A stretch of 64,000 bases of DNA. Origin: an uncultured Thermoanaerobaculia bacterium (lineage in GTDB: Bacteria > Acidobacteriota > Thermoanaerobaculia > Gp7-AA8). Positions 1-64,000 of this stretch are shown in pieces; the first letter of the stretch is position 1, and each line of letters opens with the position of its first letter. Made by a program: the position numbers and the translations under genes. The stretch lies in the NCBI GenBank assembly GCA_964650405.1, contig CAZYTO010000002.1:5164-69163 (forward strand), read 5' to 3'. Below the pieces are notes generated by a model. That model was not told the DNA's origin. It saw nothing but the letters and a program-made list of their open reading frames with translations, and did not search any database.

Positions 1-2
1 TG

Positions 3-1001
3 ATGGTCATCCCGGCGGCGCGCCGCAACAACAACTTCTCCGTGGTCGCCGACGCAGGGCCGTCGTACTTCGTCAAGAGCATGCTGCCCGGCGCGGCCCA
101 GGCGCAGGAGACGCTCCGGCAGGAGGCGACGCTCTACGGCATCGCCCGCGCGACGGAGGCGCTCGCGCCGCTGCGCGAGGTGCTTCCGGAGTATCACCTC
201 TACGATCCGCAGCGCAGTCTCATTATCCTCGGCTATCTGCGCGGGTCCCGTACGTTGAGCGAGCTGCACGCGCAGAGCGGCGGCGCTCCCGAATGGGCGG
301 CCGAGCTGACCGGCCGGGCCCTCGGCGCGGTGCACCGGGCCGGCGCGTCGGCGCTGCCGGGCCTCGATCCGGCGTCGTTCAAGCGCCAGACGCCATGGGC
401 TCTGTCTCTGCACCAGATCACGCCGACCTTCGGCCAGCCGGGCTCGCAGTTGCAGACGCTCCTGCTCAGCTATCCCGAGTTCGGCGAAGCGCTCGACACC
501 ATGCGCAACGGCTGGCGCGTCAACAGCGTCATCCACGGCGACATGAAGTTCGACAACTGCCTGGCCGTCGAAGCCGGCGGCACGCGCACGCTGAAGATCA
601 TCGACTGGGAGCTGGCCGACCTCGGTGACGAGCTGTGGGACGTGGCCGGCATCGTCCAGAACTACCTCTTCTGGTCCGCAGTCTCGGCGCAAGCCACGGC
701 CGACGGCGCCTGGAGCGTCGGCATGCCGTTCGAGACGCTCCTGCCCGCCATGCGCACGTTCTGGAATGCGTGGGTCGCCGCGCGGGAGCTGCCGGACGCC
801 GAGGCGGGAGTCTCGCTCGAGCGGTGCGCCTCGTATGCCGCGGCGCGGCTGCTCCAGAGCACGATGGAGATGCTCATGGTGTCGCCGGCCATGTCGCAGC
901 AGGTCGCGCTCCTGCTGCAGACGAGCCTCAACGTCCTGCGCAGTCCGGGCGCGACGGCGCGGATGATCGCAGCCGGCACGGAGGCCGGTGCGCATGCCTG
1001 A
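3..1001 (+). CDS. kinase-fold phosphotransferase (APH/protein-kinase-like), candidate Ser/Thr kinase of a split lanthipeptide-synthetase-like trio; 5' end may lie upstream of the window
   Basis: Catalytic-loop motif HGDMKFDNC and IDWELADLGD in the ORF-track protein; stop overlaps the next ORF (ATGCCTGA at 994-1001). Confidence 0.6.
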   Translation: MVIPAARRNNNFSVVADAGPSYFVKSMLPGAAQAQETLRQEATLYGIARATEALAPLREVLPEYHLYDPQRSLIILGYLRGSRTLSELHAQSGGAPEWAAELTGRALGAVHRAGASALPGLDPASFKRQTPWALSLHQITPTFGQPGSQLQTLLLSYPEFGEALDTMRNGWRVNSVIHGDMKFDNCLAVEAGGTRTLKIIDWELADLGDELWDVAGIVQNYLFWSAVSAQATADGAWSVGMPFETLLPAMRTFWNAWVAARELPDAEAGVSLERCASYAAARLLQSTMEMLMVSPAMSQQVALLLQTSLNVLRSPGATARMIAAGTEAGAHA

Positions 1002-1977
1002 GACGGCCTGCGTCGACGAGATCCGCCAGGCGCTCGGCTCGGTGGTGATCCGCTCGCCGGGAGAGCTCCTCATCGACGGAGAGCTCTGCCGCGTTCCTGA
1101 CCCGATCGTGCTGTTCCAGATGAACGCGGCGGCCTTCGCCTCGTCGCCGATGCTGGCCCTCCTGCAGACCCAGATGTATGCGCGCCTCTACGGGCGCAAT
1201 GCCGCGCCGACGACTCCCGGCGAAGACCTCACGCCCGTGCTCACCGCCGCAAATCGCGGCCGGGAGCGGTGGGAAGAGGGATGGATCGTCAGCAGCGGTG
1301 TGGCGGGGGGGATGCTCACCGCCACGCGTGACGACCTCACCACGAACCTACTGCCCTCGCAATACGTGATGCCTGCCGGCGGGACCGTCACGCCGGGAAC
1401 GAGCCTCACGGTGCTCATCGCGAAGGAGGCGCCTGGGTGGCAGCCCGGCTTCTACTACGCCCTCAGCGAGGTCCCCATCGACGTACGCGATGAATCGCGC
1501 ATGATGCGCATCTACTGGCACATCACCGAGGAGGGCGCGCCGAAGCTCGTGACGGCGGTGTCGGAGGTGCTGAACGCCTTCCGCATCCCGTTCCGCTTCA
1601 AGGTGCTCAACCAGCGGGGACTCTTCGGCCGGGCCGACGCGGCGGTGATCTTCACGGCGCGGCGCTGGTACGGCATCGTGCGGGAGCTGCTGCCGCGCAT
1701 CCTCGAACGCGTGGCGGACTCGCTGCTCGACGCGACGCCGCTCATGGCTTGCCGCATCGCTCCCGGCGTTGCGCTGGCCGAAGACCCCGGTATGGCCGGC
1801 GACAGCTTCGGCACGCATCGCACGCGGCTTCTGGCCCTCGCCGTCTGGAACAGCTACACGAAGGGCTTGCAGGACGTCGAGGCGCGGATGGGGGCGCTGG
1901 AGGAGATCTTCCGCGCCAGCGGTCTCCGCGTGGACAAGCCGTACCTCAATCCCGGATCGGCGGATCTTTATGCGTGA
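988..1977 (+). CDS. HopA1-effector-like protein, candidate phospho-Ser/Thr lyase; alternative ATG start at 994
   Basis: 329-aa ORF between the kinase and LanC genes with overlapping stop/start on both sides; motifs MRIYWHI, FRFKVLN, GRADAAVIF recalled from HopA1-family proteins (not searched). Confidence 0.45.
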   Translation: MRMPETACVDEIRQALGSVVIRSPGELLIDGELCRVPDPIVLFQMNAAAFASSPMLALLQTQMYARLYGRNAAPTTPGEDLTPVLTAANRGRERWEEGWIVSSGVAGGMLTATRDDLTTNLLPSQYVMPAGGTVTPGTSLTVLIAKEAPGWQPGFYYALSEVPIDVRDESRMMRIYWHITEEGAPKLVTAVSEVLNAFRIPFRFKVLNQRGLFGRADAAVIFTARRWYGIVRELLPRILERVADSLLDATPLMACRIAPGVALAEDPGMAGDSFGTHRTRLLALAVWNSYTKGLQDVEARMGALEEIFRASGLRVDKPYLNPGSADLYA

Positions 1978-3211
1978 GCTCTACGGCGACGTCGCCCAGC
2001 GCATCGCCGCGGCGCTCTGCCGCGATGCCATCCGCAACGGCGACCACTGCAACTGGCTCGGCGACTCGATGGAGAGTCTCGACGGCCGCATGGTGAGCGT
2101 CCATCGGTCGTTCGGCGGAGATCTGTACGCCGGCACGTCGGGCATCGCCCTGTTTCTCGCCGAGGCGGACCGGTTCCGCCCCGATCCTCTCTTCCGCCGG
2201 ACGGCACGCGCCGCCATCGAGCACGCCCTGCATCGGGCGGACGCGATCGCGCCCGACCTGCGCGCCGGCTTCTACACCGGAGGCACCGGCATCGGCTTCG
2301 CCGCCGCGCGGATCGGCGAGCTGTTCGACGATGCGACGCTCGTCGAGCGCGGGCTGGCACTTTTCGAGAGCGCCTCGGCCATCGATGAGAACGCGCGCCT
2401 CGACCTGCTGGCCGGCGTGGCCGGGATCATCGGACCGCTGCTTGTGCTGCATGCGAAATACCGGCGTGACTGGATGCACGAGCGCGCGCTCCGGGCCGGC
2501 GACGTGCTGCTCGGCCGGGCCCGGACTTCGCCGCAGGGCGTGTCCTGGAACGTGCTCGACGAGCAGTGGACGACGGCCGACCTCACGGGCTACTCGCACG
2601 GAACGGCGGGAATCGCGCTGGCCCTGTTCGAGCTCGCGCATGCCACGGGCGAGCAGCGGTTCGTCGCGGCGGTGGAGGGGGCGCTTCAGTACGAGCGGGC
2701 ATGCTTCTCCCCGCAGCAGCAGAACTGGCCCGACTTCCGCCGCACCAGCGCGGGCTCGGCCAGCTCCGTGGGCTACTCGCTGGGCTGGTGTCACGGCGCG
2801 CCGGGCATCGGCCTGAGCCGGCTGCGTCTCTACAAACTCGCACCGCGGCCGGACCTCTTCGAAGACGCGGCGGCCGCCCTGCGTGGAACCTACACGCCGC
2901 TGGCCACGCTGACCCCGACGGCGATGTTCGCGCTCTGCCACGGCGCGGCGGGGAACGCCGAATTGTTCCTCGAAGCAGGAGCGGTCTTCGGCGACTCCGG
3001 CTACACGGACATCGCCGAGGCCATCGGCCGGCAGGGCATCGAGCGCTATGACGAGCCGCGGAGACCGTGGCCTTCGGGTGTGACCGCCGGCGGCCAGACG
3101 CCCGGCCTGATGCTGGGACTGGCCGGCATCGGCTACTTCTACCTCCGCCTGCTCGCATATGCCGACGTGCCGTCGGTGCTCGTGGTGGCGCCGGCGCGAA
3201 CGCTATCGTGA
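1970..3211 (+). CDS. LanC-like lanthionine cyclase
   Basis: LanC signatures SHGTAGIALAL, GWCHGAPGIG, LCHGAAGN (His base and Cys/Cys-His zinc ligands); ATG 1970 overlaps the upstream stop (ATGCGTGA); the track start at 1769 would overlap 200 nt and is rejected. Confidence 0.85.
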   Translation: MRELYGDVAQRIAAALCRDAIRNGDHCNWLGDSMESLDGRMVSVHRSFGGDLYAGTSGIALFLAEADRFRPDPLFRRTARAAIEHALHRADAIAPDLRAGFYTGGTGIGFAAARIGELFDDATLVERGLALFESASAIDENARLDLLAGVAGIIGPLLVLHAKYRRDWMHERALRAGDVLLGRARTSPQGVSWNVLDEQWTTADLTGYSHGTAGIALALFELAHATGEQRFVAAVEGALQYERACFSPQQQNWPDFRRTSAGSASSVGYSLGWCHGAPGIGLSRLRLYKLAPRPDLFEDAAAALRGTYTPLATLTPTAMFALCHGAAGNAELFLEAGAVFGDSGYTDIAEAIGRQGIERYDEPRRPWPSGVTAGGQTPGLMLGLAGIGYFYLRLLAYADVPSVLVVAPARTLS

Positions 3212-3223
3212 TATCATCCCGTC

Positions 3224-3472
3224 ATGGCGCAACTCGTAGTTCGACAGTTGGATGATGCCGTCAAGGATAAGCTGCAGCGTAGGGCTCGCCGTCACGGTCG
3301 CAGCACGGAGGAAGAGGTCCGCGAGATTCTTCGCAATGCAGTCAGGAGCGAAGAGAACATCCGCGAGCCCCTCGGCTCTCGCATCGCTGCTCGTTTCCGT
3401 CGCATCGGCCTGCATGAAGATATCCCCGAGTTGCGCGGTCATTCTGTAGAGCCCGCGGTGTTTGAGCCGTGA
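3224..3472 (+). CDS. vapB: VapB/FitA-like ribbon-helix-helix antitoxin
   Basis: 82 aa, N-terminus MAQLVVRQLDDAVKDKLQRRARRHGRSTEEEVREIL typical of FitA/Arc-type antitoxins; 4-nt overlap with the PIN gene. Confidence 0.8.
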   Translation: MAQLVVRQLDDAVKDKLQRRARRHGRSTEEEVREILRNAVRSEENIREPLGSRIAARFRRIGLHEDIPELRGHSVEPAVFEP

Positions 3473-3888
3473 TCCTTCTCGACACGAATGTGCTATCGGC
3501 TCTCATGCGCGCCAACCTGGACGCGGACGTCGTGGCATGGCTCGATACGCAGCCGGCGGAATCCATCTGGACGACGTCGATTACCGTTTTCGAAGTGCGC
3601 TTCGGACTGGAGCGTCTCGCCTCGGGACGACGGCGGAAATCGCTGGAGGAGGCATTCGATCGAGTGCTCGCGGAAGACTTCGAGGATCGTGTCGTGCCTT
3701 TCGACGAAGCAGCCGCCCAATCCGCGGGGCGAATCGCAGCGGAACGGCGAAGACTAGGGCGGCCCGTCGAAATTCGGGACGTGCAGATTGCCGGTATCGC
3801 ACTCGCACGCCGTGCGACGATCGCTACGCGTAACGTTCGTCACTTCCAGGGACTCGGGCCTGCCGTAGTTGATCCCTGGTCCGCGTGA
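3469..3888 (+). CDS. vapC: PIN-domain ribonuclease toxin VapC
   Basis: MILLDTNVLSAL N-terminus with conserved acidic residues; 139 aa; coupled to the upstream antitoxin. Confidence 0.85.
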   Translation: MILLDTNVLSALMRANLDADVVAWLDTQPAESIWTTSITVFEVRFGLERLASGRRRKSLEEAFDRVLAEDFEDRVVPFDEAAAQSAGRIAAERRRLGRPVEIRDVQIAGIALARRATIATRNVRHFQGLGPAVVDPWSA

Positions 3889-3946
3889 ATGCGCGGCACT
3901 CCGCCGCGGGAATATCGCGCTTTTCGCACGGTTCGGGTTGACCGCC

Positions 3947-4237
3947 ATGGAAGAACAGCAGCCGACACTTCGCATCGTCCTCGACGACGTCACCGCGCAG
4001 GGGCAGTACATCAACTTCGCGAACATCATCCATTCGCCGAGCGAGTTCGTGATCGACCTCGGCCGGATCGTGCCGGGACAGACGGACGTGAAGATCTACA
4101 GCCGCGTGATCATGGCACCGCTGCACGCGAAACAGCTCCTCGAAGCACTCGCCCACAACATCAGCCTCTTCGAGGAGAAGTTCGGCGAGATCCGCCTCGA
4201 TCCGGGTGCCGCGGCGCCGAGCGAGCAGTCGAACTGA
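3947..4237 (+). CDS. DUF3467-family small protein
   Basis: Motif YINFANIIHSPSEFVIDLGRI typical of DUF3467; internal ATG at 3947 chosen over the track start at 3869. Confidence 0.6.
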   Translation: MEEQQPTLRIVLDDVTAQGQYINFANIIHSPSEFVIDLGRIVPGQTDVKIYSRVIMAPLHAKQLLEALAHNISLFEEKFGEIRLDPGAAAPSEQSN

Positions 4238-4240
4238 ATT

Positions 4241-4370
4241 CGTTGTCCGTTGTCCGTTGCTCGTTGTTCGTGGGTCCGTTTCAGGATCACGACGTGAGCC
4301 AGCTTTGACGCGCCGACCACGAACCACGAATCAACGCCAAACGAGCGACGAACAACGAACAACGAACAGC
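4241..4370. repeat. intergenic inverted arms built from tandem heptamers (CGTTGTC... / ...GAACAAC)
   Basis: Left arm 4241-4278 (CGTTGTC CGTTGTC CGTTGCT CGTTGTT); right arm 4314-4370 is its imperfect reverse complement; lies between DUF3467 and trmFO. Confidence 0.75.
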
Positions 4371-4373
4371 GAA

Positions 4374-5678
4374 ATGCGAGTCAAGATCATCGGCGCCGGT
4401 TTGGCCGGCTCGGAATGCGCGTTCGGGCTGGCGCGGCGCGGGCATCGCGTCGAGCTGCACGAGATGCGGCCGGTGAAGACCACGCCCGCGCACCAGACCA
4501 CGAACCTTGCGGAGCTGGTCTGCTCGAATTCGTTCCGCTCCAGCGCGGCCGCGAACGCCGTAGGCCTGCTGAAGGCGGAGATGAAGCTGATGCAGTCGCT
4601 GGTCATTCGCTGCGGGGAGGCGGCGCGGGTGCCGGCGGGCGATGCCTTCGCCGTGGACCGCGAGCGCTTCTCGGCCGCCGTGACCGAGGCCATCGGGAAC
4701 GAGCCGAACATCACACTGCGGCGCGACGAGGTGACGAACCTCGACCGCGGCCATGCGGACTTTCTCGTCGGGGCGACCGGGCCGCTCACGTCGCAGCCGC
4801 TTTTCGAAGCGATCAACGAGTTCCTCGGCCGCGACGGTCTGTACTTCTACGACGCCATCGCCCCGATTCTGGCCGCCGACTCGCTCGATCTCTCGAAGCT
4901 CTACTGGAAGTCGCGTTATGGCAAGGGAGACGGCAGCGATTACCTCAATGCAGCCATGACCCAGGAGCAGTACGAGGCTTTCGTGGCCGCGCTCCTCGGT
5001 GCGGAGCTCTATCCGCTGCACGACTTCGAGCAGGCAGTGCACTTCGAAGGCTGCCTGCCGGTGGAAGAGATCGCCTCGCGCGGCATCGAGACGCTGCGCT
5101 TCGGTCCCATGAAGCCGGTCGGGCTCGAGCACCCCGTCACGGGCGAGCGCCCGCACGCCGTCGTGCAGCTCCGCAAGGAAGACCTGTCGGACGAGTACTT
5201 CAACCTCGTCGGGTTCCAGACCAAGATGAAGGTCCCCGAACAGAAGCGCGTCATCCGGATGATTCCGGGCCTGGAGCAGGCCGAGCTGGCGCGCTTCGGT
5301 TCCATGCACCGCAATACCTTCATCAATGGGCCGCGGCACCTGCGCAACACGTTCCAGACGAAGCGCGACGAGCGGATCTTCTTCGCCGGCCAGATCACGG
5401 GCGTGGAAGGCTATGTCGAGTCGAGTGCCGTCGGACTGCTCGTGGCGCGCTACATTGATGAGCTCTCCCGTCACGGCGCCGCTCACCCCCTGCCGTACCA
5501 CACGGCCCTCGGTGCGCTCGGCCGTCACGTGGCGGAGTCGTCGCCCGACCGCTATCAGCCCTCGAACGTGACATGGGCGATGATCGAAGACGTCGTCGGC
5601 CGGGTGAAGAAGATCGAGAAGCGCGAGCGCCAGGCGGCCAAGGCGCTGGACGCGATCGGTCTGCTCGGAACGCGGTAA
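4374..5678 (+). CDS. trmFO: methylenetetrahydrofolate--tRNA-(uracil-5-)-methyltransferase TrmFO
   Basis: MRVKIIGAGLAGSECAF FAD-binding N-terminus, FFAGQITGVEGYVESSAVG near the C-terminus; start at internal ATG 4374. Confidence 0.9.
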   Translation: MRVKIIGAGLAGSECAFGLARRGHRVELHEMRPVKTTPAHQTTNLAELVCSNSFRSSAAANAVGLLKAEMKLMQSLVIRCGEAARVPAGDAFAVDRERFSAAVTEAIGNEPNITLRRDEVTNLDRGHADFLVGATGPLTSQPLFEAINEFLGRDGLYFYDAIAPILAADSLDLSKLYWKSRYGKGDGSDYLNAAMTQEQYEAFVAALLGAELYPLHDFEQAVHFEGCLPVEEIASRGIETLRFGPMKPVGLEHPVTGERPHAVVQLRKEDLSDEYFNLVGFQTKMKVPEQKRVIRMIPGLEQAELARFGSMHRNTFINGPRHLRNTFQTKRDERIFFAGQITGVEGYVESSAVGLLVARYIDELSRHGAAHPLPYHTALGALGRHVAESSPDRYQPSNVTWAMIEDVVGRVKKIEKRERQAAKALDAIGLLGTR

Positions 5679-5698
5679 AGACGGCCGGGCGCGACCGG

Positions 5699-6487
5699 TC
5701 ACGCCGCGAACGACACCACGGCCAGCGCGCCGTAGGCGATCTCGCGCCACCCGATCGTCTTCGCCAGCGGTGCCTCGTGCGTCGCTCCCCACACGGCGCG
5801 CGCGAAGAGCACGACGCAGGCCGCGACGGCGGGCGGCGAGGCGATGGCGATTGCGATGCCGATGGCCGCCGCGTGGAGCCCGAGCGACAGAACTTTCGAG
5901 CCGCGGCCGAGCAGCGAGCGGACGAAGAGAATCGACGGGATGCTGCGCAAGAGGATGAGCGTCATCGCCGTTGCGGCGATGGGCAGCGACCGCCCGGCCG
6001 CGAGCGGAATGGCCGCGGCGATGCTGGCCATGGCCACGGCGCCGGCGATCTCCGGAACCGCGCCGCGGCTGCAGTTCCGCGCGTCGTACACGAGCATCAG
6101 CACCGCGAGTGGGGAGACGGCTGCGAACGGGATCACGAAGCGCCAGTCTCCCCTCGCCAGCGCCGCCATGAAGCTGAGCGCCGCGAGCGCCGCGTAGGTG
6201 GCCGCGAAGAGTCGGCACCAGGACGTCCGCGGGTAGGAGTGCCTGCGAAGTGCGTCCTGCAAGGCCAGCTTGAGGGGCTGGCGGGCCAGGAAGGCAAAGA
6301 GCGTGGCAAGGGCGATCATCACGCCAGCCATCGACGACGCCACGAGCAGGCCGAGGGCGACCGGCTCGAGCAGGATCCCCCAGCCTCCGTGCTCCGAGGG
6401 GAGCGCGAGCGGCCGGAGCTTCAGCGACTCACTGCGCGCAAAGGCTTCCACGGCGGCCTTCTCCCTGGTCCTGGTTCGGATGTTCAT
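5699..6487 (-). CDS. YwiC-like polytopic membrane protein
   Basis: 262 aa, several TM helices, EHGGWGILLEP motif near the N-terminus; divergent from the Crp/Fnr gene. Confidence 0.5.
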   Translation of the reverse strand: MNIRTRTREKAAVEAFARSESLKLRPLALPSEHGGWGILLEPVALGLLVASSMAGVMIALATLFAFLARQPLKLALQDALRRHSYPRTSWCRLFAATYAALAALSFMAALARGDWRFVIPFAAVSPLAVLMLVYDARNCSRGAVPEIAGAVAMASIAAAIPLAAGRSLPIAATAMTLILLRSIPSILFVRSLLGRGSKVLSLGLHAAAIGIAIAIASPPAVAACVVLFARAVWGATHEAPLAKTIGWREIAYGALAVVSFAA

Positions 6488-6561
6488 CTCGGTCTTTCAC
6501 GCTCGAATCTAGAAGCGGAGGTCATGGCGAGCCATGATTTCTGTCATAAGCTCCCGCAGAA

Positions 6562-7245
6562 ATGGCCATCGCGCCGGTCATTCCGTTCAACGCGATTCCG
6601 ATCTTCGCCACGTTGCGGAAGGAAGACCGCGACGCCCTCATCCCGCTCTGCCGGCTGCGGGCGTACGAGAAGGGCGACGTCATCTTTCAGGAGGGGGATC
6701 CCGCCGATCGAATCCACTTCATCGTCACCGGCCGCGTGAAGATCGTGAAGGCCGCTGGCGCCCGCGACGTGATCATCGAGATCCTCGGCGACGGCGAACC
6801 GGTGGGGGCCGTGGCGGTGTTCGAGCGCCGGCCCTTCCCTGCCGCCGCAGTGGCCATCGAGCCGTCCAGCATCCTCTCCATTCCGGAGCGGGAGTTCTTC
6901 GTCCTCCTCGAGACCCGGCCCGAGATGACCCGCCACCTGCTGTCCGGCTTGACGCTGCGCCTCATCCAGCTCAACAAGCGCCTGGCGGACATGACCGGCT
7001 CCGCCGAGCACCGCGCCGCGCGTCTGTTTCTCACCCTCGCCGACCGCGCCGGTGTCCCGCGCGAGCGGGGAACCTTCATCCCCCTCCCCATCTCCCGCCA
7101 GGAGATCGCCGATCTGATCGGGACGACCCTCGAGACCGCCATCCGCCTCATGAGCCGCTGGCAGAAAGACGAGCTCGTGCTGACCGAGAAGACCGGATTC
7201 GTCATTCCGAGCACCGAAGCGTTGCGGAATGTGGCGGCCGAGTAG
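6562..7245 (+). CDS. Crp/Fnr-family transcriptional regulator
   Basis: cNMP-binding-like N-terminal domain (FQEGDPADRIHFIVTGRVKI) and C-terminal HTH (SRQEIADLIGTTLETAIRLM). Confidence 0.85.
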   Translation: MAIAPVIPFNAIPIFATLRKEDRDALIPLCRLRAYEKGDVIFQEGDPADRIHFIVTGRVKIVKAAGARDVIIEILGDGEPVGAVAVFERRPFPAAAVAIEPSSILSIPEREFFVLLETRPEMTRHLLSGLTLRLIQLNKRLADMTGSAEHRAARLFLTLADRAGVPRERGTFIPLPISRQEIADLIGTTLETAIRLMSRWQKDELVLTEKTGFVIPSTEALRNVAAE

Positions 7246-7249
7246 ATAG

Positions 7250-7309
7250 GCGTCCGGAGCGCCAGTTTCCCAGCCGGCTTGGCCCAGCGGCATCCTGGCG
7301 CCCGGACGC
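7250..7309 (+). terminator. GC-rich hairpin downstream of the crp-like gene (no U tract)
   Basis: GCGTCCGGAGCGCCAG (7250-7265) pairs with CTGGCGCCCGGACGC (7295-7309): 15 bp with one bulge and a 29-nt loop. Confidence 0.35.
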
Positions 7310-7803
7310 GCAACACTGCCGCATCGTGAAACCGAGCCCGGCCGTGCGAAACCCGTAAAGTTTGTGAGGAGCCTGACCGGGACCTGCCTATTCGGACGGG
7401 GCTTCGGGAAGGTACCCGGGTCTAACTTGTTATGGTTTAGCTCCGGGCGATACCGGCGTGCCGCTGCCTGGCAATTACGGACTCGGGGCCATTCGGCAAT
7501 TCACGGCGCCGCCTCAACCGACCAGAAGGGGCGGAGCATCCGGACTCGTTGTCCCATCCGTCTGCCGGTGCAGACCAAATCACGGCTCGTCGCTGAATGG
7601 AGCGCCCTCGATTGGTTGTCTCCGGGCTCGATTCTCTCAACGGTTCTCTCAACAGGGGGAGGCGAGTTGAGGGAAACGAGGGTCCGAATGTCGATCTACG
7701 GGTTGTAGAAACGACGATAAGAGGGCGGCGTATCCAAACCGCTCGTTTTTCGTAACGTCACTCCAGTCTCTCTGTCGGGCAGTATGTTGCGAGGTCGGAT
7801 GCG

Positions 7804-8934
7804 ATGAAAACTAAGAATCTGTTTGTCACACTGGCGATCGTGGTCGTGTTCATCGCGGCCATCGCCTCCTTCAAGATCTTCCAGATCAAGGCCGCCATGG
7901 CCCAGCAGATGTCGTTTCAGCCGCCCCCCGAGGCGGTGACGACGGTCGTAGCGAGAGAGGAGGAGTGGAACAGCTCCCTCCACGCCATCGGCACGGTCGA
8001 GGCCGTCAACGGCGTCACTGTCAGCGCGGACCTTCCGGGGATCGTCCACGAGATCCTCTTCGACTCCGGCCGCTCCGTTGAAAAGGGCGACGTCCTGGTC
8101 CGGCTCGATACGCGGGAAGAGACGGCGCAGCTCACCGCCGCCGAAGCGCAGCGCGAGGCGTCGCGCCTCGACCTCGTGCGCACGGAAGCCATGCTGGCCA
8201 ACGGCGTCGCGCCGAAAGCGACGTACGACAGCATCGCCGCGCAATACAAGCAGGCCGACGCCCATGTGGGCGAGATCAAGGCAACGATCGAGCGCAAGAC
8301 CATCCATGCACCGTTCAGCGGCGTGCTCGGCATCCGGCAGGTCAACGTCGGCCAGTACCTCGCCGGCGGCGCGCCCATCGTGTCGCTCCAGGCCCTCCGT
8401 CCCGCGTACGTCAACTTCAACGTCCCGCAGCAGCAGCTCGGGCACCTGGCCACCGGCTCGACCGTCGAAGTGACCTCCGATGCCCTGCCGGCCAGCGAAA
8501 AGGGACGTGTCACGGCGCTCGACTCGATCGTGGATGTAGCGACCCGCAACATCCGCGTCCAGGCGGAATTCGGGAACGCTTCGGGCAGGCTTCGCCCCGG
8601 CATGTTCGTCGAGACGCAGCTCGCCCAGGGAGCGCGGCAGTCCGTCATTCCGCTGCCCGCCTCCGCCATCAGCTACGCCCCGTTCGGCGACTCCGTGTTC
8701 ATCGTCGAGCAGGTCAGCGATCCGAAGACGCACAAGACCTATCGCGGCGTGCGCCAGCAGTTCGTGAAGCTGGGCGGCGCGCGCGGCGACCAGGTCGCCG
8801 TCCTGACCGGAGTGAAGCCGGGTGAGGAGATCGTCACGTCCGGCGTGTTCAAACTGCGCCCGGGTGCGGCGGTCGACGTCAACAACACCGTCACGCCGTC
8901 CAACAGCACGTCCCCGAAACCGGAAGACAGCTAG
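7804..8934 (+). CDS. RND efflux periplasmic adaptor (membrane fusion protein)
   Basis: N-terminal TM, coiled-coil hairpin and beta-barrel segments typical of the HlyD/AcrA family; directly upstream of the RND pump. Confidence 0.85.
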   Translation: MKTKNLFVTLAIVVVFIAAIASFKIFQIKAAMAQQMSFQPPPEAVTTVVAREEEWNSSLHAIGTVEAVNGVTVSADLPGIVHEILFDSGRSVEKGDVLVRLDTREETAQLTAAEAQREASRLDLVRTEAMLANGVAPKATYDSIAAQYKQADAHVGEIKATIERKTIHAPFSGVLGIRQVNVGQYLAGGAPIVSLQALRPAYVNFNVPQQQLGHLATGSTVEVTSDALPASEKGRVTALDSIVDVATRNIRVQAEFGNASGRLRPGMFVETQLAQGARQSVIPLPASAISYAPFGDSVFIVEQVSDPKTHKTYRGVRQQFVKLGGARGDQVAVLTGVKPGEEIVTSGVFKLRPGAAVDVNNTVTPSNSTSPKPEDS

Positions 8935-9014
8935 TCAATACGGGCAGACGAAACGTCTGTCCCAGCGAGGCCGGCGGGGGCGGACAGAGTCGTCCGTCCC
9001 TGCATAGGACACAT

Positions 9015-12000
9015 ATGAAATTCACAGATCTCTTCGTCCGCCGCCCCGTCCTGGCGATGGTCGTCAGCCTGGTGATTCTCATCGCCGGACTGCAGTCGAT
9101 CCGTTCGCTGAGCGTGCGGCAGTATCCGCGCAGCGACCTTGCCAACGTCACCGTGACCACGGCCTACATCGGTGCGAACGCCGACCTCGTGCGGGGCTTC
9201 ATCACCGCGCCGCTGGAGCGCGTGATCGCCGGTGCCGACGGCATCGACTACATCGAGTCGTCGAGCGCCCAGAGCGTCAGCACGATCACCGTCCACTTGA
9301 AACTGAACTACGACACGAATGCGGCCCTGACCCAGATCCAGTCGAAGGTGGCCCAGGTCCGCAACCAGCTTCCGCCCGAGGCCGAGGCGCCGATCATCGA
9401 CCTGCAGACGGCCGACAGCCAGTTCGCCGCCGCCTACCTCGGCTTCTCCGCGCACGACCTGGACCAGAGCCAGATCACGGACTACCTCACCCGGGTCGTG
9501 CAGCCGAAGCTGAGCGCCATCAGCGGCGTGCAGCGCGCCGAGATCCTCGGCGACCGCACCTTCGCCATGCGCGTGTGGTTGAAGCCGGACCGGATGGCCG
9601 CCCTCGGCATCTCTCCCTCGCAGGTCCGCGATGCCCTGGCGGCGAACAATTACCTCTCCGCCCTCGGTGCCACCCGCGGCACGATGACCAAGATCAACCT
9701 GGTCGCCAACACCGACCTGAAGAACGCCGATGAGTTCAAGCAGCTCGTTGTGAAACAGCAGGGCGACAACGTCGTCCGCCTCGGCGACATCTCCGACGTC
9801 GTGCTCGGCGCGGAAACGTACGACCAGACCGTCCGCTTCAACGGCGAGACGGCCGTCTTCATGGGCGTCTTCGTCCTGCCGACGGCGAACACGCTCGACG
9901 TCATGAAGCGCGTCCTCGCAGCCATGCCCGAGATCCAGGCGCAGTTGCCCGCCGGCATGCAGGCGAGCGTTCCGTACAACTCGACCGCCTATATCCAGAG
10001 CGCCATCGACGAGGTGCTCAAGACGCTGACGGAAACGCTCCTCATCGTCGTCCTGGTCATCTTCCTCTTCCTCGGCTCCATGCGGGGCGTGATCATCCCG
10101 GTCGTGGCCATTCCGATCTCGCTCGTGGGCGCCGTCTTCCTGATGCTCGCCTTCGGCTTCACCATCAACCTGCTGACGCTGCTGGCCGTCGTCCTGTCCG
10201 TCGGTCTCGTCGTCGACGACGCCATCGTCATGGTGGAGAACATCGAGCGGCATCTGCACATGGGCAAGACGCCGTTCCAGGCGGCGCTCGACGCCGCCCG
10301 CGAGCTGGTCGGGCCGATCATCGCCATGACCATCACGCTGGCCTCGGTCTACACGCCAGTGGCCATTCAGGGCGGGCTGACCGGATCGCTCTTCCGCGAG
10401 TTCGCCTTCACCCTGGCCGGGGCGGTCATCGTCTCCGGCGTCGTGGCGCTGACACTCTCCCCGATGATGGGCTCGAAGCTGCTGCGCTCGGGTGACACGG
10501 AGCGCGGGTTCGCGGGCATGATCAACCGCCGCTTCGACAAGCTGCGCGAGATCTATACAAGCCTGCTGACCGGCACCCTCGAAAACCGCCCGGTAGTGTT
10601 CATGGTGTGGTTCATCGTGGTGCTGCTCATCGTCCCCTTCTACCTGTTCTCGCAGAAGGAGCTGGCGCCGCAGGAGGACCAGAACGTCGTCTTCGGCGTC
10701 ATCCAGGCCGCACCGAACTCGACCATCGACCAGACCAACCTCTTCGCCAACCAGATCGAGAAGGTCTACCGCTCTTTCCCGGAGACGGCGGCCACGTTCC
10801 AGATCGTCCTGCCCACCGGCGGTTTCGGGGGCATGGTGACGAAGCCCTTCGACCAGCGGAAGAAGACGACGGCACAGCTCCAGATCGAGGCCTCGGGGGC
10901 GGTGGCCAAGATCCCCGGCGTCCGTGCCATCCAGCTCGTGCCGCCTGCCCTGCCCGGTGGCCAGGGCTTCCCCGTGGACGTGGCGATCCTGTCCACCGCC
11001 GAGCCGCAGCGGCTCGCCGAATTCGCCGGTCAGCTCGTCCAGACCGCCTTCGCGAGCAAGAAGTTCATGTTCGCCGACACCGACCTGAAGTTCGACCAGC
11101 CCCAGGCGAAAGTCATCTTCGACCGCGACAAACTGCGCTCCGAGGGAGTCGACCTCTCCCAGGCCGGCCGCGACCTCTCCGTCCTCCTCGGCGGCAACTA
11201 CGTCAACCGCTTCAGCATCCAGGGCCGCAGCTACAAGGTCATTCCGCAAGTCAAACGCAGCGAACGCCTTACGGCAGACCAGCTCACCCAGATGTACATC
11301 TCCGGCGCGAACGGCAAGCTCGTCCCGCTTTCGACGTTCGCCACCCTGCAGACCTCGACCGAGCCCCGCGACCTGAAGCGCTTCCAGCAACTCAACGCCG
11401 TCCGCATCCAGGGCGTGCTCGTGCCGGGCGTGTCGCTCGACGAAGGGCTGAAAGTCCTGGAGGACGGCGCGCAGCGGCTCCTTCCCCGCGGCTTTACCGT
11501 CGACTACGGCGGCGAGTCCCGCCAGCTCCGGACGGAAGGCAGCCGCTTCCTCGGTGTCTTCCTTCTGTCGGCGATCATGATCTACCTCGTGCTCGCCGCG
11601 CAGTTCAACAGCTTCCGCGATCCGTTCATCATCCTGGTCGGCTCCGTTCCCCTGGCCCTGGCCGGCTCGCTTCTCTTTTCGTTCCTGGGCTTTACGTCGA
11701 TCAACATCTTCAGCCAGGTCGGCCTCATCACCCTGGTCGGCCTCGTCTCCCGCAACGGCATCCTCATCGTTCAGTTCGCCAATCACCTGCAGGAGACCGG
11801 GCTGGAGAAGGTGAAGGCGGTCATCGAGGCAGCCGGGACCCGCCTCCGCCCCATTCTCATGACGACGGCAGCCACGGTCATGGGCCACCTGCCGCTGATC
11901 TTTGCCCGCGGCCCGGGCGCCGGCGCCCGGAACAGCATCGGTCTCATGCTGGTCACCGGAATGATCATCGGTACGGCCTTCACGCTGTTCGTCGTTCCCT

Positions 12001-12101
12001 CGATCTACGTCCTGGTGGCCAAGCGGCATACCGCGGCAACGGAGGAGGCGCACGACGAGGAAGTCGCGGGTGTGGGAGAGCTCGAACCGAGTCCGGTGTG
12101 A
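9015..12101 (+). CDS. RND multidrug efflux permease (AcrB/MdtB-like)
   Basis: 1028 aa, 12-TM AcrB architecture, N-terminus MKFTDLFVRRPVLAMVVSL, motif VGLVVDDAIVMVENIERH. Confidence 0.95.
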   Translation: MKFTDLFVRRPVLAMVVSLVILIAGLQSIRSLSVRQYPRSDLANVTVTTAYIGANADLVRGFITAPLERVIAGADGIDYIESSSAQSVSTITVHLKLNYDTNAALTQIQSKVAQVRNQLPPEAEAPIIDLQTADSQFAAAYLGFSAHDLDQSQITDYLTRVVQPKLSAISGVQRAEILGDRTFAMRVWLKPDRMAALGISPSQVRDALAANNYLSALGATRGTMTKINLVANTDLKNADEFKQLVVKQQGDNVVRLGDISDVVLGAETYDQTVRFNGETAVFMGVFVLPTANTLDVMKRVLAAMPEIQAQLPAGMQASVPYNSTAYIQSAIDEVLKTLTETLLIVVLVIFLFLGSMRGVIIPVVAIPISLVGAVFLMLAFGFTINLLTLLAVVLSVGLVVDDAIVMVENIERHLHMGKTPFQAALDAARELVGPIIAMTITLASVYTPVAIQGGLTGSLFREFAFTLAGAVIVSGVVALTLSPMMGSKLLRSGDTERGFAGMINRRFDKLREIYTSLLTGTLENRPVVFMVWFIVVLLIVPFYLFSQKELAPQEDQNVVFGVIQAAPNSTIDQTNLFANQIEKVYRSFPETAATFQIVLPTGGFGGMVTKPFDQRKKTTAQLQIEASGAVAKIPGVRAIQLVPPALPGGQGFPVDVAILSTAEPQRLAEFAGQLVQTAFASKKFMFADTDLKFDQPQAKVIFDRDKLRSEGVDLSQAGRDLSVLLGGNYVNRFSIQGRSYKVIPQVKRSERLTADQLTQMYISGANGKLVPLSTFATLQTSTEPRDLKRFQQLNAVRIQGVLVPGVSLDEGLKVLEDGAQRLLPRGFTVDYGGESRQLRTEGSRFLGVFLLSAIMIYLVLAAQFNSFRDPFIILVGSVPLALAGSLLFSFLGFTSINIFSQVGLITLVGLVSRNGILIVQFANHLQETGLEKVKAVIEAAGTRLRPILMTTAATVMGHLPLIFARGPGAGARNSIGLMLVTGMIIGTAFTLFVVPSIYVLVAKRHTAATEEAHDEEVAGVGELEPSPV

Positions 12102-12137
12102 GGTTCGCTGGTCGCTGTTGGCTGGTCGCTGGTCGGG
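12102..12137. repeat. tandem heptamer tract (TGGTCGC-type)
   Basis: GGTTCGC TGGTCGC TGTTGGC TGGTCGC TGGTCGG directly after the RND stop codon. Confidence 0.6.
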
Positions 12138-12163
12138 CCGTGCAGTAGATGTTTCCTCTGTTT

Positions 12164-12197
12164 CCGTTGATCAACGCTTCCGGGCGTTGATCAACGG
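12164..12197. terminator. perfect 14-bp hairpin between convergent genes (putative bidirectional terminator)
   Basis: CCGTTGATCAACGC / TTCCGG loop / GCGTTGATCAACGG; the stop codon of the minus-strand gene lies inside the 3' arm. Confidence 0.55.
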
Positions 12198-12793
12198 CTC
12201 GTCCGGGTCGTAACCACTCTCCGCACGAACAGCCACACGCCGCCGCCCGCCGCGGCCCACGGCAAGGCGGAGAGCACGATCGACACTACGCTCCAGGCCG
12301 CAAAGGCCAGGAGGTCTCGCGGAGAGGCCGGCGTTCCATCGCCCGGTATGGAGAGTGTCTCCCGCAGGGCGCCAACGGTGAGATCGAGCAATTCTTCCCG
12401 AAACTCGCCCGCGTAGAGGTTGCGGCTGTGACGCCCTCGCACGAAGGCCCGGAAGACGCGGAGCGGCGCCAGGGCCAGCCCGATCGCCAGGGCTCCGAAG
12501 TTGAGGAACCATGCCGGGTAGTGGCGCCCGCAACCGGAGGCGATCTCCCACGCCCCGATCTCCGCTTCGCCCGTCCACGTCGTGCCGTACCCCGTCAGGA
12601 CGTGGTGGAGGTCATGGAGCCTCACCGCCCGGACTCTGGCCGCCGTGTTCGGAAACCGGAGGGTGAACGGTCCGGCCTTCAGTCTCACCCACCGGTCCCC
12701 GTAGCCTCCATCCAGCGGGAACCCCGATGCCGCGAAGTACTCCGCGCGGGCTTGCCGCAGGGAAAATGCCGCGTCATGCAAAGGCATGCTCAA
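12191..12793 (-). CDS. membrane-associated protein with Coq4-type zinc motif
   Basis: HDLHH-x11-E matches the HDxxH-(x)11-E signature of Coq4; hydrophobic C-terminal half. Confidence 0.5.
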   Translation of the reverse strand: MSMPLHDAAFSLRQARAEYFAASGFPLDGGYGDRWVRLKAGPFTLRFPNTAARVRAVRLHDLHHVLTGYGTTWTGEAEIGAWEIASGCGRHYPAWFLNFGALAIGLALAPLRVFRAFVRGRHSRNLYAGEFREELLDLTVGALRETLSIPGDGTPASPRDLLAFAAWSVVSIVLSALPWAAAGGGVWLFVRRVVTTRTSR

Positions 12794-12820
12794 CTCGACG
12801 TCTCAGCGCCGCTCATCGTT

Positions 12821-13153
12821 TCAGGTGTTCGGCGTCACCACCACGGCCGTCCCGTAGCACAGGACCTCCGTGACTCCTTCCATCACTTCCGTGGCGTCGT
12901 ACCGCACGGCCACTACGGCGTTCGCACCCAACTGCGCTGCGTGCTGGAGCATGAGCGAGAACGCCTCGGAGCGCGTCTTCTCGCAGAGCTCGGTCAGCAG
13001 CGTGATGTCGCCGCCGACGAGCGTCTGGAGCTTCGCGCCGATCGTTCCGAACACCGATCGCGACCGCACGGTAATGCCGCGGACGACGCCAAGGTTGTTG
13101 ATGATTCGCAGGTTGGGAAGCTCTGTGGCCGTCGTCGTTGCTCGAATGTCCAT
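12821..13153 (-). CDS. YbjQ/UPF0145-family protein
   Basis: 110 aa; [13 protein letters not shown]...[11 protein letters not shown] typical of the YbjQ family. Confidence 0.8.
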
Positions 13154-13173
13154 CGTTTCTTTCTCCTCGCCTC

Positions 13174-13653
13174 TTACTTTTGGATGATGACCGTGGATTG
13201 CTGCGCGACCGCCTGCCAGCGCCCGTCCCGTTTCACCAGCACCGTGATGACGCGACGGCTGCTGCTGATGTCCTGCCCGTTGCGTTGCGCGCCGACGGTG
13301 GACCGGTACGTGTCCACGGCCGTGGTGCCGTAGACGTGGATGCTCTCGTCGTCACGGGTGTACTTCTCGATCTTGAGCTCGCCCGAGCGCAGCAGGGCCA
13401 GGCGTTGGTCGCGCGTGAGCAGGGCGCCGGCCGGGTTGACGAACGTGTATTCCGGTGCCCACAGTTTGGTCAGCGCGTCGGCGTCATTGCGGCCGAGGGC
13501 TGCGGTGATCTCGTCTTCCACTTGCCGGATGGCCTGCTCGTCGGCCGCCGCGCCGGCGGGTGTCGCGCCGTGCACGGCAAGGGGCGACAGGCCGGCGATG
13601 GCGACGGCGACGGCGACCGTAGAAAGGAGCACGCTGCGAAGAAGTTTCATCAT
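13174..13653 (-). CDS. secreted SnoaL-like/DUF4440 (NTF2-fold) protein
   Basis: Signal peptide [21 protein letters not shown]; only the last 159 codons of the 351-aa track ORF look coding. Confidence 0.6.
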
Positions 13654-13684
13654 GGGTTCGTCCTCGTTTCTGCCTTCTGCCTTC

Positions 13685-14038
13685 TTACTTCTGACCTTGC
13701 GCGCGGAGGTTGCGGTACCAGCCGCCCGTGAGCACGAAGCGCGGGAAGGTGATCCACTGCTCGGCCAGGATGCGGCTGACGGCGTCGCCCGCGCCGAGGA
13801 ACGGCTCCGGCTGAGAGGGCTCCCGGCGATGGCCGAGTCCCTGGACGGCGAAGGCGAGCAGCAGCACGACGGCGGCCGCGCCGGCCAGCGCGAGCCGCCA
13901 CGTCGCCAAGGCCGCCAGCAGGGCCAGGGTCGCCAGCTCGAACAGAGGGACGGCCACGATGTGCACGAGGAGGTTGACCCGGTCCTGATGTTTCGTCGCG
14001 TAGTCGGACCACTGCCAGCGGAGCAGATCAGGGCGCAT
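13685..14038 (-). CDS. DUF962/Mpo1-like small membrane protein
   Basis: H-x4-N-x3-H-x4-P pattern (HQDRVNLLVHIVAVP) and two TM helices. Confidence 0.45.
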   Translation of the reverse strand: MRPDLLRWQWSDYATKHQDRVNLLVHIVAVPLFELATLALLAALATWRLALAGAAAVVLLLAFAVQGLGHRREPSQPEPFLGAGDAVSRILAEQWITFPRFVLTGGWYRNLRAQGQK

Positions 14039-14063
14039 GTTGGAATTCTATCCGGCGCAGGAC

Positions 14064-14684
14064 TCAGGGCGTCAGCCAGACCGGTCTCGTTTTGGCCAGC
14101 CACGCTTGCCGTTCGGTCAGGCCGATGTAGCCGCCATTGATGGCCTTCGTCACCTTGCGAACGTCGTCGGCATCGGCGAAGGTGTTGCACTTCGAGGCCA
14201 CCCATTCCGCTGCGGCAATGTGGAGGCACCAGTCGGCGCTGAAGGCCAGGTCAGGGTTGGCGGCCAGGTCGGCGCCGAGCTGCTTGCCGTACTTCTCGTA
14301 CGACTCGCGCCCGGTGATCTGCAGCAGGCCGCGGCCGATGTACTTCCAGCCGTCTCCCGGGTCGACGTTCCCCATCCGCCCGCCGTAGACGCTGTTCGCC
14401 AGCGCCTCAGGGTTGTGGGCAAACGGCTGCGCATCCTCGAGCGTTTTGAACCGGGTTGGCCAGACATCGAGCAGGCGTTCCGCGCGGTAGTTCAGGCTCT
14501 CGGTGGTGATCGTGAACGCTCCGCTCTCATGAAGGATCTGGGCCATGAAGTGCGCCAGGCGGAGTCCGGAGTCGTTGATCCCGTACTGCACCAGTACGGC
14601 ATCGGCCTTCGCAAATCCGTCCCGGTAGTTCGGGAGCATCTTCGGAGCGAGACGCTGGAGCTGGTCCGTGGTGACTGAAATCAT
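14064..14684 (-). CDS. glycoside hydrolase family 19 (chitinase/lysozyme-like)
   Basis: LAHFMAQILHESGAF, GRGLLQITGRESY, TKAINGG motifs; start at internal ATG 14684. Confidence 0.75.
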   Translation of the reverse strand: MISVTTDQLQRLAPKMLPNYRDGFAKADAVLVQYGINDSGLRLAHFMAQILHESGAFTITTESLNYRAERLLDVWPTRFKTLEDAQPFAHNPEALANSVYGGRMGNVDPGDGWKYIGRGLLQITGRESYEKYGKQLGADLAANPDLAFSADWCLHIAAAEWVASKCNTFADADDVRKVTKAINGGYIGLTERQAWLAKTRPVWLTP

Positions 14685-14846
14685 GCGCGGATCATATGTC
14701 CAGCGGTCGTCGTCTCGGCGTCCCCGTGCGAGCCGTCTTCGATCAGCATCGCAACGAGATGGGGAGCGAGTCGATCCACACTCTCCATGTTGAAGAGCTG
14801 GACTGCTCAACCAGCCGGCAGGATGAAGCCGCTGGCCTATGGGCGC

Positions 14847-15308
14847 GCAGACCTCGATCCGAGCATCTGTCGCATCGCTGAAACACGCTGACGCATCGAT
14901 GGAACAGCCCTAGAACCGCATGCCACCAAGTGTGACATGCATATCTAGCAGTGTTACATCCATGCCACAAGTTGTGGCATGGATGTAACACTTCCAGACA
15001 TCGATGTGACTCTTCCAGGAATCGATGCCTGCGACGTAGATATCGATGCCTACAGCGTAGATATTGATGCCTACAGCGTAGACATTGATGCCTAGGAACC
15101 AGGTATCGATGCCTACAGCGTAGACATTGGTGCCTGCGACGTAGGTATCGATGCCCGCGGCCCTGAGCTCGAGGCCTACGGCGTAGGCGTTCATGCCTAC
15201 CGCCTGAACGCTGGCGCCTGCTGCCCAGACATCATCACCAACATTCCGGATCTCGTTCCCAGCACCGTCGACATCCGCGCCCGGAATGTAGACGTCCAGC
15301 CAGACGGC
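14847..15308. repeat. tandem array of 22 phased 21-bp units (core AGACATCGATGCC)
   Basis: Unit starts at 14847+21n checked by hand (14868 ... 14994, 15015, 15036 ...); near-identical units GTAGAYATYGATGCCTACAGC; local GC drop. Confidence 0.85.
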
Positions 15309-15546
15309 ACTGGAGAAAACGGCGACTCTTCCCCCCTGCGTTCTCCGCCTCTCCGCGTGAGCCGTCTTCAATCAGCCACCCGAACGAGATGGGAAGCAAA
15401 TCGACCGACACCTTCGATGTTGAAGGGCGACTAGACCGGGCGGCTTCCAGGCGCCCTGACGTGGAGGAGCGGCAGGATGCCGCTCAGCCAGCCGGCAGGA
15501 TGCCGACGCTCCGATGCGGCGCTCCGGTGTCCTCCGCTGTGCGGCC

Positions 15547-16110
15547 TCAGGCTTTGGGTGGTCGTCGCCGCCGGCCTCCGCCCGCCCTGCCGGGCGATGC
15601 CGTAGCGGAGGTCGATCGCGCCTTCTCGTACTCGGCGATGTAGAGCTTTGCCGGCAGGCGGCGGATGGCCTCACCGAGGACGTCGAGCGGCAGATCGTCC
15701 AGCCGCTTGAAGCGGATGCACGCCTTCCCCATGTCGAGCTTCTTCCCGGTGGCGGCCCAGGCGCCGCGGAACCACCTCACCAGGGACGTGTCGCTGACAC
15801 CCTCGACGCAGCCGCAGTAGAGACCCATGAGATAGACGGACATGTACTGCTTCTGCGACGCCAGCGCGGCGAAGGGAAGCCCCTGGCGTGGATCGGTGTG
15901 ATAGCCGGCCGGAAACACGCGATGGGGAACGTAGTAGCCGATCATCCCGTACGACATCCCCTCCTCGTAGTCCGAGTCGAGGTTGCGGAGGATCACGTCC
16001 CGTACGGCTGCCAGCGCCGTCCGGCGCTCCGGCGGAAGTGAGGCGAGATACTCCGCGACGGTCGTGGCTTTGCTCAGCATGGGAGTAAGGATACTGCTGG
16101 CACCCTTCAT
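15547..16110 (-). CDS. DUF1801 (YdhG-like) domain protein
   Basis: TVAEYLASLPPERRTALAAVRDVILRNL motif; ATG overlaps the sigma-factor stop (ATGA). Confidence 0.6.
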   Translation of the reverse strand: MKGASSILTPMLSKATTVAEYLASLPPERRTALAAVRDVILRNLDSDYEEGMSYGMIGYYVPHRVFPAGYHTDPRQGLPFAALASQKQYMSVYLMGLYCGCVEGVSDTSLVRWFRGAWAATGKKLDMGKACIRFKRLDDLPLDVLGEAIRRLPAKLYIAEYEKARSTSATASPGRAGGGRRRRPPKA

Positions 16111-17372
16111 CCCAACCGCGCGGCCCGTTCCAGCAACAGCCTCCGTTCCCGCTCGTTCCGGGTGAGCCCCGCCGCGCGCTCCAACTCTGCTCGGGCTTCT
16201 GCCGTCCTGCCCAGTTTGGCCAGGACGTCAGCGCGGACGGCGGGCAGCAGGTGGTAATCCTCCAACGCGCCGGCCGCGATCAGCGCGTCGACGATCTCCA
16301 GTCCCGCTTCCGGGCCGGTGGCCATGGAGACAGCCACGGCGCGGTTCAGTTCCACGATCGGCGACGGGGTCAGCTCGGCCAGCGCCCCATACAGCACGAC
16401 CATCCGCGCCCAGTCGGTCTCCGCGGCGGTCCGGGCCCGGGCGTGGCACGCGGCGATGGCGGCTTGCAGAGCGTACGGCCCGAGGGTGCCGCCGAGCTGT
16501 TCGGCGCGCGCCAACGCGGCCAGGCCGCGGCGGATGAGGAGGTGGTCCCAGCGGGAGCGGTCCTGCTCCAGCAGCACGACGGGCTCGCCGTCCGGACCGA
16601 TGCGGGCGCGCATCCGCGAGGCCTGGATCTCCATCAGCGCCACGAGGCCGTGCACTTCCGGCTCCTGCGGCGCCAGCCCGGCCAGGATGCGACCGAGTCG
16701 CAGCGCTTCCTCGCAGAGCGCGGGGCGCATCCAGTCATCGCCGGCAGTCGCGGCGTAGCCCTCGTTGAAGATGAGGTAGATCACCTCAAGCACGGACGAG
16801 AGGCGTGCGGCCAGGTCCTCGCCCCGAGGCACTTCGAACGGGACGTTGGCGTTCGAGAGCGTCTTCTTGGCCCGGACGATGCGCTGGGCGATGGTCGGCT
16901 CCGGGACGAGAAAGGCGCGGGCGATCTCGTCGGTGGCCAGGCCGCCGAGGAGGCGGAGGGTGAGGGCCACGCGCGCATCCGTCGACAGCACCGGATGGCA
17001 GGAGATGAAGACGAGTCGCAGCAGGTCGTCTTCGATGTGGCTGTTGTCGATGGCTGCGTCGAGATCCGCCACCACCCGCTCCTGCTGTTCGTCCAGCTCC
17101 CGGCCGATCTCCGCGTGCTTGCGCTCCAGAAGCTCGCTCCGCCGAAAGTGATCGAGAGCCCGGAACTTCGCAGCCGCCATGAGCCAGGCGCCCGGGTTGT
17201 CCGGGACACCCGCCTCGGGCCACTTCTCCAGCGCCGTAACCAGCGCATCCTGGGCGAGCTCCTCGGCCAGCCCGACGTCGCGCACGATCCGCGTCAGCCC
17301 GGCGATGAGCCGGGCCGACTCGATTCTCCAGACGGCGTCGATGGCGGCGTGGGTGTCGGAGTGGGCCGTCAC
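16107..17372 (-). CDS. ECF-type RNA polymerase sigma factor with long C-terminal extension
   Basis: Sigma-70 region 2 (DALVTALEKWP ... AWLMAAAKFRALDHFRR) and region 4 (ATDEIARAFLVPEPTIAQRIVRAKK), about 200-aa TPR-like tail; GTG start. Confidence 0.85.
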   Translation of the reverse strand: MTAHSDTHAAIDAVWRIESARLIAGLTRIVRDVGLAEELAQDALVTALEKWPEAGVPDNPGAWLMAAAKFRALDHFRRSELLERKHAEIGRELDEQQERVVADLDAAIDNSHIEDDLLRLVFISCHPVLSTDARVALTLRLLGGLATDEIARAFLVPEPTIAQRIVRAKKTLSNANVPFEVPRGEDLAARLSSVLEVIYLIFNEGYAATAGDDWMRPALCEEALRLGRILAGLAPQEPEVHGLVALMEIQASRMRARIGPDGEPVVLLEQDRSRWDHLLIRRGLAALARAEQLGGTLGPYALQAAIAACHARARTAAETDWARMVVLYGALAELTPSPIVELNRAVAVSMATGPEAGLEIVDALIAAGALEDYHLLPAVRADVLAKLGRTAEARAELERAAGLTRNERERRLLLERAARLG

Positions 17373-17401
17373 GGCCGCCGATCATACCGGCGGGAGGGAG
17401 T

Positions 17402-17532
17402 AGGGTAAGTGGGTAGTGGTTAGTGGTTAGGACGCCTAACCTCGCAACCCCCTAACCTCGCAACCCCCTAACCTCGCAACCCCCTAACCTCGCAACCTCG
17501 CAACCCTGCAACCCCGCAACACCGCAACACCG
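17402..17532. repeat. intergenic microsatellite block (GGTTAGT heptamers facing CCTAACCTCGCAACCC 16-mers)
   Basis: GGGTAAG TGGGTAG TGGTTAG TGGTTAGG ACG CCTAACC...; the 16-mer repeats about 4 times, then CGCAAC octamers. Confidence 0.8.
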
Positions 17533-17536
17533 AAAC

Positions 17537-17953
17537 TCACTTCTTCTGCTTCTCCAGCTCTTTTCCCACCTCACGGTGATGCTCGACGGCGTCGCTGGGG
17601 GCGAAGTCCTCGAGCTCGAAGAGGCGGCGGATCTCGATCTGGGCTTCGCCTTCGTCGAACGGCACGCGGCGCGCCCACTCGACGGCCTCCTCGAGCGATT
17701 TCATCTGGACCACCCAGTAGCCGGCCACCAGCTCCTTGGCCTCGGTGAACGGTCCGTCGACGACCGTCCGCTTGCCGTCGTTGAAGTAGACGCGCGCGCC
17801 TTTCGAGCTGGGCTGCAGGCCGGAGAGGTCGAGCAGGGCGCCTGCTTTCACCAGCTCCTCGTTGAACTTGGCCATGGCGGCGAGGATCTTCTCGTCCGGC
17901 ATCTGCCCCGCCTCGGACTCCTTCGACGCTTTGACCATCATCATGAATCGCAT
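17537..17953 (-). CDS. YciI-family (DGPF-domain) protein
   Basis: VVDGPFTEAKELVAGYWVV motif; commonly partnered with this type of sigma factor. Confidence 0.8.
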   Translation of the reverse strand: MRFMMMVKASKESEAGQMPDEKILAAMAKFNEELVKAGALLDLSGLQPSSKGARVYFNDGKRTVVDGPFTEAKELVAGYWVVQMKSLEEAVEWARRVPFDEGEAQIEIRRLFELEDFAPSDAVEHHREVGKELEKQKK

Positions 17954-18137
17954 TGCTTGTTCCCCTTTCTACTGGTGCGTCGAACGGCGATAGCGCGAAT
18001 CGACATGCTGCGAAAGATTCTTCCACGAGCCGGCCCCGGGAGTAGGGCACGACGCAGTCGTGTCTACATTTGTATTTCCCGCGGCCGGTGTCGGGCGCGA
18101 CTGCGTCGTGCCGAAACCCCGTGGGTGGGGTGGTGGC

Positions 18138-19073
18138 TCAGGCCGCCGCCGTCTCCAGCACATCGAGCAATACCGTATTCGGGCCGATGCGGGCGGTGTA
18201 GCCGCGCCAGGTGACGGTATCGTCGAAGTATGGGATGAACTGGGCACCGAACTGAAGGACGTCGAGCAGCGGCACGAGGGGCAGGCTGATGCGGGCGCCG
18301 ATGGTGTGGGCAAGCAGGGCGACCTGCGTCAGGCGCAGCACGAGCGCGGCCAACGGCAGCAGCCATGCTCCGGTGACTCCGGCGAGAAGGCCGGCCATCG
18401 CCGCGAGAATGGACAGGGGCAGCGGGAAGACGAGCAGTTCCGACGTGAAGCAGCCCTTCGACATCGCATACCGGATCTTGTTCCAGCGGATCTGGCGGTC
18501 GAGGGCGCGCTTCAAGGTTCGCTTCACGACGACGTTCTTCACCACGACGGGAGAGAGCGCGACCCGATACCCGGCCTCGGTGACGGCCAGGCCGATGGCC
18601 TGATCTTCCGCGAGGACGTTGGTGAAGGCGGCGAAGCCGCCGATAGCGCGCAGCGCATCGCGGGTGATGGCCATGGACTTGCCGACGACGCAGGGGACGC
18701 CGGCGAACTCGGCCAGGACGTTGCCGGCCACGACGAAGCTGAGCAGGTGGAGCGACTCGATCTTCGCGCCGAGGGACTGTGCACCGTCGCCGGCGAAGAG
18801 GTTCGAGACGCAACCGACCTCCGGGTCGTCGAACGCAGTGATCGTTCGCGCCAGGTCGTCGGGCTCCACGCGCACGTTCGAGTCGGAAATGACGAGGACC
18901 TCGCCGCGAGCGACGCGCTCGGCGGCCACGAGGCGGGCCACCTTGCGGTTGGTCCGCTCCAGCAGGGGATCGCCGCCGAGTACGACGCGGAAGGGAGCGA
19001 GGGGATGCGCGAAGCGCACCCGTTCGAGCACCGCCAGCGCAGGATCATGGCGGTCCGCGACGCTGCAGATCAC
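18138..19073 (-). CDS. GT21-type glycosyltransferase (ceramide glucosyltransferase/HpnI-like), catalytic part; apparently frameshifted from its N-terminal TM segment
   Basis: SDSNVRV, LAEDQAIG, RQIRWNKIR motifs; the frame stays open upstream (PFISILKPLCGLDDDLERNL) but has no ATG/GTG/TTG start. Confidence 0.6.
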   Translation of the reverse strand: MICSVADRHDPALAVLERVRFAHPLAPFRVVLGGDPLLERTNRKVARLVAAERVARGEVLVISDSNVRVEPDDLARTITAFDDPEVGCVSNLFAGDGAQSLGAKIESLHLLSFVVAGNVLAEFAGVPCVVGKSMAITRDALRAIGGFAAFTNVLAEDQAIGLAVTEAGYRVALSPVVVKNVVVKRTLKRALDRQIRWNKIRYAMSKGCFTSELLVFPLPLSILAAMAGLLAGVTGAWLLPLAALVLRLTQVALLAHTIGARISLPLVPLLDVLQFGAQFIPYFDDTVTWRGYTARIGPNTVLLDVLETAAA

Positions 19074-19332
19074 TTCGTAGCGGATGCCGCGGAGCGCGGC
19101 GAACGACTCCAGGTTCCGTTCGAGATCGTCATCGAGACCGCAGAGCGGTTTCAGGATCGAAATGAAAGGCGCCCGTCCGTCCGAACCGCCCCGCAGGGAA
19201 GATGTCGTGCCCGGCCCGCCGTCGCCGCCTCCGGAAGAGAACGGTGAGCCCGGTCTGCAGCATCGTGATCGCCGCCGCCGCGGCGGCCAGGATCAGCAGG
19301 ACGATGTAGGTGTAGATCATGTCGATGTCTCC

Positions 19333-20061
19333 TCATGCAGTTGCCAGCAGGGGCAGGGGCGCCGTGGCCGGACGAGGTTCGAGCCGCGTCACGGCCAGGC
19401 CCGTGCCCTGGCGGAGCGCGGCCACGACTTCGGTGGCGCACTTCGCTGCCGGTATGAGTGTCTTCCACGCCCAGAGGTGGTCCGGCCGGTGAAAGTCGCT
19501 GTTGCCGACGTACGGCAGCCGGGCCCGGCCCACCTGCGGGAAGAGATCCCAGCGGCAGGCGATCTCCCACAAGTCGATCAGGCCCGACACCTCGTTGCGC
19601 CGATTCCAGAGATAGAACGTGTTGGCGAACCACTCCGACTGCTCGTTGGGGTGGCAGGCCACGACCAGTGCGCCGGCGCGCCGGGCGCGGTCGAGCATCT
19701 CCTCGACCGTACCGTCGGCCGAGACGAACGCGTCGAGCCCGATGGCCAGTGCATGCGCGGATTCGCTGCGGCGGACGCGGTTCTGGGTCAGCTCGCAGCC
19801 CGGCAGCACGATCATCCGGTACTCGTCCCAGGCGCGCTTCGCCTCGCGCTCGATCTCGGCCCGGTAGGCGGCGAAGTTTTCCGCCGTGACCGTCAGTCCG
19901 ATGCGATGGGTAAATTTCCCGATGAGATTGTCGCGATTGACGACGTGGTCGGTGATGGCGATGACGTCATGCCCCGTCCTCCCGAAGAGATCGACGACTT
20001 CGGGGATCGAGAGTCTGCCGTCCGACCAGGTCGAGTGAATGTGCAAATCAGCCAGTAGCAT
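19333..20061 (-). CDS. PHP-domain metal-dependent phosphoesterase
   Basis: LADLHIHSTWSDG N-terminal PHP motif, ITDH, later His/Asp ligands. Confidence 0.8.
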   Translation of the reverse strand: MLLADLHIHSTWSDGRLSIPEVVDLFGRTGHDVIAITDHVVNRDNLIGKFTHRIGLTVTAENFAAYRAEIEREAKRAWDEYRMIVLPGCELTQNRVRRSESAHALAIGLDAFVSADGTVEEMLDRARRAGALVVACHPNEQSEWFANTFYLWNRRNEVSGLIDLWEIACRWDLFPQVGRARLPYVGNSDFHRPDHLWAWKTLIPAAKCATEVVAALRQGTGLAVTRLEPRPATAPLPLLATA

Positions 20062-20172
20062 CCCGCCCTCCTCCTTCGCTCCCGTATCGTCGCAAGGAGT
20101 GCTCCCGGAGGATGTCGCACTACGTAAAGCCGGCGTTAAGTTCCGGGCAGGGTCGTGAGGAACGGGCCGTAA

Positions 20173-20205
20173 GTGCTGAGTTTTGAGTGCCGAGTGCCGA
20201 GTGCA
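20173..20205. repeat. GAGTGCC-family heptamer tract
   Basis: GTGCTGA GTTTTGA GTGCCGA GTGCCGA GTGCAC just 3' of the GH1 gene. Confidence 0.7.
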
Positions 20206-20211
20206 CGGCGG

Positions 20212-21528
20212 TCAGCTTCCGCCGAGGAGAAAGCGCTCTCCCAGCCGGCGAAAGGTCTCTACGCTCGGCCGCGGGGTCCGCTGCATGGTCGTGCGGTCGA
20301 CTTCGTAGAGACCGAACTTCGGGCCGAAGCCGTCCAGCCATTCGTAGTTGTCGAGCAGGGACCAGTGGAAGTATCCGTGGACGGGGACGCCGGCGCGCCG
20401 GATGGCGTCGAGGTGGGCTTCGAGGAAACGGGAGCGGAGACGGTCGCCGCCATCAGCCAGGCCGTTCTCCGTCACCACGAGCGGGAAGCCGGCGCTGGCT
20501 GCTTCCTGCAGAAGGGCAGGGAAAGCCTCGGGGACGATTTCCCAGCCGTTGTCGGTGAGTCCCTCCCCGGTCACGTCGCGATAGGCAAATTCGCCGACGA
20601 GACGCGTGCTGCCGGGGCAGCGCATGTGGAGGCGCGAGTAGAAGTTCACGCCGAAGACGTCGAGCGATTCGGGCAGGTCGTCGCGCCGGCCTTTGATGCG
20701 AGTGGTGGGCGGCAGGAGGAAGTCCCAGCGCCCGGTGGCGAAGGCTTCGACGACCGAGCGGTTGTAGCAGCGGTGGGCGACCCCGGCCAGGAGGTTATCG
20801 AGAAAGCTCGACTTCCGTTCCGGTGCGAAGGCCATCATGTTGTGGGCGATGCCGATCGCCGCGTGGGGAATGTGCTCGCGAATCACGGCCGCTGCGGCGG
20901 CATGTGCGGCCAGGAGGTGGTCGAAGACGCGCCGCAGCGATTTCGTATCGGCGATGCCGGGCGGGATCTGGCCGTCGAACCAGCCGGCGAGGAGATAGAC
21001 GAGCGGCTCATTGAGCGGCACCCAGAGACGCACCCGCTCGCCGAGAGCCTCGGCGACCCGTCCGGCGAAGCGCCGGAAACGTTCGACGGACGCCGTCGAC
21101 GTCCACGGCGTGTGGTTGTGGAACCAGAGCGGGTGCGTGTAGTGAAAGAGCGTCACGCACGGCTCGAGACCGATAGCCACCAGGTGCTCGACGAGCCGGC
21201 CGTAGCGGGCCAGGGCGTCATCGTCGAAGTGGCCCTCGCGGGGTTCCACGCGGCTCCAGGAGATCGAGAAGCGGAAGGCATTCGCGCTGGCGTCGCGGGC
21301 CAGCGCGGCGTCGGATTCATAACGCTCCCACGATCCCACGGCCCGACCGCACGCCTCCCCGCGCGTCTTCCCCTCCCGCTCCCACTCCGACCAGTCGCAG
21401 GCATCGTCGCCTTCGACCTGGTAGTGCGATATGGCCGTCCCCCACAGACGGGGGCGGTCGGTGAAGGGAAATCGCGTCAGCGCCAGGCCATCGCGAACGT
21501 GCACGCCGCGGCGCCTGAGCACTGGCAT
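20212..21528 (-). CDS. glycoside hydrolase family 1 beta-glucosidase
   Basis: WGTAISHYQVEG, TLFHYTHPLW, LNEP and VTENG catalytic motifs; start uncertain (ATG 21528 or GTG 21504/21522). Confidence 0.85.
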   Translation of the reverse strand: MPVLRRRGVHVRDGLALTRFPFTDRPRLWGTAISHYQVEGDDACDWSEWEREGKTRGEACGRAVGSWERYESDAALARDASANAFRFSISWSRVEPREGHFDDDALARYGRLVEHLVAIGLEPCVTLFHYTHPLWFHNHTPWTSTASVERFRRFAGRVAEALGERVRLWVPLNEPLVYLLAGWFDGQIPPGIADTKSLRRVFDHLLAAHAAAAAVIREHIPHAAIGIAHNMMAFAPERKSSFLDNLLAGVAHRCYNRSVVEAFATGRWDFLLPPTTRIKGRRDDLPESLDVFGVNFYSRLHMRCPGSTRLVGEFAYRDVTGEGLTDNGWEIVPEAFPALLQEAASAGFPLVVTENGLADGGDRLRSRFLEAHLDAIRRAGVPVHGYFHWSLLDNYEWLDGFGPKFGLYEVDRTTMQRTPRPSVETFRRLGERFLLGGS

Positions 21529-22079
21529 TCCGTCTCCGTCACTTCGACCTCGCTGCCGCCGTGAAGCGTAACGCACTCGCGATAGAAGCCGATGGCGCTG
21601 GCGCAGTAGAGCGGGCTGTACGAGGTGTATCCACGATGGTGCATCACGCCGGCCGAGGGGGCGAGCTCGACGTACTCGGCGGTGCCGAAGTCCTGGAATT
21701 GCCGGTGGAGCACCGCCGCCCGGCGGAAGAAGTCATGCAGGTGCTCCCGGCGGAAGATCTTGTAGACACCGGCCAGGTTCGAACGCGCCGACCAGGCACC
21801 GAGTTGTTCGAGGAAGCGGACGTCGTCGTTTCCGAAGAGCGCGAGGATGGTCCGGTCGACGGCGATGAGCGTCGAGAAGTCATACCAGGAGGCGGCCAGG
21901 ACGGTGGAGACCTGCTGGCGCACAACGCCGGGCAGGGCCTCGAAGAGCTCGATGGTCTCTTCACGGGCGGCGTGATCGCGCACCCAGTCGAGGTGCGCAC
22001 GGATCATGGAGCCTTTCACCCGGCCGCCGGCGAGATGCTCTCCCGGCAGCGGCAACAGTTTCAGAGCGAGGTTGGACAT
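21477..22079 (-). CDS. DUF2378/TIGR02265-like protein (tentative)
   Basis: About 200 aa with C-terminal Cys cluster ETECQCSGAAACTF; start at internal ATG 22079. Confidence 0.4.
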   Translation of the reverse strand: MSNLALKLLPLPGEHLAGGRVKGSMIRAHLDWVRDHAAREETIELFEALPGVVRQQVSTVLAASWYDFSTLIAVDRTILALFGNDDVRFLEQLGAWSARSNLAGVYKIFRREHLHDFFRRAAVLHRQFQDFGTAEYVELAPSAGVMHHRGYTSYSPLYCASAIGFYRECVTLHGGSEVEVTETECQCSGAAACTFAMAWR

Positions 22080-22154
22080 GCAAGGTGTGTACGGGTCGCA
22101 TCCCGGCCACCGAATGCGCAGGAGGTGAATTCGACGTAAAGCCGGAGGGGGAGA

Positions 22155-22228
22155 GCCGAGTGCTGAGTGCCGAGGTGAAACGGCATGAGGCATGGTCGCC
22201 GTCTCGGCACTCGGCACTCGGCACTCGC
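22155..22228. repeat. hairpin of GAGTGCC / GGCACTC heptamer arms
   Basis: GCCGAGTGCTGAGTGCCGAG ... 28-nt loop with GGCATGAGGCATGG ... CTCGGCACTCGGCACTCGGCACTCGC. Confidence 0.8.
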
Positions 22229-22289
22229 TTTACATCGAATTCGCGTTGCCTGCATGGCGGCACGAATACGCGGTCGATAGCGTACCTCG

Positions 22290-23477
22290 GTGACTGTGAC
22301 CGCAAGGTCCTCCGAGTTTGCGGCAATTGGTGAGACCCTCACCACGTCGGCCAGCATTCACCCCTCGACCCTCGTGTCGGTGCTGGCCGACGATTTTTTC
22401 CAGCGGCCGGACCTCGACTCGGTGGCCGTGGTGGACGACGGCCGTCCGCTGGGCCTCATCACGCGGCAGAAGTTCCTCTTCACCGTCTTCCGCCGCTTCG
22501 GCTGGGAGGTATTCAGCCGCAAGGCGATCCTCGAATTAACGGACCGCAACGCGCTCGTCGTGCAGGAGGACCTGCAACTGGATGAGGCGCTGGCCCGTGC
22601 CGTGGAACGACGGCCCGAGGATGCGTATGACGAGTTGATCGTCGTCGACGGCGAAGGGCGTTATCGAGGGCTTCTCTCCGTGCGGCAGATGATCGTGCAG
22701 CACAGCACGACCCTGGCCAACATCCTGATGCAGAAGAACATCGCCGATGCCCGGGCCCGGGAGCTGGAGAAGATCGGCGAGATCAAGACGCAGTTCCTGG
22801 CCAACGTCACGCACGAGCTGCGCTCGCCGGTCAACGCCATCATCGAGCTCACGGAGCTGGTGCGCATGGCGGCGGAGAACGGGTACGTCGGGCAGGTGCG
22901 CGACCGCCTGTCTCTGCTGCTCTCCAGCGCCACGAACCTGCGCAGCATCATCACGAACATCCTCGACCTCTCGAAGATCGAGGCCGGGAAGATGGAGCTC
23001 ATCGAAGAAGACTTCGACCTCGTGCCGCTACTTCGTGAGGTGGTGGAGACGACGCGCGTCCTGGCAGGCTCCAAGCCCGTGGAGATTGCGCTCTCCGCGG
23101 AGCGCGAGCGGACGTTCTTCAGCGATCCCGTAAAAGTGCGGCAGGTGGTGATCAACCTGGCCAGCAATGCGGCGAAGTTCACCGAGGCCGGACGCATCGT
23201 CGTCGAGCAGACGTTCGATGCGTCGTCGCGCCAGGCAGTCATCCGGGTCATCGACAGCGGCATCGGCATCCGCGCCGAGGATTTGGAGCGCCTGTTCGAG
23301 GCATTCACGCAGCTCGAGGACGCCAAGTCGAAGCGTCACGAGGGCTCGGGCCTCGGCCTGACGATCACACGCGAGCTGCTTCACCTTCTCGGCGGCACGA
23401 TGACCGTTGAGAGTGAATTCGGCCGCGGCACGACGTTCACCGTTCACCTCCCCGACCGAAAGGACCTCCCATCATGA
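22290..23477 (+). CDS. sensor histidine kinase (cytoplasmic, CBS-like N-terminal sensor)
   Basis: H-box FLANVTHELRSPVNAI; HATPase N, G1 and G2 boxes (NLASNAAKFT, DSGIGI, GSGLGL). Confidence 0.85.
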   Translation: MTVTARSSEFAAIGETLTTSASIHPSTLVSVLADDFFQRPDLDSVAVVDDGRPLGLITRQKFLFTVFRRFGWEVFSRKAILELTDRNALVVQEDLQLDEALARAVERRPEDAYDELIVVDGEGRYRGLLSVRQMIVQHSTTLANILMQKNIADARARELEKIGEIKTQFLANVTHELRSPVNAIIELTELVRMAAENGYVGQVRDRLSLLLSSATNLRSIITNILDLSKIEAGKMELIEEDFDLVPLLREVVETTRVLAGSKPVEIALSAERERTFFSDPVKVRQVVINLASNAAKFTEAGRIVVEQTFDASSRQAVIRVIDSGIGIRAEDLERLFEAFTQLEDAKSKRHEGSGLGLTITRELLHLLGGTMTVESEFGRGTTFTVHLPDRKDLPS

Positions 23478-23842
23478 GCAAACGGATTCTTCTCATCGAC
23501 GATGACGTGGCCCATCTCGTTTCCACTCGCGGGCTGCTGGAAGCCGAGGGCTATGTCGTGTTCACCCACTCCCAGGGATTCGGCACGACGAACCTCGTCA
23601 AGCAGATCCAGCCCGACCTGGTGCTGCTCGACGTCAACATGCCCGGCCTCTCCGGCGAGAACCTGGCCGGCGTGCTCAAGGCCAACGGCGCGACACGCGA
23701 CACGGCCGTTTTCTTCTATTCGTCGAACGACGAAGACACGCTCCGCGCGGCCGTGAAACGCTTCGGCGTCGACGGCTACGTGAGCAAAGGCAACACGGCG
23801 CAACTCCGCACAAAAGTGGCGCAGCTCCTGCGGGCGGAGTGA
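23474..23842 (+). CDS. single-domain response regulator (CheY-like receiver)
   Basis: ILLIDDD, LVLLDVNMPGLSG, YVSKG receiver motifs; 4-nt overlap with the kinase gene. Confidence 0.85.
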   Translation: MSKRILLIDDDVAHLVSTRGLLEAEGYVVFTHSQGFGTTNLVKQIQPDLVLLDVNMPGLSGENLAGVLKANGATRDTAVFFYSSNDEDTLRAAVKRFGVDGYVSKGNTAQLRTKVAQLLRAE

Positions 23843-23856
23843 GACGGGCCGGGGTG

Positions 23857-23993
23857 GCGGGTACCAGGTACCAGTTGCCGGGTACCTCATTTCGTTACCC
23901 GGTACGCGTTACCCGGTACCCGTTACCCCGTACCTGTTACCCGGCACCCGTTACCCCGTACCTGTTACCCGGCACCCGTTACCTGTTACCCGG
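23857..23993. repeat. GGTACC/GTTACCC microsatellite block including a 28-bp unit duplicated in tandem
   Basis: CCCGTTACCCCGTACCTGTTACCCGGCA occurs twice in tandem, flanked by GGTACC-containing arms; between convergent genes. Confidence 0.8.
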
Positions 23994-24010
23994 TTCCGCC
24001 TCCGGCGCGA

Positions 24011-25690
24011 TCACTGTCCGGCAATGCAGGGCAGCACCTGCGTCTCCATGCCGCCTGCTTCGACGCCGAAGAGCGCGCCGATCGAGCGGGCCAGGAACGT
24101 CGGCGCCACGTCGTCGTCCCATGTGCCGGGCTTGATCCCGTCGCCGAACAGCAGCAACGGGACGTGCTGGTCGTCGTCGACGGCCTGGCCGTGAGTCGTG
24201 CCGGTGTCACCGTAGTTCCAGATGTAGCCGGGCTTCAGGGCGATGAGCACGTCGCCGCTGCGATCGGCGCGGAAGGAGAGGCGCATGGCCAGCTCCACGC
24301 CCGTGGCCTGCTTGTCGACGGCCAGCAGGTCGGAGTTGGTGAATGCGGCGCGAACGCCCTTGAGCTCCTTCGCCGCATCGCGGACGGCGCGCTTGACACG
24401 CTCCGGATCAAGCTTCAGCTCGTGGATGCGCATCCAGTTCAGATAGATGGCCGGCTCTTCGAAGTAGTTGATGAGGGCATTGAGCGTCGACGAGTTGTCC
24501 GTCAGCTTCAGACCGAGCTTTGCCGCCGCCGCCTTCTCCAGCGCTTTCCGCTGCGGCCCGAGCTCGCCGACCGTGCGTACGGTCGCATTCGGGTTGCGCA
24601 TGTCGACGCGGCCGGCGTCGCGGCCCATGTCCTTCGCCACTTCGGGAATCGACTGCACGCCGTGGTCGGCGGAGATGGCGATGGTGTAGCGGCTGCCGAA
24701 CTTGCCGTCGAGCCAGACGAAGAAGGCGGCCAGTTGGCGGTCGGTGCGCACGACGTTGTCGGCCACTTCGAGCGAGTCGGGGCCGAACGAGTGGCCTAGG
24801 TAGTCGGGGGAGGAGAGCCCGACGTAGAGCACGTCCGGCGCCTTGTCCTCGGTGCCGAGGTTCTCGGCCTCGATGATTCGCTCGGCGAAGTCGAGCACGA
24901 GGTCATTGCCGAACGGCGTGTACGTGAGCGCATCGAGGCTGCGCACCCGGTGCGGGAACTCCACTCCCAGTCCCTCGCGCTGTGTCTTGTACTTCCGCAG
25001 TGACGCGGGGTCATGCGTCAGGCGGGACAGATCGGCGGCCGGGATGAGGTCCGACTGCGTCCATTCCGTGTGGGCTTTCAGATAGGCGGGAATGGTCTTG
25101 TTGAAATCGTCGACCACGCTCTTGTTCCAGTGGTAGTACGCGCTGGAGGTGAAGCCGGGAGCCTGGGCGTCGAACCAATAGGCCGCGGTGGCCTTTCGCC
25201 CGGCCATGAGAATGGCGGCGCGGTCCTTCAACGCCACGCCGATGACTTTCGAGCCGGCAAAGCGCTCTTGCACCCGGTCGCCGAGCGAGTCGCTGGCGAG
25301 ATTCAGCGGGGAGAAGCCGCCGCGGGCGCGGTCGTCCGCCACGCAATACTCGGGCGCTGCCTCCAGGCGGTCGAACCAGGTGTTGGCCACGATGCCGCTG
25401 CGCGACGGTGTGTAGCCGGTGCCGAGCGCCGCGTGTCCCGGTCCCGTATACGTCGTCGAGTAGGGATAGAGCGCGTGGCGGAAGTTCGCGCCGTGCTTGA
25501 GCGCGCGGTTGAAGCCGTCATCCGAAAAATACGGTGCGAACCGGGTGAGGTACTCGTACCGGAATTGATCGATGGAGATGACGATCACGAGGTCAGGCCG
25601 CTGCTGCGCGGCCAGCGGCAGCGCGGCGAGGAGGCACAGAAGGGCGGCGGCGAGGACGAGGCGGCGGTTCAGCATGGCGCGCATTTTCAT
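24011..25690 (-). CDS. secreted alkaline-phosphatase-superfamily enzyme (nucleotide pyrophosphatase/phosphodiesterase-like)
   Basis: Signal peptide, VISIDQFRYEY and TGPGHAALGTG motifs; start among ATGs 25690/25684/25675. Confidence 0.7.
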   Translation of the reverse strand: MKMRAMLNRRLVLAAALLCLLAALPLAAQQRPDLVIVISIDQFRYEYLTRFAPYFSDDGFNRALKHGANFRHALYPYSTTYTGPGHAALGTGYTPSRSGIVANTWFDRLEAAPEYCVADDRARGGFSPLNLASDSLGDRVQERFAGSKVIGVALKDRAAILMAGRKATAAYWFDAQAPGFTSSAYYHWNKSVVDDFNKTIPAYLKAHTEWTQSDLIPAADLSRLTHDPASLRKYKTQREGLGVEFPHRVRSLDALTYTPFGNDLVLDFAERIIEAENLGTEDKAPDVLYVGLSSPDYLGHSFGPDSLEVADNVVRTDRQLAAFFVWLDGKFGSRYTIAISADHGVQSIPEVAKDMGRDAGRVDMRNPNATVRTVGELGPQRKALEKAAAAKLGLKLTDNSSTLNALINYFEEPAIYLNWMRIHELKLDPERVKRAVRDAAKELKGVRAAFTNSDLLAVDKQATGVELAMRLSFRADRSGDVLIALKPGYIWNYGDTGTTHGQAVDDDQHVPLLLFGDGIKPGTWDDDVAPTFLARSIGALFGVEAGGMETQVLPCIAGQ

Positions 25691-25761
25691 CCAGACCCGT
25701 CCGGTCGTGACGTAAAGAGAATGTGCAATCCGCTTCCGGGGCTCCGTTTTACGATGGCGCC

Positions 25762-26877
25762 ATGAACCTGCCGTTCGCCCCGCCCCTCGCACCGATGCTC
25801 TCCTCGCCGGTCGCGGAGATCCCCTCGGGCGACGGCTGGCTCTTCGAGCCCAAGTGGGATGGTTTCCGCACGCTCGTCTTCCGCGACGGCAGCGAGATCC
25901 TGCTCCAGAGCCGCGACGAGAAGCCGATGAATCGCTACTTCCCGGAGCTGATCGCGCCGCTGCAGGCCACTCTTCCAGAGCGTTGCGTGCTCGACGGCGA
26001 GGTCGTCATCGCCGGCCCGGACGGCCTCGACTTCGAAGCATTGCTCCTGCGCATTCACCCCGCGGCATCGCGCGTGAAGCTGCTGGCGGAGCAGACGCCC
26101 GCGTCTTTCGTGGCGTGGGATCTCCTGGCGCTGGACGATCATGACCTGCGCCAGTCGCCGCTCGAACTGCGTCGCGAAGGGCTAGATATCATCCTGGCGA
26201 AGGCCGAGCCGCCGGTGCATCTTTCGCCCGTGACGCGCGAGAGGCCGGTGGCGGAGGATTGGTTCCGGCGCTTCGAAGGGGCGGGGCTCGACGGCGTCAT
26301 GGCCAAGCGCCTCGACTCGCCGTACCTGGCCGGCGAGCGCACGATGCTGAAGATCAAGCATTCCCGCACGGCCGACTGCGTGGTGGCCGGCTTCCGCTGG
26401 CACAAGAACGGTCCGGGAACGCTGATCGGCTCGCTCCTCCTCGGACTGTATGACCACAAAGGAGCGCTGCATCACGTCGGTGTCACGGCGTCGTTCACGA
26501 CAGCCGTCCGCAGGCAGCTCGCAGAGGAACTGGAGCCGCTGCGCCGAAACGCGCTTGACCACCATCCGTGGCGCCACTGGGCGGAGGCGATGACGGAAGC
26601 GACGGTTGAAGCGGAGGCGAAGGGGCAGCGGATGCCGGGCGGGGCGAGTCGTTGGAACCGCGGCAAGGACCTGAGTTGGGAGCCGCTCCGCATCGAGCGC
26701 GTGGTCGAGGTGGCATTTGACCACATGCAGGGCAGCCGCTTCCGGCATGCTGCACGCTTCGTGCGCTGGCGTCCCGACCGGAAGCCAGAGGATTGCCGCT
26801 ATGACCAGTTGGAAGTAACGCCTCCCTACGAACTGGAGCGCGTCTTCGGTGTTCGCCACGCCAGCCACGGGTCGTAG
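25762..26877 (+). CDS. ATP-dependent DNA ligase (LigD ligase-domain type)
   Basis: Adenylation motif EPKWDGFR plus downstream OB-fold region; internal ATG 25762. Confidence 0.85.
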   Translation: MNLPFAPPLAPMLSSPVAEIPSGDGWLFEPKWDGFRTLVFRDGSEILLQSRDEKPMNRYFPELIAPLQATLPERCVLDGEVVIAGPDGLDFEALLLRIHPAASRVKLLAEQTPASFVAWDLLALDDHDLRQSPLELRREGLDIILAKAEPPVHLSPVTRERPVAEDWFRRFEGAGLDGVMAKRLDSPYLAGERTMLKIKHSRTADCVVAGFRWHKNGPGTLIGSLLLGLYDHKGALHHVGVTASFTTAVRRQLAEELEPLRRNALDHHPWRHWAEAMTEATVEAEAKGQRMPGGASRWNRGKDLSWEPLRIERVVEVAFDHMQGSRFRHAARFVRWRPDRKPEDCRYDQLEVTPPYELERVFGVRHASHGS

Positions 26878-28124
26878 TCGGGATCCGGCGTCTCCTCTGC
26901 GGGGCGTTCGCCTTCGGGGACGTGGCGCAGGTTGATGCGGATGCGGGTCCACGTGCTCGACCGCCCACGCATGGCGTCGATCAGCACGTCGTCGACCTCC
27001 AGCTTGCTCGCGGCCTCGGGGTGGCGGGCCTTCCACCGTTCGAGTCCGGCCAGTGCCTCCTCTTTGTGCTGGGCTTTGGCTACGGTGATGAGCGGCTGCT
27101 TGGACTGGCGTCCCTTCGACTGTCCCTTCTGGCGCGACGGTGCCACGCGGGGCGGCTCGTCTCTCTGTTTCCGATACATGGGAGGCCAGGGCGCATCGCC
27201 CTCGCCCGCCGCCTCCTGGCGGGCGGAGAGCGCGAGCAGCGCTTCGAGCGAGCCGGGGTGCGCGTCGATGCCGGCCGATGCATCGCCGTGCTCCGCGAAG
27301 CGCCGGGGCGCCGTCGCCAGCGTGTAGGCCGCCGGATCGCACTCCGCGACCTCGTCCCAGGCCAGCGGCATCGAGACGCGCGCGTCCGGTAATGGCCGCA
27401 CGGACCACGCCGAGGCGACGGTGCGGTCCTTCGCGTTCTGGTTGTAGTCGAGGAAGACGCCGTGGCGCTCCTCCTTCCACCACTTGCTCGTGGCGATGTC
27501 CGGGGCGCGCCGCTCCACTTCGCGGGCCAGGGCCAACGCGGCGCGCCGCACCTGGTCGAAGCTCCAGCGCCGCGCGACGCGTACGTTGATGTGAATGCCG
27601 CGCGATCCCGACGTCTTCGGCCAGCCCTGCAGTTCATGCTCTTCGAGGACATCCCGGACGACCAGCGCCACGCGCCGGACGTCGTCGAAGCTCACGCCGG
27701 GGCCGGGATCGAGGTCGACGCGCAGCTCGTCCGGATGATCGAGGTCATCGGCGCGCACAGGATGCGGATTCAGATCGATGCAGCCGAGGTTCACGATCCA
27801 GAGCAACTGCGCCGCGTCGCGGACGACGACCTCGCTGGCTGTGCGGCCGGAGGGGAACTTCAGCTCGACGGTCTCGATCCACTCCGGATGCTGCTCGGGC
27901 GCGCGCTTCTGGAAGAACGGCTCATGGTCCGCCCCGTTCACGTAGCGCTTCAGCACGACAGGCCGCGCCGCGATGCCCCGCAACGCTCCGTCCGCCACGG
28001 CGGCGTAGTAGTTCACCAGGTCGAGCTTCGTGTACCCGGCCTGGGGAAAGAAGACCTTCTCCGGATTGGTGATGACGACCTCACGGCCCGCGGCTTCGAC
28101 GATGGTCTGCGGCGACTTGGGCAT
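26826..28124 (-). CDS. LigD-type primase-polymerase domain protein (NHEJ polymerase)
   Basis: VITNPEKVFFP, LDLNPHP, KTSGSRGIHI motifs; start ATG 28124, just after the moaE stop. Confidence 0.8.
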   Translation of the reverse strand: MPKSPQTIVEAAGREVVITNPEKVFFPQAGYTKLDLVNYYAAVADGALRGIAARPVVLKRYVNGADHEPFFQKRAPEQHPEWIETVELKFPSGRTASEVVVRDAAQLLWIVNLGCIDLNPHPVRADDLDHPDELRVDLDPGPGVSFDDVRRVALVVRDVLEEHELQGWPKTSGSRGIHINVRVARRWSFDQVRRAALALAREVERRAPDIATSKWWKEERHGVFLDYNQNAKDRTVASAWSVRPLPDARVSMPLAWDEVAECDPAAYTLATAPRRFAEHGDASAGIDAHPGSLEALLALSARQEAAGEGDAPWPPMYRKQRDEPPRVAPSRQKGQSKGRQSKQPLITVAKAQHKEEALAGLERWKARHPEAASKLEVDDVLIDAMRGRSSTWTRIRINLRHVPEGERPAEETPDPDYDPWLAWRTPKTRSSS

Positions 28125-28131
28125 GACGTGC

Positions 28132-28554
28132 TCAGGACGCGGACTGCTGCCACCCCACCCACTCTTCACCGTCGGGGCCGCGCTCCTTCTTCCAGATGGG
28201 AACGCTCTTCTTGATCTCGTCGATGACCATGCGGCATGCACTAAACGCCTCGGCGCGGTGGGGGGAGGTACAGACGATGGCGATAGAAGTGTCGCCGACG
28301 TGCAGGAGGCCGAGGCGGTGCTGGACGGCGATGGCGACCGTGGGGTACTTCGCGGCAGTGGCGTCGACGACGCGGCCGATCTCTTTCTCGGCCATGGGGT
28401 GGTAGGCCTCGTAGGTGATCGACTCGACACGCTTCCCTTCGTGATGATCGCGGACGATTCCCTCGAAAACGACGCTGGCGCCGTCGCTTGGACGCAGCAC
28501 GTCGCGGGTCAGGGCCGCGACATCGATCACGGCGTCCGTGAGATAGCGCGTCAT
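28132..28554 (-). CDS. moaE: molybdopterin synthase catalytic subunit MoaE
   Basis: VVFEGIVRDHHEGKRV ... SPHRAEAF ... PIWKKE motifs. Confidence 0.85.
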   Translation of the reverse strand: MTRYLTDAVIDVAALTRDVLRPSDGASVVFEGIVRDHHEGKRVESITYEAYHPMAEKEIGRVVDATAAKYPTVAIAVQHRLGLLHVGDTSIAIVCTSPHRAEAFSACRMVIDEIKKSVPIWKKERGPDGEEWVGWQQSAS

Positions 28555-28796
28555 CCTCCGGCCACCGGTGGAATGAAGACGAGCTCGTCGCCGTCGGAAA
28601 GCGGGGCGTCGGGCGAGGCGTACGACTCGTTCACGGCCGTCAGCGGAGGCTGCTCGTAGTCGGCCAGGCGGGGATGGGCCGCACGCAGGCGGGCCCAGAC
28701 GTCGCGGGGGCTGGTACCGTCGGGAAGCGTGACGTCGCTCCCGCTCTCCCCGATAATGTCGCGCAGCACCGCGAAGTAGAGCAGCCGCACTTTCAT
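28551..28796 (-). CDS. moaD: molybdopterin synthase sulfur-carrier subunit MoaD
   Basis: 81 aa ending DELVFIPPVAGG (C-terminal Gly-Gly); 4-nt overlap with moaE. Confidence 0.8.
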   Translation of the reverse strand: MKVRLLYFAVLRDIIGESGSDVTLPDGTSPRDVWARLRAAHPRLADYEQPPLTAVNESYASPDAPLSDGDELVFIPPVAGG

Positions 28797-28808
28797 CGCG
28801 GGCATTCT

Positions 28809-29012
28809 ATGACCGGGAAGAAGTTCGAGGCGACCATGACCGTGGCCGAGGCCTTGGCGGCGCATCCGCACGCCCGCTGGGTCTTTGCCGCGTACCACGT
28901 CGGGGGCTGCAACGGCTGCTCGCGTGTCGAGGACGAGACCATCGCCGAGGTGGCGGAAGGCTATCAGCTCCCCCTGGAAAGATTTCTCGCCGATCTCAAC
29001 GCCCTGGGTTAA
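28809..29012 (+). CDS. DUF1858-type small redox-disulfide-domain protein
   Basis: 67 aa, TVAEALAAHPHARWVFAAYHVGGCNGC motif; internal ATG 28809. Confidence 0.55.
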   Translation: MTGKKFEATMTVAEALAAHPHARWVFAAYHVGGCNGCSRVEDETIAEVAEGYQLPLERFLADLNALG

Positions 29013-29114
29013 CTCCGGGCCCGCTCGCACGTAGTAACGCAGTATGAGGAAGGCGCTGGGACTTCTCTTCTTCCTGGTTTCGTGTGCCGTCCATGCGGAC
29101 GGCCCGCGCCTGCC

Positions 29115-29675
29115 TCACACGCCGATCTGGGGAGCGATCTCCAACAGCGCTTCGCGCACGAAGGCGATGTGCTCCTCGAGGTCGACGCCCAGCTCCTCGA
29201 CCCCGTGGTAGATGTCGTCGCGGCTGACGCTGCGGGCGAAGGCCTTGTCCTTCAGCTTCTTCTTCACCGAGGCTGGTTTCACGTCGGCCATCTGCTTGCT
29301 CGGTTGTACGAGGGCGCAGGCCACGAGAAACCCGCAGAGCTCGTCGCAGGCGAAAAGTGCCTTGGCCATGAGCGTCTCGCGCGGCACGTTGGTGTAGGGA
29401 GCGTGACCCAGGATGGCGCGGCGGAAGTCCTCGTCGAAGCCGTGCTCTTCGAGGATCTTCGAGCCGACCCAGGGATGCTGCTCGGCGGTCGGGAACTGCT
29501 CATAATCGAAGTCGTGCAGCAGGCCGGCCATGCCCCAGCGCACGGGGTCTTCCGCGGGCGCGTACTTGCGGGCGCAGGCCTTCATGGCGTGCTCAACGGC
29601 CAGGGCGTGCTTTCGCAGCGAGTCGGTCTTCGTGTATTCGTGCAGAAGGGCGAGAGCGTCGTCGCGTGTCTTCAC
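29115..29675 (-). CDS. HD-domain phosphohydrolase
   Basis: HALAVEHAM ... AGLLHDFDY (HD motif). Confidence 0.75.
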   Translation of the reverse strand: MKTRDDALALLHEYTKTDSLRKHALAVEHAMKACARKYAPAEDPVRWGMAGLLHDFDYEQFPTAEQHPWVGSKILEEHGFDEDFRRAILGHAPYTNVPRETLMAKALFACDELCGFLVACALVQPSKQMADVKPASVKKKLKDKAFARSVSRDDIYHGVEELGVDLEEHIAFVREALLEIAPQIGV

Positions 29676-30141
29676 GGGGCAGGCAGTTTACCAAGGGGGC
29701 CGAAGGGGAGACGGCGAAGAACTTGCCACGTGACGGCAGGAAGGAATTGCAACAGTTGAGTCCGAAGTGGAAAAACTTACCAGGGTCGGGCGATGACCCA
29801 GCCGAGCTCGTCAAGCGGTCGTGATCTTGATCCAAGTGCCGTAAAACCAGTATTTTCCGTCATCGTGCTCAGCTCGGATCTCCTTGCCGGACATGGCTTT
29901 ACTCCGTAATAACTCACTCCGCAACCGATTGGCGTGCATCCTGCAGTAGGGGAGGGCACGATGAAAGTGGTTTCGATAAACTCGAAGCCGTGCTTGCGCG
30001 GATCCAACCTGAACCGTCCGCGCCTAGTGGCCGCTGCGGGCTCCCTCCTAAACTATTGGACCGATTTTGGACGATTAATCACTTAGCTTCCTTGAATCCT
30101 GCCAACTGGCCGCAGCGGTCCAGCCCTACGATGCATCACGA

Positions 30142-30171
30142 GCGGAGCCGAAAGGCTCCGCAAGTGTTTTT
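30142..30171 (+). terminator. hairpin with GAAA tetraloop followed by a T run
   Basis: GCGGAGCC GAAA GGCTCCGC then AAGTGTTTTT; lies in a gene-free, low-GC interval. Confidence 0.45.
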
Positions 30172-30210
30172 GGGGAGAAACCGGTGCGCCGCGGGTAACG
30201 GCTGGGGCGC

Positions 30211-30287
30211 GGCACTCGGCACTCAGCACTCGGCACTCAGCACTCGGCACTCAGCACTCGGCACTCGGCACTCGGCACTCGGCACTC
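30211..30287. repeat. 11 tandem heptamers (GGCACTC/AGCACTC) upstream of polA
   Basis: Exactly 77 nt = 11 units by hand count; ends 16 nt before the polA ATG. Confidence 0.9.
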
Positions 30288-30303
30288 ATATAATCCCGCC
30301 TCC

Positions 30304-32973
30304 ATGCCGGCGAAGAAGCGCCCGTCTCTCTTCATCGTTGACGGCTCGAACAACATCTACCGCTCGTACTACGCGATCCGCAATCTGACGAACTCCGCCG
30401 GGCTTGCCACGAACGCGGTCTACGGCTTCACCACGATGCTGCGGAAGATGCTGAAGGACCACGATCCCGATTGCGTGGCCGTGGCCTTCGACGTGAGCGG
30501 GGCGAAGACGCGCCATGAGGCCTTCGCCGACTACAAGAAGGACCGCCGGCCGATGCCGGACGACCTGGCGGTGCAGTTGCCCTTCGTGGACGAGATCCTC
30601 GACGGTCTCGGCATTCCGAAGATCACGGTCGAGGACTGGGAAGCGGACGACCTGATCGGATCGCTGGCCTGCAATGCCCGCGAACGCGGCTACGACGTGG
30701 TGATCGCCACCTCGGACAAGGACTTCTTCCAGCTCGTCGGCGACGGCATCCGGCTCTATCACACGGGCCGCGAGGTCATGTACGACGCTCCGGGCGTTGC
30801 CGAGGTCTTCGGACTGCCGCCGGAGAAGGTGGTCGACGTCATGGCCATCTGGGGCGACGCCATCGACAACATCCCCGGCGTTCCCGGCATCGGTGAGAAG
30901 GGCGCCAAGGGCCTCATCCAGCAGTTCGGGTCCCTGGAGGGCGTCTACGAGCACCTGGACGAGCTGAAGCCGGCCCAGCGCAAGAAGCTCGAGGAGAACC
31001 GCGAGAAGGCGTTCCTCTCCCGCGAGCTGGCCACGATCAAGCGCGACCTGAGCATCGAGACCATCGAGTTCGACTCGCTGAAGCGCCGCGATCCGGACCG
31101 CCCGAAGCTGCACGACGTCTTCTCGCGGCTCGAGTTCGCGTCGCTGATGCAGGAGTACCTGCCGGAAGCGCCGCCGGTGGAGCGGGAGACGCGCATCGCC
31201 ACGAGCGCCGAGGAGATCCGGGAGCTGGCCGAGCCCTACGAAGGAAACGACGAGCCCCTGGCACTGTGGATCGAGAGCATCACGCCTGATGGATTCGACG
31301 CTCTCCTGGCGGCCTCACTGGCGCGCACGCAGTCGGAGTCGCTCATCATTCCGATCGCTCCCGGCTATGGCGGCAATGAAGCCATGTCGGCGGAACTGAA
31401 ACGGCTGCTGGCCTCCGGCCGCGTCTTCGTCGCGCACGACATCAAGCTGCTCATGCGGCGGCTGGCCGCAAACGGCTGGCCCCTGCCGCGACGGTTCGGC
31501 GACACGATGATCATGTCCTACGTGATCAACCCCGGTCTGCCCAGCCACTCGCTGGAGAACGTCATCCGCGATCGTCTGAAGCAGGATGTGCTGACCCGCA
31601 AGGACCTGCAGAAGACCGCGCCGCTGTTCGCGCTCGACCACGAGATCGGCTCCTCCGCCATCGGTCCCTACCAGGCATACCTCGGCGAGAAGCCCGCACT
31701 GGCCGTGGCGCTGTCCGCCGCGCTCGAGCCGGAGCTGCGCCGCGATCAGTCGCTGGTGAAGATCTATGAGACGATCGAGCTGCCGCTCATCCCCGTGCTC
31801 GAGCGGATGGAGGAGCGCGGCATCCGCATCGACGCCTCTCTGCTCCGGAGCATGTCGCAGACGATGGGCGCGCAGCTCGGCGAGCTGGAAACGCAGATCT
31901 ACAAGGAGGCGGGTACCGAGTTCAACATCAACTCGCCCCAGCAGCTCGCCCACATCCTCTTCGAGAAGCTGCAGTATCCGGTGGTCAAGAAGACGAAGGG
32001 GACGAAGGCGTACTCCACGGCCGTGGACGTGCTGGAGGAGCTGGCCGGCCACGGCTTCGCCGTCCCGCAGCTCATCCTCCAGCACCGCGAGCTCTTCAAG
32101 CTGAAGTCGACCTACATCGACGCGCTGCCGCAGCTCGTCGACGCCAACGGTCGCGTGCACACCTCCTTCAACCAGGCCGTGGCCGCGACGGGGCGGCTGT
32201 CGTCGTCCGATCCGAACCTGCAGAACATCCCCATCCGCACGGAGCTGGGGCGGTCGATCCGCAAGGCCTTCATCGCCGGCGACGGGAACGTGCTCATCGC
32301 CGCCGACTACTCGCAGGTCGAGCTGCGCATCCTCGCGCATTTCACGCAGGACGCGGACCTCATCGAGACATTCCGGCGCGGCGCGGACATCCACCGGGCC
32401 ACGGCGGCGAAGATGTTCAACATCGCCGAGGCGAAGGTCACGCACGACCAGCGCCGCGCCGCCAAGACGATCAACTTCGGCGTGCTGTACGGCATGTCGG
32501 CTTTCCGCCTCTCGAACGAGCTCGGGATCACCGGCACGCAGGCCAAGGAATTCATCGACGCCTACTTCTCCCGCTACCCGACCATCCACCAGTATCTCGA
32601 CAGCACCCTCGAGGCGGCGCGGGCGACGGGAAAGGTGACGACGCTGTTCGGGCGCGTGCGGTACATCCCGGAGATCCACAACAAGTCGTTCACCGTCCGC
32701 GGCAATGCGGAACGGATGGCCACGAATGCGCCCATCCAGGGAACGGCCGCGGACATCCTGAAGCTGGCCATGATCGCCCTCGACGGCAAACTTCGCGACG
32801 GCGTGCAGATGCTCCTGACGGTTCACGACGAGATCGTCATCGAAGCCCCCGAGGCGCGGGCGGAAGAGGTGGCGGGGATCGTGAAAGAGACCATGGAGAA
32901 CATCTTCCCGCTGGCTGTGCCGCTGGCGGTGGACACGCATTGGGGGCGCAGTTGGTACGAGGCGAAGGAGTAG
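30304..32973 (+). CDS. polA: DNA polymerase I
   Basis: 889 aa with 5'-nuclease, 3'-5' exo-like and Pol A domains (DYSQVELRILAH, QGTAADI, VHDE). Confidence 0.97.
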   Translation: MPAKKRPSLFIVDGSNNIYRSYYAIRNLTNSAGLATNAVYGFTTMLRKMLKDHDPDCVAVAFDVSGAKTRHEAFADYKKDRRPMPDDLAVQLPFVDEILDGLGIPKITVEDWEADDLIGSLACNARERGYDVVIATSDKDFFQLVGDGIRLYHTGREVMYDAPGVAEVFGLPPEKVVDVMAIWGDAIDNIPGVPGIGEKGAKGLIQQFGSLEGVYEHLDELKPAQRKKLEENREKAFLSRELATIKRDLSIETIEFDSLKRRDPDRPKLHDVFSRLEFASLMQEYLPEAPPVERETRIATSAEEIRELAEPYEGNDEPLALWIESITPDGFDALLAASLARTQSESLIIPIAPGYGGNEAMSAELKRLLASGRVFVAHDIKLLMRRLAANGWPLPRRFGDTMIMSYVINPGLPSHSLENVIRDRLKQDVLTRKDLQKTAPLFALDHEIGSSAIGPYQAYLGEKPALAVALSAALEPELRRDQSLVKIYETIELPLIPVLERMEERGIRIDASLLRSMSQTMGAQLGELETQIYKEAGTEFNINSPQQLAHILFEKLQYPVVKKTKGTKAYSTAVDVLEELAGHGFAVPQLILQHRELFKLKSTYIDALPQLVDANGRVHTSFNQAVAATGRLSSSDPNLQNIPIRTELGRSIRKAFIAGDGNVLIAADYSQVELRILAHFTQDADLIETFRRGADIHRATAAKMFNIAEAKVTHDQRRAAKTINFGVLYGMSAFRLSNELGITGTQAKEFIDAYFSRYPTIHQYLDSTLEAARATGKVTTLFGRVRYIPEIHNKSFTVRGNAERMATNAPIQGTAADILKLAMIALDGKLRDGVQMLLTVHDEIVIEAPEARAEEVAGIVKETMENIFPLAVPLAVDTHWGRSWYEAKE

Positions 32974-32974
32974 G

Positions 32975-33034
32975 GCGAGTGCTGAGTGCCGAGTGCCGAG
33001 CCGGCATGAGGCATGAGTGATGAGGCATGAGAGG
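32975..33034. repeat. inverted GAGTGCC heptamers followed by GGCATGAG-type repeats
   Basis: GCGAGTGCTGAGTGCCGAGTGCCGAG then CCGGCATGAGGCATGAGTGATGAGGCATGAGAGG, starting 2 nt after the polA stop. Confidence 0.85.
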
Positions 33035-33772
33035 GCAGCCCTTCTGGCCGCCCTGCTCCTTGCGAGCTGCCAGGCGCCTTCGAAGCCGCCGCCCCCTCCT
33101 CCCTCCGGGCCTCAGATCAAGGCGACGGTCCTCACGATCACGACGGTTCAGCAGCCGGGGGCGCACACGTTGACGCACACCCTGGTGATTGCCGGTAGTC
33201 GTGCCCGGAGCAGCGATGAGCTCGATCATTGGCGTCTCTTCGATCTGGCCAAGGGCGAGGTGCTGTTCGTCGACGACGTCGCAAAGACGTACCGGCGCGC
33301 TTCGCTCGAGTCGCTCGTCTCCGATCGCAGGGACGCAGACTCGAAGCCGTTGCCGGACAGTGTGCCCCGCGCGCAGTTCACCGTGACGGATGAGACCCGC
33401 ACGCTCCTGGGCGTGGAAGCGCGCCAGTCCGTCGTCCGGATGGGTGCGTACCAGCGGCAGCTCTGGATCGCGGAGCATCCGCTCATCCCGCAGGGCCTCT
33501 TCGCCATAATGGAGGCGTCGCGGCCGGAGACCACTCCGCTGGCGGGAGTCATGCGCGAGGTCGACGACGCCCTGTTCGACGTCAAGGGTTTTCCCCTCGC
33601 GGAGCACGCAGAGCTGCCGTTCGACAACGAGAAGTGGACGCTCGACCGAACGGTCGCGAAGGTAGAGCAACAGAACGTCCCGAAGTCGTTGCTCCGGATC
33701 GCTGCGGGATACCGCGACGTCACGAAGACCGCCCCTCCCGAGCCGGTGAACGGCGACGCAACCGACCCATGA
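33020..33772 (+). CDS. lipoprotein of unknown function
   Basis: Lipobox LLLASC after a short basic N-terminus, Pro-rich linker; ATG 33020 (GTG 33017 also possible). Confidence 0.6.
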   Translation: MRHERAALLAALLLASCQAPSKPPPPPPSGPQIKATVLTITTVQQPGAHTLTHTLVIAGSRARSSDELDHWRLFDLAKGEVLFVDDVAKTYRRASLESLVSDRRDADSKPLPDSVPRAQFTVTDETRTLLGVEARQSVVRMGAYQRQLWIAEHPLIPQGLFAIMEASRPETTPLAGVMREVDDALFDVKGFPLAEHAELPFDNEKWTLDRTVAKVEQQNVPKSLLRIAAGYRDVTKTAPPEPVNGDATDP

Positions 33773-33827
33773 GGCTTCGACCGTCAGCGATCTCCCGCTC
33801 GCCGCTCGCCGCCTTCGCGCTCGCGCG

Positions 33828-35726
33828 TCACAGAATCTGCCGCACGTCCCCGACCCGCTTCGTCACGCCTTCACGGTCGAGCCACTCCAGCAGAGGGATG
33901 GCGATCTTCCGGGAGAGGCCGAAAAAGTCCTTGAACTGTCCGACGTCCATCGTCGTCCCCTTGCGGGCCTGCATGCGCTCGCGGGCCGCGGCCAGTGCGT
34001 CCGGGTGGACATAGATGCCCTCCGCCAGGCGCACGAGCTTTCCCTGTTTCACGAGAAAGCTGATGACGCCTTCGATGACCTTCGGCCTCTGCGTGCGCTC
34101 GTTGATCAGCTCGGAGACCGGCGGCGGTGCGAGAGCGGCCGCAGCGAAGCGCCCTTCGATCATCCGTGCCAGTTCTCCCTCCGCGCCGCCCAGCGTCTTC
34201 GAGCGGCCGGGGATGTCGAGGGCGTCGCCGGAGACGGCGATGATCTTTTCCCGCGCCAGGTCCTGGAGGAGGAAGTTGACGAGCTGGCCGTCCGCGCCCC
34301 GCGGCAAGAGCTTCTGCACAAACTCGCCCTTCGGTACGTTGACGGCGATCTTGTTCTTCTCGAAGTACCGCATGAGGAAGTCCATCGACCGCTTGCGGAA
34401 GTCGGCCAGCACGTCGTGATGGATCCAGCGCCGGTCGCCGGCGTCGGCGACGTGGGGAAGGTTCTTCAGCTCCTTCGTCAGCGTCTCGACGCGGATGCCG
34501 GTGCGGGCCTGCACTTCGCGGATGGTCAGGCCGCGCAGCCCTTCCAGCCGCGCCGTCAGCTCCACCCGTTCCGGGAGGGAGCCGGCAGCGAGCGTCTGGA
34601 GGAGCTCGCCGCGGGTGCCGCGGCTCAGCTTGGGAAGGTGGGCATCGAGAATCATGCCGCCGCCGATGGTGAACGCAGGCGAGTAGCGGCGGATGACGAA
34701 CCGGTCGCCGGCCACGGCCACGACGGGCGACTCGAGGCGGATCTGGACGAAGGCGCTCTGGCCCGCCTTCAGCTCGGCGGTCTCGTCGATGAAGCGGACC
34801 GTGCCGAGGAGCTCCGAGGCGAGGTGGTGGAAGCGGATGCGCGTCTGCTCCTTCAACGGCTTCACGTTTCCGGCGTCGTCCGCCAGCAGATCGAGCCTCG
34901 CCGTGATGACCGATGACGTGCGCAGGGTGTTCGGCGGGACGAGCTGCTGCCCGCGGTGGAGGCGGTCGAGCGGGATGTCGGCGAGATTGATCGACGTCCG
35001 CTCGCCCGCGGAGACCGCGTCGCGCGCCTCTCCGTGGACCTGGACGTTACGAGCCCGGCTGCGATCGCCGCCGGGCAGCACTTCGACGTCGCTCTCCACG
35101 CTCACCCTCCCCGAGTACGTCGTCCCGGTGACGACCGAGCCGAAGCCCTTCATCGTGAAGACGCGGTCGATGGGCATGCGGAAGACGCGCGTGGTGGCGT
35201 CGCGATCGTCCACCTGGGAGACCGACTGCAGGATCGCCGCGCGCAGCGCGTCGAGTCCCGCGCCCGTCACACTGCTCACCGATACGATCGGCTTGCCGGC
35301 CAGGAAGCTGCCGGCCACCATCTCCTCGACCTCCAGCCGCACCAGTTCCAGGATGTCGTCTTCCACGAGATCGCGCTTGGTGATGGCCACCAAACCGGTA
35401 GGGATGCCGAGAAGCCTGCAGATGGCGAAATGCTCCCGCGTCTGCGGTTTGATCGACTCGTCGGCGGCAACGACCAGCAGCGCGCTGTCGATCCCGCCGA
35501 TGCCCGCCAGCATGTTCTTCACGAAACGCTCATGGCCCGGCACGTCGATGAAGCCGATCTGGTAGTCGTCGGTGAACCAGCTCGCGAAGCCGAGGTCGAT
35601 GGTGATGCCGCGCTTCTTCTCCTCGGGGAGACGATCCGTGTCGACACCGGTCAACGCGCGCACGAGCGCCGTCTTGCCATGATCGATGTGGCCGGCGGTT
35701 CCGACGATGCGTTTGCGGCGAGCCAT
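33828..35726 (-). CDS. selB: selenocysteine-specific translation elongation factor SelB
   Basis: GTPase motifs GHIDHGKT, DVPGHERF, TKRD, plus C-terminal winged-helix repeats; 632 aa. Confidence 0.9.
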   Translation of the reverse strand: MARRKRIVGTAGHIDHGKTALVRALTGVDTDRLPEEKKRGITIDLGFASWFTDDYQIGFIDVPGHERFVKNMLAGIGGIDSALLVVAADESIKPQTREHFAICRLLGIPTGLVAITKRDLVEDDILELVRLEVEEMVAGSFLAGKPIVSVSSVTGAGLDALRAAILQSVSQVDDRDATTRVFRMPIDRVFTMKGFGSVVTGTTYSGRVSVESDVEVLPGGDRSRARNVQVHGEARDAVSAGERTSINLADIPLDRLHRGQQLVPPNTLRTSSVITARLDLLADDAGNVKPLKEQTRIRFHHLASELLGTVRFIDETAELKAGQSAFVQIRLESPVVAVAGDRFVIRRYSPAFTIGGGMILDAHLPKLSRGTRGELLQTLAAGSLPERVELTARLEGLRGLTIREVQARTGIRVETLTKELKNLPHVADAGDRRWIHHDVLADFRKRSMDFLMRYFEKNKIAVNVPKGEFVQKLLPRGADGQLVNFLLQDLAREKIIAVSGDALDIPGRSKTLGGAEGELARMIEGRFAAAALAPPPVSELINERTQRPKVIEGVISFLVKQGKLVRLAEGIYVHPDALAAARERMQARKGTTMDVGQFKDFFGLSRKIAIPLLEWLDREGVTKRVGDVRQIL

Positions 35727-35755
35727 CCGGCCGGAGTCTACCCGACGGAAGAGCG

Positions 35756-35862
35756 GAGAGTGGTTAGGTGAGAGTGGTTAGTGGTTAGAAGAGAGTGGTT
35801 CGGCTCCGTGGTCAGCCTAATCCCAACCACCCTAACCACTAACCACTAACCACTAACCACTC
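35756..35862. repeat. hairpin of GGTTAGT / ACTAACC heptamer arms
   Basis: Left arm 35756-35800, 16-nt spacer, right arm 35817-35862 (CTAACCACTAACCACTAACCACTAACCAC); overlaps the last codons of the DUF72 gene. Confidence 0.85.
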
Positions 35863-36674
35863 CCCCTCGTCCCCGGCACCCGCCCATCCTGTCCCAGCGC
35901 TTCCTTCAGCTCGCCGGCGTTGACGATGGCCTGGCCGCGAAAGTGATTGTTCGTGATGACGTAGGTGTCTTTCTCGGTGACCATCCTGCCGATGCGGTCG
36001 ACCCAGGGCGCAAGCTCTTCCTTCGAGTAGAGATAGTTGTAGCGCTCCCACGATTCCTCGTGCGCGAACCACTTCTCGTAGTTGCGGCCGTGCAGGCGCA
36101 CGTAGGCGAGGCCGCCGGTGGTCGTGTCCGACGGTTTGACCGAGTCATGGAACAGCGGCTGGTCGACGTTCACCCAGGCCACGCCGCGCTCGTCGAGGAA
36201 GCGGAAGAACGCGTCGTTCTGGAACGTCGCGTGGCGCACTTCGAGTGCCAGCGGATATCCGTCGAAGGCCCGGAAGAGGCGGTCGAGCTTCTCGTGCGAC
36301 GCTTCCGAGCCTTTGAAGCTCCAGGGGTACTGCAGCAGCACGGCGCCGAGGCGTCCTGCCTCCATCATCGGGTCGAGATAGGCCCGGAAGGCCTTCACGT
36401 CCGCTTCCGGCAGAGCGGTGTCCTCGTGCGTGAATCCGCGGAAGACCTTCGTCGTGAACCTGAAGTTCCGGTTGGAGGCCACGCGCCGCACCCAGCTCTT
36501 CGCGTGCGTGGGCGGCGGGATCCGGTAGAAGGGAGAGTTGATCTCGATGGTGTCGAAAAACGAGGCCAGGTAGGCCAGCGGATCGAACTTCGAGCCGTGC
36601 GGCGGATAGACGGTTCCCTCCCAGTCCTTGTAGCTCCAGCCGGCGGGTCCGATGCGGAGTTGAGGAGGCGCCAT
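35853..36674 (-). CDS. DUF72-family protein
   Basis: LRIGPAGWSYKDWEGTVYP N-terminus typical of DUF72; internal ATG 36674. Confidence 0.8.
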   Translation of the reverse strand: MAPPQLRIGPAGWSYKDWEGTVYPPHGSKFDPLAYLASFFDTIEINSPFYRIPPPTHAKSWVRRVASNRNFRFTTKVFRGFTHEDTALPEADVKAFRAYLDPMMEAGRLGAVLLQYPWSFKGSEASHEKLDRLFRAFDGYPLALEVRHATFQNDAFFRFLDERGVAWVNVDQPLFHDSVKPSDTTTGGLAYVRLHGRNYEKWFAHEESWERYNYLYSKEELAPWVDRIGRMVTEKDTYVITNNHFRGQAIVNAGELKEALGQDGRVPGTRGSG

Positions 36675-36702
36675 CGAGAACGTCAACACCTTGACATTTT
36701 TA

Positions 36703-36719
36703 TTTGCAACTGTTGCAAA
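36703..36719. promoter_or_regulatory. 17-bp perfect palindrome next to a TTGACA hexamer in a divergent promoter region
   Basis: TTTGCAAC T GTTGCAAA at 36703-36719; TTGACA at 36691-36696; AT-rich context. Confidence 0.3.
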
Positions 36720-36953
36720 GTTTGCGGCCGTTTGGCCATCTATGCTAAAAGCTGAGCCTACGGATACAAGCGAATGACCTCCATCGGACAGCGAGTGCGT
36801 TCCTGGGGATCTTTTTGTATTCGGCACCGGAAGGGGGTCGATCGGTCAGTCTCTTCGTGATACCAAATGCGGGGACGAGGTCGCGGCACCCCGCGCGTGC
36901 TCTGCGCTGCGGCATTACCGTTTCTCAGGAACTCAACAGGAGATCATAGGTTC

Positions 36954-37274
36954 ATGGATACATTCAACGACAAGACCCTCAACTGTGCTGATTGCGGAGG
37001 GGAATTCGTATTCAGCAAGAACGAACAGGCCTTTTACGCAGAGCGAGGTTTCACGAACGAGCCCAAGCGGTGCAAGAACTGCCGCGACAAGCGCAAGACC
37101 GCCCGGGACGGTAACGGCGGCGGCGGCCGGGAGCGGCAGATGGTGAGCGTGACGTGCGATAGCTGCGGAGTCGCGACCGAAGTTCCCTTCACGCCCGTCA
37201 GCGGTAAGCCGGTTTACTGCCGCGATTGCTACAACCAGCGCCGTTCCTCCTCGCGCCCGAACTCCTGGGCCTGA
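36954..37274 (+). CDS. CxxC-x17-CxxC zinc-ribbon protein
   Basis: Two CxxC...CxxC units (CADCG...CKNCR; CDSCG...CRDCY); AGGAG 12 nt upstream of ATG 36954. Confidence 0.65.
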   Translation: MDTFNDKTLNCADCGGEFVFSKNEQAFYAERGFTNEPKRCKNCRDKRKTARDGNGGGGRERQMVSVTCDSCGVATEVPFTPVSGKPVYCRDCYNQRRSSSRPNSWA

Positions 37275-37300
37275 GACGGTAACGACAAGAGACAAAACCG

Positions 37301-37335
37301 AACGGCGGCCGCACTCGGCCGCCGTTTTCCTTTTG
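37301..37335 (+). terminator. rho-independent terminator
   Basis: AACGGCGGCCG CACT CGGCCGCCGTT followed by TTCCTTTTG. Confidence 0.7.
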
Positions 37336-37423
37336 TGATGGATGTCGCCGGCTTGCGATCAAAAGGAATCGAGGATCTCCCTGCCGTACGTGCCAAGTTG
37401 GACATCCTGGGCACGACCACAGC

Positions 37424-37456
37424 TCCTCATGCCTCGTTACTCACGCCTCATGCTCG
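37424..37456. repeat. CTCATGCC-type repeat (inverted relative to 33001-33034)
   Basis: CTCCTCATGCCTCGTTACTCACGCCTCATGCTC. Confidence 0.55.
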
Positions 37457-37521
37457 CCGGTCTCGAGCCGTGATCGTCGCCGCTTGAATCCAAACCCTCC
37501 CGCCCGTAGAATCCGCGCGCC

Positions 37522-38472
37522 TTGGCGCGTCCACTCATCCCTCCAGTCCAGTCCATCCTCGATCTGATCGGCAACACGCCGATCCTCGAACTGGTCCGTC
37601 TCTCCCCGGCCGGGGGCGGCTCGATCTTCGCCAAGCTCGAGTTCCTCAACCCCGGGATGTCGGTCAAGGACCGCATCGGGACCGGCATGATCGAACGCGC
37701 CGCGCGGGCCGGGAAGTTGAAGCCGGGTGGGACGATCATCGAGCCGACAGCCGGCAACACCGGGATCGGCCTGGCCCTGGCCGGACCGCGCCTCGGGTAC
37801 AAAGTCATCCTCTGCGTCCCGGAGAACTTCTCCGAGGAGAAGCGCGAAGTGATGAAGGCACTCGGGGGAACGGTCGTGCTGACCCCGAAGGACGAGGGGA
37901 TGAAGGGCGCCATCGCGCGGGCGCACGAACTGGCCAACAGCATTCCGGATGCGTACGTGCCGCAGCAGTTCGCCAACCCTTACAACAGCGAAGCGCATTA
38001 CGAGACCACGGGCGCCGAAGTCTGGGAGCAGATGAAGGGGCGCGTGGACGGCTGGGTGGCCGGTGCCGGCACCGGCGGCACGTTCAGCGGCGTCGCAAAA
38101 TACCTCAAGGAGCGCAACCCGAAGTGCTGGTGCGTCGTAGTTGAGCCGCAGGGGTCGATCCTGAAGGGCGGCGAAGCGGGACCGCACGAGGTGGAAGGGA
38201 TCGGCGCCTCTTCGTTCATCCCGCCGGTACTCGACATGACGCTGGCCGACGACGTCATCCAGGTTTACGACGACCCCGCGTTTGCGATGGTGCGCCGGAT
38301 GGCGACGGAAGAAGGGGTCCTCGGTGCGTCGTCCGCAGGGGCGAACGTCCATGCCGCCATTCAAGTCGCGGAGAAGCTCGGCCCCGGCAAGCGCATCATC
38401 ACCGTCATTCCCGATGCCTCGGAACGTTACATGTCGAAGGGCATCTATACGAAGTGGGCGGTCGAGAAGTAA
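37522..38472 (+). CDS. PLP-dependent cysteine synthase / cystathionine beta-synthase-like enzyme
   Basis: GNTPILEL, LNPGMSVKDR (PLP lysine), TAGNTGIGLA motifs; TTG start as in the track. Confidence 0.9.
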   Translation: MARPLIPPVQSILDLIGNTPILELVRLSPAGGGSIFAKLEFLNPGMSVKDRIGTGMIERAARAGKLKPGGTIIEPTAGNTGIGLALAGPRLGYKVILCVPENFSEEKREVMKALGGTVVLTPKDEGMKGAIARAHELANSIPDAYVPQQFANPYNSEAHYETTGAEVWEQMKGRVDGWVAGAGTGGTFSGVAKYLKERNPKCWCVVVEPQGSILKGGEAGPHEVEGIGASSFIPPVLDMTLADDVIQVYDDPAFAMVRRMATEEGVLGASSAGANVHAAIQVAEKLGPGKRIITVIPDASERYMSKGIYTKWAVEK

Positions 38473-38494
38473 GAAGGCAGAAACATCGAGACGC

Positions 38495-38557
38495 GACACT
38501 CAGCACTCAGCACTCGGCACTCAGCACTCAGCACTCAGCACTCGGCACTCAGGACTC
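38495..38557. repeat. 9 tandem heptamers (RGCACTC) ending next to a start codon
   Basis: GACACTC AGCACTC AGCACTC GGCACTC AGCACTC AGCACTC AGCACTC GGCACTC AGGACTC, then TCAT ATG. Confidence 0.9.
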
Positions 38558-38561
38558 TCAT

Positions 38562-39701
38562 ATGGGCTTTGCCACGGATTGCATTCACGCCGGCCAGGAG
38601 CCGGAGCCGGTCACCGGCGCGGTCACCTACCCGATCTTTCAGACCTCGACCTACGTGCAGCCCCGCCTGGGCGAGCACAAAGGCTATGAGTACGCGCGAA
38701 CGAAGAACCCCACGCGGTCGGTGCTCGAGGCGAACCTGGCCGCGCTCGAGCGCGGCAAGCACGGCCACTGCTTCGCTTCGGGCATGTCCGCCATCGATGT
38801 CATCTTCCGGACGCTGAAGTCGGGCGACCACGTCGTGGCCGGCGAGAACATGTACGGCGGCTCCTACCGGCTCTTCAGCAAGGTCCTGGAGAAGTTCGGG
38901 CTGCAGTTCAGCTACGTCGACACGTCCCGTCTCGACGCCGTCCGAAAGGCCATCAAGCCGAACACGAAGGTTCTCTTCCTCGAGACGCCGACCAATCCGA
39001 TGATGACGCTGACGGACATCGCCGCGTGTGCCGAGCTCGCCCACGCCAAGGACATCCTGGTCGTCGTCGACAACACCTTTTGCTCGCCCTACCTCCAGCG
39101 GCCGCTCGAGCTGGGAGCCGACGTCGTCGTGCACTCGACGACGAAGTTCCTCAACGGCCACTCCGACTCGGTGGGCGGCGCGGTGATCTGCAACGACGAC
39201 GAGCTGGCGGCGCAGATCGGCTTCCTGCAAAACGCCGTCGGCGCCATCCTCTCGCCGATGGACTCGTGGCTCGTCCTGCGCGGCATCAAGACCCTGGCCG
39301 TGCGCATGAAACAGCACGAGGCGAACGGGATGGCCATGGCGAACTACCTCGCCCATCACTCCAAGGTGAAGAAGATCTACTACCCCGGCCTGGCCGACCA
39401 CCCGCAGCACGCGCTGGCGAAGCAGCAGATGTACGGCTTCGGTGCGCTCATCTCCTTCGAGATGGGCTCGTACGACAACGCCAAGAAGTTTCTCGACCGG
39501 GTACGCCTCTGCTCCCTCGGCGAATCGCTCGGCGGCGTGGAGACGCTCATCTCCCACCCCGAGACGATGACTCACGCCTCGGTTCCCGTCGAGGAGCGGA
39601 AGCGTCTCGGCATCACCCCGGGCCTCGTGCGCATCTCTGTCGGCGTGGAGGACATCGAGGACCTGATCGCGGATCTCGAGAATGCCTTCGACGGGGTGTG
39701 A
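38562..39701 (+). CDS. Cys/Met-metabolism PLP enzyme (cystathionine gamma-synthase/gamma-lyase family)
   Basis: FATDCIHAGQ, YARTKNPT, STTKFLNGHSD (PLP lysine) motifs; internal ATG 38562. Confidence 0.9.
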   Translation: MGFATDCIHAGQEPEPVTGAVTYPIFQTSTYVQPRLGEHKGYEYARTKNPTRSVLEANLAALERGKHGHCFASGMSAIDVIFRTLKSGDHVVAGENMYGGSYRLFSKVLEKFGLQFSYVDTSRLDAVRKAIKPNTKVLFLETPTNPMMTLTDIAACAELAHAKDILVVVDNTFCSPYLQRPLELGADVVVHSTTKFLNGHSDSVGGAVICNDDELAAQIGFLQNAVGAILSPMDSWLVLRGIKTLAVRMKQHEANGMAMANYLAHHSKVKKIYYPGLADHPQHALAKQQMYGFGALISFEMGSYDNAKKFLDRVRLCSLGESLGGVETLISHPETMTHASVPVEERKRLGITPGLVRISVGVEDIEDLIADLENAFDGV

Positions 39702-39736
39702 GGGGGAGAGGGAAGGGCGAAGGGCGAAGGGAAGCG
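39702..39736. repeat. purine-rich arm (GGGAAGGGCGAAGGGCG), left bracket of a two-gene cassette
   Basis: Its imperfect reverse complement lies at 40742-40784. Confidence 0.6.
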
Positions 39737-39956
39737 TGGCGTTTTCGCCAGACTGATGGCGCTCGACGTTTACCGATAAGCGACTTCGAAGCAGCCATTG
39801 GACGTTTTCACGCGGAGGCGCTGAGGTCGCGGAGGTTCGGTTTCCTTCTCCTCGTCTCTCCGCGACTCCGCGTGAGCGATTCTGAGCGGGAGCCTCTCAA
39901 GTTCGAGATCAAGAATCCGAGCCCTCCGGCAGCCGCTCTGCCCTAAACTCACGGGC

Positions 39957-40238
39957 GTGGATGTGTCCGACGCATTGCCCGGCGCCGATCTGATTCGGGA
40001 GGGTTTGCGTGACCTCGAGGCAGGAGTCGAGTCGATTCCCGCGCTTCTCGTTCTGGTCGGTGCGCCACGGCTGCGGAGCCTTGGATTCGACGTGCCTGAC
40101 GACACGCCGTACTTCCCCGAGGATCGGCTGTACGAGCGATTGGCCGCCGTTCACGGCGATGCGGCGCATTCGCAGTACAACGCACTGATCCGCAAGCTCG
40201 TCAGCTTCGAACGGGCGGCAGGATGCGTGAAGCCGTAA
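39957..40238 (+). CDS. hypothetical small protein, upstream partner of the DUF6036-like gene
   Basis: 93-aa ORF, GTG start, overlaps the next gene by 16 nt; no motif recognised. Confidence 0.4.
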   Translation: MDVSDALPGADLIREGLRDLEAGVESIPALLVLVGAPRLRSLGFDVPDDTPYFPEDRLYERLAAVHGDAAHSQYNALIRKLVSFERAAGCVKP

Positions 40239-40741
40239 CAGGACCGCGGCTGCACGAGCTCATGCGGGCCATGGCCGTGGAGGCGCGAGAGCCTGGCCGT
40301 ATCTACCTTACCGGCGGTGCCAGCGCCGTTCTCCGCGGCTGGCGGGACAGCACGGTGGACGTGGACCTCACCATCGTGCCGGAGAACGATCGCATCCTGC
40401 GGGCGATCCCCGACTTAAAGGAACGGCTTCACGTCAACGTGGAGCTCGCCTCGCCCGCTGATTTCGTTCCGCCACTTCCGGGATGGGAGGAGCGCAGTCC
40501 TTTCATCGCCCAGGAGCGTTCGATCGCCTTCCATCACTTCGATTTCTACACGCAGTGCCTCTCGAAGCTGGAGCGTGGACATCGCAAGGACCAGGCAGAC
40601 GTCGAAGCGATGGTTCGCGACGGTCTGGTCGATCCCGATCGCCTGCGCGAGCTCTTCACACAAATAGAGGAGTCGCTGTATCGGTACCCGGCAGTCGATG
40701 CCGCAGCGCTTCGCCGCATCGTCGAATCCTTCGAGGCCTGA
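40223..40741 (+). CDS. DUF6036/nucleotidyltransferase-like protein (tentative)
   Basis: 172 aa; IYLTGGASAVLRGWRDSTVDVDL resembles the minimal NTase fold G[GS]-x-D-x-D region. Confidence 0.45.
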   Translation: MREAVTGPRLHELMRAMAVEAREPGRIYLTGGASAVLRGWRDSTVDVDLTIVPENDRILRAIPDLKERLHVNVELASPADFVPPLPGWEERSPFIAQERSIAFHHFDFYTQCLSKLERGHRKDQADVEAMVRDGLVDPDRLRELFTQIEESLYRYPAVDAAALRRIVESFEA

Positions 40742-40784
40742 CTCTTTTCGCCCTCGCTCCGGCGCCCTACGCCCTTTCCCTCGC
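40742..40784. repeat. pyrimidine-rich arm, right bracket of the cassette
   Basis: CTCTTTTCGCCCTCGCTCCGGCGCCCTACGCCCTTTCCCTCGC. Confidence 0.6.
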
Positions 40785-40811
40785 GGGCTTCACCCTTAGA
40801 ATGCACCGCAC

Positions 40812-41468
40812 ATGCTCCCGGTGGCGCTGCTGTTCCTCGCCTACCTGATCGGGTCGATCCCGTTCAGCTTTCTCGTCGTGAAGCTCTTCGCGGGGGCGGA
40901 CATCCGCCAGCACGGGAGCCGGAACGTGGGGGCGACCAACGTGGCCCGCACGTTCGGCAAGCTGCCGGGCATCCTGGCCTTGCTGCTCGACATCGCCAAG
41001 GGCTATGGGGCGGTCCTGGCAGCGCAGTGGATCTTCACCATCCGCGAGTGGCCGTTCCAGGCCGGCTATCGCGCCATCTCGTTCCAGCAGCCGGCCTTCT
41101 GGATCGGACTGGCGGCGCTCGTGGCCATCATCGGGCACATGTTTCCCGTCTGGTTGCGCTTCCACGGCGGGAAGGGCGTGGCCACGGCCACCGGCGCGTT
41201 CCTGGCCATGAAGCCGCTGGTCGTGGCCGGTGGTGTGCTGGTTTTCATTCTCGTCCTCCTGACCACCCGCTTCGTCTCGCTTTCGTCGATGCTGAGCGCG
41301 GCGTCCATCCCGCTCTTCTTCCGCTACTTCGCGCATGCCCCGTTCTGGACGGATGTCTGCAGCATCGCCATCGCCATCCTGGTCATCGCCAAGCATCACT
41401 CGAACATCGCGCGGCTGGCCCAGGGAACCGAGCGGCGAATGGGAGAACGGAAGGAAGACTCCCGATGA
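40812..41468 (+). CDS. plsY: glycerol-3-phosphate acyltransferase PlsY
   Basis: YLIGSIPFSFLV, GSRNVGATNV, HMFPVWLRFHGGKGVAT motifs. Confidence 0.9.
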   Translation: MLPVALLFLAYLIGSIPFSFLVVKLFAGADIRQHGSRNVGATNVARTFGKLPGILALLLDIAKGYGAVLAAQWIFTIREWPFQAGYRAISFQQPAFWIGLAALVAIIGHMFPVWLRFHGGKGVATATGAFLAMKPLVVAGGVLVFILVLLTTRFVSLSSMLSAASIPLFFRYFAHAPFWTDVCSIAIAILVIAKHHSNIARLAQGTERRMGERKEDSR

Positions 41469-42466
41469 GAATCTCCGTGATCGGTGCCGGCTCGTTCGGC
41501 ACGGCGATGGCGGTCATCAGTGCGCGCTCCGGCAACGACGTCCTGCTGTGGGCACATGACCCGAAGGTGGCCGAGACCCTGGCCCGCGAGCGGCGCAACG
41601 CCGTCTACCTTCCGAACGTCGAGCTGGACCCGGCCATCCGGGTCACCAACTCGCTGGCCGAGGCGGCGGCGTTCGGCGAGACGTTCTTCATGGTGGTGCC
41701 AAGCCATCACTACCGGCGCGTGCTCGGCGAGCTCGCACAGCACACTGCCTCTCCGGTCGACGTCGTCAGCGGCACGAAAGGCATCGAGAACGACACGTTG
41801 CAGCGGATGTCCGAGGTCTCGGCGGCGGTGCTCGGCGACAAGCTGGGAGCGTTCAGCGTCCTTTCCGGCCCGACGTTCGCCCTCGAGACCGCTCGCGGCG
41901 ATCCGACGGTGGCCGTCGTCGCCTCCTCGGACGCCGCCTTTGCCGAGAGAGTGCAGACCGCGCTGTCACACGCCTCGTTCCGGCTCTACCGCTCGAGCGA
42001 CGTCGTCGGCGTCGAGCTGGCCGGCTCGCTGAAGAACGTCATCGCCATCGCCGCCGGCGTGCTGGAAGGGCTTGGGCTCGGGTTCAATACGAACGCGGCC
42101 CTAGTCACGCGCGGCCTCCACGAGATCACCCGCCTCGGGGTGGTGCTCGGCGGCAAGCCGGAGACCTTTGCCGGACTGGCGGGCATGGGCGATCTCGTCC
42201 TCACCTGCACCGGGTCGCTCTCGCGCAACCGCAGCGTGGGCGTGGCCCTCGGCAAGGGAAAGAAGATCGCCGAGATCCTCAACGAGACGCGCCTCGTCGC
42301 GGAGGGGGTCAAGACCTCGAAGTCGGCTCGAGCGCTGGCGGAGAAGCACGGCATCGAAATGCCGATCACCGTGGAGATGACGCGGGTCTTGTACGAGGAG
42401 GAACTGGCCTACGCGGCCATTCAGCGCCTCATGACGCGCTCGCTGAAGGCGGAAGCGGCACGGTAG
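41465..42466 (+). CDS. gpsA: NAD(P)H-dependent glycerol-3-phosphate dehydrogenase
   Basis: MRISVIGAGSFGTAMA Rossmann N-terminus, LKNVIAIAAG, GDLVLTCTGSLSRNR; ATGA overlap with plsY. Confidence 0.92.
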   Translation: MRISVIGAGSFGTAMAVISARSGNDVLLWAHDPKVAETLARERRNAVYLPNVELDPAIRVTNSLAEAAAFGETFFMVVPSHHYRRVLGELAQHTASPVDVVSGTKGIENDTLQRMSEVSAAVLGDKLGAFSVLSGPTFALETARGDPTVAVVASSDAAFAERVQTALSHASFRLYRSSDVVGVELAGSLKNVIAIAAGVLEGLGLGFNTNAALVTRGLHEITRLGVVLGGKPETFAGLAGMGDLVLTCTGSLSRNRSVGVALGKGKKIAEILNETRLVAEGVKTSKSARALAEKHGIEMPITVEMTRVLYEEELAYAAIQRLMTRSLKAEAAR

Positions 42467-43619
42467 AAACATTTCGCGATTGGAGTCCGGCGATGACGGC
42501 CGGCACGCCGTAGCAGATGACGTAAGCCGCCGCCTTCGGTGCCCCGGCGTAGAGCAGATACGACGCCGGCGCGCAGACCGCCAGCCAGAGCCATCGCCGG
42601 TCGATGGCCAGGGGCACGGTCACCAGCCAGTACCAGGGGTGAACCGCCGGGGAGCAGAGCAGCAGGGCGCTGATCGACGCCACGGGATCGCGCCGCCATC
42701 GGGCGATGAGCAGGAGGGCGATACAGCCCAGCGCCGCCCGGGTGAGGAAGTCCGCGTAGAGGTGGAAGTAGACGAAGTGCGCGACCGGCTCGAGGTGCAG
42801 CGGGTCCTTGATGGCGGTGAAGACGTTCTTCAGGTGGGGGGCAAGGTCGAGCCGGTCGATGGCAAAGAAGAGTGCGTCATACGCCGGTGAGTTGAAGACC
42901 CAGCGGGTCGCGTAGTCCCGCATCCCCGGCATCAGGGGGCCGGTCATGAGAAACGGAATGATCGGAAGGAGCAGTACGAGAGCGAACGCGCCGAGGAACT
43001 TCCAGCGTTTCCCAGACCAGAGGAGCAGAGCCGGGAAGGCTGCGACGGGGATGACCTTCATGCCCACGGCGGCGGCGAAGGCGGCACCGGAGCGACGTTG
43101 CCAGGCCAGGAGGAGCAGCAGCGCCGCGGCGACCTCCACGTGGCCGCTCCACGCTCCCTCGAAGAGCAGCGGGGGGAAGGTGGCCAGGGCGAACGCCTGC
43201 TCGCGGAGGAGCAACATCGTCGCGATCTCGCAGCCGAGGAGCAGCAGGCGCCACAGGGTCAGCCGGTGCACCACGGCGAATAGCAGCTCGGCATGCGGCG
43301 GATAGATGGTCGGGATCTCGGGATGGTTCACCCGCGGATCGTTCGGCAGCACCGTGTAGGGATTGACACCGGACGCGAGCGTGCGGCCGTCGAAGAGATA
43401 GCGCCAGACGTCGCCGGATAGTTGCGGTGCGGCGAAGAGGAACACCAGGCGCAGCGCGACGCCGGCCGCGAGGGCGACGTGCAGCGGCACGTGGGCGCGG
43501 CGTAACACGAGCCAGAGCAGCACCGTCGCCGCGTAGGCCGCGACGAAGGCCACGAAGCCGAAGCGAGCAGTAAGCCACGGCACGGCAGCCGCCGTGGCCG
43601 CGAGTACAATCAGCGCCAC
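42429..43619 (-). CDS. GT-C-fold polytopic membrane glycosyl/mannosyltransferase-like protein (DUF2029/GT87-like); start uncertain
   Basis: About 10 TM helices, loop motif SGDVWRYLFDGRTLASGVNPY; GTG 43619 chosen; the upstream 229 codons of the track ORF are antisense to the GT2 gene. Confidence 0.55.
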   Translation of the reverse strand: MALIVLAATAAAVPWLTARFGFVAFVAAYAATVLLWLVLRRAHVPLHVALAAGVALRLVFLFAAPQLSGDVWRYLFDGRTLASGVNPYTVLPNDPRVNHPEIPTIYPPHAELLFAVVHRLTLWRLLLLGCEIATMLLLREQAFALATFPPLLFEGAWSGHVEVAAALLLLLAWQRRSGAAFAAAVGMKVIPVAAFPALLLWSGKRWKFLGAFALVLLLPIIPFLMTGPLMPGMRDYATRWVFNSPAYDALFFAIDRLDLAPHLKNVFTAIKDPLHLEPVAHFVYFHLYADFLTRAALGCIALLLIARWRRDPVASISALLLCSPAVHPWYWLVTVPLAIDRRWLWLAVCAPASYLLYAGAPKAAAYVICYGVPAVIAGLQSRNVSTVPLPPSASAS

Positions 43620-43622
43620 TCC

Positions 43623-45593
43623 ATGGCGCGGCTCGATGCCCTTCTGCTGATCGCGTACTACCTCGCCCTCGGCATCCTCGCGATCTACAGCGTTCATCGG
43701 CTCTATCTTGTCAGATTGCGCCGCACGCACGACGGGCCGCGTCCCCCGCTCGCGGAGCCCCAGACGTGGCCGTCTGTGACTGTGCAACTCCCGCTCTTCA
43801 ACGAACCGAACGTGGCCGCACGCCTCATCGACGCCGTGGCCGCGATCGACTACGCCGGACCCTTCGACATCCAGGTTCTCGACGACTCGAACGACGTCAC
43901 CACAACCATCGTCGCCGGGCGCGTCACGTTCTGGCGCGGGAAGGGGGTCGCCATCGCCCACCACCGCCGTGGAACGCGCGACGGGTACAAGGCCGGCGCC
44001 CTCGCCTACGGGCTGGCAAGGAGCGACAGCCGGCTCTTCGCCGTCTTCGACGCAGACTTCGTCCCCCCGCCGGACATCCTCACGAAGATGGTTCCGCACT
44101 TTGAGTTGACGGACGATCGCGCCGGCCGGAGTGCGCTGGATGCGGCCGGCGGTTCGGAGATGCATGCGGCTGGTCACGCAGGTGCGAGAAGGCACCGGGA
44201 GGACACCCTCTCCCACCGGGAGAGGGTCGCCGCGGAGCGCGCATCTCCATGCGCTGAATCGTCGGCAGGTCGTCAGCGCAGCGGCGGGGTGAGGGGTCAA
44301 GGCTTTCATGGGGCTTCAGGCGACGGTCGTTCCACGGCTATGTTGCGTTGGTTCAACATCGTGCGTGGCAACCGAAGGAGGCGGCCCCTCACCCCGGCAC
44401 TTTCGCGCTGGTTGCGGCGAAGTCGATTCACGGTGATCCGAATCGCGCGCTCAAGTGCCGACCCTCTCCCGCGGGGAGAGGGTGGTGCCGGTTCGCGCCA
44501 CCTGTGTCTGCTACGTTCGAGCGCCACCCGCGCCGTTTTCAGAGCAGAGGGTCGCCGCGACGCGCGTATGGCATCAGCTGTGGAGGCGGTGCCGGCTGAG
44601 AAGAACGGGAACGCCCCGCACCCCGCCCCCGCCGCGCGGCCGCCGGTAGGCATGGTGCAGGCGCGCTGGACGCACCTGAATCGCGAGCACTCGCTGCTCA
44701 CGCGGGTGCAGGCCATCTACCTCGATGCGCACTTCACCGTCGAGTCGGCGGCGCGCAACTTCGGAGGGCGGTTCTTCAATTTCAACGGAACGGCCGGCAT
44801 CTGGCGGCGTGAGGCCATCGACGACGCCGGCGGGTGGTCGGCGTCGACGCTGACGGAGGACCTTGACCTGTCGTACCGCGCCCAGCTCGCCGGATGGAGG
44901 TTCGTCTTCCTTCCCGACGTCGAAGTGCTGGCCGAGTTGCCTGAGGCACTGAACGGGTTTCAGGAGCAACAGCACCGCTGGGCCAAGGGCTCGATCCAGA
45001 CAGCGCGCAAGCTCCTCCCGCGCATCCTCGGCGGGACCCAGCCGGCGCGCGTCAAGGCGGAGGCCTTCTTCCACCTGACGAACAACTCGGCGTACCTGCT
45101 CACGCTCGTCCTGGCACTGCTCATTGTGCCCGCCATCGTCGTCCGGCAGCGCCTGGGCATCCTCTGGACGATGTCGATCGACGTCGTACTCTTCTTCGCA
45201 TCGACCGGCTCGGTGCTCCGCTTCTACATCGAAGGACAGCGCCGCGCCGGGCGCACGCGGCCGACCGCGCGCGAGCTTCTGGCGGTGATCCCCATCGGCA
45301 TCGGGATCTCCATCCGCAACTCCGCGGCGGTCATCGAGGGCCTGTTCGAGCGGGGTGGCCACTTCCGGCGAACGCCGAAGAGCGGCGACCGCGGGCGGGC
45401 CGTACCGGAGGGGCGGCCGCGCCTTCCCATTGCCGAGCTCGTTCTTGCCTCATTCTTCGTCACCGCCTTCACGGCGTTTGCCGGCGCCCGCCAGTGGATC
45501 GCGTTGCCGTTCCTCATGCTCTTCACCGGCGGCTTTCTGTACGTCGCCGCTGCCGGGCTCATCGAGCGCTTCACATTCCAGACACGAATGTGA
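43623..45593 (+). CDS. family-2 processive glycosyltransferase (cellulose-synthase-like) carrying a large in-frame insertion
   Basis: QLPLFNE, VLDDSND, FDADF and QEQQHRWAKG (QxxRW) motifs; about 181 extra codons between HFE and VGMVQARW. Confidence 0.75.
   Translation: MARLDALLLIAYYLALGILAIYSVHRLYLVRLRRTHDGPRPPLAEPQTWPSVTVQLPLFNEPNVAARLIDAVAAIDYAGPFDIQVLDDSNDVTTTIVAGRVTFWRGKGVAIAHHRRGTRDGYKAGALAYGLARSDSRLFAVFDADFVPPPDILTKMVPHFELTDDRAGRSALDAAGGSEMHAAGHAGARRHREDTLSHRERVAAERASPCAESSAGRQRSGGVRGQGFHGASGDGRSTAMLRWFNIVRGNRRRRPLTPALSRWLRRSRFTVIRIARSSADPLPRGEGGAGSRHLCLLRSSATRAVFRAEGRRDARMASAVEAVPAEKNGNAPHPAPAARPPVGMVQARWTHLNREHSLLTRVQAIYLDAHFTVESAARNFGGRFFNFNGTAGIWRREAIDDAGGWSASTLTEDLDLSYRAQLAGWRFVFLPDVEVLAELPEALNGFQEQQHRWAKGSIQTARKLLPRILGGTQPARVKAEAFFHLTNNSAYLLTLVLALLIVPAIVVRQRLGILWTMSIDVVLFFASTGSVLRFYIEGQRRAGRTRPTARELLAVIPIGIGISIRNSAAVIEGLFERGGHFRRTPKSGDRGRAVPEGRPRLPIAELVLASFFVTAFTAFAGARQWIALPFLMLFTGGFLYVAAAGLIERFTFQTRM
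44103..44645. repeat. palindrome-rich insertion (REP/MITE-like) inside the GT2 reading frame
   Basis: CCCTCTCCC-N3-GGGAGAGGG hairpins at 44206-44226 and 44462-44482; GGGGTGAGGGG (44286-44296) / CCCCTCACCCC (44385-44395); direct repeat AGAGGGTCGCCGCG near 44221 and 44547. Confidence 0.55.
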
Positions 45594-45636
45594 GCCCGGG
45601 CACGGGTGTAGTTCTTTTTTTCGTTAAGATCAGTGC

Positions 45637-46284
45637 GTGGTCATGCACCGCCAAAACCTCGGCGACATGCTCCTCGCCGCCAACCTCATCGACGAGGTCC
45701 AGATGCAGATCGCCCTCGTCGAGCAGAAGGAGACCGGCAAGCGCTTCGGCTCGACCCTGGTCGACCTGCAGTTCATCGACGAGAACGTGCTGGCGGCCTT
45801 CCTCTCCAAGCAGATCGACGTTCCCTGCATCAGCCTTCTGCGCATCGACATCCCGAAGAAGGTGCAGCGCAAGTTCACGCGCGAGCTGGCCGTGGCCTGT
45901 CAGGCCATCCCGGTGCGCATCGACGACGGAGGCCGCCTCGAAGTGGCCATGGTCGATCCGACGGACATCGAGATCCTCACCCGGATGGAGGGTCTCGTCT
46001 CGATGACGGTCGTGCCGCTCATCGCCCCGGAAAGCTCGATCATGGCCATGATCGAGAAGTTCTATCCGGAAGAGATCGACGGCGACGACACCAATGCCGC
46101 CCGCCGCCAGGCCGATCCGGGAAAGCAGTCCGTGCCGGCCGATCCGATCTTCTGGGACATCATCGAGGAGCTGGACAGCGCTGATCTGGACCGGCGCCTC
46201 ACCCGCATCGAGCAGAGCCTCGATCGGATCTGGACCCTGCTGGAGAAGGTCCTGCGCACGCTGGAGATGCCCGAGCGCCGCTGA
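45637..46284 (+). CDS. stand-alone MshEN/GspE-N-terminal-domain protein (c-di-GMP-binding motif type)
   Basis: Two 24-residue motifs NLGDMLLAANLIDEVQMQIALVEQ and RFGSTLVDLQFIDENVLAAFLSKQ with a 5-residue spacer; GTG 45637 or ATG 45643. Confidence 0.7.
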   Translation: MVMHRQNLGDMLLAANLIDEVQMQIALVEQKETGKRFGSTLVDLQFIDENVLAAFLSKQIDVPCISLLRIDIPKKVQRKFTRELAVACQAIPVRIDDGGRLEVAMVDPTDIEILTRMEGLVSMTVVPLIAPESSIMAMIEKFYPEEIDGDDTNAARRQADPGKQSVPADPIFWDIIEELDSADLDRRLTRIEQSLDRIWTLLEKVLRTLEMPERR

Positions 46285-46293
46285 GCGCGCGGA

Positions 46294-46926
46294 TCACAGC
46301 GGCGGCTTCTGCGTCGTTACCTTCTCCGGCCCGGTGGTCGTGGTGGTCGTCGTCTGTTGCTGCGACTGCGCGGCCTGCTGCAGGCGGCGCTCCACCGCGG
46401 CCGGATCATCGTTACCGTCGAGGATGTTGTCGTCCATGCCCGCGTTGGCACGCTCCAATCGCTTGCGCTGGTCCTCTTCCGCCTTCTTCTTTTCCTTGTC
46501 GGCGATGGCCTTTCGCTCCGCGTCGGCAGCGGCGACCATCTCCTCCACCGTCTTGCCGATGTCGCCGGGCGGCGTGGGAGGGAGAGCGGCCGGATTGCTG
46601 CTGCCGGTGGTGATGTGGCCTCCGCTCCGGGCCAGGTTGTCGTTGTTGATGGAAATCTTCGACTTCTTGTTGCCGCGCGCGGCATTGGTGCGTGCGGCGG
46701 CGGCGGCGAGAGAGGCGGGGGCCGGCTGCGTCCCGGGAGCGGCGGCGAGGGTCGTCGTGGTCGCCTGCCTGGCAGGGGCCGGCGCGGGGGTAGCCGTCGT
46801 TGCAGCGGTGGTGGTGGCAGGCGCGGCAGTCGTGGTCTGCTGCGCCGGCGCGGGCTGGTCCGCGGGCGCCGCGGCGAGGGACCACGTCATCAAGAGAGCG
46901 GCTGCCGCAAGGGCGGGCGATTTCAT
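46294..46926 (-). CDS. secreted Thr/Ala/Pro-rich low-complexity protein
   Basis: Signal peptide MKSPALAAAALLMTWSLAAAP; internal ATG 46926; charged coiled-coil-like C-terminal half. Confidence 0.5.
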   Translation of the reverse strand: MKSPALAAAALLMTWSLAAAPADQPAPAQQTTTAAPATTTAATTATPAPAPARQATTTTLAAAPGTQPAPASLAAAAARTNAARGNKKSKISINNDNLARSGGHITTGSSNPAALPPTPPGDIGKTVEEMVAAADAERKAIADKEKKKAEEDQRKRLERANAGMDDNILDGNDDPAAVERRLQQAAQSQQQTTTTTTTGPEKVTTQKPPL

Positions 46927-47022
46927 CAGGGGCCTCCGTGTCCATTCAATGTTACGCTTCGCCGCGAAATTTCTCTCCAGCCTCGGCTTTTGCGACCCGA
47001 ATCTTGCAATCCCGCCCACTGA

Positions 47023-47595
47023 ATGTCGGCTGAGCTTCTCCTCCACAAGTTCGGCTACCTGGCCGTCTTCATCGGAACCTTCCTGGAAGGGGAGACGATC
47101 CTCGTCATGGCCGGCTTCTTCGCGCAGCGCGGCTATCTCTTCCTCCCCTTTGTCGCGCTCGCTGCCTGCCTCGGCGCCTACATCGGCCACGTCTTCTGGT
47201 TCTGGCTCGGCCGCACGCAGGGGGTCAAGCTGCTCGACCGGTTCCCGAAGATGAAGCGCCACTTCGGCCGCGGCATCCGTCTCTTCGAGCGCTACGGGGC
47301 GCCGGCCATCTTCATCACCCAGTGGCTCTACGGTCTCCGCATCACGTGCGCGGTCATCATCGGCACGTCGAAGATCTCAACCAGCAAGTTCCTCATTTAC
47401 GAGGCAATCACCTGCGTGGTCTGGGCGGCCATCATTTCCGCCGCCGGCTTCTTCTTCGGCCAGGCCGTGGAGAAGATCCTCGGCCGCGCCGCACACATCG
47501 AGAAATGGGGACTCTTCGCGCTCGTCCTCATCGGGCTCAGCGTCTGGGGCTACCACCAGTGGAAAGACCGTCGCGAGGCGAGCTCGGAAGAGTAG
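47023..47595 (+). CDS. DedA-family membrane protein
   Basis: GYLAVFIGTFLEGETILVMAG motif typical of the DedA/SNARE-associated family. Confidence 0.85.
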   Translation: MSAELLLHKFGYLAVFIGTFLEGETILVMAGFFAQRGYLFLPFVALAACLGAYIGHVFWFWLGRTQGVKLLDRFPKMKRHFGRGIRLFERYGAPAIFITQWLYGLRITCAVIIGTSKISTSKFLIYEAITCVVWAAIISAAGFFFGQAVEKILGRAAHIEKWGLFALVLIGLSVWGYHQWKDRREASSEE

Positions 47596-47605
47596 AGCCC
47601 TTCCC

Positions 47606-47902
47606 TCAGTGCGCCGTCGCCAGGGTGTCCTGCGGTGCGAACTGCACCTCCGTCCACTTCCCGTCGACGTTCGCCATCAGCGTGCCGACCACACGCCCTT
47701 TTCCCGTGCTCACGATGCGGATGGCGAGATCGGAGCCGCGCACGAGCTTCGACGCGGGCGCCAGGACCTGGATGGGCTGGCCGTTGGTGTCGGTGGTCAT
47801 GGTCCACGTCGGCCGATGCTGCGCCGAGAGGGCCACTGCCGAAAGCAGGACACCGGCGACGATACCGAAGAGAAAGATCGCGAGAGACCGCACCTTGAAC
47901 AT
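47606..47902 (-). CDS. small membrane-anchored or exported protein, last gene of the pseudopilin operon
   Basis: 98 aa with an N-terminal hydrophobic helix; 75 nt downstream of the pseudopilin gene. Confidence 0.45.
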   Translation of the reverse strand: MFKVRSLAIFLFGIVAGVLLSAVALSAQHRPTWTMTTDTNGQPIQVLAPASKLVRGSDLAIRIVSTGKGRVVGTLMANVDGKWTEVQFAPQDTLATAH

Positions 47903-47976
47903 CGAGAATCTCCTTCCGCTTTGAATAGTAGACGCTCGAGCGGTGCTTGCGGTTCCCCTGTGGTGGATGCGGCGCG

Positions 47977-49026
47977 TCAGAAGCGCCCGGACGACGTCAC
48001 GAACCCCTGTTGCGCCTCGTAGGTCGAGGCGCGGTAGTTCGACATCAACAGCAGGCGTGTCATGACCTTCCGGGCCTTGGCCGGTCCGACCATCTTCACT
48101 TCGAACCCGGCCGGGAAATGCGGAAAGTTCGTATCGGCCACGGCGTAAGCGAACACGGGGAGGCGGAGGGGGAAGGGCTTGACCGGCTTATCGGGCGCAA
48201 AGGCGATGGAGTAGTCCATCTTCCCGGAGATGCGTCCGCCGAGGAGCTCGGGAAAGAGGCTCTTCGTGGTGTTGATGTTGATCTTCGGAGTCTTGAGCGG
48301 CGCGGCGAAGGCTCCTGCCTTGGCAATGTTGAGATCGTAGAAGGCCTGGGTCACGGGCTGGGTGGTATCCCCCGCCGTGTCGCTATTGGCGGCGATGACC
48401 TTCGGGGGCACGACCTGGCGCTGGGCATGCGTCAGGGTACTGAGCTGGAAGTAGTCCGCATATTCGACGCTCGTGCTCTCCACCAGGTCGAGCGTGATGC
48501 CGGTGCCGCCGAAGCTGCGCTTGGCGTTCGGCGAGAGAAAGAAGTACTCGAAGCGGTAGCGGTCGATGAGCATCTCCACGTCGGGCGTCTTGGGGTTGTT
48601 GTCGTCGTCGTAGAAGACCGACAGCGGGGAGAGTTGCCGGGCGATGAGGAGCGAGTTGCCGGTCAGGCGGTTCGAGCCGTTCCCCGTGTCCGGCTCGATC
48701 GTCGTCGTGGTGCTGTCGATGATGGGCAGGAGCGTATCCGCCCAGACCGGCTGGGCCGGCGGAAGCTGCAGCGCCGAGCGGTAGCCGGCGCCGGTGGCAT
48801 CCTCCTGGAAGGCCGTGCGCGTCTGCAGGATCTCGGTCTGGATGGTATTCACCCCGCGCTCGGTCATGATCGTCAGGTCGTTGTGACTCTCGTTGAACAG
48901 CGTGAGATGCAGCGTCCTCTCGATCATCGAGTAGACGATAATCATCAGCCCCGAGAAGATGATCAGCGTCACCAGGATCTCGGGAAGGGACATGCCGCGT
49001 TGCGCGCGTCGCCGTCTTGCTGTCAT
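47977..49026 (-). CDS. prepilin-type N-terminal cleavage/methylation protein (PilW/GspJ-like minor pseudopilin)
   Basis: Leader MTARRRRAQRG then MSLPEILVTLIIFSGLMIIV (G-1, E+5). Confidence 0.7.
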   Translation of the reverse strand: MTARRRRAQRGMSLPEILVTLIIFSGLMIIVYSMIERTLHLTLFNESHNDLTIMTERGVNTIQTEILQTRTAFQEDATGAGYRSALQLPPAQPVWADTLLPIIDSTTTTIEPDTGNGSNRLTGNSLLIARQLSPLSVFYDDDNNPKTPDVEMLIDRYRFEYFFLSPNAKRSFGGTGITLDLVESTSVEYADYFQLSTLTHAQRQVVPPKVIAANSDTAGDTTQPVTQAFYDLNIAKAGAFAAPLKTPKININTTKSLFPELLGGRISGKMDYSIAFAPDKPVKPFPLRLPVFAYAVADTNFPHFPAGFEVKMVGPAKARKVMTRLLLMSNYRASTYEAQQGFVTSSGRF

Positions 49027-49029
49027 GGC

Positions 49030-52000
49030 TTACCTCTTGAGGAAGACGCGGTACTGGTGGAACGAGTAGTGGAGGGGAATGGTGTCGCGGTAGGCCTCCA
49101 CGCGCACGACGTAGTTGCCTTTGGGGAACGTGGCCGCGGGCACGCTCCACGCGTAGGAGGACAGCGTGGTCAGGTAATTCGGATCGGTGGGTTTCACGCC
49201 CGGTGTGGCCGGCGTGCCGTCGAACATGGACAGCCAGGACTTGCCGTTGTCTCGGCTGTACATGAGCACGTAGCTGACCGTGGTGTCCTCGGCGAACGTA
49301 TTGCTGTAGGCCGGGGTATACGGGAGGCCGTCCCAGCGCAGCCATTGCGTCGTCCAGGCCACGCTCAGCGAAGAGATGTTGTCCGTATTGGTCGAGTCGT
49401 TCGGCGACGTGATCGAGACGCGCGGCAGCTCACGGACGCGCGAGTCGTCCGGCTTGTTGGCGGCGTTCTTCAACAGGCCCCCGGCCATGTAGCTCTGCAC
49501 CAGGCTGAGGAACGACCAGCGGGCGATGAACGACACGCCTGACTCGCCGGTGGGCGACAGGCCGTTGACCACCACGAAGGCGGCATCATTGCCGTCTTTC
49601 GCCGCCAGCAGGGAGCTCGACTGGATGTTCGTCGAGTGCTTGTAGTAGTGCGCCAGCGCCGTCAGGGTCATGGTGTTGCCATAGACCGGCTGCAGGAAGT
49701 GGTCGGGGTTCATCGTCGTGTCGTTGATGTTGACGTCGAATGGCCGCGCGCTGGGGATGGTGTCCGCCAGGGGGAAGTTGTACGTCGACCGGATGTCCTT
49801 GCCGTCCGTGTCGATGTTGCTGTCGGTGCCGTCCTGGTAGCGGTGGTGGAAGGTCGACTTCGACGAGCCGCTCCAGAAGAAGGTCGTGCTCCCCTGGGCG
49901 TTGGTGCGGCGCACGGCGTCGGTGAGGTCCGTACCGAAGGGAAGGTTGGAGGTGATGTTGCCGCGCAGCGCGCGGGAGTATTTGCCGGCACCCGTCCCCG
50001 TCGGCAGGTTACCGGTGGTCGACCAGGTGGCCCACTGGGAGTCGGGAGCCAGCTCTCCCAGCCAGGAGAGCGACCACCAGTAATTCGCGGCCGTGGAGTT
50101 GTCGCGGATGTACTTCACGCCGCCCGGGATGGTGTTGATGGTGGCATTGGTGATCGACTGTTCGTAACGGGTGTTGGTCGTTCCGTCGAACGGCTTCGAA
50201 GACACCGGGATACTGTTGGCGAAACCGTTCGCGCTGTCGTAGCCGATTTCGTTCCCGATGCCGACGTAGTAGTAAGAGAAGCCGGTCATCGTGGTGTAGA
50301 CGGAATGCGAGCGCACCACGGCCTGCCGGAGGACCTGGAACATGCGGTGGATGTCGATCTCCAGCGTGCCGTTCCCGGTGTCCCAGCCGTCGTTGTCGTT
50401 GGTCGAGTCGGCGGCGTTGTTCTTGACGCCGTAGTAGTTGCCGCTGCCGGCCGGCGCGTCATAAGACCAGCCCGGCCAGGAGGCGATGTTGTTGCCGGCA
50501 GCCGAGTCGAAGTCCTCGAAATAGCGGTTGTAGCCCATGCCCAACTGATTGGCGCGGGCGCGGCCCGAGCCGAGGTGCGGCATCTTCACGTCGGCATACG
50601 GGCAGTGGCGCGGATCGCCCAGGAACTGGAAGCGCTCCGTGACCGGCATGTTGGGGTCATTCGTGGCATCGCCGTAGAGCCATGTGTCCGTGCCGCGCCA
50701 GGCGTAGGTGCGGGAGAGGTTCGTCGGCGCGTTGCCCGGCGGCGGATAGACCGTTCCGGTGGTGATGTCCGAGCCGATGCGGGTCTCGATGGTGAGCATG
50801 GCATTGGCGGGTAACTGTGCGGACGGAATCTGGATGATCCAGCGGGCCGTGTTCTTCTCGACGTCGCCGGCGGTGGAGAGGTCGGTCTGGAACGGATTGG
50901 GAGGTGCGCCCCCGGTGAGGTCCTCGACCGGCGCGGGGATGTACTCCAGCCCGTACAACTGCCGGGTCGTATTCAGTCCCCCCTGCTTGCAGGGCTTCGT
51001 GTTGTCGTCGGTGACGCACGGCGCCTTCAGGGGCGAGTTGTAGAGGCTGAAGATCGTGTCGCCGCCGGCGATCGTCCACGACCACCACATCTTGTTCGCG
51101 CCGGACGTCGTCGAAGCGAGCTGGTCGGTGTACGGATCGGGGCTGCCGTTACCGTCGAAATCGACGCCTCCCGTCACGGCCACGACACTGTTGGGAGTGG
51201 GGGCCAGCGTCACGCCCTTCACCGTGACGGTGATGGGGGTCGAGCCGGCTACGCCCTTGCCCAGCCAGTCCGGCACGGTGGCCGGGTTGGGGGCATTGTG
51301 GTACGAGTAGACGCGCAGCGAGACGTTGTCCGTGTTCGCGTAGTGCAGGTTGTCGGGGTGCGTGACGACGCGGATGTTGGCGTACTTGGACGGGTCCTTC
51401 GCCGCGTCGGAGTAATTGCGAACGGGCGGGAACGGGAACAGCTCGCCGTGCAGGTTGATGACCATGGCGTTGCGGTATTTGTTCGGATGCATGTACATGT
51501 CATCGAGCAGGAGGCGCAGGGTGGGCTCCGTCTTCGACTCCAGGCCCACGGCCACGCGGGCATTGAAGAGGTTCAGCTCGTCCTGGTAGCGCATGCCGTT
51601 GTTGTACTGATCGGCGAGCGAGTACGGGAGCTGGTTCTCCTTGACGTCATAGCCGTTGGTGACGCTGCCGTCGACGTTGACGCGGCCGGTGAAGAAATCG
51701 GGCGGGTAGTAATTGTCGACCGCGGAGCCGCTGGGCATCATGCCGGGATAGAAATAGACCGAGTCGATGGGCTGATTGGAGTCGGCGGCCTTGTTGACAT
51801 ACGGCGTGTAATACGGATCGCGCCCGTACGAAAGCTTGCGGATCCAGTGGCGGCGGAACTGCAGTCCGGGCTGGCGGGACTCCAGGTCGTTCATGGCGCT
51901 TTCGACGTACGGGACGATGTTCTGCATGTACAGCCACCATCCCGGGATGTTCTCGATGGCCACGAGATAAATGTCGTAGACCTGCGTCGGCGGCGTGTTC

Positions 52001-52470
52001 TGTCCGATGGTGCTCAGGACGCTGGCCACCTCGGCGAGCAGGCGCGGACCGCCGTCCAGGTTGACGAAAACCTTCACGTTTACGATGCGCAGGTCGCTGG
52101 CGCCGGGAACCTTCTGCACCGTCACGCGGCGCTCGTAGAGCCACTTGTTGTTGCCGATGAACGTGTTGCCGCTGAGGGTGACGCTCGGATCGGTGACGCT
52201 CTTGTCCGTGGTGAGCACAGGCTGGTTCACCACGCCGTCATCGTAGGCGTCGAGCATGTTGATGTTCGTCGCGTCCTGCGTCTGGACGAGCGCCCGCAGC
52301 TCCTCCAGCATGGAAATGGCCTTCTGTGTGGCGAACTGCTTGTTGATGTTGTCCTGCGTGGCCCGGTAGGACGTGTTGACCAGCCGCATCGAGAACGCGA
52401 TCGTCATGCCGATGATGGCCAGGGCTACGACCGCTTCTGCCAGGGACATTCCTCGTTGAAGTCTGCGCAT
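49030..52470 (-). CDS. giant prepilin-type protein (about 1146 aa), unknown extracellular domain
   Basis: Leader MRRLQRG then MSLAEAVVALAIIGMTIAF; GGGGAG 8 nt upstream of ATG 52470; Asn/Thr/Tyr/Trp-rich body. Confidence 0.7.
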   Translation of the reverse strand: MRRLQRGMSLAEAVVALAIIGMTIAFSMRLVNTSYRATQDNINKQFATQKAISMLEELRALVQTQDATNINMLDAYDDGVVNQPVLTTDKSVTDPSVTLSGNTFIGNNKWLYERRVTVQKVPGASDLRIVNVKVFVNLDGGPRLLAEVASVLSTIGQNTPPTQVYDIYLVAIENIPGWWLYMQNIVPYVESAMNDLESRQPGLQFRRHWIRKLSYGRDPYYTPYVNKAADSNQPIDSVYFYPGMMPSGSAVDNYYPPDFFTGRVNVDGSVTNGYDVKENQLPYSLADQYNNGMRYQDELNLFNARVAVGLESKTEPTLRLLLDDMYMHPNKYRNAMVINLHGELFPFPPVRNYSDAAKDPSKYANIRVVTHPDNLHYANTDNVSLRVYSYHNAPNPATVPDWLGKGVAGSTPITVTVKGVTLAPTPNSVVAVTGGVDFDGNGSPDPYTDQLASTTSGANKMWWSWTIAGGDTIFSLYNSPLKAPCVTDDNTKPCKQGGLNTTRQLYGLEYIPAPVEDLTGGAPPNPFQTDLSTAGDVEKNTARWIIQIPSAQLPANAMLTIETRIGSDITTGTVYPPPGNAPTNLSRTYAWRGTDTWLYGDATNDPNMPVTERFQFLGDPRHCPYADVKMPHLGSGRARANQLGMGYNRYFEDFDSAAGNNIASWPGWSYDAPAGSGNYYGVKNNAADSTNDNDGWDTGNGTLEIDIHRMFQVLRQAVVRSHSVYTTMTGFSYYYVGIGNEIGYDSANGFANSIPVSSKPFDGTTNTRYEQSITNATINTIPGGVKYIRDNSTAANYWWSLSWLGELAPDSQWATWSTTGNLPTGTGAGKYSRALRGNITSNLPFGTDLTDAVRRTNAQGSTTFFWSGSSKSTFHHRYQDGTDSNIDTDGKDIRSTYNFPLADTIPSARPFDVNINDTTMNPDHFLQPVYGNTMTLTALAHYYKHSTNIQSSSLLAAKDGNDAAFVVVNGLSPTGESGVSFIARWSFLSLVQSYMAGGLLKNAANKPDDSRVRELPRVSITSPNDSTNTDNISSLSVAWTTQWLRWDGLPYTPAYSNTFAEDTTVSYVLMYSRDNGKSWLSMFDGTPATPGVKPTDPNYLTTLSSYAWSVPAATFPKGNYVVRVEAYRDTIPLHYSFHQYRVFLKR

Positions 52471-52481
52471 GGCTGCTCCCC

Positions 52482-53672
52482 TCATGGAACCCACGGTGTG
52501 CGGCTGAAGTGATAGTTGCCCATCTGCAACTTCACCTGGTCGAGAATGCCGGAGTCGTAATCGATCTCGGAGACGTCGGAGCCGCCGGTCAACTGGACGT
52601 TTCCGTTGACCACCACCGCGCCGCTGATCTGCGTCGGCGGCGACATGACCAGATCGCCGCCCACCCAGACCACGCCGTCATAAAACGTGTTCGACTGGGG
52701 ATTGAGGATGAGGTTCCCCATGACGATCAGGATGCCGCTGCCGCTGAGACGCTTGGTGGGGTTGAAGTTCGCGTTGCCCTTGATGATCACCAGCGACATG
52801 GGCGGGAGGGGGTCGGGAAGCTGGCTTTCGTCGTCGACGACGAGGTCCGCCATGGCCGTCAGCTCCGGCGCCTCCGCCCCGAAGACCTTGTTCAAGGCGA
52901 AGGAGCCGGAGGTCGAGCTCAGGGCCGGATTGCCGGTGACCGTTCCCAGGAACTTCGGAGAAGTGCCCGTGCCGTAAGCGACGCCGATGCCTGTGCTGCC
53001 GCCGATGACGCGGCCGGCCTTGGCGATGTTCATCTTGCCGCTGTCCGCGCCGCTGAGCGCGGCGTTGGCCGGAAGCAACAGGCTCATTCGCTGCACTTCA
53101 TTGCGCAGCGTGGCCTGGGTGATGATCGTATTGCCCCCCAGTCCCGGCCCCTGTGTACTGTCGTTCTGGATGTAGATGATCCCGTGCGAGGTGAGCTGCC
53201 AGATCGTCCCGGGCTGCGGTTTGCCGCGGCGCTGGCTGACGTCGAGCACCTCCGCCTTCCGCACTTCATAGCGCGCGAAGACCCGCGCCTGCCCCATCAC
53301 TTCGTACGTGCGCACCAGTCCGATCTTCGGGTCCTCGGTTTCATTGATGGGAGGGACGTGGGGAGGGGTATGCGGGCAGACGCCGTTCGGATCGAGGTCC
53401 GGCGCAAACGTCGTCACGGGCTGCTGCTTCTGGTGGATATACCAGGACAGCGAATTGGTAAGGCCCGCCGAGGCCGCGTTCTCGGCCTGCCCCTGGTAGG
53501 CGAGCTGCCGCGCCACGAAGCGGCCCGACGTGGCCGTAATGGTCAGCGTCGTGAGGAGCAGCAGCAGCAACAGCGTCGCCGCAAACAGGACGAGAGCCAG
53601 GGCAATGCCGCGCTCTTTGCGGCCTGCTCTCCGCCGTCGCGTCCGACCTTTGGTTTTGTCCCCAGGGCACAT
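52482..53672 (-). CDS. PilX/GspK-like pseudopilin
   Basis: KERGIALALVLFAATLLLL N-terminus without Glu+5, QAENAASAGL helix; GGAGG 8 nt upstream of ATG 53672. Confidence 0.6.
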   Translation of the reverse strand: MCPGDKTKGRTRRRRAGRKERGIALALVLFAATLLLLLLLTTLTITATSGRFVARQLAYQGQAENAASAGLTNSLSWYIHQKQQPVTTFAPDLDPNGVCPHTPPHVPPINETEDPKIGLVRTYEVMGQARVFARYEVRKAEVLDVSQRRGKPQPGTIWQLTSHGIIYIQNDSTQGPGLGGNTIITQATLRNEVQRMSLLLPANAALSGADSGKMNIAKAGRVIGGSTGIGVAYGTGTSPKFLGTVTGNPALSSTSGSFALNKVFGAEAPELTAMADLVVDDESQLPDPLPPMSLVIIKGNANFNPTKRLSGSGILIVMGNLILNPQSNTFYDGVVWVGGDLVMSPPTQISGAVVVNGNVQLTGGSDVSEIDYDSGILDQVKLQMGNYHFSRTPWVP

Positions 53673-53801
53673 AGGACACACCTCCACCGTTCGGTCCGAA
53701 AACCGCATCGATACTTTTCTTTTGTGCAAACCGTCTTTGCTGAAAACGGGTTGCCGGGACCCCCAGTGAATGACCGCCGGCGTCGACGAAACCGTTCAAA
53801 C

Positions 53802-53830
53802 AAAAAAAGGGGCGTTACGCCCCTTTGTAC
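53802..53830 (-). terminator. rho-independent terminator (copy 1 of a duplicated unit)
   Basis: GGGGCG TTA CGCCCC; on the minus strand the stem is followed by TTTTTTT. Confidence 0.7.
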
Positions 53831-53886
53831 GGTCTATGGACCGGCGGAATTGCGAACTGACTGTTTGCTGGCTCTCTAGTCGCTCC

Positions 53887-53915
53887 AAAAAGAAAAGGGG
53901 CGTTACGCCCCTTTG
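53887..53915 (-). terminator. rho-independent terminator (copy 2), downstream of ppdK
   Basis: Identical core AAAAGGGGCGTTACGCCCCTTTGT; minus-strand tail TTTTCTTTTT. Confidence 0.7.
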
Positions 53916-54059
53916 TTGGTCTCAAGACCCGGAAACTTTGACTAGTGTGTGTGTGATTCGCTACAAACTCGTATCTTATGGGTGCCCAACAGGCTAGGCG
54001 CACTCCGGAGCCGAGTCAAGTAATTAATCAATCAAAATATCGCAAGAATCGCGCAAAAC

Positions 54060-56786
<2,727 letters not shown>

Positions 56787-56797
56787 GGGATGTCAGA

Positions 56798-58057
56798 TTA
56801 TCTCTGAATCTCGAGGTCGACGCTGCTGTAAAGCTCGCGCATGGTCTGCGTGCAGACCACCTGACGGGGCTTGTCACTGCCAGCCGTGACCAGGTCCACG
56901 TTGGCCAGCTTGATCCCGTGGCGTGTCAGCTCGTTGCGGATCGCTTCGAGCGAGCGCTGGGCGCGGGCGTGGTTGGCGGCCGGCGTGGCCTCGCGAAACT
57001 CGTGCGAGACGAGGCGCAAGTGGCCCGGCGCCTTGGCGAGGATGTTGGCCAGGATGCGCAGGGCGTGATCGCTGGCGGCGTCGTCGAGCGAGCCGTCGCT
57101 GCGCCAGGCCAGGCCGAACAACGGCCAGCGGCCGGTCCGCCTCAGAAACGAGGCCGCGAACACTTCCGTGTCATCCGGCGGAACGGCCTCGCTGACCCGC
57201 TCGCCGAACCAGGCGTCGTCGTAGAAGAACGGGATCGGCTCTTCATGCCAGTCGAGGAAGCTGAGATGTTTGCCGTCGCGCGAGACCGTGGCCGCGGCAT
57301 AGCCCGATTCGAGGCCGCGGATCCAGAGCAGGCGGATCATCCGGTCCTGGTCGGCTCCTCCCTCGAAGAAGTAAGGCTGCTTGTTCAGTTGCATCGCCCC
57401 GGCGACGTGGTTGCCGTACTGGGCGAACGTGGCCGTGTTCCCGTTGACCCGCCAGGTGCCGGCCAGATGCGGCGGCACCGGGTGCTCCAGCTCCTGCCCG
57501 CGGACGAGGAAGGAGCCGAGCTGCACCTGAGAATCGGGCACGAACCCGGAGAGCACGGTGACACGCAACCGGTCGGCCTCCACCGGCGGCACGACGAAGA
57601 ACTGAGCGTTGGCGGTATCCTTCAGCGACACCGTGGCGATGGTCGCGAATGCGCCGTCGCCCTTCGCCGCCTCCACGCGGGCGTCGCGCAGCCGGAACGG
57701 CTTCTTCGCCGTGCTCCGGAAGCCCACCGAGTTGATGCGTGTGAGCACCGGCAGGCCGACGATGATGGACTGCGGCAGGTCATGGGCCGGTCCGATCCAG
57801 CCGCTGTCGGGATTTCCGTCGATGGCGTTCAGCGCCGACACGTCGAGCTTGTCCTCGGCCGTGCGGTCGATCAGGCATGCCCCGCTGGCGAGCGTGGCCA
57901 GGCTGGTCCGTTCGTCATGGTCGTCACCCGACGTCGGCATTTCTTCCGGGCGCTGGGCGTCGGAAGATCCCGGGGAAGAAGCGCCATGCTTTTCCTTTGG
58001 ACAGGCAGTCAGCAGCAGGGCCGCGAGAAGGCAGACCGCAGACGTCCGGTACCTCAC
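56798..58057 (-). CDS. lipoprotein with discoidin (F5/8 type C)-like domain and OmpA-like C-terminus (tentative)
   Basis: Lipobox LLLTAC; ALNAIDGNPDSGW motif; GTG start overlapping the glyS stop. Confidence 0.55.
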   Translation of the reverse strand: MRYRTSAVCLLAALLLTACPKEKHGASSPGSSDAQRPEEMPTSGDDHDERTSLATLASGACLIDRTAEDKLDVSALNAIDGNPDSGWIGPAHDLPQSIIVGLPVLTRINSVGFRSTAKKPFRLRDARVEAAKGDGAFATIATVSLKDTANAQFFVVPPVEADRLRVTVLSGFVPDSQVQLGSFLVRGQELEHPVPPHLAGTWRVNGNTATFAQYGNHVAGAMQLNKQPYFFEGGADQDRMIRLLWIRGLESGYAAATVSRDGKHLSFLDWHEEPIPFFYDDAWFGERVSEAVPPDDTEVFAASFLRRTGRWPLFGLAWRSDGSLDDAASDHALRILANILAKAPGHLRLVSHEFREATPAANHARAQRSLEAIRNELTRHGIKLANVDLVTAGSDKPRQVVCTQTMRELYSSVDLEIQR

Positions 58058-60131
58058 GCCTGATACTCGCTCCGGTTGACGACGATCTTCGTCACATCGG
58101 CGATCCGCCCCACTGCGTTGCCGACCTTGCGCAGCAGCGACATCCGGTTCTTCCGCACCGTCTCGTCCTCCACCATCACCATGACTTCGTCGAAGAACGC
58201 TTCCAGTTCCGGCGCCATGGCCGCGAACGACTGCAGGGCGTTGTTGTAGTCACGCTCGGCGATCATCTCGCCGATCTGCTCCGACACTGCATCCGCCAGG
58301 TCGTTCAGGCGCTTCTCCCGGTCCTCTTCCAGCCTGGCCGGGTTGACCGACGACGAGTCGTGGCCGGCGGTGATGTTGGCGATGCGCTTTGCCGAGTCGA
58401 GGATGGAGAGGAAGTTCGCCTCGTCGCGCACGCGCTTGAGAGCCGTGATGCGGTCGACCAGGTCCGTGAGCGACCCGGCCCAGCCGGCCTCCATCGCCGC
58501 GGCGATCTCGTCGTAGGCGAAGCCGTACGCCGACGTCTCCAGGATCGTCTTCACGCGGTCGGCAAAGAAGGTAATGAGGAGTTGCCGGGTTGCCGCATCG
58601 CACGGCTGCCGGGTCGCTCCGATCTCGATCAGCCTGTCGATGCCGATCTTCACCTGGCGCTTGTCCCGGTTGAGGAGGATCTGCACCACGCCCTGCGCCG
58701 CGCGGCGGAGGGCGAAGGGGTCCTTCGAACCGGTGGGAACCGCTCCGATGCGGAAGAATCCGATCAACGTGTCGATGCGATCGGCCAGGGAGACGATGGC
58801 GCCGGTGATCCCGCGGGGCAGCGGATCCTCGGCATTGACGGGGAGATAGTGGTCGTAGACCGCCTGCCACACCTCCTCGGCAAGCCCTTCTCCCGGCGAG
58901 TAAATGCCGCCGACTTTTCCCTGAAGCTCCGGTAACTCCTTCACCATCTCGGTGACGAGGTCGCTCTTGCAGAGCTCTCCCGCGGTGACGGCGGGCGTGC
59001 GATCGATGCCCAGCTCGTCGCTCAGGGCGCCGGCGATGTGCGCCACGCGCACGGCCTTCTCCGCATAGTTGCCCAGCTCCGCGTGAAACTGCAGGTGCGA
59101 GAGCTGCTCCGTGCGGCCGGCCAGTTTCGTCTTCCGGTCGACGTCGTAGAAGAACTTCGCGTCGGCGAAGCGGGCGTTCGTGACGAACGAGTTGCCGTAG
59201 GCCGCGTTGCCGTCCGGATCGCCCTCGTTGTCCAGCACCGCCAGGAAGGAGCTGGTCAGTTTCGCGGCCCCGTCGCGGATGGGGAGCTGCTTCTGGTGCA
59301 CGCGCATGACCGTGACCAGGACTTCTTCCGGCAGCGCCAGATACTCGGGACGAAATTCGGCGCGCACGACGCCGGGATACTCGGTCAGGTACTGCCACTG
59401 CGCCCAGATCGAGGCGTCGACGGCCGCTTCGCCGCGAACCTCGTGCGCCAGCACACGGGCGCGCTCGGCCATGACATGCCGCCGGCGCACCGGATCGGCG
59501 ACCACGCGCGACAGCTCGAGGTTCGTGACGTAGTCGTTGTAGGTCTTCCCTGCCTTGAAGGCATCGGGCGCCAGGGTGCGGTGCCCGACGGTCGTCTCGC
59601 CGGAGGCGACGCCGAAGATGGCCAGCGGCAGGTGCACGCCGTCGAAGATCGAGACGATGGAGTGGACCGGGCGGATGTAGGCGTGCTCGCCGATTCCCCA
59701 GCGCATCATCTTCGGCCAGCGGATGGCCTCGACGATCTGCGGGATGCGTTGTTGCAGCACGTCGGCAGTGGCACGCCCGGCGACCTTGCGCTGGACGCGG
59801 ACGTAGTCGCCGCCCTCCAGCAGATCGCCGGGCGAGGCGTTGTTCTTCTTCAGGAAGCCGTTCAGCGCCGCCGTCGGATTGCCGCCGGCGTCGTAGGCTG
59901 CCTTGCGGGGCGGCCCCTTCACTTCCTCCTCGCGATCCGCTTCCTTCTGGGGAAGGCCGTTGAGGAGGATGACGATCCGGCGCGAGGTGGTGCTCACCCG
60001 CACGGGCTCAGGCGCCTCCGCCTTCAGCTCCTCGGCCAGCTTCGCCAGTTGCCCGGCCAGCGCAGCCTGCGCGCTGTCGTGCATCCAGGCCGGGATCTCT
60101 TCCGTCAGCAGCTCGAAGAAGTACTCGGCCA

Positions 60132-60132
<1 letters not shown>
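58054..60132 (-). CDS. glyS: glycine--tRNA ligase beta subunit
   Basis: MAEYFFELLTEEIPAWM N-terminus; internal ATG 60132 overlaps the glyQ stop (ATGA). Confidence 0.93.
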
Positions 60133-61037
<905 letters not shown>

Positions 61038-61140
61038 GGGGCCGCGATTCTAGCCGAAGATCCGGAGCCGGGTATGCGGACAGGTCCGTCGGGCGAGCGG
61101 GATGCGGCGAGCGGCGAGTTGGGCTGCTATTCGCCTTGCT

Positions 61141-61734
61141 TCAGCTTCCTCTCGTGTCCGTCGCTGTGAGTGGCGCTTGCGTGTCTGTCTGAGTTGGGGG
61201 CACCGAAGGTTCCGTCTTCTGCTTCGTCGGAGTCGTGCCCGTCGTCGTGTCTGGCGGTGGCTCGGTGGAGGTGTGCTCGCTTTCGGTCTCCGGCGGCCTA
61301 GTGGTGGTCCGCGCCGGAATGGTGGTCGTCCGCGGACGCGACCAGCGGATGCCCTCGGACGGCGTCGTGTAGGGCTGCTGTTGCTGCGGAAGGACGGTCA
61401 CCCGCCGCGAGTCCTCGGTTGCCGGCACGGTTCCGCCGGCGGTCGTCGTCGCGGTGCCGGCGGTCTGGCCCGCCGGCAAGGTGAAATTCGTGGTGGTGTC
61501 GGCCGCCGTGGTTCCGGCGGTCGTGGTGCCCACGGGCGGTGGCGGCCTCTCACCCGGCGCGTTGATGGTCGAGGAGGCGCCGCTGGTCTGGCCCTCCTGG
61601 ACGACGTCGTATTGCGGCTGGCCCCGCTGCAGATCGCTCTTGTGATGGCAACCGAGCCCGAGCGCCACCATCAGGGAAACGGCGAGGCAAAGGGCGAGAG
61701 AAGCGGCGGTCGGGGCAGTTCGATCGGTGGTCAT
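61141..61734 (-). CDS. Thr/Pro-rich lipoprotein
   Basis: Lipobox ALGLGC; only the last 197 codons of the 420-aa track ORF accepted (the rest is antisense to the thioesterase gene). Confidence 0.5.
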   Translation of the reverse strand: MTTDRTAPTAASLALCLAVSLMVALGLGCHHKSDLQRGQPQYDVVQEGQTSGASSTINAPGERPPPPVGTTTAGTTAADTTTNFTLPAGQTAGTATTTAGGTVPATEDSRRVTVLPQQQQPYTTPSEGIRWSRPRTTTIPARTTTRPPETESEHTSTEPPPDTTTGTTPTKQKTEPSVPPTQTDTQAPLTATDTRGS

Positions 61735-61777
61735 TCCTGGCCATTTCAAATCGCACGTTATGTGCCACGATTGACCG

Positions 61778-62191
61778 ATGAACGACGAAGCCGCCGTCCG
61801 CGCAAGTTTCACAAAACAAGAGCTCATGCGCCTGCTCGGGGCCTCGCTCGGACCGGTATCTCCGGGCGCGGCCGAGATCGTCCTTCCCTGGCGGCCCGAG
61901 CTGGGCCAGCAGGACGGCGTCCTCCACGCTGGCGCCGTTGCCAGCATCGCCGACGTTGCCTGCGGCTTGGCGGCACTGACGATGATGGAAGAAGGCGCCG
62001 GGGTCATGAGCGTCGAGTTCAAGCTCAACCTCATCGCCCCTGCCCGCGGCGAACGCTTCGTGGCGAGGGCTCGTGTCGTCCGTTCCGGCAGGACGTTGAC
62101 GGTGACCACGGCAGACGTCTTCGCCGTTGACGGGAGCACGGAAACGGTCGTGGCTACGATGCTGGGGACGATGATTTCGCGCAGAGGGTGA
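61778..62191 (+). CDS. PaaI-family hotdog-fold thioesterase
   Basis: GVLHAGAVASIADVACG ... SVEFKLNLIAPA motifs. Confidence 0.8.
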   Translation: MNDEAAVRASFTKQELMRLLGASLGPVSPGAAEIVLPWRPELGQQDGVLHAGAVASIADVACGLAALTMMEEGAGVMSVEFKLNLIAPARGERFVARARVVRSGRTLTVTTADVFAVDGSTETVVATMLGTMISRRG

Positions 62192-62395
62192 GGAGTGGCA
62201 GCATTCAGCAACGGGAACCACCCGGAAAGTGTTGACGAAGCCGAGAACGACGTCGAGGCAGATCGAGCGGCGAGTCGCCGCCGGGTCCACCATTCGCCGA
62301 TCCGTCGACTCGCGCTCCCCGGCTCGCGGGAGCGGTCCAGTCCGGCAGAGAACACAAGATATGAGGGCGGGGGGGCAAGCCAACGCCCGCTCCGG

Positions 62396-62584
62396 CCGGA
62401 CATTCACGCCGTCGCGCCAGATATCAATGTCTGACGCCCAGACATGAATGGCTCCCGTCCAGACATGAATGGGTCCCATCCAGACAACGATGTCTGGCGC
62501 TCAGACATTAACGAGCGGCTGCCAGACATGAACGATCCGGCTGCAGACATCAATGTCTGCGCGCCAGACATGAATGTCAGGATT
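62396..62584. repeat. tandem array of 9 phased 21-bp units (core CCAGACATGAATG)
   Basis: Unit starts 62396, 62417, 62438, 62459, 62480, 62501, 62522, 62543, 62564, checked by hand. Confidence 0.9.
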
Positions 62585-62971
62585 TTCCCCAGGGCAGGAA
62601 GAAATATGATTACGGCAACGCTGTTACGGGAAGTTCACAACTCTCACAGTTATTCGGCGTCAAAAACACGCGAATAAGCGCTCCGCAACTCCCGCTCACG
62701 TTGTTGTCGATCTCACGCAGAAACAGTTAGTTACCAGCAGTCTTGCGTTCGTGGTTTGTGGCGGTATGGACGGCGAGGTGGAATACCATCACAAGAAAGT
62801 TGAATCCAAAATGCGCGTTCCTACGCTTTTCTAATAGAGGGCAAACCGCCTTCGGCGAGAGCGGCGCACCGGCTTGCTTCAGAAGAACTGAACCTGGAAC
62901 AACCCCCCGCCTGCCCCTGTTGAGCAAATCGTACCGATGTGGTACGGTTTCGCTCCTTTTTGGGTAGCCGA

Positions 62972-63445
62972 ATGCTGAAAATCTCGAAGCTCACCGACTA
63001 CGGCCTTCTTGCCTCCGTCTATCTCGCCCGCAAGCATGGGGAGGTGGTCTCGGCGCGCGAGATCGCCGGGTTTTACCAACTGCCGCTGCCGATGATCACC
63101 AAGGTGCTCAAGACGTTGCACCATGGAGGGGTCATCGAGTCGCAGCGCGGCGTCGGCGGCGGTTACTCGTTCACGAGTGAAGTCGAAACGGTCACGCTCG
63201 GGCACCTCATCGCCGTGCTGGAGGGGCCGTGGGACCTCGTCGAGTGCGAGACCCACGACGAGAGCGGCCACGCCCTCTGCGCCATCCGCAGGGCCTGCCC
63301 CTCACGGCGGTTCATGTACGGCATCAACCGGGCCATCAAGGGCGCCTTCGACCAGGTCACGCTCCACGACCTGATCCATGGGGCCATACCCTTCCCGCTC
63401 TTCGACAAGGCACGCCTCACCACCGGCGCGGAGGCACTGCAATGA
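62972..63445 (+). CDS. Rrf2-family regulator (IscR/SufR-like)
   Basis: MLKISKLTDYGL N-terminal wHTH, GGGYSF, Cys cluster C-x5-C; ATGA overlap with sufB. Confidence 0.85.
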   Translation: MLKISKLTDYGLLASVYLARKHGEVVSAREIAGFYQLPLPMITKVLKTLHHGGVIESQRGVGGGYSFTSEVETVTLGHLIAVLEGPWDLVECETHDESGHALCAIRRACPSRRFMYGINRAIKGAFDQVTLHDLIHGAIPFPLFDKARLTTGAEALQ

Positions 63446-64000
63446 CGGACACCATCCAGGAAATCACCGCGCAGGAGTACAAGTACGGATTCGTCACCGA
63501 CATCGAAGCCGATGTCGCTCCTCCCGGCCTCAATGACGACATCATTCGTCTCATCTCGTCCAAGAAGGAAGAGCCGGAGTGGCTGCTGGAGTGGCGCCTC
63601 AAGGCCTTCCATCACTGGCTGGAGATGAAGGGGCCGCCCTGGGAAAACGTCCAATACAAGGCCATAGACTACCAGGCCATCCGCTACTACTCGGCTCCGA
63701 AAAAGAAGAAGAAGCTAAACTCTCTCGATGAAGTCGACCCCGAGCTGCGCTCCACCTTCGAGAAGCTGGGCATCTCGCTGGAGGAGCAGAAGCGCCTCAC
63801 CGGCGTGGCCGTCGACGCGGTGTTCGACTCCGTCTCCGTGGCCACCACCTTCCGCAACGAGCTGGCCAAACACGGCATCCTCTTCTGTTCGTTCTCCGAG
63901 GCCGTAAAGGAGCACCCGGAGCTGATGAGGAAGTACCTCGGCAGCGTCGTCCCGACCACCGACAACTTCTTCGCCGCGCTCAACTCGGCCGTCTTCAGCG
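63442..64000 (+). CDS. sufB: Fe-S cluster assembly protein SufB (3' end beyond the window)
   Basis: My translation from ATG 63442: MTDTIQEITAQEYKYGFVTDIEAD...EWLLEWRLKAFHHW...GVAVDAVFDSVSVATT; open to the window end; absent from the ORF track. Confidence 0.9.
   Translation, partial: MTDTIQEITAQEYKYGFVTDIEADVAPPGLNDDIIRLISSKKEEPEWLLEWRLKAFHHWLEMKGPPWENVQYKAIDYQAIRYYSAPKKKKKLNSLDEVDPELRSTFEKLGISLEEQKRLTGVAVDAVFDSVSVATTFRNELAKHGILFCSFSEAVKEHPELMRKYLGSVVPTTDNFFAALNSAVFS

Follow-up and report, generated by a model that had tools for sequence, protein, structure and literature searches.

Bacterial minisatellites or VNTR loci, for instance the mycobacterial MIRU loci, are made of intergenic head-to-tail units tens of bp long; their copy number varies between close strains, their edges are degenerate and they have no fixed gene link. 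Iterons and type II/Ib centromeres (R6K, RK2; parC of R1 and pSK41; the omega-repressor heptads of pSM19035) consist of helix-phased repeats of ~7–22 bp, with direct and inverted half-sites mixed, a conserved core and a variable spacer. Rrf2/IscR-type operators are also dyad-symmetric DNA. For arrays of the 21-bp family described in this work we know of no binding protein.

REPs are imperfect palindromes, 20–40 bp long, in which a GTAG or CGTC tag at one of the ends stays unpaired (PMC3733652). REP/BIME elements are short and intergenic, found mostly downstream of genes and often clustered, they occur in both orientations and can form larger folded structures (PMC3733652, PMC3333891). Among bacterial simple repeats, heptameric ones are over-represented, which has been tentatively tied to polymerase slippage, and some of the Xanthomonas heptamer repeats (GGGAATC) are found in inverted-repeat arrangements and show extensive length and sequence variation between close species, according to PMC4692102 and the earlier surveys cited there. 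Other intergenic heptamer repeats are the TAACTGA repeats of Beggiatoaceae (PMC4679880) and the cyanobacterial heptanucleotide repeats (PMC4692102, PMC4679880).

Here we describe two arrays of 21-bp units, array 1 and array 2, found in what we call the window, the whole 64-kb stretch of DNA that was analysed (65.7% G+C). The array family resembles VNTR/MIRU loci in its intergenic head-to-tail units, its strain-variable copy number (seen at sister loci), its degenerate edges and its lack of a fixed link to neighboring genes, but differs in that the unit is a short dyad, 21 bp correspond to two helical turns, units flip within arrays, and the core is common to unrelated loci. With iterons and plasmid centromeres it shares tandem repeats phased with the helix (here at exactly 21 bp over nine and ~22 units), a mix of direct and inverted half-sites and a core kept next to a variable spacer, although these arrays have no adjacent rep or par gene, lie in a chromosomal housekeeping context, and are longer and much more variable. 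The likeness to REP/BIME elements lies in short, imperfect intergenic palindromes downstream of a gene. However, the arrays lack the unpaired GTAG/CGTC tag (the GTAG of array 1 pairs with CTAC in a stem), their dyads are of 16–18 bp, the units abut at a fixed 21 bp whereas BIMEs are inverted pairs joined by linkers of variable length, single copies dispersed over the 64 kb were not seen, and we know of no tyrosine transposase associated with the arrays. Array 2 is, like Rrf2/IscR-type operators, dyad-symmetric DNA upstream of an Rrf2-suf operon, but its sequence is different and not conserved, the conserved operator being a 10-5-10 repeat. The features are collected in Table 1.

Table 1. Position, strand and basis of the features described in the window.
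Feature	Position	Strand	Basis or remark
Array 1, ~22 units of 21 bp (GTAGAYATYGATGCCTAC + 3), same dyad register as array 2	14847–15308	.	TRF, mirror pairs, cross-profile matches
Perfect palindrome, 20-nt arms (GTGTTACATCCATGCCACAA g TTGTGGCATGGATGTAACAC)	14951–14991	.	At the orientation switch of array 1
glyS	58054–60315	minus	Assigned by synteny with L122 and L205 (their glyS homologues match PF02092)
glyQ	60132–61037	minus	
4HBT/PaaI-type thioesterase gene	61778–62191	plus	
Array 2, nine 21-bp units, single orientation	62396–62584	.	Sequence read, TRF, repeat search
Near-palindromic unit CCAGATATCAATGTCTGA	62417–62434	.	6/9 mirror pairs
Perfect inverted repeat CCAGACA-ACGA-TGTCTGG	62480–62497	.	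8/9 mirror pairs
Perfect inverted repeat GCAGACAT-CA-ATGTCTGC	62543–62560	.	Top-scoring unit with the pooled family profile
Conserved Rrf2/suf promoter-operator block TGTTGAGCAAATCGTACC-GATGT-GGTACGGTTTCGC, outside the array	62918–62953	plus	Alignment with five relatives
Rrf2 gene	62972–63445		Overlaps the start of sufB

Structure of the Two Arrays

The units of array 2 start at 62396, 62417, 62438, 62459, 62480, 62501, 62522, 62543, and 62564, with a spacing of exactly 21 bp throughout. Their core, CCAGACATGAATG, is exact in three units and carries one mismatch in one unit, two mismatches in two and three in another two; the weakest unit is the first one (62396, CCGGACATTCACG), degenerate, with four mismatches to the core by our own count. 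TRF reported this array both with a period of 21 (7.9 copies, score 91) and with a period of 63 (2.5 copies, score 156), and a repeat search recovered eight in-register copies with 21-bp spacing. As only ~11 matches to the 13-mer core with up to three mismatches are expected by chance across the whole window, eight of them at a fixed spacing are not a chance occurrence. The heptamer CAGACAT appears nine times on the plus strand of the 64 kb, six of them in array 2.

Conservation within the unit is found in the left core CCAGACAT and in positions 11 and 13 (A and G), the final 8 bp being essentially random, and consecutive cores are separated by just 3–8 variable bases. The units begin with CCAG, and three of the nine are palindromes, with lengths of 16–18 bp. 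These full dyads appear at every third unit (a 63-bp super-period), starting with the 62417 unit, which contains the near-perfect palindrome CAGATATCAATGTCTG (62418–62433, a single T/G mismatch). An earlier note, made from the sequence alone, had claimed nine phased 21-bp units at 62396–62584, two perfect palindromes (62480–62497 and 62543–62560) and a near-perfect one. The phased units were confirmed by the sequence read and a register printout, the palindromes were confirmed as well, and its picture of a mix of full dyads and left-half-only units is an accurate description.

Array 1 lies 47 kb away, between GH19 and DUF1801 genes and with an ECF sigma factor also as neighbor. It degenerates toward both ends, as happens in tandem repeats that are homogenised in the middle, and to the left of 14971 its units run in the opposite orientation to those on the right. 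Around this orientation switch, beyond the perfect palindrome of Table 1, there is a wider inverted repeat with 43-nt arms that are 84% complementary. The ~120-bp direct repeats flanking array 1 have no counterpart beside array 2. That both arrays have a common core, as had been proposed, is supported by a profile built from array-1 units alone, for which the best match outside array 1 was found in array 2 (62540–62560, E 0.0098). The profile from array 2 alone matches 14994–15009 in array 1 (E 0.16).

A Lineage-Restricted Family of Arrays

We scanned a metagenome collection for three phased AGAYATNRATG cores. The scan retrieved mostly coding acidic repeats of low-GC organisms and also four high-GC non-coding arrays on soil-metagenome contigs (L135, L144, L165, and L166). 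A profile made from L144, L165, and L166 alone had its seven best matches in the window all within arrays 1 and 2. The MFS protein flanking the L166 array has its nearest named homologues (77–80% identity) in Thermoanaerobaculia MAGs, which indicates that this contig comes from a Thermoanaerobaculia-type organism. Array 2 is thus a member of a small lineage-restricted family, so far encountered in this genome (arrays 1 and 2) and on soil-metagenome contigs of which at least one is Thermoanaerobaculia-type.

Pooling 41 distinct units gives the consensus nnAGACATCGATGTCTnn, followed by a 3-bp linker (Gnc), and it can be read as the heptamer AGACATC, its inverted copy GATGTCT and seven further bases. 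Profile scans of the 64-kb window gave no convincing solitary copies of the motif outside both arrays, and we found no paper describing the core sequence as a motif. A second scan of contigs, for three CAGACAT copies, gave among the matches listed 52 of 119 that were plain (CAGACAT)n heptamers, and these together with unrelated 21-bp repeats made up most of them. Arrays of Phycisphaerae/Phycisphaerales (L005 and L013, GACATCG-N-CGATGTC) were considered as members as well. We do not claim them for the family because their half-site spacing is off by 3 bp and because an inverted ATGTC was present in two of the 67 non-heptamer CAGACAT arrays among the matches listed, a frequency that we estimate to be close to the one expected by chance.

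Strain Variation and the Minisatellite Reading

Sister arrays change their unit number, order and orientation between near-identical strains, a variation observed at sister loci and not at the array 2 locus itself. L144 and L165 represent one locus with common flanks in two strains, and they have 13 vs. 11 units with a differing orientation mix. The arrays of L166 and L207 are unlike in unit number and order with a 100% identical MFS protein beside them, and the contigs L207, L208, and L209 each terminate inside the array. In these sister arrays a left block of units is followed by a right block of reverse-complemented units, and the same is seen in array 1.

By class, array 2 is clearly a non-coding palindromic-unit minisatellite (a VNTR-type tandem repeat) whose unit is a 21-bp quasi-palindrome. 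It has a head-to-tail unit in the range of 10–100 bp, it is non-coding, and it is absent at the orthologous site of relatives (see below). On balance, we think that it is probably a hypervariable array that gains and loses units through slippage and unequal exchange, with no specific role for suf. A seed unit would have reached the spacer between the thioesterase and Rrf2 genes and would then have been amplified and contracted, 21 or 63 bp at a time, through slipped-strand mispairing and unequal recombination, while the orientation flips and the repair of dyads may come from hairpin-mediated template switching. Effects of such an array, if any, are likely generic, i.e., a hairpin or cruciform, an obstacle to read-through from the thioesterase gene, or a hotspot of assembly breaks and recombination. 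Some observations go against the minisatellite reading. If the units had simply decayed neutrally from a single ancestor, mismatches would be expected to spread evenly, and in array 2 they are strongly uneven. The 21-bp register, two helical turns, is free of indels in both arrays despite their divergence, and the copy-number variation comes from sister loci. Besides, a common dyad core at unrelated loci needs either dispersal of seeds or a common constraint.

The window also shows that soil Acidobacteriota of this poorly studied kind carry intergenic repeats of 7- and 21-bp period that are highly dynamic. Such repeats vary among close relatives and break short-read assemblies, which makes them relevant to MAG quality, strain typing and comparative promoter analysis.

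Column Conservation and a Possible Protein-Binding Platform

Mismatches to the consensus of array 2 number 5 in columns 1–8, 10 in columns 9–13 and 36 in columns 14–21, and a variance test against a uniform spread gave a P of about 0.014. Conservation is more even in array 1. The best-kept columns are C2, G4, A5, A7, A11, and G13 in array 2, and G4, T8, G13–C15, and C18 in array 1. The 21-bp register is maintained without a single indel across the nine units of array 2 and the ~22 of array 1, despite a divergence of about 35%.

The main competing explanation is that array 2 would be a phased platform for a putative sequence-specific DNA-binding protein, similar to iterons or type II centromeres and unrelated to suf, which we consider possible although rather unlikely. 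That a single DNA-binding protein might occupy such half and full sites had been suggested in the earlier note. The CAGACAT-NN-ATG core would be displayed on one face of the helix, with monomers or half-dimers on the half units and dimers on the full dyads, and a cooperative nucleoprotein filament could then act as a centromere-like structure, as a loading site for a nucleoid protein, or as the recognition site of an element that spreads the family. The conserved left core next to a randomised spacer would fit this idea, as would the exact phase of two helical turns without indels, the full dyads at each third unit, and the presence of the same core in both arrays of the window and in those of other strains. 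The pooled consensus is, moreover, a 14-bp perfect dyad (AGACATCGATGTCT) with conservation mainly in sequence and pairing that mostly follows column composition.

Several facts speak against such a platform. Beside the two arrays and the sister arrays there is neither a rep or par gene nor any other plausible partner, and their neighbors are glyQS, 4HBT, Rrf2/sufB, GH19, DUF1801, an ECF sigma factor, an MFS transporter and a TPR protein. There are no solitary sites in the 64 kb, unit number and orientation change fast between near-identical strains, the conserved columns are not the same in arrays 1 and 2, and relatives are missing the array. Still, we keep a protein-binding platform in consideration because the minisatellite reading does not fully account for such uneven columns, for a two-turn phase that is never broken or for a core common to unrelated loci. 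In a more specific and distinctly unlikely version, the AGACAT-CG-ATGTCT arrays would be chromosomal platforms of a putative Thermoanaerobaculia-type protein polymerising along one face of the helix, across full and half dyads. They could belong to a centromere-like or nucleoid-organising system, or be the recognition site of a new self-seeding, array-amplifying element. Such a protein would account for why the core is conserved, why the two-turn phasing is never broken and why the motif turns up again at unrelated loci. If core and phasing do reflect a binding protein, the system, DNA-organising or self-propagating, would be an undescribed one.

Pairing and Folding

Across the 41 units, mirror positions pair in 70.2% of cases vs. 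66.4% with the partners shuffled, a value reached in 3 of 500 shuffles, and the two outer positions are unpaired in more than half of the units. Two-sided changes at outer pairs (GG..CC, TT..AA, GT..AC, and CC..GG) occur in 11 of the 41 units at each of the two outermost ones. Given that pairing is barely above the shuffle and that the outer positions are mostly unpaired, the dyad is mainly conserved as sequence, and the evidence for compensatory change is weak. When folded, both arrays scored better than their dinucleotide shuffles, with z = -4.7 for the plus and -8.1 for the minus strand of array 2, and z = -10.2 and -8.3 for array 1. This is inevitable on both strands of a palindromic array, and neither strand was consistently favoured.

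These values bear on a REP/BIME-like hairpin array that would act as RNA or as single-stranded DNA, an explanation that we find improbable. Its stem-loops, carried by the thioesterase transcript in its 3' untranslated region, would stabilise the mRNA or impede read-through, or else they would be substrates of an HUH/Y1-type transposase by which they are dispersed. Folding far beyond the shuffles on both strands of both arrays, the outer pairs altered on both sides, and the location downstream of a gene are in agreement with this, as is the position between convergent genes of L005, a Phycisphaerales array with some similarity. However, the outer positions go unpaired in most units and pairing hardly exceeds the column-shuffle control, only three of the nine units of array 2 are real palindromes, and the dyad centre, i.e., the would-be loop, is among the best-conserved parts. 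No unpaired GTAG or CGTC tag as defined in PMC3733652 is present, the GTAG of array 1 being located within the stem. BIMEs do not show such a strict head-to-tail phase of 21 bp, neither of the strands is preferred consistently, and the 64 kb showed no dispersed single copies.

The Thioesterase-Rrf2 Spacer and the suf Promoter

Array 2 begins 204 bp past the stop codon of the thioesterase gene and ends 387 bp ahead of the Rrf2 gene, in line with the flanks described earlier (thioesterase upstream, then a leader of ~390 bp and Rrf2/sufB). An identical thioesterase was found only on a 1-kb Logan contig (SRR12313479) that ends 48 bp past the gene. Among named homologues, those nearest to the Rrf2 protein belong to Thermoanaerobaculia MAGs and to one Vicinamibacterales MAG, which places the window in an Acidobacteriota genome of this kind.

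We compared the Rrf2 locus in six relatives with 81–92% Rrf2 protein identity, among them L202 (83%), L203 (82%), and L121 (92%). L122/L123 and L205/L206 are syntenic with the window (glyS-glyQ-...-4HBT thioesterase-Rrf2-sufB), and their spacers between the thioesterase and Rrf2 genes measure 463 and 280 bp, respectively, both with a conserved 56-aa basic ORF. Homology of the window segment or of its 62195–62434 ORF to this 56-aa ORF was not detected. A CAGACAT array is absent from the orthologous spacer in L122/L123, L205/L206, L202, L203, and L121, the absence in the last one covering just the proximal stretch, 164 bp upstream of Rrf2, where the contig ends. What occupies the spacer differs by lineage, with AGCTCTT heptamers in L122, 14-mers in L202, and GGTTCCGGAACC/GGGTCCGGACCC palindromes in L121, and upstream of the promoter block it is remodelled across all lineages examined and unalignable. 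For these reasons (relatives without the array, repeats of their own in each lineage, and an unalignable spacer), array 2 is specific to its lineage and sits in a hypervariable spacer; it is no conserved element of suf control.

Directly 5' of Rrf2, on the other hand, a block TGTTGAGYAAAYCGTACC-N5-GGTACKGTTTCGC is kept in all six relatives, and 62918–62953 is nearly invariant in the alignment of the window with five of them. It can be read as containing a -35-like TTGAGC (62920–62925) and a -10-like TACGGT (62943–62948), and it includes at 62926–62950 the 10-5-10 inverted repeat AAATCGTACC-N5-GGTACGGTTT. From what is typical of the family, an autoregulated Rrf2 promoter would be expected to look like this. 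A simple scan scored the same stretch, 62918–62953, as a terminator-like hairpin.

The earlier note had implied a link of array 2 to the iscR-like/suf operon. The link is not supported, given that the array is absent from this spacer in the six relatives, which keep a different, nearly invariant promoter and inverted repeat in front of their Rrf2 genes. It is very improbable that array 2 serves a regulator of the Rrf2(IscR-like)-suf operon as an upstream operator or enhancer array. The intergenic location upstream of Rrf2-sufB and the operator-typical dyads would suit this role. Nevertheless, the orthologous spacer of all six relatives is devoid of the array while the promoter-proximal operator is near-invariant, and the inverted repeat of that operator bears no resemblance to the CAGACAT-NN-ATGTCTG motif of array 2. 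Furthermore, the array stops ~330 bp upstream of the -35-like element, and the same motif appears in a larger array between the unrelated GH19 and DUF1801 genes and, in other strains, next to MFS and TPR genes. A role as suf operator thus comes close to being excluded, and an annotation of array 2 as a suf/IscR regulatory site should be avoided. It is the 10-5-10 inverted repeat of the promoter that represents the conserved operator.

Coding Potential and Other Identities

The weakest explanation, also close to excluded, is a gene remnant or small gene for a seven-residue repeat (PDMNxxx on the plus and xIHVWxx on the minus strand), for which a 21-bp period equal to seven codons, a 77-codon ORF through seven units (62444–62677) and a 153-codon minus-strand ORF through array 1 could be adduced, but which is contradicted by stops in all six frames of array 2, by TAA or TGA in the equivalent frame of sister arrays (units such as GGAGACGTCGATATCTAAGCC, in our own frame reading), by the lack of a Pfam family above the cutoff and of homologues of the array-1 ORF, and by the fact that several frames stay open by construction in any 21-bp repeat. 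No frame is open across 62396–62584, each of the six having at least one stop; the non-coding nature already proposed for array 2, with a TGA breaking the minus-strand IHVW frame, is thereby borne out. The ORFs over array 2 gave no Pfam family above the curated cutoff, the sole Pfam match falling below it, and the array-1 ORF had neither a Pfam family nor a homologue among 5.8 billion protein clusters.

Rfam returned nothing at gathering thresholds for the whole window, and a permissive scan of 62150–63000 for known RNA families gave two chance-level miRNA matches only. Plasmid or phage iterons, pac sites and centromeres were also considered, with no blastn match in PLSDB or INPHARED, and a scan of viral contigs showed only low-GC acidic repeats of the EDMD/LDID type. 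A replication origin was discarded since there is no turn of the GC skew and, in our own reading, there are no DnaA-box-like 9-mers. Neither a sigma-70 promoter nor an intrinsic terminator was found within array 2. A CRISPR array needs unique spacers of about 26–72 bp, and here the cores are 3–8 variable bases apart.

A heptamer simple-sequence repeat was discarded as well, the three heptads of the 21-bp unit being unrelated. The unit resembles intergenic heptamer repeats in that it can be read as a heptamer, an inverted heptamer and 7 bp (21 = 3 × 7). However, in array 2 its heptads (CCAGACA/TGAATGG/CTCCCGT) are mutually unrelated, and since nothing within the unit recurs every 7 bp, it does not count as a heptamer repeat. 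The window is rich in 7-bp repeats, with a period of 7 in 20 of its 63 TRF rows, many of them arranged as inverted pairs.

Promoter Region of the Rrf2-suf Operon

Ahead of the Rrf2-suf operon we found a promoter-operator block that is nearly invariant across all the relatives compared (see table); a simple scan had labeled it terminator-like, which is wrong. The stretch between the nine-unit 21-bp array (array 2) and this block is lineage-specific sequence with a G+C content of ~50%, vs. 66% for the window. A 23-codon ORF lies within this stretch, and the 56-aa basic ORF that relatives L122 and L205 have at this place is absent. In the closest relative (L121, Rrf2 92% identical), only 164 bp of the spacer upstream of Rrf2 are present, since the contig breaks off there, inside a run of ~20-bp palindromic repeats (TTGGTTCCGGAACCAA aatcc AGGGTCCGGACCC). 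These are unlike array 2, and therefore the Rrf2 upstream spacer holds palindromic repeats that differ by lineage.

Coordinates of the features (window positions unless a contig is named)
Feature	Position	Details
Heptamer repeats	4241-4373, 12105-12135, 13668-13698, 17403-17536, 20185-20204, 22151-22227, 23860-23994, 30210-30287, 32976-33031, 35759-35861, 38497-38557, 39712-39731	
Array 1 flanking repeats	14713-14833, 15342-15510	~120 bp
Array 2 to promoter block	62585-62880	
Shine-Dalgarno-like AGGAAG	62596-62601	upstream of 23-codon ORF
23-codon ORF	62606-62677	
Promoter-operator block	62918-62953	TTGAGC, 17-bp spacer, TACGGT; 10-5-10 inverted repeat AAATCGTACC/GGTACGGTTT
Palindromic repeats	L121 1-60	contig end
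56-aa basic ORF of relatives	L122 7096-7266; L205 3759-3929	
Second 21-bp array of L013	5204-5411	TTCGCGCTGCCTTGACCGAAG, ~10 copies

Flanks of the Sister Array

The sister 21-bp array (array 1) has direct repeats on both sides, 78–81% identical (E 3e-14), the second copy with an insertion of ~48 bp. On the minus strand the array with its two flanking repeats follows the DUF1801 gene and precedes the GH19-like gene. These repeats could represent a duplicated leader or promoter, or the mark left by insertion of the array. No counterpart was found beside array 2.

Heptamer Repeats

Heptamer tandem repeats are densely spread along the window, a 7-bp period appearing in 20 of its 63 TRF rows. Inverted pairing is frequent among them, for instance (CGTTGTC)n/(ACGAACA)n, (GAGTGCC)n/(CTCGGCA)n, or (AGTGGTT)n/(CTAACCA)n, and such pairs could form long hairpins. 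The CGGCACT/CAGCACT and GTGGTTAG heptamers were each found again at separate window loci, and orthologous spacers in relatives hold heptamers other than those of the window (e.g., AGCTCTT in L122). These genome-wide repeats may be of greater interest than array 2 alone.

The scan of the contig collection for three phased CAGACAT cores retrieved plain (CAGACAT)n repeats in 52 of 119 among the matches listed, from many phyla, including Acidimicrobiia (L002, L006, L019, and L029), Vicinamibacterales (L015), Planctomycetota (L022), and many Bacteroidota and Gammaproteobacteria loci. In the Acidimicrobiia MAGs an imperfect array of inverted heptamers (TCTGAGA/ATCTGAC) comes after (CAGACAT)n, the same pairing that the heptamer repeats of the window show.

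Other 21-bp Repeats

Side matches of the same scan were three phased 21-bp repeats (TCAGACATTATTCAAACGATG, TCAGACATTGTTTAAAYAATA, and TCAGACATTGTTTTTRCGATA), conserved in a large number of MAG contigs from gut Clostridia-type bacteria, Christensenellaceae, and Prevotella (L003, L008, L011, L024, L031, L039, L045, L057, L095, L096, L105, L110, L112, and L116). They resemble the iterons or the recombinase arm sites that a widespread mobile element would carry. The Phycisphaerae contig L013 has a second and unrelated 21-bp array, with a PEP-CTERM-like coding segment on either side; the mechanical ORF list merged array and segments as one long ORF.
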